NCBI GenBank assembly: GCA_965221125.1
Contig: CBDCRW010000003.1
Span: 224,001-288,000 of the forward strand
Source: Alphaproteobacteria bacterium
GTDB taxonomy: Bacteria > Pseudomonadota > Alphaproteobacteria > UBA828
Direction of reading: 5' to 3'
DNA: 64,000 bases
A program made the translations under genes and the position numbers. Of this stretch, positions 1 to 64,000 are shown one piece after another (the stretch's first letter is position 1; the number at the start of each line of letters is the position of its first letter). The notes under the pieces are model-generated. The model was not told the DNA's origin. It was given only the letters and a program-made list of their open reading frames with translations, and searched no databases.

Positions 1-561
1 GCCGATGGGGACGATCACCGCATCCAGCGCCGGCACCTGGCGCGCGAGTTCCAGTCCCACCGTCGCCGTGCCGCAGGCGATGGTCCGCCCCTCGAAGGGA
101 TGGATCATCGTCCGCCCCTCCTCGCCCTCGATGGCGCGCACGGTCTCGAAGGCCGCGTGCACGTCCGGCACCAGGACCAGCGCCGCGCCGTAGCGGCGCA
201 CCTGGGCGACGCGGAAGGGGTCCGCGCCTTCCATCATCACCACCTTGGCGGTGGTGCCGACGCTGTGCGCGGCGAAGGCCACCGCGATGGCGTGGTTGCC
301 CGCACTCACCGCCGTGACGCCCCTGGCGCGGGCCGCATCGTCGAGAGCCATGGCGCTCAGCAGCGCGCCCCGCGCCTTGAAGGTGCCGGTGCGCTGGAAC
401 AGCTCCAGCTTGAGGAAGACGTCGCTCTCCCGCCCGAGCGCGTCCGAGACCGCCGCCGCGCGCCAGCGGTGCACCGGGGTCGCGTCGATCAGATCGCCGA
501 GGCTCGCCCGTGCCGCCTCCATCGCCGCGAGATCGGGCGGGGACGCGTCGTCCTGTGTCAC
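1..561 (-). CDS. PLP-dependent threonine/serine dehydratase family protein (3' end runs off the window)
   Basis: Manual translation from GTG at 561: ...VFLKLELFQRTGTFKARGA...SAGNHAIAVA...IHPFEG...GTATVGLE. These are fold-type II PLP motifs (F-K-x-R-G-A, SAGNH). Not in the ORF track because it lacks a stop in the window. Confidence 0.85.
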   Translation of the reverse strand, partial: MTQDDASPPDLAAMEAARASLGDLIDATPVHRWRAAAVSDALGRESDVFLKLELFQRTGTFKARGALLSAMALDDAARARGVTAVSAGNHAIAVAFAAHSVGTTAKVVMMEGADPFRVAQVRRYGAALVLVPDVHAAFETVRAIEGEEGRTMIHPFEGRTIACGTATVGLELARQVPALDAVIVPIG

Positions 562-567
562 CCGCCC

Positions 568-1359
568 CTACTCCCCGGAAAAGCGCGGCGCGCGCTTCTC
601 GATGAACGCCGTCACGGCCTCGCGGTGATCGGCGGTGCCGCCGAGCACGCCGTAGGTCGCCGACGCCCGGTCGAGCCCGGCGCGCAGGTCGCCGCCGGCG
701 CCGTCCCGCACCAGCCGCTTGATGGCGCGGATGGCGAGCGTCGGGCCGTCCGCGAGGCGCCGCGCCAGCGCCATGGTCTGCGGCATCAGGTCGTCGTCGG
801 CCACGACGCGGTTGACGAGGCCGATGCGCTCGGCCTCCGCCGCGTCTATGGCGTCGCCCGTCCACAGCAGCTCCAGGGCCTTCGCCGTGCCCACCAGTCG
901 CGGCAGCCAGTGGCCTCCGCCTGCGCCGGGCGCGAGCCCCACCTTGACGTAGGTCTCCGCGAACTTCGCCGAGGCCGCGGCGAAGCGCAGGTCCATGGCG
1001 AGCGCGAGGTCCAGCCCTGCGCCAATGGCCGCCCCGTTGATCGCCGCGATCACCGGCTTGTCCATGTCGGCCAGCGTGAGCGGGATGCGGTGGACGTGCT
1101 CGCCGATGAGCGCCCGCTGCTCGGCGGCGCTGCGCTCCAGCCCGTCGCCCATCAGCTCCTGGATGTCGCCGCCGCTGCAGAACGCCTTGCCCGCTCCGGT
1201 CACCACCACCACGCGCACGTCGTCGCGGTCGCGGCAGTCGGCGAGCGCGGCGGCCCAGGCGTCGATCATGGAGCGGGTGAAGGCGTTGCGCCGCTCCGGC
1301 CGGTTGAGCGTGACGGTCGCGATGCCGTCCGCGACCTCCAGGCGGATCTCGTCGCTCAT
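568..1359 (-). CDS. Enoyl-CoA hydratase/isomerase (crotonase family)
   Basis: TLNRPERRNA, AFCSGGD, KPVIAAINGAAIGAG and FIEKRAPRF motifs; start moved to MSDEIRL. Confidence 0.92.
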   Translation of the reverse strand: MSDEIRLEVADGIATVTLNRPERRNAFTRSMIDAWAAALADCRDRDDVRVVVVTGAGKAFCSGGDIQELMGDGLERSAAEQRALIGEHVHRIPLTLADMDKPVIAAINGAAIGAGLDLALAMDLRFAAASAKFAETYVKVGLAPGAGGGHWLPRLVGTAKALELLWTGDAIDAAEAERIGLVNRVVADDDLMPQTMALARRLADGPTLAIRAIKRLVRDGAGGDLRAGLDRASATYGVLGGTADHREAVTAFIEKRAPRFSGE

Positions 1360-2435
1360 GCGTTCTCTCCCTCGCTCGCCGCGATGCGGCCGGCATTCAC
1401 CATCGTGGGCCAGAGCGCCGCGCCCCCGCCCTGCGCGACCGCGTTGCCGAGCACCTGCCACCAGTGCGCCTCGTTGCCGTACTCCTCGCGCCAGGCCCAG
1501 AGCCGCGTCGTCCAGATGTGCAGGTCGTGCTCCACCGTGTAGCCGATGGCGCCGTGCACCTGGTGCGCGAGCCGGGCCACCGTGCCCGCCGCCTGGCTCG
1601 CCCGCGCCTTGGCGGCGGCACAGGCGAAGCGCGTGCCCGCCTGCGCTGCGGCGTCGACCGCAGCGCCCGTGGCCGCCGCCTCGCCGCCGATCTCGGCGAG
1701 ATGGTGCTGGATCGCCTGGAACCGCGCGAGCGGCCGGCCGAACTGCTCGCGCTCTCGCGCATAAGCCACGGTCATGGCGAGCACCTGCTCCATCGCACCC
1801 CGCAGCTGGGCCGCGCGGGCCAGCGCCATCAACGTGGCCACATCCAAAGCCGGCGGCAGGGCACCACCCGAGAAGACTGTTCCGACATCAGTGATAGCGT
1901 CGCGCGGCTCGCCCGCCAGATTGGCGCCTTCGATCACGGCGGCCGGGCTAGAGAGAACAAGCCCCCCGCCAGAGCTGGCGGCCACAAAGGCGGAAGCGAA
2001 CCGTGCCCAGGGGACGCGCGGGAGCGCGCCGGCATTGGGGTCTCTGTCTTCATGCACCGTCGTCAGCGGGTCGTCTTCCTGCTTCGTCGCCAGCAGGTCG
2101 TCTTCCTGTATTGTCCCCACCGGGTAGACGGTGAGCGGGCCGGCCGGCGGCTCGACCCCGGCTTCGTGGCAGAGCAGCGCCGCGATCATCGTCTCGGCGA
2201 CCGGAATGGGCGCGGCGTGGCGGCCGGCGGCCCGCATCACGGCAAGCCCGGCGGCGAGGCCAGCGCCGCCCGCGTCTTCCGGCAAGGCCGCCTGCGCGAG
2301 CCCGGTCTCGGCGAAGGTCCGCCACAGGCGCTCCGGCCATGCGCCTTCCGCGAGCGCCTGGCGCGCCGCGCCGCTCTCCGCCGCGAACAGGTCGTCGGCC
2401 GTCCGCTCGATCAGGCGTGCCGTCTCGTCGCTCAT
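1356..2435 (-). CDS. Acyl-CoA dehydrogenase-like subunit (short, partner of the upstream ACAD)
   Basis: REQFGRPLARFQAIQH and HQVHGAIGYT motifs; overlaps the next gene by 4 bp. Confidence 0.88.
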   Translation of the reverse strand: MSDETARLIERTADDLFAAESGAARQALAEGAWPERLWRTFAETGLAQAALPEDAGGAGLAAGLAVMRAAGRHAAPIPVAETMIAALLCHEAGVEPPAGPLTVYPVGTIQEDDLLATKQEDDPLTTVHEDRDPNAGALPRVPWARFASAFVAASSGGGLVLSSPAAVIEGANLAGEPRDAITDVGTVFSGGALPPALDVATLMALARAAQLRGAMEQVLAMTVAYAREREQFGRPLARFQAIQHHLAEIGGEAAATGAAVDAAAQAGTRFACAAAKARASQAAGTVARLAHQVHGAIGYTVEHDLHIWTTRLWAWREEYGNEAHWWQVLGNAVAQGGGAALWPTMVNAGRIAASEGENA

Positions 2436-2442
2436 GCGCCCC

Positions 2443-3594
2443 TCACCTGACGCCGAGTCCGCGCGCGATGATCGAGCGCAATATTTCGTTGGTGCCGCCC
2501 CTGAGCGTGAACGACGGCAGCCCCAGCACCGAGGCGCCGAGCGCGGACGCGAGCGAGGGCGCGTTGGCGCTGCCGCCAGCAACGGGCTCGACCGGCACGG
2601 CGCGGCGCAGCGTGTCTGCGGCCTCGAACTCGAAGCGCGTGCCCATGTCCTTCACCATCGCGGCCTCGACGTCGGGGAGCGCGCCCGCCTCAAGCTGGCC
2701 CGCGACAGCGAGCGACATGGCCCGGAGCGCGTAAAGCTCCGCCGCGAGCCGCCCGATATCCCCGGCAATCCCCGGCTCAGGTCCCGCCGCATCGACCAGC
2801 GCCGCGAAGAGATGGAATGTGCTGAGGATGCGCTCCGGCCCACTCCGCTCCAGCGCGAGCTCGCCCGTGACCTGGCGCCAGCCGTCGCCCTCCTCGCCGA
2901 TCAGCCGGTCGGCCGGGATCGTCACGTCCTCGAAGACGCACTCGTTGAAGTCGTGCTTGCCGGCGAGGTTGACGATGGGGTTGACCTGCACGCCGTCGTT
3001 CTCGAGGTCGATGAGGAACTGGCTGAGCCCCTCGTGGCGGCTCTCGCCCGCCGGCCCTGTGCGGCAGAGCGCGATCATGTACTGCGAGCGATGGGCGTTG
3101 CTGGTCCACACCTTGGTGCCGTCGATGCGCCAGCCGTCCGCCGTCCGCTCGGCACGGGTGCGCACCGAGGCAAGGTCGGAGCCGGAGTCGGGCTCGCTCA
3201 TGCCGATGGCGAAGTAGCATTCGCCGGCCGCGATCCGGGGCAGGATGTCGCGGCGCTGCGCCTCGCTGCCGAAGCGCAGCAGCAGCGGGCCGCTCTGCCG
3301 GTCCGCGACCCAGTGGGCGTAGACGGGCGCGCCCGCCGCCAGCAGCTCCTCGATCACGACGTAGCGCTCCAGCGCCGAGCGCTCGTGCCCGCCGTAGCGC
3401 CTGGGCCAGCACATGCCGATCCAGCCGCGCGCGCCGAGCGCCCGGCTGAACGAAGCCGACCAGTCCGAGCCGAAGTCGGAATCGGGCCGCCAGCCCTCGG
3501 CCGTCCGGGATTCGGCAATGAAGGCGCGGACCTCGGCGCGCAGCGCGTCCGTGCCGGGCGGCATCGCCGGCGGCGGGAAGTCGAAACCCGTCAC
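2443..3594 (-). CDS. Acyl-CoA dehydrogenase
   Basis: FAIGMSEPDSGSDLAS, GTKVWTSNA and TLRGGTNEILR motifs; GTG start at VTGFDF inferred. Confidence 0.92.
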   Translation of the reverse strand: MTGFDFPPPAMPPGTDALRAEVRAFIAESRTAEGWRPDSDFGSDWSASFSRALGARGWIGMCWPRRYGGHERSALERYVVIEELLAAGAPVYAHWVADRQSGPLLLRFGSEAQRRDILPRIAAGECYFAIGMSEPDSGSDLASVRTRAERTADGWRIDGTKVWTSNAHRSQYMIALCRTGPAGESRHEGLSQFLIDLENDGVQVNPIVNLAGKHDFNECVFEDVTIPADRLIGEEGDGWRQVTGELALERSGPERILSTFHLFAALVDAAGPEPGIAGDIGRLAAELYALRAMSLAVAGQLEAGALPDVEAAMVKDMGTRFEFEAADTLRRAVPVEPVAGGSANAPSLASALGASVLGLPSFTLRGGTNEILRSIIARGLGVR

Positions 3595-3700
3595 GGTGCG
3601 CGGTGCGCAGTAGTGCGCGGGGAGACGCGCGGGGACTTGCGACCGGCCGCAACCGGCGTAAGTGAGATGAATCCGGCCAACTTTTTTTGGCCAATTTGCC

Positions 3701-3760
3701 GAGACAAGCCGAGACAAGCCGAGATAAGCCGAGACAAGGTGAGACAAGGTGAGATACGGC
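3701..3760. repeat. Six tandem 10-bp repeats (GAGACAAGCC consensus), intergenic
   Basis: Read directly: gagacaagcc gagacaagcc gagataagcc gagacaaggt gagacaaggt gagatacggc. Confidence 0.9.
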
Positions 3761-3955
3761 TGCGCGGCCGGAGTCCGCCCTCGATCGCCTCGGAAACGGG
3801 AGCGCGACGGGCAGGCGCCATCCCTCCCTGCATGGAGCAACCGTTCATCTCGATGGCCGCGGCTCGCCGGTTCTTGCCCTGCATGACGGGATCGTGCCGC
3901 GGACGCCCCGCCCCGTGCACCGCACCATGGTCCGGTGCGTCGAATACGGGAACGA

Positions 3956-5008
3956 TCAGCCGCCGAAGGCCGCGCGGTAGCGCGCGAGCTTGGCCTGCCA
4001 CGCCGCGTCCTCCCGGATCGCGCGGTTGACGATGGCCGGCGGCTCCTCGCCCCGCTTCAGCGCCTGGCAGGCCACGACGTCACCCGCGCCGAGGCCGGCG
4101 AAGCACTGGTCGGTCCAGGCCAGCGCGTGGGGCGAGAACACCACGTTGTCGAGCTTGAGGATGGGGTCGGCCGGATCCGGCGGCTCGGGGTCGAGCACGT
4201 CGAGGCCCGCGCCCGCGATCCGCCCCTCCTGCAGCGCGGCCGTCAGCGCCTTCTGGTCCACCGTGCCGCCGCGCGAGGTGTTCACCAGGTAGGCCGTGGG
4301 CTTCATCAGGCCGATGAGGCGGCCGTCCACGATGTGATGGGTCTCGTCGCTTAGCGGGCAGTTGACGGTGAGGATGTCCGCCTCGCGGCAGAGCGTGTCG
4401 AGAGCGACCATCTTCACGCCGAGCTCCGCTGCCACCGCCGCATCGGCGTAGGGGTCGCAGGCGATGAAGTTCATGTCGAAGGGCTTGGCCATGCGGAACA
4501 TCTCGGCCCCGATGTTGCCGATGCCGACCGAGCCCAGCGTCTTGCCGATCAGCCCCACGCCCATGTGCCCGCTCCTCTTGGCGAAGCCGGGCGGGCCCTC
4601 GATGGTGAGCTGGTGCTTGATCAGCAGCTTGCCGGTGACGGCGAGGATCAGCGCGATGATGGCGACGGCCACCGGGCGGCGCACGCCGTCCGGCGTGATG
4701 ACCAGCGCGATGCCGTTCTCCGTACACGCCGGCACGTCCACGCTGTCGTAGCCCACGCCGAAGCGCGCGACCAGGGCGAGGCGGCCGTCGTCCGGCACGC
4801 TGGAGCGCTCGAAGCGCTGGGCCAGCAGGATGAGCGCGTCGTGGCCGGCAAGCTCGGACGCGTCCACCGGCCCGTCGGTGTTCTCCAGGTAGCGCCACTC
4901 GATGTCCGGGTCGTCGTCGAGCGGCGTGCGGTCGAACATGGGGAAGAGGGGCTCGCCCTCCGCGTCGAGAAAGTCCGCGCTCAGCGCGATTCTGAACTTA
5001 TCGGCCAT
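3956..5008 (-). CDS. D-isomer-specific 2-hydroxyacid dehydrogenase (NAD-binding)
   Basis: GSVGIGNIG Rossmann motif, LVNTSRG, AGLDVLDPEP, SPH. Confidence 0.92.
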   Translation of the reverse strand: MADKFRIALSADFLDAEGEPLFPMFDRTPLDDDPDIEWRYLENTDGPVDASELAGHDALILLAQRFERSSVPDDGRLALVARFGVGYDSVDVPACTENGIALVITPDGVRRPVAVAIIALILAVTGKLLIKHQLTIEGPPGFAKRSGHMGVGLIGKTLGSVGIGNIGAEMFRMAKPFDMNFIACDPYADAAVAAELGVKMVALDTLCREADILTVNCPLSDETHHIVDGRLIGLMKPTAYLVNTSRGGTVDQKALTAALQEGRIAGAGLDVLDPEPPDPADPILKLDNVVFSPHALAWTDQCFAGLGAGDVVACQALKRGEEPPAIVNRAIREDAAWQAKLARYRAAFGG

Positions 5009-5035
5009 AACCCGTTGATCTCCCTTATCTCTCTT

Positions 5036-5836
5036 CTATCTCTGGGGCCGCCGCCGGCCCCGCTTGCACTGGGCGCGGAGGCCGTCTGCGCCTTCGCGCA
5101 TGGACTGTTGCAGCAGCCACACATCGCCCGAATAGCAGATGAAGTCGAAGCCCTCCTTGAAGAGCGCAGCCCCGGTCTCGACGTTCGGCACCAGCCGGCC
5201 GAGGGACTTGTTGTGCGTCTTCGCGGCCTGCACGACGCGCGCCACCGCGGCGACGAAGTCCGGATGGTCGAACTGGCCCGCGATACCCATGGAGACCGAG
5301 AGATCGAAGTGGCCGATCCAGAGCACGTCCACGTCGTCGATCGCCGCGATGTCGTCGGCGTTCTCCACCCCCTCGGCGGTCTCGATCAGGGCGACGAAGG
5401 TGCAGCGGTGGTTAGCGTCCCGCAGCTTCTTTCTCACGGGGCCGGGCGCATAGCGGTCGTGCGCGATCTGCAGCGCGACGCCGCGCTCGCCGTCCGGCGC
5501 GTACTTGACGTAGCTCAGCAGCTCGCGCGCGACCTTCGCCGAGCCCACCATCGGCAGCATGATGCCCTCGGCACCCATGTCCATGGCCCGCGCCGCGTGG
5601 TGGTACTCGCGCGACGGCACGCGCACGATCGCCGGCATGTCGCCCGCCTGCATGTAGCGCAGCGTCTGCTTGATCGCCTCGAAGCCGAAGCCGGAATGCT
5701 CCATGTCGAGCAGCACGAACTCGCAGCCGGCGGCCTTCAGGATCTGGCCGATCCCCGGCGTGTTGAACTCCACCACGAAGGTGCCGACCTTGAGCCGGCC
5801 GTGGCGGCTCATCTCCTTGAGGGCGTGTTCTGCCAT
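5036..5836 (-). CDS. HpcH/HpaI aldolase family protein
   Basis: LLDMEHS, IVRVP, ALIET, LWIGHFDLS motifs; GGAGG RBS before MAEHALK. Confidence 0.9.
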   Translation of the reverse strand: MAEHALKEMSRHGRLKVGTFVVEFNTPGIGQILKAAGCEFVLLDMEHSGFGFEAIKQTLRYMQAGDMPAIVRVPSREYHHAARAMDMGAEGIMLPMVGSAKVARELLSYVKYAPDGERGVALQIAHDRYAPGPVRKKLRDANHRCTFVALIETAEGVENADDIAAIDDVDVLWIGHFDLSVSMGIAGQFDHPDFVAAVARVVQAAKTHNKSLGRLVPNVETGAALFKEGFDFICYSGDVWLLQQSMREGADGLRAQCKRGRRRPQR

Positions 5837-5878
5837 GTCCTCCAACCTTTTCCTCGATCCGTCGGATTTCTTTGCCCG

Positions 5879-7858
5879 TCAGGCGCCGATCTCGATGCGC
5901 GCGACCGCGAACGGCGCGAGCGATAGGCGATTCGGGTCGCCCGCTTCTCCCCGGCTTGCTGCGAAGCCTGCCGGGTCCGTCACCGCGTCGACGAAGTTGC
6001 TCGAATCCAGCCGGCCGATGGTCGCCGCGCCGCCCGAGAGGCCCGAGAGCGATACCGCCTGCGTCTCCGGCGTGAGGTTGGCGAGCCAGAGCATCGTGCC
6101 GCCGCCCAACTCGTAGGCGAGGCCGAGCACGCGGGTCGCATCCGCGCTCGTCACCGCGCGCACGGCCGCCCCCTTCGCCGCCGCCAGCGCCGAGACGACG
6201 TGGTAGAGCGGCATTACCGCCGGCCCTTCCAGATCGTCGAACCAGGGCTGCGGCTGCCCGGTCCTGCGATAGACCATGCCGAGCGCGCCGGAAGGCTGGC
6301 CGAGCGCCAGCGCCTCGATGCCGAGCGGCGCCACGCGGGCGGCATAGCCGAGGGTGAAGGCGGCGCCGAGCAAGGCACGGTGGCGCGGGTCCTGCCGGTT
6401 GAAGGAGTAGCGCCCGTTGTCGGCGTTCTGGTGGACGTCGGGGCCATACGGGTTGAAGCGCATGCCGATGGCGCTCGGCGCGATACGGTAGGGCTTGCCG
6501 CCGGCCCACGCCTTGGCCGAGGCGACGATGTCGGGCAGCGTCTGCAGCGTCTCCATCACCGAGCGGTCGTCCGGCTCGTGCACGACGGCGCAGGTGGCGT
6601 GCGTGAGGAAGTCGAAGAGCGCGGGCTGGGCGACATTGCGGTTCAGCTCGGTGAAGTTGGTGAAGACGCCGCCGCCCAAGCGCACGCCGGGGAAGGCCGC
6701 CCTGGCCGCGTCATACACCTCGTCGAAGTCGGGGATGCCAAGGGCCGGGATCTTCTCCAGCGTGAACTTCAGCAGCCGCGCCTGCTCGGGCACGATGGCG
6801 GCGGGCCTGAGCCCGGCCTGGGCCGCGATCTCGGCCGCCTCCGCCAGCTCGTCCAGCACCGGCCGCTCGCAGGGCACCGTGATCTCCAGCACCACCTCGG
6901 CGCCCAGGGCCTCGGCGAGCCCCCGGCCGGCGGCCAGCGCGTCGGCTGCGTGCTCGTCGCGCGGGTCGCACTCGCAGACGAGATGCCCCGGCCCCAGCGT
7001 CTTGAGCAGGTCGAGCCCGTGGCCCAGGTGCGCGCGCTCCAGGTTGGCGACACCGAGCCCGATCTCGGGCATGTGCGCCCCGGTCTCGCCGCCGAGCGCG
7101 ATCTCGATGGCCGCATCGCCGCCCGCGCCCACGGAAGCCGGCGCGGCGCTCCCCTCGAAGGTCAGCGTCGCGACCTGGCGCAGCCGCTCGCCCGCGGCCA
7201 GCGGGTAGGGATAGGGCAGCGCCAGCGGGCGGTAATAGGTCTTGTAGGAGGCATCGGTCCAGTTGCGCTGGTCCTCGGTCTCCCACGGATCGGCGCCCTC
7301 GAAGCGGCAGGTGAGCCAGACCCCCGGCGCGACCCGGTGGCGCATGGCGGAAATGTCGAAGAAGGGCTGCAACGGCATGATGAGACCGGGGAAGGCGGTC
7401 TCCTCCACCGTGCCTTCGCTATGGGTGATGCTGCAGGCCTCGCCCGCCACCCCTTCCACCGGGTGCAGCGCGACGAAGCCCGTGCGGCTGGTCCTGAACT
7501 CGGTCTCCGGCTCGAACTCGACCGTGAAGACGAGGCGCCGCTCGTCCTCGGCCACGATGTCGGCGCGGTAGGCGAGCACGCCGTCCGGCGACTCGATGCG
7601 CGCGTCGTAGCCGACGCGAAAGCCGCTTGCGCCCTCCTCGATCTCCAGGTTCGCGATCTCCGGCGCATAGGTCTCCCAGCCCGAGCCGCGCACCACGAAG
7701 GCGAGGCCGCGCAAGGCTTCCGTGCCGCCGAAGCGGATCCAGCGGAGCTTGCCGGCGTCGAGCGAGGCCGTGAGCGCACCTGCGCCGAGAGGCCGCGCCG
7801 CCGGCGCCTCCTGCTCCGTGCCGTAAAGCTTGAGCGCCTCGGATGGTGCCGTCGTCAT
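5879..7858 (-). CDS. D-apionate lactonase (ApnL)-like protein
   Basis: N-terminal LYGT...L.AG.L.A.LD.G.LRWI, then WETEDQRNWTDASYKTYYRPLALPYPY, FTELNR and DDRSVMETL, recognised as ApnL-family segments. Confidence 0.7.
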   Translation of the reverse strand: MTTAPSEALKLYGTEQEAPAARPLGAGALTASLDAGKLRWIRFGGTEALRGLAFVVRGSGWETYAPEIANLEIEEGASGFRVGYDARIESPDGVLAYRADIVAEDERRLVFTVEFEPETEFRTSRTGFVALHPVEGVAGEACSITHSEGTVEETAFPGLIMPLQPFFDISAMRHRVAPGVWLTCRFEGADPWETEDQRNWTDASYKTYYRPLALPYPYPLAAGERLRQVATLTFEGSAAPASVGAGGDAAIEIALGGETGAHMPEIGLGVANLERAHLGHGLDLLKTLGPGHLVCECDPRDEHAADALAAGRGLAEALGAEVVLEITVPCERPVLDELAEAAEIAAQAGLRPAAIVPEQARLLKFTLEKIPALGIPDFDEVYDAARAAFPGVRLGGGVFTNFTELNRNVAQPALFDFLTHATCAVVHEPDDRSVMETLQTLPDIVASAKAWAGGKPYRIAPSAIGMRFNPYGPDVHQNADNGRYSFNRQDPRHRALLGAAFTLGYAARVAPLGIEALALGQPSGALGMVYRRTGQPQPWFDDLEGPAVMPLYHVVSALAAAKGAAVRAVTSADATRVLGLAYELGGGTMLWLANLTPETQAVSLSGLSGGAATIGRLDSSNFVDAVTDPAGFAASRGEAGDPNRLSLAPFAVARIEIGA

Positions 7859-7927
7859 CTCGCCTCCCCTGCCCCCGGCTTCGTGCCGCCCGTTATAGCA
7901 GGGCGCGCGGCCGGCAGCACCGGGCGC

Positions 7928-8938
7928 TCAGGCGCCGACCTCCTCCCACCGGCCGCTCTCGCCGGAGCGCGCGAGCGCATCGAGCACCCGCATCATCCTG
8001 ACCGACTCCTCCAGCGGGAAGGCCGGCGGCGCCTCGCCCCGCACGGCCGCGCAGAAGGCCTCGGCCTGCAGCACGTACTGCTTCGCCTTCGCCAGCCGCT
8101 CGACCTCCGCCTCGAACGGCTCCCAGATCGCGCCCGGCCCGTGGATCCTGATCTGGGCCTCGCGGGTCGGCGCCTGGGCGAAGGGGTCGGGCAGCTCGAT
8201 CCGCCCCTCGGTGCCGTGGACCGCCATGTGCTGGTAGCCGCCCAGCAGCGTGCCGCAGGTGAAGCTCAGGATGCCGGTGGGGAACTGCAGCACCGCGCTG
8301 GACAGCACGTCCACGTCCCACTCCGGGTGCCGCTCGATGGCGGCGAAGACGCGCACCGGCTCCGCCTCGAAGACGAAGCGCGCGGTGACCAGCGGATAGA
8401 CGCCGATGTCGAGCAGCCCGCCGCCGCCCATCTCCCGCTTGTTGCGGATGTTCCCGGCATCGTCCAGCCAGTAGCTGAACCAGCCCTGGATCGCCCGCAG
8501 CCGGCCGATCCGGCCTTCCCGCACCAGCTCTCGCACCCGTCGCCACTGCGGGTGGTGGATCACGACGTAGGCCTCCTGAATCTGCAGTCCGGTCTCGTCG
8601 CGGACCGGGATCAGGCTCGCAGCCTCCGTCGCATCCAGCGCGATCGGCTTCTCGCAGAGCACGTGCTTGCCGGCGCGCGCCGCCTTCTCGGTCCACGGCA
8701 CGTGGAGGTGGTTGGGCAGCGGGTTGTAGACCACGTCGATATCGGGATCGGCCAGCAGGGACTCGTAGTCGCCGTAAGCGCGGGGCAAGCCGAACTGCTC
8801 CGCCACCGCGTCGGCCCTGGCCTGATCGCGGCTCGCGATGCCGTGGACGCGCACGCCGGCGGACTGCTGCAGCGCCGGGATCATGTGCTCGATGGCGAAA
8901 TACGAGGCGCCGAGCACGCCCCAGTTGAGCGTCGTCAT
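7928..8938 (-). CDS. Gfo/Idh/MocA family oxidoreductase
   Basis: YNPLPNHLH, GKHVLCEKP and GGGGLLDIGVY motifs. Confidence 0.93.
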   Translation of the reverse strand: MTTLNWGVLGASYFAIEHMIPALQQSAGVRVHGIASRDQARADAVAEQFGLPRAYGDYESLLADPDIDVVYNPLPNHLHVPWTEKAARAGKHVLCEKPIALDATEAASLIPVRDETGLQIQEAYVVIHHPQWRRVRELVREGRIGRLRAIQGWFSYWLDDAGNIRNKREMGGGGLLDIGVYPLVTARFVFEAEPVRVFAAIERHPEWDVDVLSSAVLQFPTGILSFTCGTLLGGYQHMAVHGTEGRIELPDPFAQAPTREAQIRIHGPGAIWEPFEAEVERLAKAKQYVLQAEAFCAAVRGEAPPAFPLEESVRMMRVLDALARSGESGRWEEVGA

Positions 8939-9014
8939 CCCACTCTCCCCGGCCCTTTCTGAGCCGCGCCATCCTGCGGGAACGCCCGTCCAGGCTCAAG
9001 GGCGCCGCCCCGGC

Positions 9015-10157
9015 TCAGGCCGCGACCCGGCATACAACCTCGTTGCCGAAGCCGGTGATGACGCGGCGCCAGCCGGCGAGCGCGCGGTCGAGGTCGGGAT
9101 CGCCGGTATCGACATGGAGCGTGCCGTCGCCGAGCGACGCGAGCTTTTGGGGCGTCGCCGCGACGAGAAGGCGGTCGAGGCCCACGGCGTTGACCACGCG
9201 GGCGCCGATCTGCTGGTTGCCGCGCCCCAGAAAATGCCCCTGGCCGCCGATGGGCGTGACGACGATGGCGCCGGGGCGGCTCTCGGCCAGCGCGCGGAGG
9301 ATGCCGTGCTCGCTCGCGTCGGCGGCCACCAGCGCCCCGTCCCGCACCAGGTCCACGCCGAGCAGGGTTTTCGGCAGCCCGAGCGCCTCGGCGATGGCGC
9401 GCGTGGTGGTGCCGGGCCCCAGGATGTAGAGCCGCCCGGCCTCCATCCTCGCGGTGATCTCGGCGGCGATGCCGGCGAGCGATTCGCGGTCGCCGCTGAC
9501 CCCGCCCGCCTTCACGTTTTGCGTGAGGTTCGGTGCGTAAGGCACGGGCAAATATGCATAAAGCCTTGCAGAGACGGCGCCGGCACGAAACGCCTCCTCG
9601 TCGATGTCCATGACCTCGCGCGGCCGCGCCTCGATGTCCTGGCTGAGCGCGCGGAGCGCGAGATCGGCGGCGGCACGCGGGCTCGTGGCATAGACCGCCG
9701 AGTGCATCTTCACGCCGGCCGGCACGCCGATCACCTGCACCCGGTCGCCCAGCGCGGCCGCCATGTCGCGCGCGGTGCCGTCGCCGCCGGCGAAGAGGAT
9801 CAGCCGGGCGCCGGCTTCTGCCATCGCCTCGGCCGCGGCGCGCGTGTCGGCCGCACCGGTCTCGACCGCGCCGGTCTCGCCTTCGGCCGGAGCGCCGATG
9901 ACCGTCGGGTCGAGGCCGGCGTCCCGCGCGATCCGCTCGCCCATCTCGCCGGGGGCGGAAAAAAGCTCCAAGCCGGGCCGCGCGGCGGCGAGCGCATCCA
10001 GCACCACCGTCGCCCGGCGGGCCGCCTGCGGCGCCGCGCCCCTGGCGCGGGCCTCGCTCAGGATGGCCGCCGTGTCCGTGCCCTTGAGCCCGACGCTGCC
10101 GCCCATCCCGGCGATGGGGTTGACGATGAGGCCGAGGGCCGGCCCCGCTTTCGCCAT
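9015..10157 (-). CDS. ATP-NAD kinase/AcoX-like protein
   Basis: GLIVNPIAGMGG, GGDGTARD, GVKMHS, TLLGVD and GRGNQQ motifs. Confidence 0.85.
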   Translation of the reverse strand: MAKAGPALGLIVNPIAGMGGSVGLKGTDTAAILSEARARGAAPQAARRATVVLDALAAARPGLELFSAPGEMGERIARDAGLDPTVIGAPAEGETGAVETGAADTRAAAEAMAEAGARLILFAGGDGTARDMAAALGDRVQVIGVPAGVKMHSAVYATSPRAAADLALRALSQDIEARPREVMDIDEEAFRAGAVSARLYAYLPVPYAPNLTQNVKAGGVSGDRESLAGIAAEITARMEAGRLYILGPGTTTRAIAEALGLPKTLLGVDLVRDGALVAADASEHGILRALAESRPGAIVVTPIGGQGHFLGRGNQQIGARVVNAVGLDRLLVAATPQKLASLGDGTLHVDTGDPDLDRALAGWRRVITGFGNEVVCRVAA

Positions 10158-10167
10158 CGCGTGCCGC

Positions 10168-11769
10168 TCAGCCGTAGCCACCGCCCCCGTGATCGCCGAG
10201 CCCGCGCTTGACGTTGGCCCAGTTGCCTCGCTTGCGGCGATAGGCGCGGGCGGTGAAGGCCCAGCAGTCGGGGTCCGCCGTCACGTCGCCGTCGATGGCC
10301 TGGGTGGCGGCGCTGTGAGGGGCCGCCTTCACGTGCTCCGGATCGCTCCGCGCCTCGTCCGCGATCCGCCGCAGCGCGCCCAAAACGTGGTCCATCTCCT
10401 CGATGGTAAGGGACTCGCCCGGCTCCAGCGTGAACGGCTGCGGTACCAGCATCGGCACGTGGCTCTCCATGTAGTGCTGCACGCCGAAGTCCACCATGCG
10501 GTTCATCACGTCGTGGCTGGCGACGCCGGTCTCCTCGTAGAGCGGCTCCCAGCTGTAGCGGACCTGCTCCAGCTTCGGGTACGTGTTCGCAGGCCAGGGG
10601 ATGGACGTGCCCGCGATCTGGCGGATGTGGTGCAGCATGTAGTTGTTGTTGAGCACGGCGGTCTCGGCGACGGCGCGCAGCCCCTCGGCGCCGAGGCTGC
10701 GGACCCAGGCATAGGCCTTGAGCACCGCGTGCACGTTGCCGATGAAGGCGCGGATCTTCTCGATCCCGTCCCCCGGATCGTAATCGAGGCCGTAGCGCTC
10801 CCCGTCGAAGGTCACCAAAGGTCGCGGCAGGAAGCGCTCCAGGTGCGCCTTCACACCGACCGCCGCGCAGCCGAGCCCGATGGCCCCGTGCGGCGCGGAG
10901 AAGGTCTTGTGCAGGTTGAACTGGCACATGTCGAAGCCGGTGTCGCCGGCGCGGACGATGCCGAGCAGCGGGTTGCCGTTGGCCTGGTCGTAGGCGCAGA
11001 GCCCGCCGGCCTCGTGCACGATGTCCACGAATTCGCGGATGTTCGGGTTGTACTGCCCGGTGTCCTCGGGGTTCGTCAGCATCAGGCCGGCGGTGCGCTC
11101 GGAGACCGCGGCCTTGAGCGCATCGACCTCCGCGAACCCCATCTCGCCCGGCATGAGCGTGATGACCTTGAAGCCCGCCACCGCCGGCGTCGCCGCGTCG
11201 GCCGGGTGCGAGAACGCGGTGGTGATGATCTCGTCGCGCTTGCCGCCGTCGCCGCGCGATTCGTGCCAGGCGCGGATGAGGCAGGCGTTGGTGTAGATGC
11301 CCTGCGCCCCGCTCGCCGGCTGGAAGGTGAAGGCGTCCATGCCCGCGATCGCACACATCATGCGGTTGAAGCGGTAGAGGATCTCCAGCGTGCCCTGCAG
11401 CGTCTCCGGGTCCTGCAGGGGGTGGACGTCGGCGAAGCCCGGCATGCGGGCCACGTACTCGTGCACCTTCGGGCTGTATTTCATGGTGCAGGTGCCCATC
11501 ATGTCGGCGGTCACGTCGAAGCCCATGGACATCTGCGAGAGCCGCAGGAAATGCCGCAGCACCCGGTGCTGGGGAAGCTGCGGCAGCGCGGGCGGCGTGG
11601 CGCGGCCGACGCCCTCCGGCAGGGCCGCGGCGACGTCGCCCACGGCATCGGCGATGGCGTCGTCGACCTGCGGCGGCAGCAGGCCGCGCCCGGCCTCTCC
11701 GCCGATCTCGTCGATGAGCGGCTCGTCCCAGCGTGCGGCGTGGAAGCCGCTTCCCGTGCGCTCGCTCAT
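10168..11769 (-). CDS. gcvPB: Glycine dehydrogenase subunit 2 (GcvPB)-like PLP protein, divergent
   Basis: GTCTMKYSP, QPASGAQG, LTNPEDTG, NLHKTFSAPHG (PLP lysine) and LNNNY motifs. Confidence 0.82.
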   Translation of the reverse strand: MSERTGSGFHAARWDEPLIDEIGGEAGRGLLPPQVDDAIADAVGDVAAALPEGVGRATPPALPQLPQHRVLRHFLRLSQMSMGFDVTADMMGTCTMKYSPKVHEYVARMPGFADVHPLQDPETLQGTLEILYRFNRMMCAIAGMDAFTFQPASGAQGIYTNACLIRAWHESRGDGGKRDEIITTAFSHPADAATPAVAGFKVITLMPGEMGFAEVDALKAAVSERTAGLMLTNPEDTGQYNPNIREFVDIVHEAGGLCAYDQANGNPLLGIVRAGDTGFDMCQFNLHKTFSAPHGAIGLGCAAVGVKAHLERFLPRPLVTFDGERYGLDYDPGDGIEKIRAFIGNVHAVLKAYAWVRSLGAEGLRAVAETAVLNNNYMLHHIRQIAGTSIPWPANTYPKLEQVRYSWEPLYEETGVASHDVMNRMVDFGVQHYMESHVPMLVPQPFTLEPGESLTIEEMDHVLGALRRIADEARSDPEHVKAAPHSAATQAIDGDVTADPDCWAFTARAYRRKRGNWANVKRGLGDHGGGGYG

Positions 11770-13166
11770 GCGCTCGCCTCCCCGAGCGCGGAGACCAGTC
11801 TCTCGATGTGGGCCGCCCCGTGCATCTCGGTCACGCAGTAGAGGGCGGATTGGCCGAGCGCCGGGAACTCGCCGCTCAGGTCCTTGCCGCCGTGAATCTC
11901 GGCCTCGAGCAGGGCCGCGTTGATGGCCGCGACCGTCTTGCCCGTGCCCGAGAAGTCCACGACGAACTCCTTAAAGAAAGGCTGCTCCAGGCGCGGCACC
12001 GAGACGCCGGGCAACGAAGCGATCCGCTCCGCCGCGAAGCAGGCGCGCTGCATGATGCCCCGGCCGAGCTCGGCCATGCCGTCCGGCCCCATGAGAGAGA
12101 GGTAGACCGCAGCCCCGATGCCCCAGATCCACTGGGTCGTGCCGGTGTAGTCGGTGGCGTCGTGGCGCGTGTCGTAGGAGGTGCGCTCCATGGTCGACCA
12201 GCCGAAGCCGAAGCCCGCGCTGTTTCCCCCGCCTGCCGGGGCGATGCTGAAGAGGATGGAGGGGTATTCGGCGACGAAGCGCGCCTCGTCCCGGCTCGCG
12301 ATGAAGCCGCCGTTGCCGCCGCCTGCGTACATGTGGATGCCGAGCGGCTGCAGGTCGCCGACGACGAGGTCGGCGCCGTAGTCGGCAGGCGCCGCCAACA
12401 CGCCGAGCGAGATCGGGTCGACGCCCGCGATCAGCAGGGCGCCGGCCTCGTGGGCGATGTCGGCGATGGCCCGCGCCTCGGTCTCGATCAGGCCGAGGTA
12501 GCCGGGGCTCTCGATCACCACGGCGGCGGTCTCGCCAGAAACCTTGGCCCGGAGGTCGGCGAGGTCCGTGCGCCCCGTCGCGGGATCGCCGGCGACGGTC
12601 TCTATCGCAGCAAACGGCTTGGTGAAGCCTTGCAGCTGCGAGCGCTTGTCCGCGCTCATGGTCTCCGGCACCAGCACGCCGCGCCGCCCGGTGATGCGGC
12701 AGGCCATTGTCGCGGCGCTGCCGGTCGCGGCGCCGGAGTCGTAGGTCGGCGTCGAGACCACCTCCATCCCCACCAGCTCGCCCATCAGGCTCTGGAACTC
12801 GAAGAGCGCCTGGTTCTTGCCGTGGTCGGAATAGGTGCCGCCGCCGTAGGCCGTGAGCAGCTCGCCGCGATGGACGATCTCGTCCACGATCGCCGGCACG
12901 TAGTGCTGCGCGCAGCCGGCGCCGCAGAAGTTGAGCCAGGTTCCGGTGCAGGGCCGGTTGCGGGCGACGATCTCCTCGAGGTGCCGGCGCAGGTCCTGCT
13001 CGCCGGGGAGCGCGGGCGGCAGGTCGAGCAGGCCGCTCACCCGGAGCGCCTCCGGGATCGCGGCGTAGAGGTCCTCCACGTCGCCCGCGCCGATCGCCTC
13101 CAGCAGCTTCCGCCGCGCCGCCGGCGCCGCGTTCGGCACGTAAGGATGAATGAATCCGTCGTCCAT
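11766..13166 (-). CDS. gcvPA: Glycine dehydrogenase subunit 1 (GcvPA)-like protein, divergent
   Basis: HPYVPN, FCGAG, ALFEFQS, GADLVVGDLQPLG, FFKEF and CVTE motifs; the canonical TPYQPE segment is replaced. Confidence 0.82.
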   Translation of the reverse strand: MDDGFIHPYVPNAAPAARRKLLEAIGAGDVEDLYAAIPEALRVSGLLDLPPALPGEQDLRRHLEEIVARNRPCTGTWLNFCGAGCAQHYVPAIVDEIVHRGELLTAYGGGTYSDHGKNQALFEFQSLMGELVGMEVVSTPTYDSGAATGSAATMACRITGRRGVLVPETMSADKRSQLQGFTKPFAAIETVAGDPATGRTDLADLRAKVSGETAAVVIESPGYLGLIETEARAIADIAHEAGALLIAGVDPISLGVLAAPADYGADLVVGDLQPLGIHMYAGGGNGGFIASRDEARFVAEYPSILFSIAPAGGGNSAGFGFGWSTMERTSYDTRHDATDYTGTTQWIWGIGAAVYLSLMGPDGMAELGRGIMQRACFAAERIASLPGVSVPRLEQPFFKEFVVDFSGTGKTVAAINAALLEAEIHGGKDLSGEFPALGQSALYCVTEMHGAAHIERLVSALGEASA

Positions 13167-13227
13167 GCGTGGCCTCCCCTGCCAATCGCGGCCAGTCTAT
13201 CCCGCCGTCCGGGGCGCTCCAACGCCG

Positions 13228-13404
13228 CCCCCGCCCCGGAGGGCGGAGGGGGGACGCTAGCCGCACCAGCCTTTTCTCCCTCTCCGCCCCTGGGGGCGGA
13301 GAGGGACGGCGTGAGGTGGGGGATTCTTTTCGGCCGTTCGGCAAGCAAAAAATCATAAGGAACGGCAACCGCGAACGATTCCATCCTGCCGGACAGCGCT
13401 CTAG
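13228..13404 (+). repeat. Partial copy of the CTAG-bounded palindromic MITE-like repeat
   Basis: Shares ccctctccgcccctgggggcggagaggg...gaggtggggg and accgcgaacgattccatcc with the 20109 copy; ends in cgctctag; left end missing. Confidence 0.8.
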
Positions 13405-13477
13405 CAGGCCGCCGATCCACTCCTGACACTGATGGGATTGGCGTAATTCGCCGGATGGGCGGCGACAGCGCGGTCCG

Positions 13478-14233
13478 TCAGCTTTCTTCGAGCCAGACCA
13501 TGTCCCCGCCCATGATGCGGCCTTTGCCGCGATTCTCCTGGACGAGGATCGCGCACCCGTCGCCCATGCCGTTGGCGCCCTTCGACAGCTCGTCGGGCCC
13601 AAGCTCGAGCGTCATGGCGCCGCCGGTCCACCTCCCGATGGGGCGGAAATCGCGCACCACGTTGAAATTGACCAGCGTGCGCCCTCTGTTCTCGCCGGCA
13701 TCGACCGTCGTCTCGTGCTGCCGGTCGACCGACACGAGCCAGACCGTGGCCTCCCCGTAGTAGCCCTCGGAGCGGCCGATCTCGACCGTGAGGCTCCCCC
13801 GCGCGCTCGCCGTGATCGATACCGGCGCCCGCCTCGCCTTCACCGACTTCGACACGTCGATGGCGTCGTTGACCGCTCCCCTGTTGGATCCCACCACATG
13901 GCGCGCCCCGTCGACCACGAGCTGTGGCGTGTAGACATAGGCAACGCCGAGGTGCCGCGCGTATGCCCGTTGCCGCTTCGTCGTCTCCGCCGTCGCAAAG
14001 CGGTCCTCCCAGCCGATGTAGTCCCAGTAGTCGACGTGGAAGGAGAGCGCGACCACATCGTCGCGGCTCTCCGCCAGCTCGCCCAGCAGTGAATCGGCAG
14101 AGGGACACGACGAGCAGCCCTGGGACGTGAACAGCTCCAGGACGACCTTCGGGCTATCGGCCCGCGCCGAGAGCGGAAGCGCCACGAGGGCCGCGGCGAG
14201 AAAAAGCGTGCAGAGGTTCGTTCTCCTGATCAT
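13478..14233 (-). CDS. Secreted DUF1223 thioredoxin-like protein
   Basis: Signal peptide, VLELFTSQGCSSCP, FHVDYWDYIGW and VYTPQ motifs. Confidence 0.9.
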   Translation of the reverse strand: MIRRTNLCTLFLAAALVALPLSARADSPKVVLELFTSQGCSSCPSADSLLGELAESRDDVVALSFHVDYWDYIGWEDRFATAETTKRQRAYARHLGVAYVYTPQLVVDGARHVVGSNRGAVNDAIDVSKSVKARRAPVSITASARGSLTVEIGRSEGYYGEATVWLVSVDRQHETTVDAGENRGRTLVNFNVVRDFRPIGRWTGGAMTLELGPDELSKGANGMGDGCAILVQENRGKGRIMGGDMVWLEES

Positions 14234-14308
14234 GGCCAAACCCTAGCACGCCGGAACCCGGCCGATTCGCAACACGCATCACATTTGGGTGAAGCCGCCG
14301 GGCGCCCT

Positions 14309-15364
14309 TCAGACGGCCTGCTCTTCCGCCTCGGGCGGGTACAGCCATGCCTTGGGGCGGCCCTCGGACTTGCCGGCTTCCACCGCTTCCAGCCCCGGCG
14401 CGCGCTGCTTGGTCAGCTTCATGGTGATGTGATCGCCCGAGGTCGTGCGGCCGTAGCGCGCGGGGTTGTCGGCGCTGACGCAGCTCGGCAGGCACTCGAT
14501 CACCGCGTCGTAGTTGGGCTGATGGAAGAAGATCAGCGACAGCCGGTCGAGGTGCGCCTTGTCGCGGGGTGGATTGGCGATGCGGTGCATGGTCGAGCGC
14601 CAGCGGTCGTTGGTCCACTCGGCCATGAGATCGCCAAGATTGACCGAGAATGAGTCCGGGAACCAGGGGACGTCCTCCCACGCGCCGTCCTCGGTCTGGA
14701 TCTGCAGCCCGCCCACGGCGGTGTCGCAGTGCACCAGCGTCAGGCTGCCGTAATCGGTATGCGCGCCGCCGCGAAGCTGCTCCGGCTCGGGCGCATCGGG
14801 CTGCGAGGGGTAGTAGATGGCGCTGAAATTGGTGATGTGCTCGTCGATCTTGGGCGCGAAGAAGTCCTCGGGCATGTCGAGCGCCACGGCGAAGATCCGC
14901 ATCACGTCGGCGGAGAGCCGGGTCATCTCGCGGTAGTAGGCTTCCCAGACCCTCGGCATGTCGCTGGGCCGGTCAGGCCAGATATTGGGGGCGAAGTAGC
15001 GCGCGCCGGCCGCGCCGTAGTGGTATTCGTCGTAAGCCGAATCCACCGGCCCCATGCTATACGCCTCCTTCAGGTCCGGCGGACGCTCCTCGTCGAGGCT
15101 GTAGGCTAGGCTCTCCGTCCCCGGCGGCGTGAAGCCCCGGTAGCGGTCGGCCGGCATCCTGTGCTTCATCTTTTCCCAGTGCGGCAGCGAAAAGTAGGCC
15201 CGGGAGACGGCGTGCATCTCCCTGACGAGCGCATCGGGAACGCCGTGGCCCGCGATCACCAGCCAGCCGAACGCGCGGCACGCGTCATCGAGAGCCGCAG
15301 CGGTTCGCTTCTTGTCGGCCGCCCCGCCCCGGAGAAACGGTTCGATATCGATCAGCGGAACCAT
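14309..15364 (-). CDS. 2-oxoglutarate/Fe(II) oxygenase, isopenicillin N synthase-like
   Basis: VPLIDI, DLKEAY, HTDYG (HxD), STMHRI and RLS motifs. Confidence 0.92.
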   Translation of the reverse strand: MVPLIDIEPFLRGGAADKKRTAAALDDACRAFGWLVIAGHGVPDALVREMHAVSRAYFSLPHWEKMKHRMPADRYRGFTPPGTESLAYSLDEERPPDLKEAYSMGPVDSAYDEYHYGAAGARYFAPNIWPDRPSDMPRVWEAYYREMTRLSADVMRIFAVALDMPEDFFAPKIDEHITNFSAIYYPSQPDAPEPEQLRGGAHTDYGSLTLVHCDTAVGGLQIQTEDGAWEDVPWFPDSFSVNLGDLMAEWTNDRWRSTMHRIANPPRDKAHLDRLSLIFFHQPNYDAVIECLPSCVSADNPARYGRTTSGDHITMKLTKQRAPGLEAVEAGKSEGRPKAWLYPPEAEEQAV

Positions 15365-15448
15365 TGGTCACTCTCTATCTTCGTTGCGGCGCGATCACTA
15401 CGCCGGCGCCGCAGGCCGCGCACCCGCCACAGGCAGACGCACTGCCGC

Positions 15449-16339
15449 TCAGTTGCGTGTGCCCAGAATCTCGCGCGCTTCCGCCGGCGTCGCCGGTTCC
15501 GCGCCCAGCATGCGGACCAGGGTCACCGCCTGCTCCACCAGCGCCGCGTTGGAGGGCGCGAGAACGCCGCGCTCGAGATAGATATTGTCCTCCAGCCCGG
15601 TGCGGACGTGGCCGCCGCTCAGGACGGAGAGGCCGGCGATGGGGAGCTGGTCGCGCGAGATGCCGAAGGCGGCCCAGTGCGCGCCTTCCGGCAGCAGGCT
15701 CTTCATGTAGGAGAGCGCCTCGGGCGTCGCCGGCGCGCCCCATTCGATGCCGAGGCAGAGCTGGAAGAAGCCCGGCGCCTCGACGTGGCCCTTCTCGATC
15801 AGGTTCGCGGCGAGGCGCACGTGGCCCACGTCGAAGACCTCGAGCTCGGGCACGACGCCCCATTCGCGCATGGCATCGGCCATGTAGCGGAGCTGGGGCG
15901 GCGAGTTGATCATGACGCTGTCGTCGCGGACGCCGCCCGAGTTCATGGTCGCCACGTCGAGGCTGCAGACCTCGGGCCGCAGCTCACCGACATGGGCGAT
16001 CCGGCGCGCCGGCGCGGTGAAGGTGGTGCCGGGGCCGTAGTCGAAGGGGTCGTCCACGCCGGGGCTGAGGCGGGCGCCGTAGCCCGTGGTGAGGTTGAGC
16101 ACGACGTCGGTCTCGCTCTGGCGGATGCGGCCGGCGGTCTCGCGGTAGTGGTCGAGCTCCATGCTGGCCTTGCCGGTCTCGGGATCGCGCACGTGAACGT
16201 GGACGATCGCAGCGCCCGCGCGTGCGGCGTCGAGCGCCGAGCCCGCGATTTCGGCCGGCGACACCGGCACCGCCGGGTTCCTGGCCACCGTGTCCGCCGA
16301 GCCCGTCACCGCACACGTGATGATCACCTTGCGCGCCAT
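15449..16339 (-). CDS. Beta-keto acid cleavage enzyme (DUF849/Kce family)
   Basis: IITCAVTG, AGAAIVHVHVRDP, PELEVFD and HVRTGLEDN motifs. Confidence 0.92.
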   Translation of the reverse strand: MARKVIITCAVTGSADTVARNPAVPVSPAEIAGSALDAARAGAAIVHVHVRDPETGKASMELDHYRETAGRIRQSETDVVLNLTTGYGARLSPGVDDPFDYGPGTTFTAPARRIAHVGELRPEVCSLDVATMNSGGVRDDSVMINSPPQLRYMADAMREWGVVPELEVFDVGHVRLAANLIEKGHVEAPGFFQLCLGIEWGAPATPEALSYMKSLLPEGAHWAAFGISRDQLPIAGLSVLSGGHVRTGLEDNIYLERGVLAPSNAALVEQAVTLVRMLGAEPATPAEAREILGTRN

Positions 16340-16372
16340 GTCTCCCCTCTCTCGTGCCGCACCGGCAGGGCG

Positions 16373-16612
16373 CTATGCCCCTCGGGCCATGATGTTTAGG
16401 AGCGCCGCGTTGTCCGTCAGGTCCACGCCGGGCTGCACGCCTCTTCCACGAAACGTTGGAATTGGGGGTGCGTCGGTCGTGGCGCCTGAAGAGCCAGCCA
16501 CATACTCGCGAAGCGCCTGCTCGAACGTGTCCTTCAGGGTTCTGTGCTCCTTCGCAGCGCGAACCTTGACAGCCTTCAACAGCGCATCGTCGATATCGAC
16601 GGTCGTTCTCAT
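16373..16612 (-). CDS. VapB-like ribbon-helix-helix antitoxin, no adjacent toxin
   Basis: MRTTVDIDDALL N-terminus and PTFRGRGVQPGVDL..NAALL C-terminus typical of VapB-type antitoxins. Confidence 0.75.
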   Translation of the reverse strand: MRTTVDIDDALLKAVKVRAAKEHRTLKDTFEQALREYVAGSSGATTDAPPIPTFRGRGVQPGVDLTDNAALLNIMARGA

Positions 16613-16616
16613 GCGC

Positions 16617-16638
16617 GCATATGTATCACCGAATATGC
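16617..16638. promoter_or_regulatory. Possible autoregulatory operator GCATAT-N10-ATATGC
   Basis: Inverted repeat 4 nt upstream of the antitoxin ATG. Confidence 0.4.
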
Positions 16639-16821
16639 TTCCACACAGTCTTGTCGGGGAAGAAGCTCATTAGAGGCGCGACCGTTGCCGCATCACGTTG
16701 CAAGCCGAGGCACGGCGCGACCTGCCATCTGTTCAGTTGCCGGGAGGGAACGCGCCCCATAGTGTACGGCCCTGGAGGCGGCCGCCCCGTGCGGGCGGCG
16801 GGCGAGAGACGGCAGGCGGAC

Positions 16822-17976
16822 ATGAGCGAGGTGCAGCCGGTCGAGCATGAGGCGGGCAATCGGGACGCGGCGCTGGCCGCGCTCTACGACGATGTCCACA
16901 ACGGCCACATGTTCCCCTTCTGGGCGACCACCACCGACGTCGCGCACGACGAGATCAGGCAGCTCATGGGGAGCCGCGGCGCCGTCCCCCATCTCTGGCG
17001 CTACGAGAGCGAGATCGGGCCCCTGCTCCGCCGCTCGGCCGAGCTGGTCTCCATGGCGGATTCCGAGCGCCGCTCGCTGATTCTGGTCAACCCCGGCCTC
17101 GCGCCGACGCGGGCTACCGTCTCCACCATGTACTCGGCCTACCGGCTCAACGACCCCAACGAGGTGATGCCGCCGCATCGCCACTCGCCCAACGCCATCC
17201 GCCTCGGGCTCACGGGCTCCATGAACTTCACCGGCGTCGAGGGCGAGGACATCGTGTTCGGCCCCGGCGACATGGTGCTGACGCCGCAGGACACCTGGCA
17301 CAACCACGGCAACAAGGGCGACGAGCCGGCGGTGAATCTCTCCGTGCTCGACTTGCCGCTGGTCGAAGTGCTCAACGCGATCTATTTCGAGCACGACTAC
17401 AAGGAAGACCGCGACGGCCGCGCGGTCGCCGCCAGGGAGCAATCGGCCCGTTTCAGCGCCGACTACTCGGCCGAGGTCTACGGCTCTGGCGGGCTGATGC
17501 CCTGCTTCGTGCCGCACGGGCGCGGCAGCGGCATCGGATCGCCCATGTACGTCTATCGCTGGGAGCCCATGCGCGCGATGCTGGAGGCGCACCGGGACCG
17601 CGACGGCGACCCCCACGAAGCCCTGATGATCGAGTACGTCGATCCGACCCGGGGCGGCCCGGTGTTCAGGACGATGACCTTCTACGCGCAGATGCTGCGG
17701 CCCGGCGAGAAGACGCAGCCCCTCAAGCAGACCGCGAGCCTGCTGGTCTCGCCGCTCGAAGGACGCGGCCACAGCGTCGTGGGCGAGACCCGCTTCGACT
17801 GGCGGCCCTTCGACACGCTCGCGGTGCCGGGCAGCGCATGGTGCCGCCACGTCAACGATTCGGAGAGCGCGCCGGCCATCCTCTTCGTGGCGAGCGACAA
17901 GCCGGCGCTCGCCGCGCTCGGTCACTTCAAGAAATGGGGCCGCGACGGCACGGGCGATACCGTCCGCCTCGCCTAG
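16822..17976 (+). CDS. Gentisate 1,2-dioxygenase-like bicupin ring-cleavage dioxygenase
   Basis: ERRSLILVNPG, HRHSPNAIR, GDMVLTP..WHNHGN, SVLDLPL and YVDP..GGP motifs; start MSEVQ. Confidence 0.85.
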   Translation: MSEVQPVEHEAGNRDAALAALYDDVHNGHMFPFWATTTDVAHDEIRQLMGSRGAVPHLWRYESEIGPLLRRSAELVSMADSERRSLILVNPGLAPTRATVSTMYSAYRLNDPNEVMPPHRHSPNAIRLGLTGSMNFTGVEGEDIVFGPGDMVLTPQDTWHNHGNKGDEPAVNLSVLDLPLVEVLNAIYFEHDYKEDRDGRAVAAREQSARFSADYSAEVYGSGGLMPCFVPHGRGSGIGSPMYVYRWEPMRAMLEAHRDRDGDPHEALMIEYVDPTRGGPVFRTMTFYAQMLRPGEKTQPLKQTASLLVSPLEGRGHSVVGETRFDWRPFDTLAVPGSAWCRHVNDSESAPAILFVASDKPALAALGHFKKWGRDGTGDTVRLA

Positions 17977-18019
17977 GGCGGGCGAGCCGGCGGCCCCCGC
18001 CTCCACCAAAGGGAGACAT

Positions 18020-18949
18020 ATGGACATGACCACGGCAGCGGTGATCGGCCTGGGCACGATGGGGCCCGGCATGGCGGCAACGCTCGCACGCGGCGGACTC
18101 ACGGTCCGCGCCTTCGACACGGAAGCGGCACAGCTCGAGAAGGCGCCGGGCGCCGCCGCCATGGCGCTCGGCGTGCTGGAGAAGCTCGGGATGCCCGACC
18201 GCGGCGGGGCCGAGTCGATCAGCTATCATGACTCGCTGGCCGACGCCGTCGCGGATTGCGATCTCGTGCTGGAAAGCGTGCCGGAGAAGGTGGACATCAA
18301 GCGGGCGGTGTTCGCGGACCTCGACAAGCTGGTGTCGAAGGAGTGCATCCTCGCCTCCAACACCTCAGGGATTCCGGTGACGACGCTGCAGCAGGGCAAC
18401 TCGGCGCCGGGCCGGGTCGTCGGCATGCACTGGTCCAACCCGCCCTTCGTCATTCCGGTCATCGAGGTCATCGCCGGCGCCGAGACCACGCAGGCCACCT
18501 GCGACCACATGGTGCAAGCGATCAAGGACCTCAACCTGCTGCCCGTGGTGGTGAAGAAGGACGTGCCGGGCTTCGTCGAGAACCGCATCCTCTACGCGAT
18601 CATGCGCGAGGCCTGCGACCTGGTGGAGAACGGCGTGATCGAGCCGGAGGGGCTGGATACCTGCGTCTCCTGGGGCATCGGCTACAAGCTCGCCGTGGTG
18701 GGACCGATGTCGCTGCTCGACATGGCCGGCCTCGACATCTACCAGGCCGTCGGCAGCTACCTGAACGCGGACCTCTGTAACCGTGACAGCGTGAGCAGCT
18801 ACATCACTGAAAGGACGGAGAAAGGCGACCTCGGCATGAAGACCGGGAGCGGAATTTTTTCCTACACGCCGGACGACATCGAAGCGCTGCGGGGCAAGCG
18901 GGCGGGCCAGCTCGTCGCCGTCCGCCGCGCGCTTGAAGGCCGCTCGTAG
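18020..18949 (+). CDS. 3-hydroxyacyl-CoA dehydrogenase family; closely resembles FHMPC 5-dehydrogenase of vitamin B6 degradation
   Basis: GLGTMGPGMAATLARGGL, GMHWSNPP, KKDVPGFVENR, LDTCVSWGIGYK and LLDMAGLDIY match my recollection of Mesorhizobium loti Mlr6793. Confidence 0.75.
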   Translation: MDMTTAAVIGLGTMGPGMAATLARGGLTVRAFDTEAAQLEKAPGAAAMALGVLEKLGMPDRGGAESISYHDSLADAVADCDLVLESVPEKVDIKRAVFADLDKLVSKECILASNTSGIPVTTLQQGNSAPGRVVGMHWSNPPFVIPVIEVIAGAETTQATCDHMVQAIKDLNLLPVVVKKDVPGFVENRILYAIMREACDLVENGVIEPEGLDTCVSWGIGYKLAVVGPMSLLDMAGLDIYQAVGSYLNADLCNRDSVSSYITERTEKGDLGMKTGSGIFSYTPDDIEALRGKRAGQLVAVRRALEGRS

Positions 18950-18965
18950 CGAACGGCGCGACGCC

Positions 18966-20099
18966 ATGGCCGACGCGCACCGGACCCGCCGGATCGCCCA
19001 TATCGACTGCCCCGGCGGCGGGCAGGTCTGGGTCGACGGCACCACGCTCTACATCGGCCACATGCGCTGGCCGTCGGGCACCACCGTCGTCGACGTGGCC
19101 GACCCTGCGAACCCGCGCACGCTCGCGCGCATCGAGCTGCCGGAGGGCTGGCACTCGCACAAGGTCCGTGCCGCGAACGGCGTCATGCTCGTCAATCACG
19201 AGCGCCTCGGCGGCGCCGGCAACGACGCCAACGGCTTCGGCGGCGGGCTCGGCATCTACGACGTCTCGAACCCCGCCGAGCCGAAACTCATCACCAAGTG
19301 GCGCACCGCCGGCAAGGGCGTGCACCGCTTCACCTTCGACGGGCGCTACGCCTACATCTCGCCGACGGCGGAAGGCTACGTCGGCAATATCGTGATGATC
19401 CTCGACCTCGCCGACCCGGCGCGGCCGGAAGAGGTGGGCCGCTGGTGGATCCCCGGCCAGTGGGAGGCCGGCGGCGAGGAGTATCCCTGGGACGGCTGGG
19501 TGGCGCCCCGCTGCCACCATCCGCTCCGGCTCGGCGACCGGCTCTACGTGAGCTACTGGCACCACGGGCTCTTCATCCTCGACATCGAGGACATGTCCAG
19601 GCCGAAGCACATCGCCGGCGTCAACACGAGCCCGACCTTCCCGCATCCGACCCACACCTGCCTGCCCTTCCCCTACAAGCTCAAGGGCCGGCACATCATG
19701 GTGGTGGCCGACGAGGACGTGGCGAAGCTGTGGCCGTCGCCGCCGGCCTTCGCCTGGGTCTACGACATCACCGACGAGCGCCTGCCGATCCCGATCAGCA
19801 CGATTCACGTGGACGGTGTGGATCAGGACGGCAGCCCCCAGCCGGACATGACCGGCTGCCACCAGCCGTCCGACAGGTTCACCGGCAACGTGGTGCCCTT
19901 CGCCTGGTTCGCGCAGGGCCTGCGGCTCGTGGACGTGTCCGACCCCTTTGCGCCTTGCGAGGTCGCGCGCTACGTCCCCGACCCGCCGGCGGGGTGCGAG
20001 CGCGCCTCCTCCAACGACGTGACGGTGGACGACCGCGGCCTCATCTACCTGATCGACCGCCAGCGCGGCGTGGACATCATCGAGACCAACGCCCTCTGA
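18966..20099 (+). CDS. LVIVD-repeat beta-propeller protein with His-rich motifs
   Basis: Repeated xxDxSxPxxP units (VVDVADPANP, IYDVSNPAEP, ILDLADPARP, LVDVSDP); WHSHK, GVHRF, CHHP, HPTHT and GCHQ segments. Confidence 0.85.
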   Translation: MADAHRTRRIAHIDCPGGGQVWVDGTTLYIGHMRWPSGTTVVDVADPANPRTLARIELPEGWHSHKVRAANGVMLVNHERLGGAGNDANGFGGGLGIYDVSNPAEPKLITKWRTAGKGVHRFTFDGRYAYISPTAEGYVGNIVMILDLADPARPEEVGRWWIPGQWEAGGEEYPWDGWVAPRCHHPLRLGDRLYVSYWHHGLFILDIEDMSRPKHIAGVNTSPTFPHPTHTCLPFPYKLKGRHIMVVADEDVAKLWPSPPAFAWVYDITDERLPIPISTIHVDGVDQDGSPQPDMTGCHQPSDRFTGNVVPFAWFAQGLRLVDVSDPFAPCEVARYVPDPPAGCERASSNDVTVDDRGLIYLIDRQRGVDIIETNAL

Positions 20100-20108
20100 T
20101 CCGGCCCG

Positions 20109-20347
20109 CTAGAGCGATTTCCGACCTTACGAGTTCACTGCGGCCCGAGCGTTCCCACCTCCCCCTGTCCCCCTCCCCCCAAAGGGCGGAGGGGGGACGC
20201 TGACGCCGATGGCGGAGTCTCCCTCTCCGCCCCTGGGGGCGGAGAGGGCCAGGGAGAGGTGGGGGTTTCTTTTCTGGACGCGCGGCACTTGAAGGCGTGA
20301 CTCTGCGGTAACCGCGAACGATTCCATCCGGTCGGAAATCGGGCTGG
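20109..20347 (+). repeat. About 240-bp MITE-like palindromic repeat
   Basis: Terminal IR ctagagcgatttccgacc...ggtcggaaatcgggctgg; two internal GC hairpins; homologous to 31154-31382 in opposite orientation. Confidence 0.85.
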
Positions 20348-20386
20348 GCCGCTACGCTCTCATCGCCAGGGGTGCGGCGGCGGAAT

Positions 20387-21295
20387 TCAACCGCCCTCGT
20401 CGTGGTAGGCCCGGGCGATATCCCTCCGCTGGCAGATCCACACGTCGTCGTGGCGCAGCGCGTGCTCCAGGAAGCGGCGGAGCGCCGCGAGCCGCGCCGG
20501 CCTCCCGATCACGCGGCAGTGCAGGCCCACGGAGAGCATCGCGGGCCGCCCGTTGACGCCCTCCCGGTAAAGCTCGTCGAAGGCCGCGCAGAGATAGTCG
20601 CCGAACTGCGTGGGCGAGGCGAAGCCGTTGGTCGTGCAGAACTTCATGTCGTTCGAGTCGAGCGCGTAGGGGATGACGAGGTGGCGGCCGCCGTCGTCCA
20701 GTTCGAGCCAGTAGGGAAGGTCGTCGTCGTAGGCGTCCGAATCGTAGAGCAGGCCGCCGCATTCGATCGCGAGCCGGCGTGAGTTCGCGCTGACGCGCCC
20801 ACAGTAGAAGCCGACCGGCGCTGCGCCCGTCTGCTCGCGGATGGTCTCCTTGGTCATCAGGATGTGCTGGCGCTCGGTCTCCTCGTCGACGTCGGCGTAG
20901 TCGAACCAGCGCCAATTGTGGCTCGCGACCTCGAGCCCCTGGCGCGCGAATTCGCGGCCGACCTCCGGGTTGAGCGCGAGCGCCCGGCCGACGCCATAGA
21001 CGGTCGCCGTCACCTCCAGCTCCTCGAAGAGGCGCAGGATGCGCCAGACGCCGGCGCGCGCGCCGTAGTCGTACATGCTCTCGGTATTCAGGTCCCGCTC
21101 GCCCACGCGCGGCTCGACGCTGCCGAGCTCGTGGATGTAGCGCTCCGAGCTGGCGTCGTCGTTCAGCACCGTTCGCTCGCCGCCCTCCTCGTAGTTGAGG
21201 ACGAGACTCAGCGCGAGCGGGCTGTCGTCCCGCCAGGGCGGGCGCGGGCGCGAGCGGCCGTAGCCGGCGAAGTTGCGATCGTTCAGGCCGGTCAT
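20387..21295 (-). CDS. Polysaccharide deacetylase family, PuuE allantoinase-like
   Basis: RNFAGYG, VLNYEEGGE, ESMYDYGARAGVWRI, YDSDAYDDDLPYW and SVGLHCRVIGRP motifs. Confidence 0.85.
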   Translation of the reverse strand: MTGLNDRNFAGYGRSRPRPPWRDDSPLALSLVLNYEEGGERTVLNDDASSERYIHELGSVEPRVGERDLNTESMYDYGARAGVWRILRLFEELEVTATVYGVGRALALNPEVGREFARQGLEVASHNWRWFDYADVDEETERQHILMTKETIREQTGAAPVGFYCGRVSANSRRLAIECGGLLYDSDAYDDDLPYWLELDDGGRHLVIPYALDSNDMKFCTTNGFASPTQFGDYLCAAFDELYREGVNGRPAMLSVGLHCRVIGRPARLAALRRFLEHALRHDDVWICQRRDIARAYHDEGG

Positions 21296-21813
21296 GTCTG
21301 GGAACTCCCTGGCGAACCCGGTTCGGACACCTCGTGCCAGACCGTGGCGGCGCTGAAGGTGCGGTCGAAGCCGCCCCCGTTCCAGGTGGTCATCTTGCGA
21401 ACGTGGACGAGAAAGGGCTCCCTGGGAAATCCGAACGTCGATTCGGCATAGGCCAGGCCGGGCGGCCCGAGATACCGCTCGGTCATCTTGCGGGCCGGCG
21501 CGATCCAGTCGAAGTCCTCGGGCAGGAACTCCGCCTCGCCGAGGACGCTCACCCTCATGTACGGCAGCGAGGGGTTGTCGACGAGGACGCCGCAGCGGGG
21601 ATCCCGGTGCAGGTTCTGCACCATGCTGGTGCGCGTCTTGCTGATGACGAGGAAGGCGCGGTCCTCGGCCAGCCAGTCGAACCAGACCGGGCTCACCACG
21701 GGCCAGCCGTCGGCCATCGTGGTGGCGACCTTCGCGAAGATTGCGCCCGACGTGAGGAACGCGTCGCGCTCCGCGTCGGTCATTCCCCGCCCGGCATTCG
21801 ACGTCATCGCCAT
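21292..21813 (-). CDS. Pyridoxamine 5'-phosphate oxidase-like split-barrel protein
   Basis: AKVATTMADGWPVVSPVWF and NLHRDPRCGVLVD; this is the real C-terminal part of the long 21292..23454 ORF. Confidence 0.82.
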   Translation of the reverse strand: MAMTSNAGRGMTDAERDAFLTSGAIFAKVATTMADGWPVVSPVWFDWLAEDRAFLVISKTRTSMVQNLHRDPRCGVLVDNPSLPYMRVSVLGEAEFLPEDFDWIAPARKMTERYLGPPGLAYAESTFGFPREPFLVHVRKMTTWNGGGFDRTFSAATVWHEVSEPGSPGSSQT

Positions 21814-21996
21814 GGTGCGCCTCCGCTCTCTTTCCATGAATCCGCGCTGCACAACCCGTTCGTGCTGGCCGAGGCATTGTACACCGCCACCAGCGTCGGG
21901 CGCGCCGTGGCGTCCCGTACGGATTCGGGCTAGGGTCGCGCCCGCTCGGCGGCGGGGTCGCCGGGCTTGGGAGGGATATGACACGGCGGGAGAGCC

Positions 21997-24060
21997 ATGC
22001 GATTCGCGGTCGATACCGGGGGAACCTTCACCGACCTTGTCGTCGAGTCCGACGACGGGGGCCTGCGCATGTACAAGGCGCCGACCACGCCGTCGGACCC
22101 GGTGGCCGGCGTGCTGGAGACGCTGGCCCGCGCCGCGGACGACCTGGGCGAGAGCCGCGAGGCCCTGCTCGCACGCGGCGAGATGCTGATCCACGGCACC
22201 ACGCACGCGATCAACGCCATCGTCACCGGCAACACCGCGCGCACCGCCTTCCTCACCACCAAGGGGCACCCGGACGTCCTGGTGTTCCGCGAGGGCGGGC
22301 GCATCGAGCCCTTCAACTTCACGGTCCCCTATCCTGAGCCCTACGTGCCGCGCTCGATCACCTACGAGGTGTCCGAGCGCGTGTCCTACGACGGCACCGT
22401 GACCGAGCCGCTCGACGAGGGCGGCGTCATCGAGATCGTCGAAGAGCTGAAGGGGCAGGACATCGAAGCCATCGGCGTCTGCCTGCTCTGGTCGATCGTG
22501 AACCCGGCGCATGAGCTGCGCGTCGGCGAGCTGCTGGAGCGCCACCTGCCGGGCGTGCCCTACACCCTCTCCCACGTGCTCAACCCCTCGCTCCGCGAGT
22601 ATCGCCGCGCGTCGTCGACCTGCATCGACGCCTCGCTCAAGCCGCTCATGGGCGACTACCTCGGCGGCCTGGAATCGCGCCTGCGGGAGGCGGGCTTCGG
22701 CGGCCGCGTGCTTGTAGTGACGACGCAGGGCGGCGCCATGGATGCCGCCGACATGGCGCACGCGCCGATCCACTCGATCAACTCGGGCCCGGCCATGGCG
22801 CCCATCGCGGGCCGCGCCTACGCGCAAGCCGACTCCGGCGTCGACACCGCCATCATCGCCGATACCGGGGGCACCACCTTCGACGTGAGCCTGGTGCGCG
22901 GCGGGCGCATCCCCTGGACGCGGGAGACCTGGATCGGCCAGCCCTACCGCGGCCACATGACGGGCTTCCCGGCGGTGGACGTGAAGAGCATCGGCGCGGG
23001 CGGCGGCAGCATCGCCTGGGTCGACGAAGGCGGCCTGCTCCACGTCGGGCCGAAGAGCGCGGGCGCCGTGCCCGGCCCGGTCTGCTACGGCGCCGGCGGC
23101 ACCGAGCCCACCGTCACCGACGCCTCGGTGATCCTCGGCTGGATCGACCCGGCCTACTTCCTCGGCGGCACCATGGCGCTGGAGACGGAGGCGGCGGGCA
23201 ACGCGATCGAGACCCACGTCGCGGGCAAGCTCGGCCTCTCGCTGCACGAGGCGGCGGCGGCCATCATGAGCGTCGCAACCGAGAACATGGTGCATGCCAT
23301 CGAGGACATCACCGTCAACCAGGGCATCGACCCGCGCGAGGCCGCCATCGTGGGCGGCGGGGGTGCGGCGGGCCTCAACGCGGTCGCCATCGCGCGCCGG
23401 CTCGGCTGCGCGCAGGTGATCCTGCCGGAGGTCGCGGCCGCCCTCAGCGCCCACGGGGCGCTGATCTCCGAGCTTCGGGCGGAGTACAGCGGCACGCTCT
23501 ACACGTCGACCGGCGGCTTCGACTTCAACGGCGTGAACGCCCTGCTGGAGAGCCTGGAGGAGAAGTGCCGGGCCTTCATCGCGGGGCCGGGCGCGGGCTC
23601 GCTGGAGCAGGTCGTGGAGTTCACCGCCGAGGCCCGCTACCCGAGCCAGATCTGGGAGATCGAGGTGCCGCTACGCGCGGACCGCATCGAGGACGAGCAG
23701 GCGCTTGCGGGCTTCGTCGAGGACTTCCACAAGACCCACGAGGCGCTGTTCACGTTCGCCGACTCCGAGTCGACCATCGAGACCGTCGGCTGGCGCGCCA
23801 ACGTGCGCTGCCGGCTCAGGGACGGCGTCAACCTGAGCGTCGAAAGCGCGGGCGGCGGCCCGGAGATCGCGCACAGCCGCTCGGTCTATTTCCCGGACAC
23901 CGGCTTCGTCGAGGCGCAGGTGGTGCACTTCGACGGCATGGGGCCGGGCGAGACCGTGGACGGACCCGCGATCATCGAATCGTCCTTCACCACCGTCGTG
24001 ATCGACCCGGGAGCCAAGGCCGAGCGCCGGGCCTCGGGCAGTCTCCTGATAACGCCCTGA
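21997..24060 (+). CDS. Hydantoinase/oxoprolinase subunit A
   Basis: VDTGGTFTD, HGTT, NSGPAM, DTGGTTFDV, IGAGGGSIA and PTVTDA motifs. Confidence 0.93.
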   Translation: MRFAVDTGGTFTDLVVESDDGGLRMYKAPTTPSDPVAGVLETLARAADDLGESREALLARGEMLIHGTTHAINAIVTGNTARTAFLTTKGHPDVLVFREGGRIEPFNFTVPYPEPYVPRSITYEVSERVSYDGTVTEPLDEGGVIEIVEELKGQDIEAIGVCLLWSIVNPAHELRVGELLERHLPGVPYTLSHVLNPSLREYRRASSTCIDASLKPLMGDYLGGLESRLREAGFGGRVLVVTTQGGAMDAADMAHAPIHSINSGPAMAPIAGRAYAQADSGVDTAIIADTGGTTFDVSLVRGGRIPWTRETWIGQPYRGHMTGFPAVDVKSIGAGGGSIAWVDEGGLLHVGPKSAGAVPGPVCYGAGGTEPTVTDASVILGWIDPAYFLGGTMALETEAAGNAIETHVAGKLGLSLHEAAAAIMSVATENMVHAIEDITVNQGIDPREAAIVGGGGAAGLNAVAIARRLGCAQVILPEVAAALSAHGALISELRAEYSGTLYTSTGGFDFNGVNALLESLEEKCRAFIAGPGAGSLEQVVEFTAEARYPSQIWEIEVPLRADRIEDEQALAGFVEDFHKTHEALFTFADSESTIETVGWRANVRCRLRDGVNLSVESAGGGPEIAHSRSVYFPDTGFVEAQVVHFDGMGPGETVDGPAIIESSFTTVVIDPGAKAERRASGSLLITP

Positions 24061-24076
24061 CCGGGGGAGGCAAGCC

Positions 24077-25855
24077 GTGGCAAGGAACACGCTGACCGTC
24101 AACGCCGACGGCACGCTCGACGGCGTGCAGATGGCGATCATCAACAAGCGGATGGAGGCCATCTGCGCCAAGATGGCCAACACGCTGCTGCGGACGGGGC
24201 GCTCCGGCGTGCTCAACAGCGCGCGCGACTTCTCCTGCTGCATCGTGACTGCGGAGAACCGGCTGCTCACGGTCAACGAGAGCCTGCCGATCCACGTCCT
24301 GCGCGGCGCCGACATGATGTGCGAATCGATGCAGGAGTTTCACCCCGACCTCGTGCGGGGCGACGCCTACCTCCACAACTCGCCCTATCACGGCTGCTCC
24401 CACCCCGCCGATCACACCACGCTCGTTCCCGTGGTGGACGACGAGGGCGTGCACCGCTTCACCATGGTCGCCAAGGCGCATCAGGCGGACTGCGGCAACT
24501 CGATCGCCACCACCTATCACGGCAGCGCGCGGGACGTGTACGAGGAAGGCGCGCTGATCTTCCCGGCGGTGCAGATCCAGCGGGACTACGAGGACATCGA
24601 GGACATCGTGCGCATGTGCCGGCTCCGCATCCGCGTGCCGGAGCAATGGTGGGGCGACTACCTCGCGGCTCTCGGCGCGGCGCGGATCGGCGAGCGCGAG
24701 ATCATGTCCTTCGGCAACGAGATCGGCTGGGACACGCTGGCCCAGTTCGCCGAGCAGTGGTTCGACTACAGCGAGCAGTTGATGATCGCCGCGGTGCGCA
24801 AGATGCCGGGCGGGCGGACCGAGACCACGTCCATGCACGACCCCTTCCCCAATGCCGAGGACGGGATTCCGGTCAAGATCGTGGTGGAGGTGGACCCGGA
24901 CGAGGCGGTGATCGACATCGACCTCCGCGACAACCCGGACGCGATGCCCTGCGGCCTCAACCTGTCGCGCGCCTGCTGCGAGAGCACGCTGCTGCTCGGC
25001 GTCTTCAACAGCATCCCCGATTCGGTGCCGACCAACACCGGCTCCTTCCGGCGGGTGCGCATGCACCTGCGCGAGAACAGCGTCTGCGGCATCCCCAGGC
25101 ACCCGACGAGCTGCTCGGTGGCGACGACCAATCTCGCCGACCGCGTTGGCAACGCGGTGAGCCGCGCGCTCGCGGACCTGGGCGACGGCTACGGCATGGC
25201 TAGCACCGGCTCGATCATCCCGCCGTCCCTCGGCGTCATCTCCGGCACCAGCGAGAAGACCAAGGGCGCTTACGTGAACCAGATCTTCCTCGGCTGGGGC
25301 GGCGGCGCGGCCAGCGCGCAGGCCGACGCCTGGCTTTCCATCGGCCATCTCGGCAACGCCGGCATGTCCTACCAGGATTCCATCGAGCTCGACGAGATGC
25401 GCTTCCCGCTCACCGTGCGGGGCCGCCACTTCATCACCGATTCGGGCGGCCACGGGCGGACGCGGGGCGGCGCGGGCGTCTATTGCGAGTTCGGCCCCAC
25501 CGAGGGCGATCTCGAGGTCGGCTACGTCAGCGACGGCAACGTCACGCCGCCCGAGGGCGCGCGCGGCGGCACGCCGGGCGGCCGGGCCGACCAGTTCCGG
25601 CGCGACGCGAACGGCGACCTGCACCAGCTCGACCCCTGCGCCCAGGCGATCATCCCCGAGGGCCACACCATCGTCTCCTACTCCTGCGGGGGCGGCGGCT
25701 ACGGCGCGCCGACGGAGCGTGCGGCGGCGCAGGTGGCGATCGACGTGCGCGAGCGCTGGGTCTCGCCCGAGGCCGCGCGCGAGGTCTATCGCGTCGCCCT
25801 CGACGACGCCGGCGCGCTCGACGAAGACGCGACCGCGCGTCTCCGCAACGGCTGA
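24077..25855 (+). CDS. Hydantoinase/oxoprolinase subunit B
   Basis: RDFSC, HNSPYHGCSHPAD, DSGGHGRTRGG and GGGGYG motifs. Confidence 0.92.
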   Translation: MARNTLTVNADGTLDGVQMAIINKRMEAICAKMANTLLRTGRSGVLNSARDFSCCIVTAENRLLTVNESLPIHVLRGADMMCESMQEFHPDLVRGDAYLHNSPYHGCSHPADHTTLVPVVDDEGVHRFTMVAKAHQADCGNSIATTYHGSARDVYEEGALIFPAVQIQRDYEDIEDIVRMCRLRIRVPEQWWGDYLAALGAARIGEREIMSFGNEIGWDTLAQFAEQWFDYSEQLMIAAVRKMPGGRTETTSMHDPFPNAEDGIPVKIVVEVDPDEAVIDIDLRDNPDAMPCGLNLSRACCESTLLLGVFNSIPDSVPTNTGSFRRVRMHLRENSVCGIPRHPTSCSVATTNLADRVGNAVSRALADLGDGYGMASTGSIIPPSLGVISGTSEKTKGAYVNQIFLGWGGGAASAQADAWLSIGHLGNAGMSYQDSIELDEMRFPLTVRGRHFITDSGGHGRTRGGAGVYCEFGPTEGDLEVGYVSDGNVTPPEGARGGTPGGRADQFRRDANGDLHQLDPCAQAIIPEGHTIVSYSCGGGGYGAPTERAAAQVAIDVRERWVSPEAAREVYRVALDDAGALDEDATARLRNG

Positions 25856-26010
25856 GCGCCGGGGCGGGCGGCGGGCCCCCCCTCCCCTCTCGAGATAAGG
25901 CGGCGCGGAGGCCGATTCGCCGTTGCGCCCTGCGGCGCTTGTTGAGACCATCCCCGTCAGTCAGGGACGACTTGTCCACGAACGTGAAATCCATCCAGGA
26001 GGAGAACACG

Positions 26011-27387
26011 ATGGTCGAGCGCAAGGAACAGGAACATCTGCTGCGGAACGCAGCACGCCGCCAGCTGCTGCGCGGCGAGATCGACAGGCGCCAGTTCATG
26101 ACCCGCAGTATCGCCGCAGGCCTCGGCCTGGCAGGCGCGAGCGTGGTGGCCAACTACGGCTCCAGTCGCGCGTTCGCGCAGGAGCGGCCGCTGACGCCGA
26201 CCTTCTACCAGTGGATCGAGGACCTGCATCCCTCGATTCCGCAAGTCAACGAGCAGTTCCCCGATATCAACTACCAGATCGCGCCGGTCGAAGGCTTCGG
26301 CATCGAGCGCTTCGTCGCCGAGGCGCGCAGCCAGGAGAGCACCTGGGACGTCTACGTCGGCCAGACTCCGTTCGTCGAAATGACGTCGATGATCGAGGCC
26401 GACGTCATCGAGCCGTGGGATCCCTACATCCCTCAAGAGGTCCTCGACGACATGATCCCGGCGATCCGCGACGAGTGCACCATCGACGGCAAGCTCTACG
26501 GCTGGCCCTTCCTGCTCGACGTGATCGGCATGGGCTGGCACTCGGGCATCACGGACGAAGCAGGCGTCGGCGAGACACCGCCCGCCACCTGGGACGAGTA
26601 TCTCGCCAATGCCCAGGCCATCGTGGACAGCGGGGCCGCGCCCTTCGGCGCGACCTTCGACGCCCACGGCTGGCGCTCTCTCGCGCCCATGACTCACAGC
26701 CTGAACAGCGACGTCTACACCGAAGACGGCCTCTTCGACTTCACCCACGATGCGGCGGTCGAAGCGCTCATCCTGATGAAGAAGATCATGGCCGTCTCGC
26801 ACCCCGACATCCTGCTCGCGGGCGCGACCGACGGCGGCGTCAACGGCACCCCGGACGAGGTCGCCTTTGCCGCTCAGCGCGTCGGCTATTACACCAAGTA
26901 TTTCAATGCCCCGCTGCGTTTTGCTCAGTATTGGGATGAGCCTGGCGCACTGAAGATGGCCGGGCTGCCGAAGTTCGCGGGCGGCGAGGGCTCGACCGTG
27001 TTCTGGACCACCGGCTGTGCCCTCTTCAAGCATGGCAAGAACAAGGAGCAGGTCGCCGAATACATCCGCGCGCTGACCTACGACCGGCAGATCTGGCAGG
27101 ATTCCATCGCCGGCACCGAGACGGCGCATCCGGGGCAGCTGCCGCCCTACAAATCGATCTACGCCGAGTGGGAGGCCAACCCGCCCGAGTGGATGCTGCC
27201 CTTCGTAGGCCTGGTCCGGGGCCAGCTCGATCGCGCCAAGGCGATCACCAACCACCTGATCGGCCTGCACCAGTTCATCATCGGCCAGTCGACCTGGGAG
27301 ACCTATCTCAAGGGCGAGGAGCCCGATCCGCGCGTTGCCTTGCAGAACACCAAGGATGCGGTGCGCGCCGAGCTCGAGCGCATGTAG
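26011..27387 (+). CDS. CUT1-type ABC transporter substrate-binding protein with Tat signal
   Basis: GGAGGAG RBS; IDRRQFM Tat motif; DGKLYGWP and PPATWDEY motifs. Confidence 0.85.
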   Translation: MVERKEQEHLLRNAARRQLLRGEIDRRQFMTRSIAAGLGLAGASVVANYGSSRAFAQERPLTPTFYQWIEDLHPSIPQVNEQFPDINYQIAPVEGFGIERFVAEARSQESTWDVYVGQTPFVEMTSMIEADVIEPWDPYIPQEVLDDMIPAIRDECTIDGKLYGWPFLLDVIGMGWHSGITDEAGVGETPPATWDEYLANAQAIVDSGAAPFGATFDAHGWRSLAPMTHSLNSDVYTEDGLFDFTHDAAVEALILMKKIMAVSHPDILLAGATDGGVNGTPDEVAFAAQRVGYYTKYFNAPLRFAQYWDEPGALKMAGLPKFAGGEGSTVFWTTGCALFKHGKNKEQVAEYIRALTYDRQIWQDSIAGTETAHPGQLPPYKSIYAEWEANPPEWMLPFVGLVRGQLDRAKAITNHLIGLHQFIIGQSTWETYLKGEEPDPRVALQNTKDAVRAELERM

Positions 27388-27524
27388 CGACGCCGTTCGC
27401 CCGGGGGATGGAGCGCGCCCGGCGCACCGTCCCCCGGCGCGTCGCGCACCGGCTTTGACGCACTTGCTTTCACCGCCCGCGGCACGCCCGCGGCGCGGGC
27501 CGACCTGACGCCGCGCGCAGCCTC

Positions 27525-28439
27525 ATGGCGCAGCGCTACACCGCGACCAAGGCGCTCCGGGACACCAACACGTGGCTCCTACTGGCGCCGGCCATCATTT
27601 TCTTCGTCGGCTATCAGGTTTACCCGATCATCCGGGTGATCTGGATAAGTTTCACGGACTTCGAATTCCTCACCAACGAGCCCGCCAACTGGGTCGGCGT
27701 CGACAACTACATCGAGGCGTTCAACGACCCCTTGATGTGGACCAGCCTGTGGCGGGCGGCCCTGTTCACGATGATGTTCCTGCCGGGAACCATCATCTTC
27801 CCTCTGCTGCTCGCGATCCTGGTGGACCGCGTCAGGGAGCCGGGGCTCGCGACCTTCTACCGCGTGGTGCTGCTGATCCCCGCGATCATCCCGTCCACGT
27901 TGGTCTTCGTGCTGTGGAAGTGGATGTACAACTACCAGGTCGGCCCGATCAATTTCGTCCTGGTGGAGGTGCTGGAGATCTTCACCTTCCACAACGCGCC
28001 ACAGTGGCTGGGCGGTACCCCGCTGACCCTGCCGTCGATCGCGATCATGGAAATCTGGTGGGGTCTCGGCTACCACACGATCTTCTTCCTCGCCGGCCTC
28101 GCGGTGATCCCCAAGGACCTGAACGAGGCCGCGCGTCTCGACGGCGCCAACGAATGGCAGCTGTTCTGGCACGTGACGATGCCAAGGCTTGCGCCGATCA
28201 TGATGATCCTGGTCGTGCTGCGCTTCGGCACCTCGATGGCGGTGATCGACGAGTACCTCATCTTCGGCGGCTTCAACCGGGCCTCGCCGACCTATACCTG
28301 GACCATCTTCATGTATGACCAGGCCTTCAAGATCGGCTTGTGGCGCCAAGGGTTTGCGGCCGCGATCGGCATGATCGGGTCGGTGGTGATGATGTTCTTC
28401 GTCGTCATCCTGATCTACATCTTCAAGCCGCGGGATTGA
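27525..28439 (+). CDS. Carbohydrate-type ABC transporter permease
   Basis: Hydrophobic helices; EAARLDGA motif. Confidence 0.92.
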   Translation: MAQRYTATKALRDTNTWLLLAPAIIFFVGYQVYPIIRVIWISFTDFEFLTNEPANWVGVDNYIEAFNDPLMWTSLWRAALFTMMFLPGTIIFPLLLAILVDRVREPGLATFYRVVLLIPAIIPSTLVFVLWKWMYNYQVGPINFVLVEVLEIFTFHNAPQWLGGTPLTLPSIAIMEIWWGLGYHTIFFLAGLAVIPKDLNEAARLDGANEWQLFWHVTMPRLAPIMMILVVLRFGTSMAVIDEYLIFGGFNRASPTYTWTIFMYDQAFKIGLWRQGFAAAIGMIGSVVMMFFVVILIYIFKPRD

Positions 28440-28446
28440 GCGCGCC

Positions 28447-29340
28447 ATGACCGACTACGCCCACGCCCCCGCTCCTGCCCCGCTCAGGCGCCGCCGCAGA
28501 AAGTCGTGGCTCCAGCGCAACCGCGCCGCGCTCACCCGTCACGGGGTGATCTGGATATTCGTATGGATCATCCTGCTGCCGCTGGCCTGGGTCCTGCTGC
28601 TGTCGGTCAAGTCGCTGCCGGATTCCATGCGGGGCCAGCTCTGGCCGCGCAAGTTCGACCTCTCACATTACGGCTACGTCTTCGACAAGATCGAGACGCT
28701 GCCCACCAACCTTTTCAACAGCGTCTACGTGACCGGGGCGACGGTGTTCATCACCACCGCCTGCGCGGTGCTGGCGGGCTATGCGCTGGTCCACGTCAAG
28801 CCGCGCGGCACGGGGATCATCGTCACTGTCTTCCTGGTCTCGCTCTACTTCCCGATCCGCGTGGTCTCGATCATCTCGATCTACGAGATCCAGAACGCGC
28901 TCGACCTGATCAACAGCACGAGCGGTCTGATCCTGCCTTACATCACGCTGAATCTCGCGATCAGCGTGCTCATCATGCGTGCGGTGTTCCAGCTCGTGCC
29001 GCACGAGCTGATCGAGGCGGCGCGGATGGACGGCGCCGGCCACTGGCGCACGCTCTGGATGGTCTGCCTGCCGCTGGTGCGAAACGGCCTCGTCGTGGTC
29101 TTCATCGTCAACTTCGTCACCGCCTGGGGCGAGTTTCTGCTGGGCACGACGCTGACCAACGACCAGGAAGTCCGCACCATGCCGGTCGTGCTCGCGGCCG
29201 CCCAGGGAGGGATGGGCCAGTGGGCCTGGCCGCGCATCGCGGCAGTCTACGTCGTGGTCGTGGCGCCCGGAATCATCGCCTTCACCTTTGCCCAGCGGCT
29301 CTTCTTCAAGGGCCTGATGGAGGGCGTGACGAAGGGCTGA
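28447..29340 (+). CDS. Carbohydrate-type ABC transporter permease
   Basis: ELIEAARMDGAG motif; C-terminal GLMEGVTKG. Confidence 0.92.
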   Translation: MTDYAHAPAPAPLRRRRRKSWLQRNRAALTRHGVIWIFVWIILLPLAWVLLLSVKSLPDSMRGQLWPRKFDLSHYGYVFDKIETLPTNLFNSVYVTGATVFITTACAVLAGYALVHVKPRGTGIIVTVFLVSLYFPIRVVSIISIYEIQNALDLINSTSGLILPYITLNLAISVLIMRAVFQLVPHELIEAARMDGAGHWRTLWMVCLPLVRNGLVVVFIVNFVTAWGEFLLGTTLTNDQEVRTMPVVLAAAQGGMGQWAWPRIAAVYVVVVAPGIIAFTFAQRLFFKGLMEGVTKG

Positions 29341-29388
29341 GCCGCCCGCGGAGCCGGGCGGTACTACGACACCTTGGGAGGAGCGCTC

Positions 29389-31157
29389 ATGGCGCGGAAG
29401 GTGCTTCGCAGCCGAAGCTGGTTCGACGATCCGCTCGATCCCGGCATGACCGCGCTCTATATCGAGCGCTACATGAACTTCGGCCTGACCCGCGAAGAGC
29501 TTCAGTCCGGCAAGCCCATCGTCGGGATCGCGCAGACGGGCTCCGACCTCTCGCCCTGCAACCGCATCCACCAGAGCCTGGCGGAACGTATGTGTGCCGG
29601 CATCCGCGAGGCGGGCGGCATCCCGCTCGAATTTCCGGTTCACCCGATCCAGGAGACCGGCCGACGGCCGACCGCCGCCATCGACCGCAATCTCGCCTAT
29701 CTCGGCCTCGTGGAGATCCTGCACGGCTATCCGATCGACGGCGTCATCCTGACGACGGGCTGCGACAAGACCACGCCGGCGATGATCATGGCGGCGGCGA
29801 CGGCCAACCTTCCCGCCATCTCGCTCAACGGCGGCCCCATGCTGAACGGCTGGTGGGAGGGCCGCCGTACCGGGTCTGGCACCATCCTCTGGGAAGCCCG
29901 CCGCCTGCTCGCCGCCGGAAAATCACCAACGAGGAATTCATCGAGATGGTGGCCTCGTCGGCGCCGAGTGCGGGCCACTGCAACACCATGGGAACGGCGT
30001 CGACCATGAACTCGCTCGCCGAGGCGCTCGGCATGTCGCTGCCGGGTTCGGCCACGCCGCCGGCACCGAACAAGGAGCGCGCCCAGTACGCCTACGAGAC
30101 CGGCCGGAGAATCGTCGCCATGATCCACGAGGACCTCACGCCCGCGACGATCCTGACCCGCGCCGCCTTCGAGAACGCCATCGCCGTCAACAGCGCGATC
30201 GGCGGCTCCACCAACGCGCCCATCCACATCAATGCCATCGCGCGGCACATCGGCGTCGATCTCACGCTCGAGGACTGGCAGGCAGTGGGCTACGACCTGC
30301 CGCTGCTGGTCAACTGCCAACCGGCTGGCGACTACCTGGCGGAGGACTATCACCGCGCCGGCGGCGTGCCCGCCGTCATGGGAGAGCTTCTGCGTGCAGG
30401 CAGGCTGCACGGCGATGCTCTCACGGTGAACGGCAGCACGGTGGCGGAGAATGTTTCTCGCGCCGCGCCCTCCGACGAGGACGTCATCCGCCCGTTCGGC
30501 AGGCCGCTGAAGGAGCGGGCCGGGTTCGTGGTCATGGGCGGCAACCTCTTCGACGCCGCGATCATGAAGACGAGCGGGATCTCCGACAGCTTCCGCGCCC
30601 GCTTTCTCGAATCCGCCGACGACAGGGGCGCGTTCGAAGGGCGGGCCATCGTCTTCGACGGCCCGGAGGACTATCGAGCCCGCATCGACGAGCCTGCGCT
30701 CGAGATCGACGAGACCTGCATCCTGGTGATGCGCGGCGCCGGGCCCGTGGGCTATCCCGGATCGGCGGAAGTTGTGAACATGCAGCCGCCGGCGGCGCTC
30801 ATCCGCGCCGGCATCCAGGAGCTGCCGACCATCGGCGACGGCCGGCAGTCCGGCACCTCCGGCAGCCCCTCGATCCTGAATGCCAGCCCCGAAAGCGCCG
30901 TCGGCGGCAACCTCGCAATCCTGGAGACCGGCGACCGGCTCAGGGTCGACCTCCGCCGCCGGCGGGTGGACATCCTGCTGCCCGAGGCAGCCCTGGCGGC
31001 CCGCCGCGCCGCCCACACGCCCGCCCGGCTCGAACACCACACGCCGTGGGAGGAGCTTTATCGCGCTCACGTGGGGCAGCTTGCCGATGGCGGCTGCCTG
31101 GAATTCGCGACCCGCTACCGCTCCGTGACGGCGAAGCTGCCCCGGCACTCCCACTAG
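29389..31157 (+). pseudogene. IlvD/Edd-family sugar-acid dehydratase with a 1-bp frameshift near 29919-29922
   Basis: First frame LSPCN...GCDKTTPA...LLAAG continues in another frame as ITNEEF...[13 protein letters not shown]...DGRQSGT. One added A in GGAAAATC restores a single ORF. May be a sequencing error. Confidence 0.8.
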
Positions 31158-31382
31158 AGCGAAATCCGTTCGGACGGGATCGTACGCGGCTGCCGCACGT
31201 TTCGGCTTTTTCAATCAGAACGGCCGAAAACCCCCACCTCACCCCGGCCCTCTCCTCCCCCGAGGGGAGGAGAGGGAGAAGGGGCGGCACCGCATTCGTT
31301 CCCCCTCCTCCTGGGAGGAGGGGGACAGGGGGAGGTGGGAACGCTGGCCGCAGTGATCTCGTGAGGTAGAAAATCGCTCTAG
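31154..31382 (-). repeat. About 230-bp MITE-like palindromic repeat, CTAG at both ends
   Basis: ctagagcgaaatccg...gaaaatcgctctag; reverse complement aligns with 20109-20347; the left CTAG contains the dehydratase stop codon. Confidence 0.85.
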
Positions 31383-31413
31383 ATAGGAGCGCGACGCTGG
31401 TGAGAAAGGCCGG

Positions 31414-32208
31414 CTAAATCCGGGGCAGGTCGGCGCCGCCCGTCACGTTGAGATTGGCGCCGGTGATGAAGCTGCCGGCGTCCGAACACAGCAGCAGGGC
31501 GGCGCCCACGAGGTCCTCGGGCAGTCCCGCCCGGCCCATCGGGCTTGCGCGCTCGATCGTCGCCTGCCAGTCGGCCTCGGTGCGCCGCAGGAAGCGGTTA
31601 CGATCCGTGTCGATGAGGCCGGGGGAGAGGTTGTTGATGGTGACCCCCGTCTTCTCGTACTCGCGGCTCAGGTTCGCGACCAGGTTGTACTGGGCGCTCT
31701 TCAGCCCGGCATAGACCGCGAGTTCGATCATCGGGGCGGCCTGCTGCACGCTGCCGATGGTGAGCACGCGGCCCCAGCCGCGTTCCGCCATCGGGGGCAG
31801 CGCGCGCTGCAGGAGCTGAATCGGCATGCGGTAGTTCATCCGGCACTGGAGATCGATCTGCTCGGCCGTGACGTCACCGAAGGCGCAGGGGATCTGGATG
31901 TTGGCGTTGCTCACGAGGATATCGACGCGGCCCAGGGCCAAGACCGCCCGGTCGAACGCATCGACGACGGCGCCGTCGACCGACAGGTCGCCTTCGATGG
32001 CGCAGGCCTCGACCCCGTGGGACTTCGCCTCGGCGACCAGGTCGCTCGCCGCATCGGGAAAGCCGACCTCGGCATCGAATTCCGACGTGTGATTGATCGC
32101 CACGTCGGCGCCGTGCTCGGCCAGCGCCAATGCGATGGCGCGGCCGATGCCCCGGCTCGCGCCCGTGACGAATGCGGCTCGGCCCGAAACGTCAAATCGG
32201 TCGTTCAC
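31414..32208 (-). CDS. Short-chain dehydrogenase/reductase
   Basis: TGASRGIG, YAGLK (YxxxK) and NNLSPGLIDT motifs. Confidence 0.92.
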   Translation of the reverse strand: MNDRFDVSGRAAFVTGASRGIGRAIALALAEHGADVAINHTSEFDAEVGFPDAASDLVAEAKSHGVEACAIEGDLSVDGAVVDAFDRAVLALGRVDILVSNANIQIPCAFGDVTAEQIDLQCRMNYRMPIQLLQRALPPMAERGWGRVLTIGSVQQAAPMIELAVYAGLKSAQYNLVANLSREYEKTGVTINNLSPGLIDTDRNRFLRRTEADWQATIERASPMGRAGLPEDLVGAALLLCSDAGSFITGANLNVTGGADLPRI

Positions 32209-32365
32209 GCTCTCCTCCTCTCCGCAGAGCCCGGACAAGCGCCACTATGCCACACCGTCCGCGCCATGAAGCAACGGCCTGGCCGCACATCCGGCCCATC
32301 GGAGCGATGGTATACTGCCGCTGCCGCGAAGATTCGGTGCCGGGCTTCCATCGAGGGGGTCGAGG

Positions 32366-34144
32366 ATGCAATCGCTTGATCTCGCCATCATCGGGAACTG
32401 CACCTATGCGGGCCTGCTCGATTCGCGGGCACGCCTGGTGTGGGCGTGCATGCCCCGCTTCGACGGCAACCCGGTGTTCTGCGATCTGCTGCAGCCGATC
32501 GAGCCCGTCGGCTTCTACGAAGTCGAGCTCGACGGCTTCGCCACCAGCGAGCAGCGTTACCTGCCGAACACGGCGATCGTGGAGACGACGCTGCGCAGCA
32601 AGTCCGGCGATGCGCTCAAGGTCCAGGACTTCGCACCGCGCTTCAAGCGGCACGGCCGCCTCGCGCGCCCCTTGACCATGATACGGCGGCTGATCCCGCT
32701 TTCCGGCAACCCGCTTGTCCGGGTGAGGCTGCGACCGGCCGGGAACTACGGCGCCGAGCGGCCGACCGTCACGCGCGGCAGCAATCACCTGCGTTACGTC
32801 CTGCCGGACCACGTGCTGCGACTCACCACCAACGTGCCGGTTTCCTTCGTGCTGGAGGAGAAGGCGTTCCTGCTGAACCGCCCGTTCGACCTCATTCTCG
32901 GCCCCGACGACTCCATTGAGCGGGACATCGCGGAGCTTTGCCGCGAGTTCATCGAGAGGACGGAAGACTATTGGCGGGAATGGGTCCGTTACCTCGCGCT
33001 GCCCTTCGAATGGCAGAGCGAGGTGATCCGCGCGGCCATCACGCTGAAGCTGTGCGAGGTCGAAGAGACCGGCGCCATGGTGGCCGCCATCACCACGTCC
33101 ATCCCCGAGGCGAACGGGACCTCCCGCACCTGGGACTACCGCTTCTGCTGGCTGCGCGATTCCTATTTCGTCGTCCGCGCGTTCAATCGCCTGGGCATCA
33201 CCCGCACCATGGAGGAGTATCTCAACTACATCCTGAACATCGTCGCCGCGAGCGCCGACGGCACGCTCCAGCCGGTGTTCGGCATCAACATGGAGACCCA
33301 GCTCAAGGAGCGCGAGATCGCCACACTCCGGGGCTATCGCGAGCACCAGCCCGTGCGGGCCGGCAATCTGGCCTACGTCCAGACCCAGAACGACGTCTAC
33401 GGCAACGTCATCCTGGCCTGCGCACAGGTGTTCTTCGACGAGCGAATCGACCTGCAGGGAGACGAGAGCCTGTTCCGCGTGCTGGAGCGGGTCGGCGAAG
33501 CGGCGTTCCGGCTCTACGACAAGGAGGACGCGGGATTGTGGGAGCTTCGCGGCAGCGAGCGCGTCCACACCTTCTCGGTCCTCATGTGCTGGGCGGCCTG
33601 CGACCGTCTCGGGCTCATCGCGCGGCGCCTCGGACTCGAGGATCGCGCCCGGCTGTGGGAAGAGCGCGCCGAAACGATCCGGGAGTGCATCGAGCGCGAG
33701 GCCTGGAACGAGGAAAAGCAGAGCTATGTGAGCGCATTCGGAGGCAGCGAAATCGACGCGGCGCTGCTGCTCATGCACGAGATTTCCTATTGCAGCGCCT
33801 GGTATCCGCGTTTCAGCGGCACCGTGGCGGCGGTCGAGCGCGAGCTGCGGCGCGGCGATCACGTGTTTCGCTATGTCGAGACGGACGACTTCGGGGCGCC
33901 GGAGAATGCGTTCAACGTCTGCACGTTCTGGTACATCGATGCCATCGCGGCGCTGGGCAGGCGGGACGAGGCGCGGCGGCTGTTCGAAAACATGCTCGCC
34001 TCGTGCAACCCGATGGGCCTCCTGTCGGAAGACCTCGATCCGAAGACGGGAGAGTTGTGGGGGAACTTCCCGCAGACCTACAGCATGGTCGGGTTGATCA
34101 CCTCGGCGATCAAGCTCTCCCAGCCGTGGGAGGATGCCTTCTGA
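32366..34144 (+). CDS. Glycoside hydrolase family 15 (trehalase-like)
   Basis: TTSIPE, WDYRFCWLRDS, GLWELR, LLSE and GNFPQTYS motifs. Confidence 0.92.
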   Translation: MQSLDLAIIGNCTYAGLLDSRARLVWACMPRFDGNPVFCDLLQPIEPVGFYEVELDGFATSEQRYLPNTAIVETTLRSKSGDALKVQDFAPRFKRHGRLARPLTMIRRLIPLSGNPLVRVRLRPAGNYGAERPTVTRGSNHLRYVLPDHVLRLTTNVPVSFVLEEKAFLLNRPFDLILGPDDSIERDIAELCREFIERTEDYWREWVRYLALPFEWQSEVIRAAITLKLCEVEETGAMVAAITTSIPEANGTSRTWDYRFCWLRDSYFVVRAFNRLGITRTMEEYLNYILNIVAASADGTLQPVFGINMETQLKEREIATLRGYREHQPVRAGNLAYVQTQNDVYGNVILACAQVFFDERIDLQGDESLFRVLERVGEAAFRLYDKEDAGLWELRGSERVHTFSVLMCWAACDRLGLIARRLGLEDRARLWEERAETIRECIEREAWNEEKQSYVSAFGGSEIDAALLLMHEISYCSAWYPRFSGTVAAVERELRRGDHVFRYVETDDFGAPENAFNVCTFWYIDAIAALGRRDEARRLFENMLASCNPMGLLSEDLDPKTGELWGNFPQTYSMVGLITSAIKLSQPWEDAF

Positions 34145-34228
34145 TGGTATGAGTCCGGCGCTTGGCCCGCCGCGATTCCGTCGTCGGGCTACGCCGATGG
34201 AATCCGTTCGTCGGGTGACAGGGAACCC

Positions 34229-35611
34229 ATGACGAATCGCATTGTCATCGTCTCCAACCGGGTCGCGCCGGTCAACGAGGGCAAGACCGCTGCGGGCGGC
34301 CTGGCCGTCGCCGTGCTTGCGGCCTTGCGGCGCTCAGGCGGCGTCTGGTTCGGCTGGAGCGGCGAGGTGGTCGACGCGCCCGACGAGAGCGTGACCGTGA
34401 CCGAGAGCGGACAGCTTGCCCGCGCCACCGTCGATCTCAGCGAACGCGACCACGAGGAGTATTACAACCGCTTCGCCAACGCCACGCTCTGGCCGCTCTT
34501 TCACTACCGCGTCGATCTCGTCAACTTCGACCGCGTGAACTACGCCGGCTATCGGCGCGTCAACGCGGCGTTCGCCCGCCGGCTGGCCGGCCTGCTGCGG
34601 CCCGACGACCTGATCTGGGTCCACGACTACCACCTGATTCCGCTTGGCCAGGAGTTGCGCCGGCTCGGGGTACGGAACCGCCTGGGTCTGTTTCTGCACA
34701 CACCCCTGCCGCCGCGGGAACTGCTGGCGACGCTGCCGGTGCACAAGGCGCTCATGCGCTGCTTCTCCCACTTCGACCTTGTCGGCTTCCAGACCGAGAC
34801 GGACCGCGGCCACCTTCTCGACTATCTGGAGCGCGAGGCGGGAGCACGGGTGGAGGAGCGAGAGGGAGGCGCCGTCGTTCGCGCTTACCGCCGGGTTTTC
34901 AGGGTCGAGACCCATCCCATCGGTATCGACACCCGCTACGTCGAGCGCAACGCCGCGAAGGCCGAGAGCAGCCGGGAATACGAGCGCCTTCGCGTCAGCC
35001 TCGGGGGCCGCCGGCTGATCGTCGGCGTGGACCGGCTCGACTATTCGAAGGGACTGGTGCAGCGCTTCGACGCGTTCGCGCATTTCCTGCGGGCCCATCC
35101 CCGCCACCGCAACCGTGTCTCCCTGATGCAGGTGGCACCCCCCAGCCGCGGCGGCATCGCCGAGTATTCCGAGATCCGGCGAACGCTGGAGACCCTCGCC
35201 GGGCACGTGAACGGCGAGTTCGCGGAGGTCGACTGGGTGCCGATCCGCTACCTGAACAAGAGTTTTGGTCGACGTTCCCTGTTCGGCTTCCTGCGCCACG
35301 CGCAGGTCGGCCTGGTCACACCGCTCCGCGACGGCATGAACCTCGTCGCCATGGAGTATCTGGCGTCCCAGCGGCCGGACGATCCGGGGGTTCTCGTGCT
35401 TTCGCGCTTCGCCGGCGCGGCCGAATACCTGCCGGACGCGTTGATCGTGAATCCCTACGACGTGGAAGGTGTCGCCAAGACCATCCAGGCGGCGCTCACG
35501 ATGCCTCTAGAGGAGCGACAGGAACGCTGGCGGAGATCGATGCACGTTCTCCGCTCGAACAGCGTGGAGGCCTGGTACGAGCGGTTCGTCGCCCGGCTCT
35601 CCGAGGAATGA
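34229..35611 (+). CDS. otsA: Trehalose-6-phosphate synthase
   Basis: [25 protein letters not shown] and RDGMNLVA motifs. Confidence 0.95.
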
Positions 35612-35618
35612 GCTGGGC

Positions 35619-36383
35619 TCAGGAGGGTACGCGCACGCCGCCGGCCACCCGCGCCAGCCAGTCCCGTAATTCTGCGACCGTACCGACCTGCACGGCCGCC
35701 CGCGTGGCCGCGCCTTCGCCAACGCGGATGCTCACGCCGCCCCGCGCGTTGACGACCGCGAATCCGTCTTCGTCGGTGACATCGTCGCCGCAGAACACCG
35801 GCGTCCGCCCGAGGAACGGCGCTTCGCCCATGAACGCGTCGATGGCCGTGCCCTTGGTGGGCCCGCGCGGTCTGATTTCGAACACGCCCTTGCCTTCGAC
35901 GACCTGCCAGCCCGGCGGGATGTCCTCAAGGGCGGCGTCCACGACATCCCTGCAGTCATCCTGCAGCGACGGGGCGAGGCGGTAGTGCAGGGCAAGAGTG
36001 TGCGTCTTGTCTTCGACGAGAACGCCCGGACGCTCCGCCGCGAACGCCTGCAGCAGCGCGCGGGCAGCGCGCAGGTTTTTCGGCGGCACGGGAGGACGCA
36101 CGATCCCGCCATCCACCGTGCGCCGTTCGAGCCCGTGCAACCCGGCGACGGCCGGGACGGCAGCGCCCAAGAACCCGTCGATCTGCTCGATGGGCCGGCC
36201 CGTGACGATCGCGACGGCGCCGCCCAACGCCGCGCGCGACGCGACCAGCAGCGGAGGCAGGCAGTCGGGCACGTCGACGGCCTCGGGCGTTGGCGCGATA
36301 TCGACGATGCAGCCGTCGAAGTCGAGAAACAGTGCCCAATCCAGGCACGGCTCGGGCAGTTTCCCGGCGTTCACGGCAGCCAC
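35619..36383 (-). CDS. otsB: Trehalose-6-phosphate phosphatase
   Basis: LFLDFDG, TGR, GLHGLE, KG and GDDVTDEDGF HAD motifs. Confidence 0.92.
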   Translation of the reverse strand: MAAVNAGKLPEPCLDWALFLDFDGCIVDIAPTPEAVDVPDCLPPLLVASRAALGGAVAIVTGRPIEQIDGFLGAAVPAVAGLHGLERRTVDGGIVRPPVPPKNLRAARALLQAFAAERPGVLVEDKTHTLALHYRLAPSLQDDCRDVVDAALEDIPPGWQVVEGKGVFEIRPRGPTKGTAIDAFMGEAPFLGRTPVFCGDDVTDEDGFAVVNARGGVSIRVGEGAATRAAVQVGTVAELRDWLARVAGGVRVPS

Positions 36384-36406
36384 TCACCCAGGGTCGCCCC
36401 ACGGCG

Positions 36407-36700
36407 TCATTCGACACCCTCGACCACCCGGAAGTCGCGCTCCACCGCTCCGTCGAGCTTCGCGGCCGCGGCCTGATAGGCGTCGCTCCGATAGGCAGCG
36501 AGCGCCTGCTCGAAGCTCGGGAATTCGACGACGACGGTGCGCCCGCCAATGCCATCGTCGAACGCCTCGACCCGGCCGCCGCGCGCCAGGAACGTGCCGC
36601 CGCTGGCCAGGATCGCAGGCCCTGCGGACTTGGCGTATTCCGCCAGCGCGTCCGGATCCTTGATCTCCCGGTAACAGCTTACCCAGTAACCCTTCGCCAT
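36407..36700 (-). CDS. DUF1330 family protein
   Basis: GGTFLARGG, VVVEFPS and YRSDAYQ motifs. Confidence 0.88.
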   Translation of the reverse strand: MAKGYWVSCYREIKDPDALAEYAKSAGPAILASGGTFLARGGRVEAFDDGIGGRTVVVEFPSFEQALAAYRSDAYQAAAAKLDGAVERDFRVVEGVE

Positions 36701-37075
36701 TGCGTCCTCCTTGAAGGCAATCGGTCCGACGCTCTCCAGGCCGTCGGCACATCGACAGCCTACATGCCCTGCCCCTCGAGCGCTCGTGCCCGCATTACGG
36801 CGAGCCGACTCATGCTTTCAGCGCTGCCCGCATTGCTTGAGGTGGCCTCGCCTTTCCGGGCTGCGTGGCGGCTGGCTCAGGGTCGACAGGCGCGACTCGT
36901 CGGGCGTCGGGTTCTCGGAGGGCGTGTCGGGCGGTCCGCGTTGCTGTGCCGGCGGCGGACGATCAGGCAAAATGATCCCACGCAAACTGCGGCCGCAGGG
37001 TGTATGTATGCCGCTTGCGACCTAATGCTTTCCTGAGATGGTTCGTACCGTCCTCCTGACCGAGGGAGAACCGCG

Positions 37076-40000
37076 ATGGCGGAACGAGACAAGCCGTGCG
37101 CTCGAGCCGACGACGCATGCCCTCCTGACGAGGGTCGCGCGCCGGAAGTCTCCGGGTCGAACGAGCCCGTGGCGATCGTCGGCATGGCCTGCCGCTTCCC
37201 CGGTGCGGACGACATCCACGCCTTCTGGCGCCTGCTCGAAGAGGGCGGCAACGCCGTGCAAGAGGGCGTGCTTGGCTCGGGCATCGGGCGCATCGGCGCG
37301 CTCTTCCCCGACGACACGGGGCAGATCCCGGCCTGCCGCTTCGGCGCCTACCTCGACGAGATCGACCAGTTCGACGCTGCCTTCTTCCGCATTTCGCCGG
37401 TCGAGGCGCGGCTGCTCGACCCGCAGCAGCGGCTGATCCTGGAGACGAGCTGGCGGGCGCTCGAAGACGCGGGCATCGATCCCGACCTGCTGAAGGAGAG
37501 CCGCACCGGCGTCTATGCGGGGATCAGCAACAACGACTACCGAGGGCTGATCCTGGAGGCGGGCGAGAACGCGGGGGCCGCCGAGCCCGCCGCCAGCCTC
37601 TATGCGGTCACGGGCACGTCCCTCAACACGGCCATCGGCCGGGTCGCGTTCGCGCTCGGCCTCGGCGGGCCGGCGATGGCGGTGGACACCGCCTGCTCGT
37701 CATCCCTGGTCGCGACGCACCAGGCGGTCTCGGGCCTGCAGCGGGGCGACGCGGACCTCGCGCTCGCCGGCGGGGTGAACATCATTCTCTCCGGCCGGCT
37801 TCTGGAGTTTCGCGCCAACGCGGGGATGCTGTCGCCGGACGGCCAGTGCAAGACCTTCGATGCCTCCGCCAACGGGTACGTGCGCGGCGAGGGCTGCGGG
37901 ATTCTGGTCCTGAAGCGGCTTGCCGAGGCGGAGGCCGACGGCGACCGTATCTGGGGGGTCATCCGGGGCACGGCGCTGAACCAGGACGGGGCGAGCCAGG
38001 GCCTCACGGTTCCCAACGGGGCGGCGCAGGAGCGCGTGATCCAGGCAGCGCTCGAGCGGGCCGGGGTCCAGCCATCGGATATCGACTATCTGGAGGCGCA
38101 CGGCACCGGCACCGAGGTGGGCGATCCCATCGAGATCAATGCGACCGCGGCGGTCTACGGGCGCGATCGGGACGCGGGCCGCCCGCTGCTGATCGGCTCC
38201 GTGAAAACCAACATCGGCCACCTGGAATCCGCGGCAGGCGTCGCGGGACTGGTCAAGACCGTGCTCGCGATGAACCGGGGGCTCATCCCGAGGCACCTGC
38301 ATTTCCGCACACCCAATCCGGAGATGGACTGGGAGCGGATGCCGTTGCAGGTGACGTCCGAGCCTGCGCCGTGGCCCGCCCGCGCAGACCGCCCGCCGCT
38401 GGCGGGTGTGAGCGGCTTCGGCTGGTCGGGTACGAACGCCCATGTCGTGCTGGAGGGGTACGGCGGGCCGAACGGCGCCGAGGGGGCCACGGGCGCCGCG
38501 CGGCCGGTCGCGGTCTCGCTGCCGGCGTCGGTCGCCGGGCAGGCGCAGGCGGAAGGCGGGCTCGCCCCACGCGGAACCCGCCTTCTGCCGCTCTCGGGCA
38601 GGACGGCGGACGCGCTTCGCGCACAGGCGGCGGGCTATCTCGAATGGCTCGGCGAGCGGAAGGCGGCCCTCGTGGCCGAGGGTGCGGCGTCCGATCCCCT
38701 GCTGTCCGACATGGCATGGTCGGCCGGCACCGGCCGGAGCCATTTCGGGCACCGCGCGGGCGTGGTGTTCCACGACGCGGGCTCCCTGCGCGACGGCCTG
38801 ACGACGCTTGCGGACGGAGAGGCCGAGATGGCTTCGGCGGCAGGTGCGCCCACCGGAGCGAAGGTGGCCTTCGCCTACACCGGGCAGGCCAGCCAGTGGC
38901 TCGGCATGGGCGCGGCGCTCTATGCGAGCGAGCCCGTGGTCCGCGCCGTGCTGGACCACTGCGATGCCGTGCTTGCGGAAGAGCGCGGCGGCGCCTCGCT
39001 GCTTGACGTGATGTTCGGCCGCGCCGGGGCGGCGGGCGACCTCGACGATCCGCAGTGGAAGCAGCCCGCGATCTATGCGCTGGAGTGCGCGCTCGCGGCG
39101 CTCTGGGAGAGCATCGGGATCAGGCCGGACGTGGTGATCGGCCACAGCCTGGGCGAGATCGCGGCCGCCCAGACGGCCGGCGTGTTCAGCCTGGAGGAAG
39201 GGCTGCGCTTCGCCGCAGCGCGGGGTGCGTTGCTCGGCGCGCTTCCCGGCGAGGGCGCGATGGCGGCGGTCTTCGCGCCGGCACCCCGCGTGGCCGAAGC
39301 CGTGGACGAGCTGAACGCCGCCTCCGCCGGGCCGGGTCTCAGCGTCGCGGCGGACAACGGCGCCCACCAGGTGGTGAGCGGCCCCAAGGCGGACGTGGAG
39401 GCGTTGCTCGCGCGCTTCGAGGCGGAGGAGATCCGCGTCGCGCGGCTGCGCAGGAGCCCGGCCTACCACAGCGCCATGATCGAGCCGGCACTGGGCGATC
39501 TCGAAGCCGCCATCTCGACGATCCGCTTCACGCCGCCGAGCCTCACCTTCGTCAGCAACCTGACCGGCCGGGCGCTGGAGCCGGGCGAGGCGCCGGATGC
39601 GGCCTATTGGCGCCGCCAGACGCGCGAGAAGGTGGCCTTCCGCGCCTGCATCGAGACGCTGGCGGAGCTCGGCGTCGATGCGGTCATCGAGATCGGCCCC
39701 CACGCCGTGCTGGGGCCGATGACGACCATGGCCTGGCCGGCGTCCGCCGGGGCGCCGCCGGCGGTGATGTCGAGCCTGATTCGGCCGGCGAAGGACGAAG
39801 AGCCGCCGGCACCGGGCTCAGGCGGCGGCTTCGTCGCGGCGGTGGCCGGCGCCTACGAAGCCGGGCTCCCGCTCCGTTACGACGGGCTCTTCGCCGGCGA
39901 GGCGCGGCGGCGCATCGCGCTGCCGGGCTATCCCTTCCAGCGCGAGCGCCACTGGGTCGAGGCGCCGAAGCGGCGGCGGCAGGCGAGCGACCACCCGTTG

Positions 40001-43000
40001 CTGGGCAGCCGCCACGAGTCCGCGAGCGGGGAGATCGCCTTCGACACCGAAATCTTCCCCTCCGATCCCGCGTGGCTCGCCGACCATCGCGTCTTCGGCC
40101 GCCTGATCGCGCCGGGCGCGCTCTATGGCGCCATGGCGGCGGCGGCCTGCCGTGCCGAGGGCGACGACGCGGCGGCCGTCGAGGATTTCCGGATGCAGAC
40201 CGCGCTGGTCTTCCCCAAGGAGGATGCAGAGGACGCGGGCCGGCGGATGCAGGTGCTGCTCGACGATGGCGAGGAGGGCGCGTCTCGCCGGGTCCGGGTC
40301 CTCAGCCGGGGCGAGGGCGAGGACGGCTGGACGCTGCACGCGGAGGGGCAGGTCTCGAGCGGTGCGGCCGGCGCGCCGCCGGCCGTGCCGCCGCTCGATG
40401 TCGACGGCTGCAAGGCCGCGCTCTCGCCGGTGGACCTGCCCGCCTACTACCGCGCCAAGTCCGCGGTCGGGATCGACCTCGGCCCTTCCTTCCGCACGTT
40501 GGCGGCCCTCTGGGCGCGGGATGGCGAGGCGCTCGGCGAGGTGATGCTGCCCGCCGGGGTGGAGCAGGGCCCGCTCGACGTGCATCCGCTCATGCTCGAC
40601 GGCTGCTTTCAGATCATGGCGGCGGCGCGCGATCCGGACGGAACCGAGGACGGGATCACCTACCTGCCGTTCGCCTGGGAGCGGCTCTGGCTGAGCGACG
40701 GGCTGCCGGATCGACTCTTCTGCCACGTGACCATGCGGGAAAGCCCGCGCGATGTGGCGGCCGATGGCGAGGACGGCGGGGCGCTGGAGGTTCGCGCGGC
40801 GGACATGCGCCTCCATGGCGAGAGCGGGGCGCTTCTCGGCGAGCTCGCCGGCTTCACCGTCAAGCGGGCGACGCGGAGCGCCATGCTTGCCGCGGTGGAG
40901 GGGGTCGACGAGCTGCTCTACGAGGTTGTCTGGCGCGACCGCGCCCTGCCGCCCGGAATGCTGCCGGCGGACTTCCTGCCGAGTCCCACGGCCGCGGCGT
41001 CCCGCGCGCAGCCGTTCTCGCGCTACCTGACCGACGAGGGAGTCGACGTCGCGGACGAGACCGACCTGCAAGGGGAGATGGGGCGCGCCTCGTGGTGCTA
41101 CGCGCTCGCGGCGCTGGAGGCGCTCGGGTGGGAGCGGAGCGCAGGCGCGGTCGTGGATTCGGAAGAGCAGCGCGAGCGCCTCGAAGTTCTGCCCGAGCAC
41201 GCGAATCTGTTCCGCCGAATGCTGGAGATCCTGGCCCGCTCGGGCATGCTGCAGGCGAAGGACGAGGGCTTCGTCGTGACGGTCGGAGCCGATGACCCGT
41301 TGCCGGATGACATGCCGCGCGATTCCGAGGCGTTCCTGGATGAGGTGACGGCGCGCTTCCCCCACGCGGCGAACGAGATCGGGCTGTTTCGGCGCTGCGC
41401 CGGCGCGCTATCCGAGGTGCTGCGCGGCAACGAGGACCCGCTGTCGCTGCTGTTCGGCGATGCCGAGCCGACGGCCGGCGATCTGTATCGGCTGGCGCCG
41501 GTCTGGCGGGCCGCGAACCGGATGATCGGTGAGGTGGTTCGCTCGCTCGTGGACGACGTGCCGGACGGGCGGCGGCTGCGCGTGCTGGAGGTGGGCGCCG
41601 GCATCGGCTCGGCGACCGAAACCATCCTGCCCGAGCTTGCCGCCGGGCAGTTCGACTACATGTACACCGACATCTCCGCAGGCTTCTTCGCGGAGGCGGA
41701 GTCGCGCTTCGGCGGCGCCGAGGCGTCGATCGACTACCGGGTGCTGGATATCGAGAAGGACCCGGTGGAGCAGGGCTTCGACCCCCACGCTTACGACATG
41801 GTCATCGCGGCCAACGTGCTGCACGCCACGCGCCATCTGGACGAGACGCTTGCCCACTGCCGGGCGCTGCTCGCGCCGTCCGGGCTGCTGGTGGCGCTGG
41901 AGAACCAGCGCGGCCGGGGCTGGATGGACCTGATCTTCGGCCAGCTGGACGGGTGGTGGCGCTTCGCCGATCGCTACCGCGCGGATCACGCCCTCGCGGG
42001 GCCCGACGTGTGGCGTCAGGCGCTCGCCGATACCGGGTTCACGGAGTCCGAAGTGCTCGGCGTGGATCGGTCGGCCGCGGCCGGCCTGCCGGATCGAGGG
42101 GTGATCGTGGCGCAGGCACCGGCAGAGATCGCCTTGCCGGAGGGCGTCTGGATCCTGGCGGCCGACCGGGGCGGCACGGCGGCGGCGCTGGCGGCGCAGC
42201 TCGCGGCCCAGAACCAGCGGGTGGTGCTGGCGGGCGACGATCCGCACGCCACCGGCGCCGCGGCAGAGAGCGAGGCCGGGATCGTCGCGGCATCGGTCGA
42301 GATGGAGCGCCGCGAGTCTTGGGCGTCGCTCGTCGAAAACCTGCCCCCGGATGTGCCCTTCGCCGGCGCGGTGCATCTCGTCGCGCAGGACGGCCACGGC
42401 CCGGAGGCCACGACCGCAGACATGGCGGCGGACGCGAAACGCGCGGCGGCTAGCGCGCTCGCGCTCGTGCAAGGCATCGCCGACGCCGACGCCGCGCCCG
42501 AGAAGGGCCTCTGGTTCGTCACCCGGGGCGCGCAGGTGCTGGAGCGGGAGCGGGCCGGGCAGCTGGCCGGCGCCGCGCTCTGGGGCCTGGGCAGGGTGGT
42601 GGCGCGGGAGGCGCCCCAGCTGCAATCGCGGATGCTCGATCTCGACCCCGAGGCAGCCGAGCCGCAGGCTGTCCTCGCGGATGAGCTGCTGTTCCCGGAT
42701 TCGGAGAACCACATCGCGCATCGCCGGGGGCGCCGCCAGGCGGCCCGGCTGGTTCGGGCGGGTTCCGGTGCGAACAGTCTTGCTTTGCCGGAGGAGGCCG
42801 ACTGGGTGCTGGCGCCGGACGAGGGCGGCGCGATCGAGACGCTGCGGGTGCAGCGGCAGCCGGCGCGTGCCCTGGAGCGGGGGGAGGTGCGCGTCGCGGT
42901 CGAAGCCTGCGGGCTCAACTTCCTGGACGTGTTCCGCGCCATGGGTCTGGTCGAGGAGGGACTGCTCGGCGAGGAATTCTGCGGCCGGATCGTCGAAACC

Positions 43001-46000
43001 GGCTCGGACGTCGCGACTGTCACGGTGGGCGACCGCGTGGCCGGCTTCGCCTTCGGCACGTTCGGGCCGGAGGTGGTGACGCGGGAGGAACTGGTCGCGC
43101 TCGCGCCGCCGGACGTGTCGGCGACGGCGCTCGCCACGATCCCCTCGGTGTTCGTGACATGCGTGCTCTCGTACGAGCTTGCCGGACTCAAGGCCGGGGA
43201 CCGCGTGCTGATTCATGCCGGCGCGGGCGGCGTCGGGCTCGCCGCCATCCAGCTCGCGCAAGCTGCGGGCGCGGAGGTGTTCGCCACGGCGAGCGCGCCC
43301 AAGCAGGCCTACCTCCGCTCGCTCGGCGTGGACCACGTGTTCGACAGCCGCTCGACCGCCTTCGGCCAGGACATCCTCGCGGCCACGGGTGGCGCCGGGG
43401 TCGACGTCGTGCTGAACAGCCTGACCGGCGAGGGCTTCATCGAGGCGAGCCTCGCCTGCCTCGCGGACGGCGGTCGCTTCGTGGAGCTTGCCCGGCGGGA
43501 CATCCTGAGCGAGGACGAGATGGCGGCGCTGCGGCCGGACGTCGCCTATTCGATCCTCGATCTCTACACCCTGAAGCAGCATGACCCGGCGCGGCCGGGC
43601 GCGGCTCTACGAGACGTGCTGGCGCGCATCGAGGCGGGCGAGCTTGCGCCGCTCAGGCACACCACATGGCCGTTGGCGGAGACGAGCACCGCGATGGGCT
43701 TCATGCGCGCGGCACGCCACATCGGCAAGATCGTGCTGACGACGCCGCCGTTCAGGACGGGCCGGCTGCGGCAGGACGGAACCTACCTGGTGACCGGCGG
43801 GCTCGGCGGCATCGGCTGCGCGCTCGCCGAATGGCTTGCCGAGCGCGGCGCGGGCACGGTGGTGCTGAACGGCCGCAGGCCGCCCGACGCGGCGGCGGAA
43901 CAGGCGATCGAGACGCTGCGCGCCCGCGGCTTCAGGGTCGAGGTCGAGATTGCGGACGTGACGGACACGGCCGCGCTCGATGCGATGCTGGCGCGGATGG
44001 ACCGGGAGCTTCCGCCGCTTGCCGGCGTGATCCACAGCGTCGGCGTGCTGGCGGACGCCGCCCTCGGCAATCAGAGCTGGGAGAGCTTCGAGACCGTGCT
44101 GTGGCCGAAGATGCTGGGGGCCTGGCACCTTCACCGGGCGACGGCGGAGCGCGATATCGACCTCTTCGTCATCTTCTCCAGCGTGGCCGGCGTTCTGGGC
44201 AATCCGGGCCAGGCCAACCACGCGGCGGCCAACGCCTTCCTCGATCAGCTTGCCGCCCACCGGCGCGCGCTGGGCCTCCCCGGACAGGCCATTGCCTGGG
44301 GTGCCTGGTCGGAGCTGGGCGAGGCGGAGGAGCAGCGCGAGCGGATCGCCGGGCGCAGGCAGGCATCGGGCACCGGCTGGTTCACGCCGGAGCAGGGTTT
44401 TAGGGCGCTCGACCGCCTGCTGCGCCAGGATGCGGCGGGCGCCGCGGTGGCGGCGGTGGACTGGCCGGTGTTCGGGGAGGCCGTCGGCGGCCGTCCGCCC
44501 CTGCTGGAGGATCTGCTCGCGGTTGCTGCGGAGGACGGCGACGGCTCGTCCCTGTCGGAAGACCTGCTTGCACGGCTCGCTTCGACCCCAGCGGCGGGGC
44601 GCGAGGACCTGCTGGTGTCCTTCCTCCAGGAGGAGGTGCAAGCGGTGCTCAGGCTGCCGTCCGCGCCGGCGTCCTCGGTCGGCTTCTTCGATCTGGGGAT
44701 GGACTCGCTGATGGCGGTCGAGCTGCGCAACCGCCTCAACCGGGCCTTCTCCGAAGCCTACGCGGCGCCGAACACGCTGGTGTTCGACTATCCGACCATC
44801 GCCGATCTGGCGCGTCATCTGGTGGGGGAGCTTGGCGAGGAGATCGCCGCACCGGCCCCGGACGCGGCGGCCGAACCGGGCCGGCAGGCGCCGGTGCGGA
44901 GCGAAGTCGATGGCATCGCCATCGTGGGCATGGCCTGCCGCTTCCCCGGTGCGCCGGACATCGCCACCTATTGGCGCCAGCTCGAGACCGGCCACGATGC
45001 GGTGGCGGACGCGCGGCAGGATAACGGGTCCTGGGCCGGCGTCGCGGGCGACCCCGCAAACGCGGACAGCATCTGGGCACGCGGCGGCTTCGTCGACGGG
45101 ATCGACCGCTTCGATGCGCGCTTCTTCGGCATGTCTCCCATCGGCGCGCGGATGGCGGACCCGCAGCAGCGGCTGCTCCTGGAGACGACCTGGCAGGCGC
45201 TCGAGGACGCGGGAATCGATCCGGATCGCCTGCGGGGCAGCCGCACCGGCGTCTATGCCGGCGTCTCCACCAGCGAGTACCGCGACCTGATGATGCTGGC
45301 CGGCAGCGAGACCCTCAGCTACCTCGGTACCGCCAGCAGCACCGCAGTCGGCGGCGTCGCGTTCAAGCTGGGCCTCATGGGGCCGACGAGTCCGGTGATG
45401 CTGAACTGCGCGGCGTCGCTGGTCGCGGTGCAGCAGGCGGTCGCCGGCCTGCGGCAGGGCGAGGTGGATCTGGCGCTGGTGGGCGGCGTGAACGCCGTTC
45501 TCTCGCCCGGACTGACCGTCGAGATGGCGGCTCTCGGCATGCTGTCGCGGCGCGGCCGCTGCAGCACCTTCGATGCTGCGGCGGACGGCTTCGTGCGGAG
45601 CGACGGCTGCGGCATGGTGGTCCTCAAGCGGCTCGCCGAGGCCGAGGCCGACGGCGATCGCATCTGGGCGGTCATCCGCGGCGCGGCGGTCAACCAGAAC
45701 GGGGCGAGCGCAGGGCCGACCGTGCCGAACGGCCCGGCGCAGGAGCGGGTGATCGAGGACGCGCTCTCGCAAGCGGGCGTTTCGCCGGCGGACATCGACT
45801 ATCTGGAGGCCCACGGCGCCGGTTCGGAACTGGGCGATCCCATTGAGGTGCAGGCGGCAGCGGCGGTCTACGGCAAGGAGCGCGCGGCCGACCGCCCGCT
45901 GCTGATGGGCTCGGTCAAGACCAACGTCGGCCACCTGGAATCGGCGGCGGGGGTCGCCGGCCTGATCAAGGTCGTGCTGGCGATGCGGCACGGTGCAATC

Positions 46001-47461
46001 CCGAAGAACCTGCACTTCCATGAGCCCAATCCGCACCTGGAGTGGGATCGGCTGCCGGTGCGGGTGGTGTCGGAGATGACGGACTGGCCGGACACGCTTG
46101 ACCGTCCTCCGAGGGCAGGGGTCAGCGCCTTCGGGATTTCGGGCGTGAACGCGCACGTCGTCGTGGAGGGGTACGGGCCGGTGAATGGCGCCTCGGCTGA
46201 AGGCGATGGAGGAAACTCCCATGCTGGCGCTCCGCAGCGGGTCGCGGCGACCCTGCCGGAGCCGGTCGCGAGTCTGCCGCCGTCCGAGGAAGCGTTCTCC
46301 GCGCGCGAGACGCGGGTGCTGCCGCTCTCGGCCAAGTCCGACGAGGCGCTCCGGGCGCTGGCCGGGCGATATCTCTTCTGGCTCGATGAGCATGCCGATG
46401 AAATGACGATGAGCGGTGATGCCTCCGCTCCCCTGCTCTCAGACATGGCGTGGACCGCCGCCGTCAGCCGGAGCCACTTCGATCTTCGCGCGGGCGTGTT
46501 GTTCCAGGACGCAGCGTCGCTGCGACAGGGTCTCACCGCGCACGCGAATGCCGACGCGGGGCCTGGGCCGAAGACGGCGACGAAGGTGGCATTCGTCTAC
46601 ACCGGCGAGGCCAGCCGGTGGGTCGGCATGGGCGAGGCCCTCTATGCGCGCGAGCCGGTGGTGCGCGCCGTGCTCGACCGTTGCGACGAAGTGCTGCGCG
46701 AATCGGGTCGGCCGTCCCTGCTGGATGTCATGTTCGGCCGGCCGGGGGCGGCCGGCGACGTGGACAACCCGCAGTGGGCGCAGCCCGCGACCTATGCGCT
46801 CGGGTGCGCGCTCACCGCGCTGTGGGCGAGCGTCGCCATCCGGCCGAGCGTGGTGGCAGGGCAGGGCGCAGGCGAGATCGCGGCGGCGCAGGCCGCCGGC
46901 GTGCTCGGTCTGGAGGATGGCTTGCGGCTCGCGGCATCCCCCGGCGATCCTGAGGCGGCGCTGGAGGGGATCGCAATCGCCGCGCCGTCGCTCGCCCTGG
47001 TAAGCAGCCTCACCGGCCGCGTGACGGACCCGGATCAGGCCCTGGATGGGTCGTACTGGCAACGCCAGGCAGATGGCGCTCCACTCGCAATCGACGGCTG
47101 CGCCGAGACCCTGGCTGCCCTCGGCGTCGACGTCGTCATCGAGATCGGCCCTGATGCCGCGTTGGCGCCGCTGCTGGCAGAGGCCTGGCCGAAGACCGGG
47201 GAAAACGCAGCGGCGCCACTGCTGTTGTCGAGCATGCGGCGGCCGTCGGGCGGCGAGGATGCGGCGGAGGGAGGTGCCGACGCTGACTTCGTGGAGGCAG
47301 TCGCCCGGGCTTACGAGGCGGGGCTCGGCGTGTCCTTCGCGGGTCTCTTCGCGGGCGAGACGCGGCGTCGTATCTCGCTGCCGGGCTATCCCTTCCAGCG
47401 CCGGCGCTTCTGGCTGCCGAAGCCCGGCCAGCGCGCGCCCGCGTCGGATCGAGCGCTCTAA
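37076..47461 (+). CDS. supA: SupA-like type I PKS: KS-AT-DH-cMT-ER-KR-ACP-KS-AT(degenerate)
   Basis: KS DTACSS/HGTGT/GHLES; AT GHSLG; DH HRVFGRLIAP; MT VLEVGAGIG; ER LIHAGAGGVG; KR TGGLGGIG; ACP LGMDSL; KS2 LNCAAS/HGAGS/GHLES; AT2 GQGAG. This domain order is that of the sponge-symbiont Sup PKS. Confidence 0.85.
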   Translation: MAERDKPCARADDACPPDEGRAPEVSGSNEPVAIVGMACRFPGADDIHAFWRLLEEGGNAVQEGVLGSGIGRIGALFPDDTGQIPACRFGAYLDEIDQFDAAFFRISPVEARLLDPQQRLILETSWRALEDAGIDPDLLKESRTGVYAGISNNDYRGLILEAGENAGAAEPAASLYAVTGTSLNTAIGRVAFALGLGGPAMAVDTACSSSLVATHQAVSGLQRGDADLALAGGVNIILSGRLLEFRANAGMLSPDGQCKTFDASANGYVRGEGCGILVLKRLAEAEADGDRIWGVIRGTALNQDGASQGLTVPNGAAQERVIQAALERAGVQPSDIDYLEAHGTGTEVGDPIEINATAAVYGRDRDAGRPLLIGSVKTNIGHLESAAGVAGLVKTVLAMNRGLIPRHLHFRTPNPEMDWERMPLQVTSEPAPWPARADRPPLAGVSGFGWSGTNAHVVLEGYGGPNGAEGATGAARPVAVSLPASVAGQAQAEGGLAPRGTRLLPLSGRTADALRAQAAGYLEWLGERKAALVAEGAASDPLLSDMAWSAGTGRSHFGHRAGVVFHDAGSLRDGLTTLADGEAEMASAAGAPTGAKVAFAYTGQASQWLGMGAALYASEPVVRAVLDHCDAVLAEERGGASLLDVMFGRAGAAGDLDDPQWKQPAIYALECALAALWESIGIRPDVVIGHSLGEIAAAQTAGVFSLEEGLRFAAARGALLGALPGEGAMAAVFAPAPRVAEAVDELNAASAGPGLSVAADNGAHQVVSGPKADVEALLARFEAEEIRVARLRRSPAYHSAMIEPALGDLEAAISTIRFTPPSLTFVSNLTGRALEPGEAPDAAYWRRQTREKVAFRACIETLAELGVDAVIEIGPHAVLGPMTTMAWPASAGAPPAVMSSLIRPAKDEEPPAPGSGGGFVAAVAGAYEAGLPLRYDGLFAGEARRRIALPGYPFQRERHWVEAPKRRRQASDHPLLGSRHESASGEIAFDTEIFPSDPAWLADHRVFGRLIAPGALYGAMAAAACRAEGDDAAAVEDFRMQTALVFPKEDAEDAGRRMQVLLDDGEEGASRRVRVLSRGEGEDGWTLHAEGQVSSGAAGAPPAVPPLDVDGCKAALSPVDLPAYYRAKSAVGIDLGPSFRTLAALWARDGEALGEVMLPAGVEQGPLDVHPLMLDGCFQIMAAARDPDGTEDGITYLPFAWERLWLSDGLPDRLFCHVTMRESPRDVAADGEDGGALEVRAADMRLHGESGALLGELAGFTVKRATRSAMLAAVEGVDELLYEVVWRDRALPPGMLPADFLPSPTAAASRAQPFSRYLTDEGVDVADETDLQGEMGRASWCYALAALEALGWERSAGAVVDSEEQRERLEVLPEHANLFRRMLEILARSGMLQAKDEGFVVTVGADDPLPDDMPRDSEAFLDEVTARFPHAANEIGLFRRCAGALSEVLRGNEDPLSLLFGDAEPTAGDLYRLAPVWRAANRMIGEVVRSLVDDVPDGRRLRVLEVGAGIGSATETILPELAAGQFDYMYTDISAGFFAEAESRFGGAEASIDYRVLDIEKDPVEQGFDPHAYDMVIAANVLHATRHLDETLAHCRALLAPSGLLVALENQRGRGWMDLIFGQLDGWWRFADRYRADHALAGPDVWRQALADTGFTESEVLGVDRSAAAGLPDRGVIVAQAPAEIALPEGVWILAADRGGTAAALAAQLAAQNQRVVLAGDDPHATGAAAESEAGIVAASVEMERRESWASLVENLPPDVPFAGAVHLVAQDGHGPEATTADMAADAKRAAASALALVQGIADADAAPEKGLWFVTRGAQVLERERAGQLAGAALWGLGRVVAREAPQLQSRMLDLDPEAAEPQAVLADELLFPDSENHIAHRRGRRQAARLVRAGSGANSLALPEEADWVLAPDEGGAIETLRVQRQPARALERGEVRVAVEACGLNFLDVFRAMGLVEEGLLGEEFCGRIVETGSDVATVTVGDRVAGFAFGTFGPEVVTREELVALAPPDVSATALATIPSVFVTCVLSYELAGLKAGDRVLIHAGAGGVGLAAIQLAQAAGAEVFATASAPKQAYLRSLGVDHVFDSRSTAFGQDILAATGGAGVDVVLNSLTGEGFIEASLACLADGGRFVELARRDILSEDEMAALRPDVAYSILDLYTLKQHDPARPGAALRDVLARIEAGELAPLRHTTWPLAETSTAMGFMRAARHIGKIVLTTPPFRTGRLRQDGTYLVTGGLGGIGCALAEWLAERGAGTVVLNGRRPPDAAAEQAIETLRARGFRVEVEIADVTDTAALDAMLARMDRELPPLAGVIHSVGVLADAALGNQSWESFETVLWPKMLGAWHLHRATAERDIDLFVIFSSVAGVLGNPGQANHAAANAFLDQLAAHRRALGLPGQAIAWGAWSELGEAEEQRERIAGRRQASGTGWFTPEQGFRALDRLLRQDAAGAAVAAVDWPVFGEAVGGRPPLLEDLLAVAAEDGDGSSLSEDLLARLASTPAAGREDLLVSFLQEEVQAVLRLPSAPASSVGFFDLGMDSLMAVELRNRLNRAFSEAYAAPNTLVFDYPTIADLARHLVGELGEEIAAPAPDAAAEPGRQAPVRSEVDGIAIVGMACRFPGAPDIATYWRQLETGHDAVADARQDNGSWAGVAGDPANADSIWARGGFVDGIDRFDARFFGMSPIGARMADPQQRLLLETTWQALEDAGIDPDRLRGSRTGVYAGVSTSEYRDLMMLAGSETLSYLGTASSTAVGGVAFKLGLMGPTSPVMLNCAASLVAVQQAVAGLRQGEVDLALVGGVNAVLSPGLTVEMAALGMLSRRGRCSTFDAAADGFVRSDGCGMVVLKRLAEAEADGDRIWAVIRGAAVNQNGASAGPTVPNGPAQERVIEDALSQAGVSPADIDYLEAHGAGSELGDPIEVQAAAAVYGKERAADRPLLMGSVKTNVGHLESAAGVAGLIKVVLAMRHGAIPKNLHFHEPNPHLEWDRLPVRVVSEMTDWPDTLDRPPRAGVSAFGISGVNAHVVVEGYGPVNGASAEGDGGNSHAGAPQRVAATLPEPVASLPPSEEAFSARETRVLPLSAKSDEALRALAGRYLFWLDEHADEMTMSGDASAPLLSDMAWTAAVSRSHFDLRAGVLFQDAASLRQGLTAHANADAGPGPKTATKVAFVYTGEASRWVGMGEALYAREPVVRAVLDRCDEVLRESGRPSLLDVMFGRPGAAGDVDNPQWAQPATYALGCALTALWASVAIRPSVVAGQGAGEIAAAQAAGVLGLEDGLRLAASPGDPEAALEGIAIAAPSLALVSSLTGRVTDPDQALDGSYWQRQADGAPLAIDGCAETLAALGVDVVIEIGPDAALAPLLAEAWPKTGENAAAPLLLSSMRRPSGGEDAAEGGADADFVEAVARAYEAGLGVSFAGLFAGETRRRISLPGYPFQRRRFWLPKPGQRAPASDRAL

Positions 47462-48357
47462 GCGAGGCCGTGGCGCTCCAGGAAGGCGCGGGTCACGGCG
47501 GCGCACTCCGCAGGCTTCTCCAGCTGCAGGAAATGCGTCGCCTCGGGGATGAAATCGTAGTCCATGGCCGAGACAATTCGCTGGTCGAGCGTCGGCAGGT
47601 ACGCATGCGGCAGGGTGGGGTCGGCGCCGATGATCTTCGCGGGGCAGGAGACCAGATCGAGGTCCAGCAGCGGGAAGAAGCTCCGCACGTAATCCATCAT
47701 CTGCGCCTCGTAGTCGCGGGGGCAGCGAAGCTCATAGCCTTCTCCGTTCGCGGCCTCCCGGAGCGTCGTCCGGGCCATGAGCTCGTGTACGCCGGGAACG
47801 GCCCGCTTGAAGGTGGGGAAGATCCCCAGAATCTCGATAAAGTCTTCGCGTCTCCTGAAGTGGTGTCCCCGCCGGCGGATCTGGGCCGCCCCGCGCTCGG
47901 CAGCGTCGTGAAGTTCCGTGTGACTCGCGCCGGCTCTGGTCAGGGGCGGGTCGAACAGGACCAGCGCCGAATAGAGTTTGCTGAACGAGAGCAGCGTCAC
48001 GACCGTGGTGAGCGAGTGAAAGATGCCGACGGTCGGCTTGCTACCAAAGGTGCGGTCCACGGCCTCGAGAATGATGTCGTGGTCGCGGATCATGGTCGGA
48101 ACGTTGTGGTCCGTCTGGGCGCCGACGCCGTTCCAGCCGTGGTTCCTGAGGTCGTAGACCGCAAGGTCGTAGTTGTCCGCGAGCAGCGACCAGAACGGAT
48201 AGTAGAGATCGGCGGCGAGGCCGCTGCCGTGGCTCAGGACGATCCTGGGGCCCGACGGATTGCCGTGCCGCCGCACGGTGGTGACGGTAGCGGCGTCGAG
48301 GCGGACATCCAGCGTCGAAAGGGGCTGGGGTATCTCCCAGACCACGTCTGTCGTCAT
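47458..48357 (-). CDS. Alpha/beta hydrolase, PKS-associated
   Basis: LSHGSG, YDLRNHG, FHSL nucleophile elbow, THFLQLEKP. Confidence 0.85.
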   Translation of the reverse strand: MTTDVVWEIPQPLSTLDVRLDAATVTTVRRHGNPSGPRIVLSHGSGLAADLYYPFWSLLADNYDLAVYDLRNHGWNGVGAQTDHNVPTMIRDHDIILEAVDRTFGSKPTVGIFHSLTTVVTLLSFSKLYSALVLFDPPLTRAGASHTELHDAAERGAAQIRRRGHHFRRREDFIEILGIFPTFKRAVPGVHELMARTTLREAANGEGYELRCPRDYEAQMMDYVRSFFPLLDLDLVSCPAKIIGADPTLPHAYLPTLDQRIVSAMDYDFIPEATHFLQLEKPAECAAVTRAFLERHGLA

Positions 48358-48500
48358 GGCGGAGGGTCGGGGCTCCTCCCGGCGCCGGGCTTCGGGCGGG
48401 GCCTCACCATGGGCCGGATCCGGCTGCGGCCGGTGCCGGAATTGCCGACCGCCCCCGCATTCGGAGGCGGCCGGCCGTGCTCACGTGGCGCCGGGGAGCA

Positions 48501-48731
48501 TCACCCGGCGCGGGCATCGATATAGGTCACGAGCTCGCGCAAGGTGTTGAACTGCAGGCAGTCCTCCGCGACCATGTTCAGGCCGAACTCCTGATTGACC
48601 GTCTTGTAGAACGCGACCGCATCCACCGAAGAGACTCCGGCGTCACTGAACGCCCGATCGAAATCCGGATCGTGGTCCAGGTCGAAGCTGTCGCTGATGA
48701 TTGTCCGCAGGCGGGCTTCCGTTGACGACAT
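48501..48731 (-). CDS. Stand-alone acyl carrier protein (SupB-like)
   Basis: 76-aa acidic protein, DAGVSSVDAV phosphopantetheine site, TLRELVTYI. Confidence 0.8.
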   Translation of the reverse strand: MSSTEARLRTIISDSFDLDHDPDFDRAFSDAGVSSVDAVAFYKTVNQEFGLNMVAEDCLQFNTLRELVTYIDARAG

Positions 48732-49051
48732 GCGTATGGTCTCCCTAATCTTCAAGGGTTCGAAGTGAGGCCTCTCACAGGGTTTGGGCGCTTACGGGCC
48801 CGGTCACACGAACGCCACCGCGGAGGCGGGAGGCGCTGCGCAACAACTGCGAGCCATTAGGCATCGACTATGCCGATCCGGTCAAGTCTCGCCATGGCGT
48901 GTTGTTCGGCGCCCAGTTTTGACCCTGCGGGGTCACTCTAAATCAACGAGTTAGCACGCCGATCCGCGTCCAAATTACGCGCCGATCAATATCCCCCCGC
49001 GAACTCGTTGAATTCCCTCGACAGCGGGCGCGCGCCGCTGCACTAGCGCCG

Positions 49052-51328
49052 TTACAGCGGGCGGGCGAAGCGATCGTCTTCCCTGTCCATAGCGTGAGCC
49101 ACGGCTTCGAGGATCATGAGGAGGTCTTGAGGCGAAAGCGTCCCGGCTTCGCGCAGCATCCCGAGCAGGACCTGCCGGGCGACGGGGTGGCGGCGACAGG
49201 CCTGGTTCAGGGTGTCCGTGAAGCCGCCCTCCACGATCGTCTTCATGGCCTGTTCGAAGAGGGCGCCTTGCCCGCACCCTGCGACGCCGTCGAGAGCTGC
49301 GCCACGCACCGATGCCGAGGGATCGCGCAAGCCGCCGACGGTCCTTTCGGGATGAGTTGTGGCCACCGCCTTCAACGCAGCGGCACGCACGCCGTCGTCG
49401 GGATCATCGAGCAGCGGAGCGAGGTGGAGACCCGCGTCTCCCCGTGCGGAGAGCGCGCGCGCGGCGGCCGCCCGCACAGACGGATCGCCGTCCTGCAATG
49501 CCTCGACGGCAATTTCGGTCAGATCGGATGAGAGGGGCATCGCGGCGGCGCGCCGGGCGATTGCCTCGAAGGCGGCGGTGCGCAACGCGGGTACCGTCGA
49601 GGCCGCCGCCTCCAGCAGCGCCTCCTCGATCCCGTCGCCTGCGCATTCGGCCGTCAGTCGCAGCGCGACCACTCGAAGGTCCTGGCTGAAGTGGTCGGGT
49701 CCCTCGACCGCCACTCGTCCGGGGCGAATTTTCGGCGCGGGCTTGGACGGCCGTCCGCCATCGTCCGAGGGGGCCGCCGCGGCACCGGGCTGGGCTGGCG
49801 AAAGCACACGCCCGCCGATCGCATCGAGGGTCGAACGGGGATACGCCGGCTCCGTCTCATCAGTGCCCGAAGCCTCGTCATCGGGGCCGGAGGACGGCGG
49901 CGTCAGAGTGGGGGATGTCCCGTCGTCCGGCGCCGCGGCTTCCGCCTTTCCATCGTGGTGCCTCGCAGCCACCTCGGGCGCGGGCGTGCCGTCGCGCCCG
50001 TTGCTTGCCTCCTCAGACGGCTCAGGCACGAGAGACCCGCGCACGGCATCGGTCAACACCGCGCGCGATCGATCCGCCACATCCCCCGCTGCGCTTCCGC
50101 TCAGCTCGACAAGCGCGGCGAGCGCCGCAAGCCTCACCTGCCGGGCGCGATCCACGGCCGCGCGGCTGAGCGCGTCGACACTCTCTTGCGTCTCGATCCC
50201 GCCCAGGGAGCGCAGGGCGGCAATCCTGACCTCGGGGTGCCGCTCGGTGTCCTCGGCCGCCTCGCAGAGCGCACTCTGAGAACGTGTGCCGGCCAGCGTC
50301 GGCAGCACCGCCGCGCAAACCGTCGCCAGGGGAGCAGCGGCGGTGCGCAGCCATGCCTCCACGTTGGCGACGAGATCGGGCTCGTCACTGCCCGCAGGTT
50401 CGCTTCCGCGCGCTTCCAGCGCAGGTTCGCTTCCGCGCGCTTCCAGCGCAGGTTCGCTTCCGCGCGCTTCCAGCGCGACGGCGCGCACCGCCTCGTCCGG
50501 GTCGCGGAGGGCGGATCGCCAGACGTCCGCGCGTACCGGCGCGGCCCGCGCCAGCGCGGCGCAGCGCACGGCGGCGTCCGGATCGTTCGACGCAAGGGCG
50601 GCGAGCGTCTCGTCGCCTTCGTCGAAGCAATCGATGGCGAGGCGGCGCACGTCCGGGCTCGGGTCTCGAACCAGCGCCTCGCGCAAGGGTGCCAGCGCGT
50701 CGCGCCCGACGGTGGACAATGCAGCCAGGGCGCGCTCGCGGACGCGCGCCCCTTTGTGCTCAAGGAAGCCGTGCAGCGCCGGAACGCCGCGTGCCGGCAG
50801 TCGCGCGAGCGTGGAGAACACGACGTGGTCCAGGTCCTGGCCCTCCTCGTCCTCCCGAATTTCGATCAGATCGTCGACCGCCTCGTCTGCACCGATGGCG
50901 CCGAGCGCCTCGATCGCGGCCACCTGCACATCGAGCCAGTCGTCCCATCCACCGTCCAGCTCCTCCCAAGCAACCTCTGCTTCGCACCGGCTCCGCGCCA
51001 GCGCACGCAGGAGCCCGACCGAAGACACGTCCTTCAGCCGGGCCAGCGCCCGAATGGCCGCCATCTTGACCTCTCCCACGGGGTCGCCCGCGAGCGAGCG
51101 GCGGATGGCGGGCGCGTCCTCAGGCCGGGCGCAGCGCGCGAGCGCGTCCATCGCGTCCGCGCGGAGGTCCGGGTCCGGGTCGCTGAGCACGCCCACCAGC
51201 GACGCCGCGGCGCTCTCACCGCCCAGCGCACCGAGCGCGCGCGCGGCGGCGCAGCGGACGACGTCGTCCGACGCGGCGAGGTAGGGCGCGATGGTCTGTG
51301 CGGGATCGATGTCGGAGGCCGCGCGCGC
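49052..51328 (-). CDS. HEAT-repeat protein; start codon uncertain (first GTG at 51196, reading frame open to 51328)
   Basis: Many DPDxxVRxAAxxAL repeats; directly downstream of and in frame with the idrA 3' end. Confidence 0.82.
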   Translation of the reverse strand, partial: ARAASDIDPAQTIAPYLAASDDVVRCAAARALGALGGESAAASLVGVLSDPDPDLRADAMDALARCARPEDAPAIRRSLAGDPVGEVKMAAIRALARLKDVSSVGLLRALARSRCEAEVAWEELDGGWDDWLDVQVAAIEALGAIGADEAVDDLIEIREDEEGQDLDHVVFSTLARLPARGVPALHGFLEHKGARVRERALAALSTVGRDALAPLREALVRDPSPDVRRLAIDCFDEGDETLAALASNDPDAAVRCAALARAAPVRADVWRSALRDPDEAVRAVALEARGSEPALEARGSEPALEARGSEPAGSDEPDLVANVEAWLRTAAAPLATVCAAVLPTLAGTRSQSALCEAAEDTERHPEVRIAALRSLGGIETQESVDALSRAAVDRARQVRLAALAALVELSGSAAGDVADRSRAVLTDAVRGSLVPEPSEEASNGRDGTPAPEVAARHHDGKAEAAAPDDGTSPTLTPPSSGPDDEASGTDETEPAYPRSTLDAIGGRVLSPAQPGAAAAPSDDGGRPSKPAPKIRPGRVAVEGPDHFSQDLRVVALRLTAECAGDGIEEALLEAAASTVPALRTAAFEAIARRAAAMPLSSDLTEIAVEALQDGDPSVRAAAARALSARGDAGLHLAPLLDDPDDGVRAAALKAVATTHPERTVGGLRDPSASVRGAALDGVAGCGQGALFEQAMKTIVEGGFTDTLNQACRRHPVARQVLLGMLREAGTLSPQDLLMILEAVAHAMDREDDRFARPL
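50394..50474. repeat. Three perfect 27-bp tandem repeats (ALEARGSEP x3) in the HEAT gene
   Basis: gcaggttcgcttccgcgcgcttccagc x3. Confidence 0.95.
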
Positions 51329-51614
51329 TCAGGCGATGTCGCGGCGCGCGAACGACATGGAGCGGTACTGGCGCTTGTAGGGGCTTTCGCCCAGACGCCG
51401 GACCCGTCCCACGCCCATCTTGTAGTTGTAGTTGCCGCTGATCCAGTCGACCACGCGGCCCACTAGCGAGTTTGCCGGCTGGCTGGTGTGCAGGAAGTCC
51501 ATGTAGCCGACGCCCTTCTTGATCGCCGGCGTGACGATGGCGACGGCGGTGATCGCCGCGCGCGTCAACTCGATATGTCCGTCGCGCAGCAGCGAGGCAA
51601 AATCGAAGTCGTCG
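51329..51614 (-). pseudogene. idrA: 3' fragment of the interrupted idrA/aioA-like gene
   Basis: DDFDFASLLRDGHIELTRAAITAVAIVTPAIKKG...PANSLVGRVVDWISGNYNYKMGVG; joins in frame to the 5' part once the element is removed. Confidence 0.85.
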
Positions 51615-51764
51615 CCTTTGTTGTTTTCCGGTCTAGCCGGATAGAAGCACGGGTTTTTTTCTCACTTTGATTGGTTGGTGGATTTCCCGGGATGGTGGCC
51701 GAGTGCGGGAAGGACGCTGCCTGCGGCATTTTTTTGATCCTCAGCAGAATCCTCATTGCTGTTG

Positions 51765-51898
51765 AAGCTGTGGAGCGGTGGGCGCGAGATCGGCGAGTGT
51801 GGTCAGGCGGTGGGCAAGCGCCAGCTTGTCCACGGGCTGTCCACACGGTCCGCAGGACGCCGATCGGTCCGCAGGACGCGTCCACGGCTCCACAGCTT
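51765..51898. other. Nested multi-stem structure in the transposon left non-coding region
   Basis: AAGCTGTGGAGCGGTGG pairs with CCACGGCTCCACAGCTT; inner stem 51797-51846; two CGGTCCGCAGGACGC direct repeats. Confidence 0.75.
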
Positions 51899-51987
51899 GG
51901 CGGCGGCGGGGAGCGTCCGTAATCTTGGCCTCTCACTGAACGACAAAGAGAGGCCCGGGGGACGGAACTCCCGCCGGGCCAGGGCCG

Positions 51988-52623
51988 GTGCAGCTTCGCT
52001 ACGAAACGGGGCTCACCAGCGAGGAATACGTTAAGACCGAGGCGTGGCGCGACGCAAGGCTTGAGCGCTGCCCGAATCACCCGCACGGCGGATGTTCTGT
52101 GGCAAGCCACGGCACCTACGAGCGGAAGACCCCGCCCGGCGCAAGGGTTCCTCGCTGGTATTGCCGTGAGAGCCATACGACCATCGGCCTGCTGGCCGAC
52201 TGTCTGGCGGCGCGGCTGCCGGGCACGCTCGATGCGCTGGAAGCGGTTGTTGTCGTGGCGGAGGAGGCCGGCAGCCTGGAGGAGGCAGCGGACGAGGTGC
52301 GCTGCCCCGAGGACGAGGACGCCATCGAGCTTCCCGGCGCCGTGCGTTGGATCCGCCGCAGGCTGAAGCTTGTGCACGACGCGCTTGTGCGCGTCATCGG
52401 CCTGATCCCCGACCTGCTCGCGGGCTGCGCGCCCACCATGAGCGCGGTGCGCGAGCGTCTGAAGAGCGACAGCGCGTTGATGGAACTGCGCGGCCTGGTC
52501 GCCGGGCAGCTCCGGACGCTACCCGCGCCTCTGGGCTTCCAACCCCACGGCATCGACGTGGGGAATCGCAAACCGCAGTTCCAACAACGGGCGGGGCCGG
52601 ACCCGCCGCCGGAGAGTTCGTAG
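51988..52623 (+). CDS. Transposon-encoded Cys/His (Zn-ribbon-like) protein, DUF6431-like
   Basis: CPNHPHGGC..HGTYER...RWYC..SHTTIGLLADCL; first gene of the element operon. Confidence 0.65.
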   Translation: MQLRYETGLTSEEYVKTEAWRDARLERCPNHPHGGCSVASHGTYERKTPPGARVPRWYCRESHTTIGLLADCLAARLPGTLDALEAVVVVAEEAGSLEEAADEVRCPEDEDAIELPGAVRWIRRRLKLVHDALVRVIGLIPDLLAGCAPTMSAVRERLKSDSALMELRGLVAGQLRTLPAPLGFQPHGIDVGNRKPQFQQRAGPDPPPESS

Positions 52624-52668
52624 CGTGACGATCCCGGGGCCAGGGAGTCCCTGAACGAGGATCGCACC

Positions 52669-53997
52669 ATGAACAGCTCAGACGACGACCTTCGCCAACA
52701 GATCGCGCTCTTCCGATACGACGTCATCGCCGATCTGGTGCATCTGCCCGTGGGTGCACCGGGTGCCGGCGCGATGATGCGCGCCAAAGCCGAGAAGACC
52801 TACACGATCCCCGGAACCACCAGGACCCGGGTCGCCGCCGAGACCATGCGGCGCTGGATCAAGGACTACCGCTACGGCGGCTTCGACGCGCTCTACCCCA
52901 AGCCCCGCACCGACCGGGGGAAGCCCCGGCGGCTGCCGCCCGAGGTCGCCGAGCGCCTCATCGCGCTGAAGACCGAGAACGACGCATTGTCGGTTCGCGC
53001 CATCATCCAGAAGGTCAAGGAGGAGGGTATCGACCACCCGCTCGCCTCGTCCACCGTGCACCGCCTCTTCAGCCGCGAGGGCCTGTTCGACAAGAAGCCG
53101 CCCGACGGGGCGGATCGCCGCCGCTTCGCCTTCCGGCATGCCGGCGAGATGTGGATGAGCGACGTCATGCACGGACCCAAGGTCCGGCACGGCCGAACCC
53201 GGCGCAAGACCTACCTGATCGCCTTCATCGACGACGCCACCCGCGTCATCCCGTTCGCCGCCTTCGCCATGGCGGAGAACACTGCGGCGTTCCTGCCGGT
53301 GTTCAAGGACGCGCTGATCCGGCGCGGCCTCCCGGCCCGCTTGTACGTCGACAACGGAAGCGCCTACCGCTCCCGTCATCTCTCCCTGGTCTGCGCCAGG
53401 CTCGGCGTTGCGTTGATTCACGCAAGGGCGTTCCAGCCAGCGGGAAAGGGTAAGATCGAGCGCTTCTTCCGCACCCTCCGGGCCGGCTGGCTCCGCCACC
53501 TCGGCGATGACGTCGACAGCCTGGAGGCGCTCAACCGCAGCCTCTGGGCCTGGATCGAGGGGGAGTATCACAACAGCCCGCATCGTGGCCTCGACGAGGG
53601 GCGCACCCCGCTTGAGCAGTGGGCGCTGGCCTCGGCCGGCGTGCGCTATCCCGACGCCACCATGGACCTCGACGATCTGTTCCTCTTCGAGGCCAGGCGC
53701 CGTGTCTACAAGGACCGCACCGTTAGTCTGAACGGCCGCGTCTACGAGGTCGACGCCCTCCTGGTGGGTCAGAACGTCATCCTGCGCTACGACCCGGCCG
53801 CGCCGCCCTCGCGCCCTCTCGACGTGGTCCATGACGGCAAGCCGGCCGGCAAGGCCAGCCCTCTCGACGCCTACGCCAATACCGCCGTCAGGCGCACCTA
53901 CCCGGCCAGGGAGATCGAGGCCGAAGATCCGGCGCCCGAGCCTCCGCCCTCGCCGCTGGCCATGCGCAACCTCAAGGACAAGAAGGAGGACGAGTGA
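52669..53997 (+). CDS. DDE transposase/integrase (rve; Mu/TnsB/IS481-like)
   Basis: HTH region, WMSD, YVDNG, GKIERFFRT, YHNSPH, C-terminal VSLNGRVYEV. Confidence 0.93.
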   Translation: MNSSDDDLRQQIALFRYDVIADLVHLPVGAPGAGAMMRAKAEKTYTIPGTTRTRVAAETMRRWIKDYRYGGFDALYPKPRTDRGKPRRLPPEVAERLIALKTENDALSVRAIIQKVKEEGIDHPLASSTVHRLFSREGLFDKKPPDGADRRRFAFRHAGEMWMSDVMHGPKVRHGRTRRKTYLIAFIDDATRVIPFAAFAMAENTAAFLPVFKDALIRRGLPARLYVDNGSAYRSRHLSLVCARLGVALIHARAFQPAGKGKIERFFRTLRAGWLRHLGDDVDSLEALNRSLWAWIEGEYHNSPHRGLDEGRTPLEQWALASAGVRYPDATMDLDDLFLFEARRRVYKDRTVSLNGRVYEVDALLVGQNVILRYDPAAPPSRPLDVVHDGKPAGKASPLDAYANTAVRRTYPAREIEAEDPAPEPPPSPLAMRNLKDKKEDE

Positions 53998-54797
53998 TGT
54001 ACCTGCGCCACTTCGCCTTCACCCGCCTGCCCTTCGAGACCCCGGCAGAGACCGACGAGCTGTTCGAGTCCAACGCGCGCCGCGAGGCCGAGGCCAGGCT
54101 CGGCCACCTCATCGACCTGCGCGGCATCGGCCTGCTCACCGGCGAGGTGGGCTCCGGCAAGACCACCGTGTGCCGGCATCTGACCGCGCAGCTTCATCCA
54201 GGCCTCTACCGGGTCCACTACGTCTCGCTGACCACGGGCAACGTGCTCGACATGTACAAGGCGATCGCGTGGGAGATCGGCCTGCCCATCGAGCGCTCCC
54301 GCGCCTCGGCCTATCAGGCCATCCGAAACGAGATCTCCCGCCTCGTCACCGAGGCCAAGCAGCTGCCGGTCCTCGTCATCGACGAGGCCCATCATCTGCG
54401 CAACGACGTCCTTGAGGACCTGCGCCTGCTCACCAACTTCGCCATGGATGCAGAGCAGCGCCTGTGCCTCGTCCTCGTCGGTCTGACCGAGCTCAGGCGC
54501 CGCCTGGCCATGGCCATGCACGAATCCCTCAGCCAGCGCCTCGTCGTCCGCCACCACCTGAGCGGTCTCGACCGCGACGAGGTCGACGCTTACATCAAGC
54601 ACCGCCTCAGGCTCGCGGGATGCGAACTGCCGCTGTTCGAAGAGCCCGCCGTCGAGGCCCTGTTCCAGGGCGCGCGCGGCCTGCCGCGCCAGATCAACCG
54701 CATCGCCCACTACGCGCTCTCCGCCGCCGCTCTCGACGAGGCGAGGACCGTCAGTGCCGACCACCTGCAGCACGCGCTCGAGGAACTGCGGCCATGA
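53994..54797 (+). CDS. ExeA-type AAA+ ATPase (transposition helper, TnsC/MuB-like role)
   Basis: YLRHFAFTRLPF, Walker A GEVGSGKT, Walker B LVIDEAH, GLPRQIN; overlaps the transposase stop. Confidence 0.9.
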   Translation: MMYLRHFAFTRLPFETPAETDELFESNARREAEARLGHLIDLRGIGLLTGEVGSGKTTVCRHLTAQLHPGLYRVHYVSLTTGNVLDMYKAIAWEIGLPIERSRASAYQAIRNEISRLVTEAKQLPVLVIDEAHHLRNDVLEDLRLLTNFAMDAEQRLCLVLVGLTELRRRLAMAMHESLSQRLVVRHHLSGLDRDEVDAYIKHRLRLAGCELPLFEEPAVEALFQGARGLPRQINRIAHYALSAAALDEARTVSADHLQHALEELRP

Positions 54798-55834
54798 CCG
54801 GCTTCCCGACCCGCGCCCCGATCGAGCTGGAGGAGCGGCCGCGCGAGCAGCAATGGCTGGTGGACACGCTATGGGGCGAGCAGGCCGTCGGCATCGTCGG
54901 CGGCGAGCCGAAGTGCGGCAAGTCCATCCTGGCGCTGGACCTCGCGGTCGCAGTCGCCGCCGGCGTCCCATGCCTGCGGCACTTCGCCCCGGCCCGGCCT
55001 GGCCCGGTCCTGCTGTTCGCCGCAGAAGACGCCGGCCACCTCGTGCGCAAGCGCCTGCAGGGGATCGCCCGCGCCGCAGGCGCCCGCTTCGAGACCCTCG
55101 ACATCGCCGTCATCGACGTGCCCACACTGCGCCTCGACCATCTCGACGACCGCCGCCGCCTGCAGCAGACCGTGGAGCGCATCGCACCGCGCCTCGTGGT
55201 CCTCGACCCCCTGGTCCGCCTGCACGGCGTGGACGAGAACACGGTTGCGGACGTCGCCCCGATCCTCGGCTTCCTGCGCGACCTGCAACGCCGCTTCGAG
55301 ACCGCCGTCCTCCTCGTCCACCACGCCCGCAAGAGCGGGGCCACGAGGCCGGGGCAGGCCCTGCGGGGCAGCAGTGAGCTGCACGCCTGGGGGGACTCGA
55401 ACCTCTACCTGCGCCGCCGGGACCGGCAGACCCTCATGACCGTCGAGCATCGCGCCGCACGCGGTCTCGACGACATCGAGATCGAGCTCAAGGAAGACGG
55501 AGAGGAGCCCTCCTTCCGGCTGCGCCAGCCGCCCACGGCCGGCGGCGGGGCGCCTCAGCCCGAAACACCCGAATGCCGCGTTCTCAAGGCGCTCGCCGAC
55601 GCCGGGGCGCCGCTCTCGCAACGCCAGATCCGGGAACGCGCCGCGACCCGGCACAAGACCGTCGGCGTAATCTTGCAAAAGCTCGTCCAGGAGGGTCGCG
55701 TCGCGCGCAACGCCGAGGGCGGCTACAGCGTCGTCGCAGGCGCAGCGGACAAGCGGGCGGCGGCCGCCGCCGCCAACGGCAGCAGTCGGCCGCAGGCCCC
55801 GCGGTTCCCGGAGCCCGGTTCCGCCAACGCCTAG
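54794..55834 (+). CDS. RecA-fold AAA_25/RepA-like helicase with C-terminal winged-helix-like region
   Basis: WLVDTLW, GEPKCGKS, AAED, LVVLDP, VDEN, LVHHARK and LRGSS motifs; ATGA overlap with the ATPase stop. Confidence 0.85.
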   Translation: MTGFPTRAPIELEERPREQQWLVDTLWGEQAVGIVGGEPKCGKSILALDLAVAVAAGVPCLRHFAPARPGPVLLFAAEDAGHLVRKRLQGIARAAGARFETLDIAVIDVPTLRLDHLDDRRRLQQTVERIAPRLVVLDPLVRLHGVDENTVADVAPILGFLRDLQRRFETAVLLVHHARKSGATRPGQALRGSSELHAWGDSNLYLRRRDRQTLMTVEHRAARGLDDIEIELKEDGEEPSFRLRQPPTAGGGAPQPETPECRVLKALADAGAPLSQRQIRERAATRHKTVGVILQKLVQEGRVARNAEGGYSVVAGAADKRAAAAAANGSSRPQAPRFPEPGSANA

Positions 55835-55864
55835 GGGTTCGAGCCGGAACCGCCGTCGGGAACC
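55803..55864. repeat. Inverted GGTTCC/GGAACC repeats around CCTAGG at the helicase stop
   Basis: GGTTCCCGGAGCCCGGTTCCG-ccaacg-CCTAGG-ggttcgagc-CGGAACCGCCGTCGGGAACC. Confidence 0.7.
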
Positions 55865-56239
55865 ACCCTTCCCCAACGGTCCGGAAGGCGCTGCGCCTCC
55901 ACCGGGATACTACGTCAGGTGAGCGGCCAGTCCGTGGCCGGAAGCTTGCTTCAGGCCATGGCAGCACTTCGTCGTGTGGACGGTGGCGAGTCACCCGAAG
56001 GGCCGAAGCGAAGCGCAGGAGCGGCGCAGCCGCTTGACGCGCCGACGGCCGCGCGACACCTCGTCAGCTCTCCTCAAGCACCAGTCCAAACCTCAATCAG
56101 ACAGCGACCCCGGACCGCCCGCAGAGACCATGAGCTCCTACGCTTCGATCCGGAAAAGACCGAGCAATCTGGGAAATCAGGGCAGCGATCACGTCAAATA
56201 ATCTGGGAGATTCGGCGTCAAATAACGTGCGAAACAACA

Positions 56240-58629
56240 CCTTCGACACCGATGATGGTGTTTGTCTGTACCGGAACGCGGTCGGAATAGATCATCACGT
56301 AGTCGCCGGACTCGATGCCGCGGGCTGCGGCGTCGTCCGGGTGAAGCTCGATCCAGTTCTCGGGCCAGCGCTGCACGATATACGGGCGGCGGCGGTCGTC
56401 GTAGCCGGACTGCCAGCGCTCGTTGATACGCCCCGAGGTGACCCAGATCTCGTCCTCGCGCGGCTTCATCCACTCCCAGTAGCTGGAGAACAGGCTCCAC
56501 GGCGCCTTCTGCAGGTTGCACTTGCCGGTCTGCGTGTTGAAGTGCGTGAGCTTCTTGTTGAACACCGTGCCGCCGGCGGGGCCGTCCTCCGGGAGTACCC
56601 GGTTCACGTCGTGGAGGCGCTTGGTCTCCTCCAGCGTGCCGTCGGCGCGCATGAGCACCGGGCCCTGGATGCCGTTGGTCCCGAACTCGCGGAGCTTGTC
56701 GTGCAGCGTCTTGCCCTCGCGCTGGGCCGCCACCTTGACCATGAAGAAATCCTTGCGCGAGCCGCGGGAGAAGCGCGCGCCTTCCTCCAGCACCTCGTTG
56801 GAGTCCTTCCAGTCGAAGCCCTCGAAGCCCATCCTCCTGGCGAGTTGGGCAACGATCCACCAGTCGGGCTTCGCGTCGCCGGGCGCGTCGTAGAACTTGG
56901 GATAGAGACGGATGCGCCGCTCGCCGTTGGCGCGGGTGAAGGTCTCCTCGCCCCAGCCGGCCGCGGGGAAGATGATGTCGGCGTAGCGCGCGCCGATGGG
57001 GTCGACCAGGTAGATGTCCTGGTTCCACACCACCATGCCGCCAGAATCGACCCGCCGCTTCAACGTGTCGACGATGTCGGCGGGGTCGAAGCTCTGCACC
57101 TGGTGCGGGTTCTGCGTGGTCAGCTCGTCGAATTTCGCCTGCAGCGACTGCGAGCCGCACATCGCCTGCACCCAGGTCGTGCCGATAACGTGGGCGAGCC
57201 GCGTGTGGCCGCTCATCAGGTAGCGGTCGGTATCGAGCGCCCGGCGCCGGCGACCGGGCAGCTTCTCCGGGCTCTTGTTGCGAGGGTAGCCGCCGCCCCG
57301 CAAGCCCCCGCGCTGGTGCCCGCCGGCGCGGCCGATCACCTGGCCGGGGCGGCCGCCGCAGCCGCAGATGATGCCCAACGAGGAGATGGCGTTGGTGTTG
57401 CCGGTGTTGTTGGACCAGTAGAAGCCCTTCTCGATCATGATCGAGGTCTTGGGCCGGGACCCGTCGGCGCGCGGCTTCGCCATCCACTCGGCGGCGGTGT
57501 AGATCTTCTGGACGTCGATCTGGGCGATCTCGGCCGCCTTCTCCGGCACCGCGTAGTCCTGGGCCAGCAGCCACGCCTTCCAGTCCTCGAAGCCGTCGGT
57601 CTGGAACTTGCCCCAGGTGGTGCGCCACTGCCACGGGGTGTTACGGGTGCCCTGCCCGAAGCCGGACGAGCTCTCCCACTTGTTGTTGACCCAGTCGCGG
57701 ATCCACGCCGAGTCCTCCCACCCGTTCTCGACGATCACGCGGGCGATCGCGAGCACGACGGGCAGGTCGGTACCGGGCTGGATGTCGATCATCATCCCGC
57801 CGTTGGCCTCGGCGTAAGCCACGCCGCCGGTGCGGCGCGGCAGCAAAAAGATCGCGCGCTGCCCGTTCTGGATGCCGGGCATGATCCAGTCGGTGAACAG
57901 GATGGTCTTGGATTCGTAAGGGTCGGTGCCGCACATCAGCAGGACTTCGGCATCGCGCCAGTCCTCGTAGGACGGTCCGAAATTGTCGAAGCCCGCATCG
58001 CGGAAGCCGGGCGTGGACGTCACGTCCGAGGGCGTGTCGTGGAAGGTGAAGTTCGCCGTGCGCACGTTGCGGAGCGCGTACTTGGTGATGGCGTAGGTGT
58101 TCTCCATGTAGCCGTAAGAGAACGTCTTGACGCAGTAGGCGTTGGTGCCGTGCGCATCGAGCACGTGATTGCCCACCTCGGCCGCGATATCGAGCGCGAA
58201 GTCCCACGGCACCGGCATCAGAACGCCGAACATGCGCACCAGCGGCGAGCTCAGCCGGTCGCGCGTCGGCGTCTCCGGGTTGTAGACCTTCTGCGCGATG
58301 GCGCCGCCCCGGATCGAGGAGTTGCCGGAGTAGTTGACGAAGTCGGTGTCCTTGTCCGGGATGATGACGACGTGGTGGGGCTCGCCGTCGTGCAGCACGA
58401 TGTTGTGCTGATTGGGCGCGACCCAGGCGCCCAGAGGCTCGACCGGGAAGTCGGCGTCCAGCGCGTTCTGATCGGCGGTCGGCCCGCCCGTCTTGCCGCC
58501 CCGCACCGGCCAGCGGTAGACCTTGTAGCCGCAGGCGACGATGCAATAGTCGCAGGCGGTCGAGATGACCTCCGCGTCCGGCGGCGGCAGCGGCACGCTC
58601 TCTTCGGGGACGTAGTAGGGAGTGGACAT
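56240..58629 (-). pseudogene. idrA: 5' part of an IdrA/AioA-like molybdopterin oxidoreductase large subunit, interrupted by the transposon
   Basis: PLPPPDAEVISTACDYCIVACGY ([3Fe-4S]-type motif), NSSIRGG, GGHQ, NGERRIRL, SGRINE, IELHPDDA. Twin peroxidase neighbours favour IdrA over AioA. Confidence 0.8.
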
Positions 58630-58641
58630 GCCTCTGCCTCC

Positions 58642-59226
58642 TCAGCCCTGAAGATTGTCGAAGCGGCCGTAGATCAGGCCGAACATGCCGGTGGCGTAGA
58701 TGTCGTCGCCCTCCAGTTCCAGCAGCACTTGCGGCAGCGACTGGTAGGCCTGACCCGAGATGAAGATGCCGTGGCGCACCAGGTCGAAGGTCGTCAGGTG
58801 CAGCGGGCAAGGGCCGAGCGCCTTGTCCTGCGGCTTGTAGGTGCCGTAGAGCGGCCCACCCTGGTGCGTGCAAGTGTAGTTGAAGGCCACCACGTCCCGC
58901 TCGGGCCCGATGCCGCCGCCCGCCTCGGTCCCGAGCTTCACCAGCATCGAGTCCGAGTACTCGCCCCCGTCGGGATAGGTGAAGTCCACCGGCTCGTCGA
59001 CGATCAGCGATGAGAGCCTGGCGATGAATTTCTTCGGATACGTGGACACCACGGCCGGCGTCTCCGCCTGCGCGAGGCCGGGAACGCCGACCATGACCAC
59101 GGCGGTGGTGAGCCCGCCCAGCAGCAGGAAGCTGCGCCGGGTCATCAGGCAGGGCGTGCCGCCGGTCTCCTCGGGGCCGCCGCCGGGGCCGTTCACGGCT
59201 GCAGCGATGCGACTGTCGATCGTCAT
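58642..59226 (-). CDS. idrB: Rieske small subunit with Tat signal (IdrB/AioB-like)
   Basis: TRRSFL Tat motif; GGGIGPERDVVAF, CTHQG and CPLH ligands. Confidence 0.82.
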   Translation of the reverse strand: MTIDSRIAAAVNGPGGGPEETGGTPCLMTRRSFLLLGGLTTAVVMVGVPGLAQAETPAVVSTYPKKFIARLSSLIVDEPVDFTYPDGGEYSDSMLVKLGTEAGGGIGPERDVVAFNYTCTHQGGPLYGTYKPQDKALGPCPLHLTTFDLVRHGIFISGQAYQSLPQVLLELEGDDIYATGMFGLIYGRFDNLQG

Positions 59227-59238
59227 GACGCAGGCCTC

Positions 59239-60423
59239 TCAGTCTTGCGCGGCGAGCGGGAGCGGCTCCATCTCGGGCAGCTCCGGCTCTTCCATCAGGA
59301 TTTCCTCCCCCGAGAGGCTCTCGAGGAAGGCCACCAGGTCGTCCATCTCGGCTTCCGAGAGGCCGAGCGGCTGGATCAGGGAGGTCTTTGTTTCTGCGAA
59401 CTCGTTCTCGCCGCCGCCGGCGTTGTAGAACGCGACCACGTCCTCCAGCGTCTCCAGCATGCCGTTGTGCATGTAGGGCGCGGTGTACCTGGTGTAGCGC
59501 AGGCTTGGCGTGCGGAACTTGCCCAGATGCGCCTTCTCCTTGGTGCGGAAGTAGAGGCCGGGGTCGTCCTTGGTGGCACGGTAGAAGGCCTCGGTCGAGC
59601 CCTTGGCGTAGAGCTCGAAGCGGAAGGTGATCTGCGCGTACTCGTCGTCCTCCCAGCCGTCGTAGGGTGGCACGCCGAGGTTGTAGTACTGCTCGTCCGT
59701 GAGCAACGGCCCGTTGTGGCAGGTCGTACAGTTCGCCTTGCCGTCGAAGAGCGCGAGCCCGCGCTTCTGTGCGGCGCTCAGCGCGTTGTCGTCGCCCCGC
59801 ATGTAGCGGTCGAACGGCGTGTCGGTCTGCACCAGCGTGCGCTCGAACGCCGCGATCGCCATGTAGGCGTGGCGGATGTTGGGCCAGTCGTCGCCGAACA
59901 CGCTACGGAAGCGCGCGCGGTATTCCGGCACGAAGGCGAGCCGCGCCTCCATCATGTCGTCCTCGCCGTTGCCGGCGACGGCGCCGCGCGCGGCCGAGCG
60001 CGCCTGCGCCTCCAGGGACCTGGATGCGCCGGCCCAGAAGAGCTTCCCGTAGTAGGCGGAGTTGATGATGGTCTGGCTGTTGCGCCAGTGAATGCTGCCG
60101 GGATAGCCGATGCTGACCGCTGCGGGAACTGACCAGCCGTCCTCCGGCAGATGACAGGCCACGCACGGCATGGAGGCGTTGCCGGAGAGGATCGGGTCGA
60201 AGAACAGCATCTTGCCGAGCTCGACCTTCTCTGCCGACATGGGGTTGTCCGCCGGGATCGGCGGCGGCCCGAGCGGCGCAAGGCTTTCGGGTCGCAGGTC
60301 GCCCGCCACCGCGGGCGCGGCGAAAAGGACCGCCGCCGCGGGCGCGGCGAAGAGAGCCGCCGTCGCGGGCGCGGCGAGCAGGGCTGCGGTGGCGACGGCA
60401 AGCAGGGTGCGGGGCAGGGTCAC
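59239..60423 (-). CDS. Diheme cytochrome c peroxidase-like protein (IdrP-like)
   Basis: LGKMLFFDP, CVACH, CTTCH, FRTPSLR and APYMHNG motifs; GTG start inferred. Confidence 0.88.
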   Translation of the reverse strand: MTLPRTLLAVATAALLAAPATAALFAAPAAAVLFAAPAVAGDLRPESLAPLGPPPIPADNPMSAEKVELGKMLFFDPILSGNASMPCVACHLPEDGWSVPAAVSIGYPGSIHWRNSQTIINSAYYGKLFWAGASRSLEAQARSAARGAVAGNGEDDMMEARLAFVPEYRARFRSVFGDDWPNIRHAYMAIAAFERTLVQTDTPFDRYMRGDDNALSAAQKRGLALFDGKANCTTCHNGPLLTDEQYYNLGVPPYDGWEDDEYAQITFRFELYAKGSTEAFYRATKDDPGLYFRTKEKAHLGKFRTPSLRYTRYTAPYMHNGMLETLEDVVAFYNAGGGENEFAETKTSLIQPLGLSEAEMDDLVAFLESLSGEEILMEEPELPEMEPLPLAAQD

Positions 60424-60434
60424 GGCGGCTTCCC

Positions 60435-61523
60435 CTAGTTCGGCTCGTTGCGCCAGTTCTCGATCGGCGCGTAGTCGTAGTCGTCCGCGCGCCACGCGTA
60501 TTCGTCGGTGTCGAAGGTCTCGCCGCTCAGCGCCTCGAGGAAGGCGATGAGGTCGGCCTTCTCGCTCGGCACCAGCCCGAGCGGCTTGAGCTGCGGGTCC
60601 TTCAGCGGGTCGTCTCCGCCGCCGGCATCGTAGAAGTCCACGACCTCGTCGAGGGTCTCGAACACCCCGTTGTGCATGTAGGGCGCGGTCCACGCGAGCT
60701 CGCGGAGCGTCGGCGTGAGGAAGCTGCGCTTGTCCTCGTCCCGGTGCGCACGCACGTAGGCGCCGAGGTCCTCGCGCAGGTTCATGTAGTTCTCGATGCC
60801 CATGAACTTGGCGAAGGTCACGAAGGTCGAGTGCCGTTCGGGATCGGCCCAGATTTCGGGGTTGTCGGGCACGCCGGTGTTGTGCGGGCGGTCGTCGGTG
60901 AAGCGGGCGCCCGTGTGGCAGCGTACGCAGCCGGCGCGGCCCTCGAAGAGCAGCGCACCGCGCCGCGCCGGCGACGACATGGTGCCGCTGTCCGCGGCAG
61001 CGCCGCGCGAGACGATGGTGCCGACGAAGGCGGCGATCGCCTTGCGGGCGCCGCCGTTGGAGGGCTCGCCCAGGCCGGCGGCGCCGAACATTGCGACGTA
61101 GACAGGGTCCTGCTTCAGGCGCTCCTGCATCAGCCGCATGTCCATGTTCATGAGGTACGTCTCGGTGATCATCTCGCGCGTGACGTCGTTGAGGTTCGTG
61201 CCGAGACGGCCGTCGTGCATCCAGGCGGCACGGTGGCCGGCATTGGCGAGCGTCGGCGTGTTGCGGAAATGACCGGCGCCCGTGTAGGCGGCGGACAGCG
61301 CCTCGCCGTCGGTGAACGCGCGCTCCGGCTGGTGGCAGCTCGCGCAGGCGAGCGAGGTGTCGCCGGAGAGGCGCTCGTCATAGAAGAGGCGCTTGCCCAG
61401 CTCGGCGAGTGCGGGGGGCGCCTCCTTCGGCGCGATGGCTCCACCCGTATCGGCCAACGCCGGGCCGCCGGTGACGATCAGCCCGAGCATGCCGGCGACG
61501 ATCAGCCCGAATATCCGTGTCAT
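60435..61523 (-). CDS. Diheme cytochrome c peroxidase-like protein (IdrP-like)
   Basis: Signal peptide, LGKRLFYD, CASCH, CVRCH, TPTLR and APYMHNG motifs. Confidence 0.88.
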   Translation of the reverse strand: MTRIFGLIVAGMLGLIVTGGPALADTGGAIAPKEAPPALAELGKRLFYDERLSGDTSLACASCHQPERAFTDGEALSAAYTGAGHFRNTPTLANAGHRAAWMHDGRLGTNLNDVTREMITETYLMNMDMRLMQERLKQDPVYVAMFGAAGLGEPSNGGARKAIAAFVGTIVSRGAAADSGTMSSPARRGALLFEGRAGCVRCHTGARFTDDRPHNTGVPDNPEIWADPERHSTFVTFAKFMGIENYMNLREDLGAYVRAHRDEDKRSFLTPTLRELAWTAPYMHNGVFETLDEVVDFYDAGGGDDPLKDPQLKPLGLVPSEKADLIAFLEALSGETFDTDEYAWRADDYDYAPIENWRNEPN

Positions 61524-61706
61524 CGACCCCCTCGCTGCAATCCGAGCCTCACAGTCGCGGCCCGCCGTGCCGATCCACCAGTCCCATCGTGCGCATCTCG
61601 ATCACGAAACGCGCTTCCCCACCACGCACGACCGATATCAAATGTTAGCGTCATCCCAACCGTGGTTGCGTTGAACAAGTGTTGCACGCGACGGGCGGCA
61701 GGCAGC

Positions 61707-61720
61707 TTGACCCATGTCAA
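61707..61720. promoter_or_regulatory. FNR/CRP-family box TTGAC-CCAT-GTCAA upstream of the idr-like operon
   Basis: Perfect 5-4-5 palindrome close to the FNR consensus TTGAT-N4-ATCAA, about 185 bp upstream of the first gene. Confidence 0.7.
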
Positions 61721-61850
61721 AGGATGAGTGGCAGGGAGCAGCCCCGCTCATCTGGCCCCGATCTGGGGGGCCGCGGGCTCTGGGGGGGTTGGAGCGGCCC
61801 GGAGTTTTATTAGCGGTGGATACTGGGTGGTTATTTTCCTCGGGCTGGCG

Positions 61851-62567
61851 TCAGGCCGCCGCCGCGCCCTGCCCTTCGCCCAGCAGGCGGATAATCTCCG
61901 CCGTGGGCTTCACGTGACAGAAGTTGCCGTCGAGGTACTCGACCGCGTTGGCGTGGCCGCTCGGCGACATGGTGGCACAGGAATCCTCGGGCATCAGGCA
62001 GCGGAAATCGAGGTCGCCCGCGAGCCGGATCGTCCCTTCGACGCAGCTGTTGGTGAAGATGCCGCTCACCACGATGGTGGTGATCCCCTTCACGCGCAGC
62101 AGATGCTCGCAGTTGGTGGAGGGGAAGACCGCCGAGCCGCTCTTGGTCAGCATGATGTCGCCGTCCTCGGGCGCGAGCGGCGCGAGGATTTGCGCGTCCT
62201 TCGAATCGACGGTGGTCACCACGCCGAAATGGCGGTGGCGCCAGGTCTGGTCCGAGCCGTCGCCCACCAGCGAGGCGCAGCGCGTGTAGATCACCGGCGT
62301 GCCCGCGCTGCGGCAGGCCGCGATGAGCTTCACGAGATTGGGCACCACCACGCGGTCGATCCGGTCGAGGTAGTAGGAGAGGTCGTCCTCGAGGCCCGCC
62401 TCGATGATCCGCTTGCAGAGGCCGTAGTCGCGGTGGGCCTGCTGGTAGGTCATGTCGATCACGATGAGCGCGGTCTTGTCCGCCTCGACCGGGAACTCGG
62501 GGATGCGCGCGAAGCTCCACCAGGCGCTCCATCCCTCCTTGACGTTGCTCCTATCGCTCTCGCCCAT
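61851..62567 (-). CDS. Isochorismatase-family cysteine hydrolase
   Basis: TALIVID, TKSGSAVF and TNSCVEGT (Asp-Lys-Cys triad). Confidence 0.9.
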   Translation of the reverse strand: MGESDRSNVKEGWSAWWSFARIPEFPVEADKTALIVIDMTYQQAHRDYGLCKRIIEAGLEDDLSYYLDRIDRVVVPNLVKLIAACRSAGTPVIYTRCASLVGDGSDQTWRHRHFGVVTTVDSKDAQILAPLAPEDGDIMLTKSGSAVFPSTNCEHLLRVKGITTIVVSGIFTNSCVEGTIRLAGDLDFRCLMPEDSCATMSPSGHANAVEYLDGNFCHVKPTAEIIRLLGEGQGAAAA

Positions 62568-62661
62568 CGCGCACCTCACCTGCCGGCCGACGAATTCCAC
62601 ACCGGCACCATAGCGCGCCGGCCGCGCTCGCGCAGCCGCGCCGGCATCCGGGCAGCAGCGC

Positions 62662-63084
62662 TCAATCGCTGACCCAGGGATCAGCGATCTCGATACCCAT
62701 GCCTGCAAAATCCCGCACATTGCGCGTGGCTAGTGCCAGGCCATGCACATGAGCGATCGCCGCGATCTGGCAATCGGCCTGCGACACCGGCCGGCCGGCG
62801 CTGCGGCGGGCGGCGGCAATCTCGGCGTAGGCCCGCGCCGCCGCGCTATCGAACGGCAGCACCCGGCCCGCGAAGTCTTCGCGCACCAGGCCGTCGACCG
62901 CGGCTGCGAGTGTCTCTCGCCGCCGCCCTGCCGGCATGATCGCCACGCCGTAGCGAAGCTCCGCTTCGCCGATGCTCGAAAAATACAGGTGCATCGCCCG
63001 GTGCTTGACCACCCAGGCTTCGACGCAGGGCTCGGGCGCCGGTCGCATCAGTTCCGAAACGACATTCGTGTCCAGGACGTACAT
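62662..63084 (-). CDS. vapC: PIN-domain toxin (VapC/FitB-like)
   Basis: VLDTNVVSELMR, DCQIAAIA and LATRNVRDF motifs. Confidence 0.92.
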   Translation of the reverse strand: MYVLDTNVVSELMRPAPEPCVEAWVVKHRAMHLYFSSIGEAELRYGVAIMPAGRRRETLAAAVDGLVREDFAGRVLPFDSAAARAYAEIAAARRSAGRPVSQADCQIAAIAHVHGLALATRNVRDFAGMGIEIADPWVSD

Positions 63085-63093
63085 GGACAGCCG

Positions 63094-63336
63094 TCAGTCG
63101 AATTTCGGGGGGGCCCGCGCCGGCTCGCGCGGCGGAAGCTCCAGCTCGACCCCGCCGAAAGGAGCAAAACGCGCGCGAATGGCGGCGGCGAGGTTGTCCG
63201 GCCCGGCGCCGGACGCGACCGCCTCCCGCAAGATGACCCGCGCCTCCTCTTCCATCGAGCGGCCGTTCTCGGCTGCACGCAGACGCAGCCGCGTCTTCAC
63301 GCCGTCGTCGAGCCTGCGGATCGTGATGCTCGCCAT
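63094..63336 (-). CDS. FitA-like RHH antitoxin
   Basis: MASITIRRLDDGVKTRLRLRAAENGRSMEEEAR. Confidence 0.9.
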   Translation of the reverse strand: MASITIRRLDDGVKTRLRLRAAENGRSMEEEARVILREAVASGAGPDNLAAAIRARFAPFGGVELELPPREPARAPPKFD

Positions 63337-63378
63337 TGCGCCAGTTCCATCCCGTCAACCCGTGTGCAGCCTACGCAA

Positions 63379-63395
63379 TGATTGCAATGCAATCA
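63379..63395. promoter_or_regulatory. Putative TA operator TGATTGCA-A-TGCAATCA
   Basis: Perfect 8-bp inverted repeat about 40 bp upstream of the antitoxin start. Confidence 0.6.
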
Positions 63396-63569
63396 ACTGT
63401 GTGGCGCAAGCGGACGCCCTCGGCATATCCCCTTCCCCCAATTCGTCCCGGTTCGTGTCATAGTGACCGCGTGCCGGCGCCCGCGGCGCCGGGCGCATCG
63501 TCACCCTCCCCCGGCCATCGTTCGCTGGCCGGCCTTCCCGACACCATCGCCCCACAAGAGCCGCCATCG

Positions 63570-64000
63570 ATGATCCTGCCGCGCCGGTTGACCGAGCTAC
63601 TGGGCGATCGCCGCTTCCTGCGGCTCTGGCTCATCGGCCTCTTCAGCATGGGCTCGCGCTGGCTGGAGATGCTGGTGGTCGGCATCTTCGCCGTGAAGAC
63701 GACGGGCTCGCCGGTACTGGTCGCGCTGCTCGTCATCCTGCGCATGCTGCCGCTCGCCGTGTTCGGCTCCATCGTCGGCACCTTCGCCGACCGCCTGGCC
63801 CCGCGCTTCATGCTCTCTTCCTCGCTCCTCGTTGCGACGATGGTCTCGCTCGCCGTCCTCGCTCTCGCCCTCTCCGGCGTCGCGGCCTATTGGCACGTGG
63901 CGCTCGGGACCTTCCTCTCGGGCGTCGTCTGGACCACGGACATGCCGGTCCGGCGGCGGCTGATCGGCGACGTCGCCGGAACCGCGCGCATCGCCTCCGC
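63570..64000 (+). CDS. MFS transporter (runs off the window)
   Basis: Manual translation MILPRRLTELLGDRRFLRLWLIGLFSMGSRWLEML...GTFADRLAPR (MFS motif A). Confidence 0.8.
   Translation, partial: MILPRRLTELLGDRRFLRLWLIGLFSMGSRWLEMLVVGIFAVKTTGSPVLVALLVILRMLPLAVFGSIVGTFADRLAPRFMLSSSLLVATMVSLAVLALALSGVAAYWHVALGTFLSGVVWTTDMPVRRRLIGDVAGTARIAS

What the first reader, a model, noticed from the sequence alone, without database searches (positions are those of the whole stretch)
51619..56239. Precisely bounded transposon pairing Mu/Tn7-like transposition genes with a RepA-like helicase
Seen: TGT...ACA ends with an 8-bp IR, a 4-bp CCTT duplication, and four co-oriented genes (Zn-ribbon-like protein, DDE transposase, ExeA-type ATPase, AAA_25 RecA-fold protein), the last three with overlapping stop/start codons. 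Established: transposase plus AAA+ ATPase is the core of Mu, Tn7, Tn5053 and IS21; Mu, Tn7 and Tn5053 make 5-bp duplications, Tn7/Tn5053 use TniQ/TnsD, and none needs its own helicase. Here there is no TniQ, resolvase or cargo, and the helicase lies inside the ends. Inference: a distinct element family in which the helicase drives replicative copy-out or target capture. I cannot tell from sequence alone whether it has already been catalogued.
Basis: partly seen in the sequence, partly recalled or inferred. Interest (0 to 1): 0.85.

Follow-up and report, generated by a model that had tools for sequence, protein, structure and literature searches.

The report
Transposon carrying its own helicase gene
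This is one of twenty identical copies of a jumping gene that, besides the usual Mu/Tn7-type cutting enzyme and helper ATPase, carries a plasmid-type replication helicase gene that has been traded between several unrelated transposon lineages, sometimes together with a primase.

Summary
Window 51619-56239 is a 4,621-bp element with TGTTGTTT/AAACAACA ends, a CCTT duplication and four co-oriented genes. It interrupts a molybdopterin oxidoreductase gene. The genome holds 20 copies at 100% identity.

The 4-bp duplication is not typical: 15 of 20 copies have perfect 5-bp duplications, as in Mu, Tn7 and Tn5053.

Gene 1 is a divergent DUF6431 zinc-ribbon protein. Gene 2 is a MuA/TnsB/IS481-like DDE transposase. 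Gene 3 is a MuB/TnsC-like AAA+ ATPase. Gene 4 matches the RSF1010 RepA helicase in sequence and fold and ends in a winged helix.

DUF6431-DDE-ATPase elements without gene 4 occur on plasmids, so the helicase is not obligatory for the wider family. Close gene-4 relatives, however, sit directly behind a transposon AAA+ gene in 135 of 137 evaluable loci. The other two are IS21 elements (IstA-IstB-helicase).

Trees show the helicase was swapped between transposase lineages. In one lineage a DnaG-type primase follows it inside the inverted repeats.

My reading is a swappable replication module serving replicative transposition; its function is inferred, not shown. I found no description in six literature searches. 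ISfinder and TnCentral could not be queried. It is a new variant of a known kind.

The parts
51619..56239 (+). Whole 4,621-bp transposon, one of 20 copies at 100% identity in the genome
51615..51618 (.). Left copy of the CCTT target-site duplication. The right copy is at 56240-56243.
   Evidence: 4 bp here; 5 bp in 15 of 20 copies.
56240..56243 (.). Right copy of the CCTT target-site duplication
51619..51626 (+). Left terminal inverted repeat, TGTTGTTT
   Evidence: The same end is present in all 20 copies.
56232..56239 (+). Right terminal inverted repeat, AAACAACA
51846..51879 (+). Two direct copies, 19 nt apart, of the 15-nt unit CGGTCCGCAGGACGC, which contains a palindrome. They lie upstream of gene 1. 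I take them as a candidate operator or protein-binding site (inference).
   Evidence: family D1.
51988..52623 (+). Gene 1: 211-aa zinc-ribbon-like protein, a divergent DUF6431 family member of unknown function
   Evidence: No Pfam hit. hhalign against DUF6431 proteins gives probability 96.3%, E 1.7e-9. Atlas nearest clusters carry PF20020. 1,313 homologues. dN/dS 0.31-0.44.
52669..53997 (+). Gene 2: 442-aa DDE transposase with HTH_32, rve and Mu-transpos_C domains
   Evidence: NCBIfam IS481 model 201.9 bits, below the cut-off of 224. phrog_310 transposase 3.2e-49. PDB TnsB 5.2e-7. dN/dS 0.17-0.29.
53994..54797 (+). Gene 3: AAA+ ATPase (AAA_22), MuB/TnsC/TniB-like. The likely start is the ATG at 53997, behind AAGGAGG.
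   Evidence: phrog_296 'DNA transposition protein' 1.4e-29. The profile matches MuB 8xvb at E 3.5e-13 and TnsC.
54794..55834 (+). Gene 4: 346-aa RepA-like RecA-fold ATPase (AAA_25, residues about 1-245) with a C-terminal winged helix (about 255-315)
   Evidence: PDB RSF1010 RepA E 9.6e-10 with the single protein and 1.1e-13 with the profile. Model pLDDT 78.9; fit to RepA 1g8y has target-normalised TM 0.70 and rmsd 2.8. dN/dS 0.22-0.30.
55926..56057 (+). Conserved structured motif of about 130 nt in the right non-coding region. It is present only in a subset of related elements, and once alone in another genome. It is probably not part of the core machinery.
56166..56232 (+). Right subterminal direct repeats: AATCTGGGA(A/G)AT twice and CGTCAAATAA twice. 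A related ATTTCCCGGGAT lies at about 51682-51693 in inverted orientation. I take them as candidate transposase-binding sites (inference).
56244..58629 (-). Upstream piece of the interrupted host gene, carrying Rieske_3, Molybdopterin and the start of Molydop_binding. 'Arsenite-oxidase-large-subunit-like' is my recalled label for this architecture.
51329..51618 (-). Downstream piece of the same host gene, carrying the end of the Molydop_binding domain

Best explanation
The feature is a recently active, cargo-free DDE transposon. Its core is a DUF6431-type zinc-ribbon protein, a MuA/TnsB/IS481-like transposase and a MuB/TnsC-like AAA+ regulator. The core works like Mu, Tn7, Tn552 or IS21: the transposase pairs TG...CA ends, the AAA+ protein prepares the target, and insertion uses a 5-bp (sometimes 4-bp) stagger.

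Its fourth gene is a RepA-type hexameric-helicase-like ATPase with a DNA-binding winged helix. This gene is an exchangeable accessory module that always sits immediately behind, and is translationally coupled to, the AAA+ gene.

My preferred mechanism is inferred. The element brings its own replicative helicase, and in an older or parallel form also its own DnaG-type primase. This helicase is placed on the branched strand-transfer (or copy-out) intermediate, possibly with the AAA+ regulator acting as loader. The replication step of replicative transposition would then not depend on the host restart primosome. That would fit the absence of TnsA and of a resolvase, and the burst to 20 identical copies.
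For: Shown:
- Exact ends and 20 copies at 100% identity.
- 5-bp duplications in 15 of 20 copies.
- A host gene is interrupted.
- Domain content.
- Gene 4 matches RSF1010 RepA (E 1.1e-13). The Walker A, AED, Walker B, HH and RGSS stretches align, and its fold fits RepA.
- All four genes are under purifying selection, with gene 4 at 0.22-0.30 against 0.17-0.29 for the transposase.

Linkage:
- An AAA_22 ATPase gene lies directly upstream of the helicase gene in 78 of 78 evaluable genome loci and 57 of 59 evaluable metagenome loci.
- The two exceptions are IS21-family elements with IstA-IstB-AAA_25.

Module exchange:
- The transposase and ATPase trees need 2 label changes; the helicase tree needs 5.
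- This element's helicase nests inside the lineage-B helicase clade.
- Nucleotide similarity to lineage-B elements begins at the helicase start codon.

Primase:
- A DnaG-type primase (Zn_ribbon_DnaG + Toprim) follows the helicase in 7 of 20 evaluable metagenome loci.
- It lies inside the inverted repeats of the 5.5-kb lineage-C element.
- Primase remnants are seen in 3 further loci.

Other:
- No anti-phage defence family matches the helicase.
- Three fused AAA_22+AAA_25 proteins exist.
Against: No activity was tested: helicase function, hexamer formation and any role in transposition are all inferred.

The helicase is missing from the plasmid-borne DUF6431-DDE-ATPase relatives. Those relatives are closer in transposase (37-39% identity) than lineages B and C (25-30%). 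The core therefore transposes without it.

Free exchange between lineages whose transposase and ATPase are only 25-30% identical argues against a tight, co-evolved protein contact.

This element and all 68 evaluable genome loci lack the primase.

No circle or cointegrate junction was seen, but only assembled contigs were available.

The exchanged flanks on contig C4 fit both homologous recombination and intramolecular replicative transposition, so they do not discriminate.

The fused proteins could be frameshift or gene-calling artefacts at the ATGA overlap.
Confidence: 0.55

Rival explanations
1. Gene 4 is not a translocating helicase. It is a target selector or regulator: a RecA-fold switch ATPase that uses its winged helix to mark target or forbidden DNA and signals to the AAA+ regulator. 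It would fill the role that TniQ/TnsD/TnsE or transposition immunity play in Tn7-like elements.
For: - A C-terminal winged helix is present.
- The gene always sits beside the AAA+ gene.
- No TniQ is present.
- RecA-fold relatives in the fold search include non-helicases such as KaiC and RAD51 paralogues.
Against: - The best compact match in sequence and fold is a true replicative helicase, RepA.
- A DnaG-type primase is its neighbour in one lineage, which a target selector would not need.
- The 20 insertion sites show no common motif that I could see in the duplications.
Confidence: 0.17
2. Helicase (with or without primase) is a plasmid-like replication module. It lets an excised circular copy of the element replicate as an episome. 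The element would then be a transposable mini-replicon rather than a transposon that uses the helicase during transposition itself.
For: - Likeness to RSF1010 RepA, which works with a dedicated primase (the role of RepB' is recalled).
- A primase lies inside the ends in lineage C.
- The winged helix could bind an origin.
- IS21 and IS481-type elements are known to form circular or tandem junction intermediates (recalled).
Against: - No initiator (Rep) gene and no iteron-type origin were recognised. The two 15-nt repeats at 51846-51879 are the only candidate.
- No contig joins the right end to the left end (contigs only).
- All 20 copies are chromosomal, with target duplications.
Confidence: 0.15
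3. Gene 4 is passenger cargo, for example a repair, defence or counter-defence gene. It hitch-hikes on DDE+AAA+ transposons and has no role in their movement.
For: - It is absent from the plasmid relatives.
- It moves between lineages like cargo.
Against: - It has the same position and the same ATGA coupling to the AAA+ gene in four lineages. At 45% identity or more it is almost never found elsewhere: 135 of 137 evaluable loci, and the other 2 are IS21 elements.
- No PADLOC family matches it.
- Selection is as strong as on the transposase.
- The elements carry nothing else.
Confidence: 0.08

Closest known systems
Phage Mu transposition module (MuA transposase + MuB AAA+ target activator)
   Same: - The transposase has rve and Mu-transpos_C domains and matches phrog_310 (3.2e-49).
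- The ATPase matches phrog_296 (1.4e-29) and MuB 8xvb (E 3.5e-13).
- TG...CA ends, 5-bp duplications, and no endonuclease for the second strand.
- Mu replicates through a strand-transfer intermediate (recalled).
   Different: - No phage genes; a 4.6-kb IS-like element.
- It has a DUF6431 gene and its own RepA-like helicase, where Mu relies on the host PriA/DnaB restart machinery (recalled).
Tn7 / Tn5053-Tn402 family (TnsB/TniA + TnsC/TniB + TniQ/TnsD)
   Same: - DDE transposase related to TnsB (PDB 7svw, E 5.2e-7; PADLOC TnsB 2.6e-7).
- AAA+ protein related to TnsC and TniB.
- 5-bp duplications.
- Subterminal repeats that look like multiple binding sites.
   Different: - No TnsA, TniQ/TnsD, resolvase or cargo.
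- The TniB Pfam score is below its cut-off (20.8 against 22.4).
- A helicase gene is present.
IS21 family (IstA + IstB)
   Same: - Two overlapping genes for a DDE transposase and a dedicated AAA+ helper, a small cargo-free IS, and TG...CA ends.
- True IS21 elements carrying the same helicase type were found (L183, L186).
   Different: - This element's transposase scores 43.1 bits against the IS21 cut-off of 160.
- Its ATPase is AAA_22, not IstB_IS21.
IS481 family
   Same: It is the best NCBIfam transposase model (201.9 bits). It has TGT...ACA ends, and NCBI names some plasmid relatives IS481.
   Different: - The score is below the curated cut-off of 224.
- IS481 elements are single-gene (recalled). 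This one has four genes and a Mu-type C-terminal domain.
Tn552 of Staphylococcus (p480 transposase, p271 ATP-binding protein, BinL resolvase)
   Same: - A transposase plus an ATP-binding helper.
- 408 Staphylococcus plasmid records match the transposase at under 60% identity. That these records are Tn552 is my recollection, not checked.
   Different: No resolvase, res site or bla cargo. Tn552 makes 6-7-bp duplications (recalled).
RSF1010 RepA helicase with RepB' primase
   Same: Gene 4 aligns to RepA over its catalytic motifs and fits its fold. In lineage C a dedicated primase follows.
   Different: - It is encoded in a transposon, not a plasmid.
- It has an extra C-terminal winged helix.
- The primase is DnaG-type, not RepB'-type.
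- No RepC-like initiator is present.
Self-synthesizing transposons (casposons, Polintons)
   Same: The same idea of a transposon that carries part of its own replication machinery (titles and abstracts seen in the listing).
   Different: Those use Cas1 or retroviral-type integrases with a protein-primed polymerase. Here it is a Mu-type DDE/AAA+ pair with a helicase (with or without a primase) and no polymerase.

Membership tests
IS481 family | Transposase reaches the curated score of the NCBIfam IS481 model (NF033577, cut-off 224 bits) | tested here: not met
   201.9 bits for this element. 123.9 and 134.8 bits for lineages B and C.
IS481 family | Single transposase gene between the ends (recalled definition) | tested here: not met
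   Four conserved genes lie between the ends.
IS21 family | IstA-type transposase (NF033546, cut-off 160 bits) | tested here: not met
   43.1 bits. For contrast, L183 scores 258.5 bits.
IS21 family | IstB-type helper (Pfam IstB_IS21) | tested here: not met
   Gene 3 hits AAA_22 at 5.7e-27, and IstB_IS21 is not among its 17 listed families.
Tn7 / Tn5053 (Tn402) family | TnsB/TniA-type DDE transposase with a Mu-type C-terminal barrel | tested here: met
   rve and Mu-transpos_C domains. TnsB matches.
Tn7 / Tn5053 (Tn402) family | TnsC/TniB-type AAA+ regulator | tested here: inconclusive
   Pfam TniB 20.8 bits, below the 22.4 cut-off. The profile matches TnsC chains at E 1.5e-10 to 4.2e-9 and MuB better.
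Tn7 / Tn5053 (Tn402) family | TniQ/TnsD target selector | tested here: not met
   No TniQ hit for any gene. Gene 1 is DUF6431-like. Its profiles find no TniQ or TnsD chain in the PDB.
Tn7 / Tn5053 (Tn402) family | TnsA endonuclease (Tn7) or TniR resolvase with a res site (Tn5053) | tested here: not met
   Only four genes lie between the ends, and none has such a domain.
Tn7 / Tn5053 (Tn402) family | 5-bp target duplication | tested here: met
   15 of 20 copies are perfect at 5 bp. This copy has 4 bp.
Mu-like transposition module | MuA-like transposase plus MuB-like AAA+ protein | tested here: met
   phrog_310 at 3.2e-49 and phrog_296 at 1.4e-29. MuB 8xvb at E 3.5e-13.
Mu-like transposition module | Part of a transposable phage genome | tested here: not met
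   The 4.6-kb element has four genes and no structural or lysis genes.
DUF6431-DDE-AAA_22 elements (unnamed; seen on plasmids) | Gene order: zinc-ribbon DUF6431 protein, DDE transposase, AAA+ ATPase | tested here: met
   hhalign of gene 1 against DUF6431 proteins gives probability 96.3%. The same order is seen in 4 of 4 plasmid relatives.
RepA/DnaB-type hexameric helicases (gene 4) | RecA-fold core with Walker A, catalytic Glu, Walker B, sensor His and Arg finger. The roles of these residues are recalled from the RepA structure papers. | tested here: met
   The stretches GKS, AED, LDxL..H, HHA.K and RGSS align with RepA. They are invariant or nearly so in 37 relatives. Fold fit: target-normalised TM 0.70.
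RepA/DnaB-type hexameric helicases (gene 4) | Forms hexameric rings and unwinds DNA | not testable with these tools
   A hexamer exceeds the size limit of the complex tool.

The most novel reading that the evidence does not exclude
These are 'self-priming' DDE transposons. The transposon's AAA+ target regulator (MuB/TnsC-like, or IstB, which is a paralogue of the DnaC helicase loader) doubles as a loader. It deposits the element's own RepA-type helicase, and in some lineages a DnaG-type primase, on the strand-transfer intermediate. The element thus assembles a private primosome and replicates itself during transposition without the host restart pathway. The helicase(-primase) cassette spreads horizontally among otherwise unrelated Mu-like and IS21-like transposons because it boosts copy number.
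Probability: 0.3. Interest if true: 0.9.

Novelty: new variant of a known kind. Interest (0 to 1): 0.72.

Why it matters
How replicative DDE transposons hand their strand-transfer intermediate over to a replisome is well worked out only for phage Mu, where host restart proteins do the job (recalled). A family of small transposons that encodes its own replicative-type helicase, and sometimes a primase, next to the AAA+ regulator would be a natural system for asking that question.

It would also link transposon AAA+ helpers such as IstB, MuB and TnsC to their helicase-loader relatives in a functional way rather than only an evolutionary one.

The elements are evidently very successful. There are 20 identical copies here and at least 14 in another genome. 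Near-identical versions occur in genome bins labelled as six different phyla from sponge and marine samples. They are therefore also relevant to genome plasticity in symbiont communities.

Compact DDE+AAA+ systems are of interest as insertion tools, and an accessory that raises copy number could matter there.

Tried and rejected
**Structure of gene 1.** Mean pLDDT was 40.4, so the model is unusable and no fold search was made on it.

**Complex prediction of gene 3 with gene 4.** The tool gave no verdict (score 0.00). This is not evidence either way.

**Sequencing runs.**
- All 24 runs are held as assembled contigs only.
- The listed joints are only 'skips' at low depth, and 5 joints were not shown. 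No contig joining right end to left end was listed.
- Contigs cannot show rare circles, so this says nothing about a circular intermediate.
- RNA-library contigs (X17, X18) match parts of the element at 90-99%, but this does not show transcription.
- In X1 the element's depth is about 390-400 against 3-16 in the flanking bins. Summed contig depth is not a copy number, so I draw nothing from it.

**Rfam.** Only one sub-threshold hit (21.6 bits against a gathering score of 79).

**Promoter and terminator scan.** Nothing above shuffles.

**The 130-nt structured motif as a helicase loading site.** I considered this and rejected it as a general explanation. The covariance model found it in only 3 of 98 further sources: L017 (where it is outside the element), L024 and part of L081. 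It is absent from all lineage-C, IS21 and other metagenome loci.

**TniQ-likeness of gene 1.** No PDB TniQ or TnsD match with either profile.

**Defence-cargo idea.** No PADLOC hit for gene 4.

**Terminal repeats in single metagenome contigs.** The search gave only weak, unconvincing pairs and I did not use it.

**An error of mine.** The primase query was cut one base out of frame, so their primase columns (including '6 of 20') are void. repeat the count with the right frame.

**Literature.**
- Six full-text searches found no description of a DDE+AAA+ transposon with a RepA-like helicase or primase.
- DUF6431 occurs in 2 papers (listing only seen).
- The 'AAA_25' hit in PMC5088516 was a false match to a strain name.
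An existing catalogue entry therefore cannot be excluded.

Full report
**1. The observation**

The sequence shows TGTTGTTT at 51619-51626 and its complement AAACAACA at 56232-56239. CCTT lies immediately outside both ends.

Four + strand genes lie between the ends: 51988-52623, 52669-53997, 53994/53997-54797 and 54794-55834. The second and third overlap as TGATG. The third and fourth overlap as ATGA.

The ends are real transposon ends.
- A whole-genome search finds 17 uninterrupted copies at 100% identity over all 4,621 bases, plus three copies split by an insertion.
- Anchoring on the two ends gives 20 copies, each in a different flank.
- Removing the element and one CCTT leaves an 895-codon open frame across the junction on the minus strand.
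- The two pieces of that frame carry Rieske_3, Molybdopterin and the two halves of a Molydop_binding domain. This copy therefore interrupts a molybdopterin oxidoreductase gene.

**2. Target duplication**

Among the 20 copies:
- 15 have perfect 5-bp duplications.
- One has 5 bp with one mismatch.
- Two have 4 bp (this copy and C7:271668).
- Two inversely oriented copies about 40 kb apart on contig C4 carry reciprocally exchanged 5-bp flanks (CCCTC, CGGGG).

The exchanged flanks are expected both from recombination between two copies and from intramolecular replicative transposition, so they do not discriminate between the two.

In related elements of five other genome sets, 43 copies gave 14 duplications of 4 bp, 20 of 5 bp, 4 of 6 bp and 5 with none. 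The stagger is thus 4-5 bp, mostly 5 for this element, as in Mu, Tn7 and Tn5053 (their lengths are recalled).

**3. The proteins**

*Gene 2* has HTH_32, rve and Mu-transpos_C domains.
- Its best NCBIfam model is IS481, at 201.9 bits against a cut-off of 224.
- It matches the phage transposase family phrog_310 at 3.2e-49 and TnsB chains in the PDB at 5.2e-7.

*Gene 3* is an AAA_22 ATPase.
- It matches phrog_296 'DNA transposition protein' at 1.4e-29.
- As a profile of 41 relatives, its best full-length PDB matches are MuB (8xvb, 3.5e-13) and then TnsC.

*Gene 1* has no Pfam hit, even at E 10.
- Its profile aligns to the DUF6431 proteins that precede the transposase in plasmid relatives (hhalign probability 96.3%, E 1.7e-9).
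- The Atlas places it next to clusters in which 29-57% of members carry PF20020.
- Its conserved core reads C-x2-H ... HGTYERK ... RWYC..SH, which I take as a variant zinc ribbon (inference).

*Gene 4* is AAA_25 plus a weak MarR-type winged helix.
- Its only significant PDB relative by sequence is the hexameric replicative helicase RepA of RSF1010, at 9.6e-10 alone and 1.1e-13 as a profile.
- The alignment covers the GKS, AED, LD..L..H, HHA.K and RGSS stretches. These are invariant or nearly so among 37 relatives.
- An AlphaFold model (pLDDT 78.9) fits RepA with target-normalised TM 0.70 and rmsd 2.8 Å.
- It also fits DnaB, RadA, KaiC and RAD51-type RecA folds at similar Foldseek E-values.
- The residue roles (catalytic Glu, sensor His, Arg finger) are recalled from the RepA literature, not tested here.

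**4. The wider family, and where the helicase is absent**

The transposase matches 1,037 plasmid records, all below 60% identity. In 76 of them the match covers 80% or more of the query.

I inspected four of the best: Cupriavidus, Pandoraea, Streptomyces and Geobacillus. All four have a DUF6431 protein (Pfam), the DDE transposase (37-39% identical) and an ATPase. The ATPase is annotated in three and found by tblastn in all four. None has an AAA_25 gene.

The helicase protein finds nothing at all in the 72,556 plasmid records at E 1e-5.

In 400 evenly sampled genomes of the phylum:
- Seven besides the window's own have a transposase relative at E 1e-40.
- Only three (G158, G050, G222) have a helicase relative above 40% identity. 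The other 49 matching genomes besides the window's own have generic AAA_25 proteins at 25-35%.

So a DUF6431-DDE-ATPase core exists and moves without the helicase.

**5. Where the helicase is present**

A scan of species-representative genomes returned 80 loci with helicase relatives of 67-99% identity. They come from genome bins labelled Alphaproteobacteria, Dehalococcoidia/Chloroflexota, Poribacteria, Acidobacteria, Acidimicrobiales and Gemmatimonadota, often in many copies per genome. For example, at least 14 loci come from one chromosome.

These loci fall into two lineages.
- Lineage A resembles this element: transposase 78-99% identical, TGTTGT...AACAACA ends.
- Lineage B has a transposase and ATPase only 25-30% identical to this element's, TGAG...CTCA ends and a different but still DUF6431-like first gene (hhalign 94.7%). 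Its helicase is nevertheless 67-80% identical.

A third lineage, C, was found in G158 and G050: transposase about 29%, ATPase about 31% and helicase 41-44% identical.

A metagenome scan seeded on lineage C returned 80 more loci at 45-92% identity.

Counting only loci with enough upstream sequence:
- An ATPase gene of this type lies directly upstream of the helicase gene in 78 of 78 genome loci and 57 of 59 metagenome loci.
- The transposase lies upstream of that in 70 of 73 and 37 of 38 loci. The misses are truncated copies (L024, L062, L068) and L183.

The two exceptions, L183 and L186, are informative. They are IS21-family elements with IstA (NCBIfam IS21, 258.5 bits against a cut-off of 160) and IstB (Pfam IstB_IS21, 1.6e-61), followed by the same helicase type with overlapping stop and start.

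At 45% identity or more, this helicase type was therefore found only behind the dedicated AAA+ gene of a DDE transposon, in four different transposon lineages.

**6. The helicase is an exchangeable module**

Maximum-likelihood trees of 43 elements recover lineages B and C as single branches. Lineage A forms two groups for both transposase and ATPase. In those two trees the labels need 2 changes (careful search for the transposase, quick search for the ATPase).

On the helicase tree the same labels need 5 changes (quick search).
- The helicases of this element and its three closest relatives nest inside the lineage-B helicase clade (10 rows, SH-aLRT 100).
- L140 and L147, lineage B by transposase, and L143 carry lineage-C-type helicases.

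At the DNA level, similarity between this element and lineage-B elements begins within a few bases of the helicase start codon (element position 3170-3182; the gene starts at 3176). It runs to position 4442 at most, stopping about 180 bp short of the right end.

Synonymous divergence of gene 4 is lower than that of the other genes in three of five comparisons, which fits the exchange. dN/dS is 0.22-0.30 for gene 4, 0.17-0.29 for the transposase, 0.07-0.23 for the ATPase and 0.31-0.44 for gene 1. All four genes are therefore kept by selection.

**7. A primase partner**

In lineage C a further gene overlaps the end of the helicase gene. It encodes a 308-aa protein with Zn_ribbon_DnaG and Toprim domains that matches phage primase families (phrog_47, 3.3e-32).

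Three related copies (G158, G050 and metagenome contig L139) define the ends of this 5.5-kb element. They are TGTTACGCTGCACGCCC and, in inverted orientation, TGTTGCGTTGCACGCCC. The primase lies inside them.

With the correctly framed query:
- A primase of 220 aa or more follows the helicase in 7 of 20 metagenome loci that have at least 1 kb downstream, and in 0 of 68 genome loci.
- L150 has most of one. Three more are cut off by contig ends.
- L153, L147 and L197 keep only fragments, which suggests loss (inference).

This element has none.

**8. Mechanism**

What is shown:
- A Mu/Tn7/IS21-like DDE plus AAA+ core.
- No second-strand endonuclease and no resolvase.
- Recent multiplication to 20 identical copies.
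- A RepA-type ATPase with intact motifs.
- Obligate linkage of that ATPase to the AAA+ gene.
- A dedicated primase in one lineage.

What I infer is that the module supplies a helicase, and originally a primase, to the branched transposition intermediate so that the element is copied. [quoted passage not shown] I therefore think the AAA+ regulator may help load the helicase.

Evidence against, or limiting this reading:
- The helicase is dispensable for the wider family.
- It is exchanged between very divergent partners.
- No biochemical or genetic test exists.

Three fused AAA_22+AAA_25 proteins (P0005, P0243, P0244) hint at coupling, but they may be artefacts of the 4-base gene overlap.

The rivals are a target-selecting or regulatory ATPase, an episomal replication module for an excised circle, and plain cargo. 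They are weighed in their own sections.

**9. Comparison and novelty**

The element works like Mu, Tn7/Tn5053, Tn552 and IS21. It fails the membership tests of IS481 and IS21 (scores below cut-off) and of Tn7/Tn5053 (no TniQ, TnsA or resolvase).

It belongs to an unnamed DUF6431-DDE-AAA+ group that NCBI annotates only generically.

I found no description of a bacterial DDE transposon with its own RepA-like helicase or DnaG-like primase in six full-text searches. I rate it a new variant of a known kind.

**10. Habitat**

Runs that hold half or more of the element's sampled words are labelled sponge or marine metagenomes, apart from two coded organisms, A and B (16 runs, 6 studies). The best holder may be the source sample itself.

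Noticed in passing
G000:C7:276233-277684 (L230), and 13 other places in the genome; none in the window: A 1,453-bp IS256-family insertion sequence (NCBIfam 343.4 bits, cut-off 150) is present in 14 identical copies with 8-9-bp duplications. Three of the 14 sit inside copies of the four-gene element, all in its non-coding subterminal parts (element positions about 172-179, 4533-4541 and 4557-4564). The element's copies make up only about 2% of the genome.
   Followed up: partly
G000:C4:671960-676580 (-) and C4:716887-721507 (+): Two inversely oriented copies about 40 kb apart carry reciprocally exchanged 5-bp flanks (CCCTC/CGGGG). The segment between them has been inverted, either by recombination between copies or by intramolecular replicative transposition.
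   Followed up: partly
window 55926-56057 (+); also L017:688-820 (-), L024:4110-4266: A conserved structured motif of about 130 nt lies 90 nt downstream of gene 4. It has 44 predicted pairs, 8 with compensatory changes, and no Rfam match. It is shared at 83-86% by some lineage-A and lineage-B elements. In one Dehalococcoidia bin it is missing from the element but present alone about 3 kb away on the other strand. It is not found in lineage C, IS21 or the other metagenome loci. It may be a small mobile or RNA element of its own.
   Followed up: partly
L183:984-4304 and L186:162-2162 (metagenome contigs): True IS21-family elements (IstA, IstB) carry a third, overlapping gene for the same RepA-like AAA_25 protein (about 50% identical to the lineage-C one).
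   Followed up: partly
L125:1-5498 (G158:C87), L139, L128: A 5.5-kb relative with about 17-bp inverted repeats carries five genes. The last is a DnaG-type primase (Zn_ribbon_DnaG + Toprim) that overlaps the end of the helicase gene.
   Followed up: yes
window 51329-51618 and 56244-58629 (-): The interrupted host gene encodes a Rieske_3 + molybdopterin oxidoreductase. This is an arsenite-oxidase-large-subunit-like architecture (the label is recalled). This copy is presumably inactivated.
   Followed up: partly
window 49052-51196 (-): The next gene downstream of the interrupted one encodes a 714-aa protein made of HEAT repeats (HEAT_2, E 8.3e-37).
   Followed up: no
proteins P0005, P0243, P0244, P0242, P0245, P0246: Single-member database proteins in which the helicase is fused to other domains: the AAA_22 ATPase (three cases), a ParB-like domain, a phage-integrase domain and a Prim-Pol domain. 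They may be real fusions or gene-calling artefacts.
   Followed up: no
L015-L094 (genome contigs): Elements 83-99% identical in the helicase occur in genome bins labelled as different phyla (Alphaproteobacteria, Dehalococcoidia, Poribacteria, Acidobacteria). This points either to recent horizontal spread within one community or to mis-binning of a multi-copy repeat.
   Followed up: no
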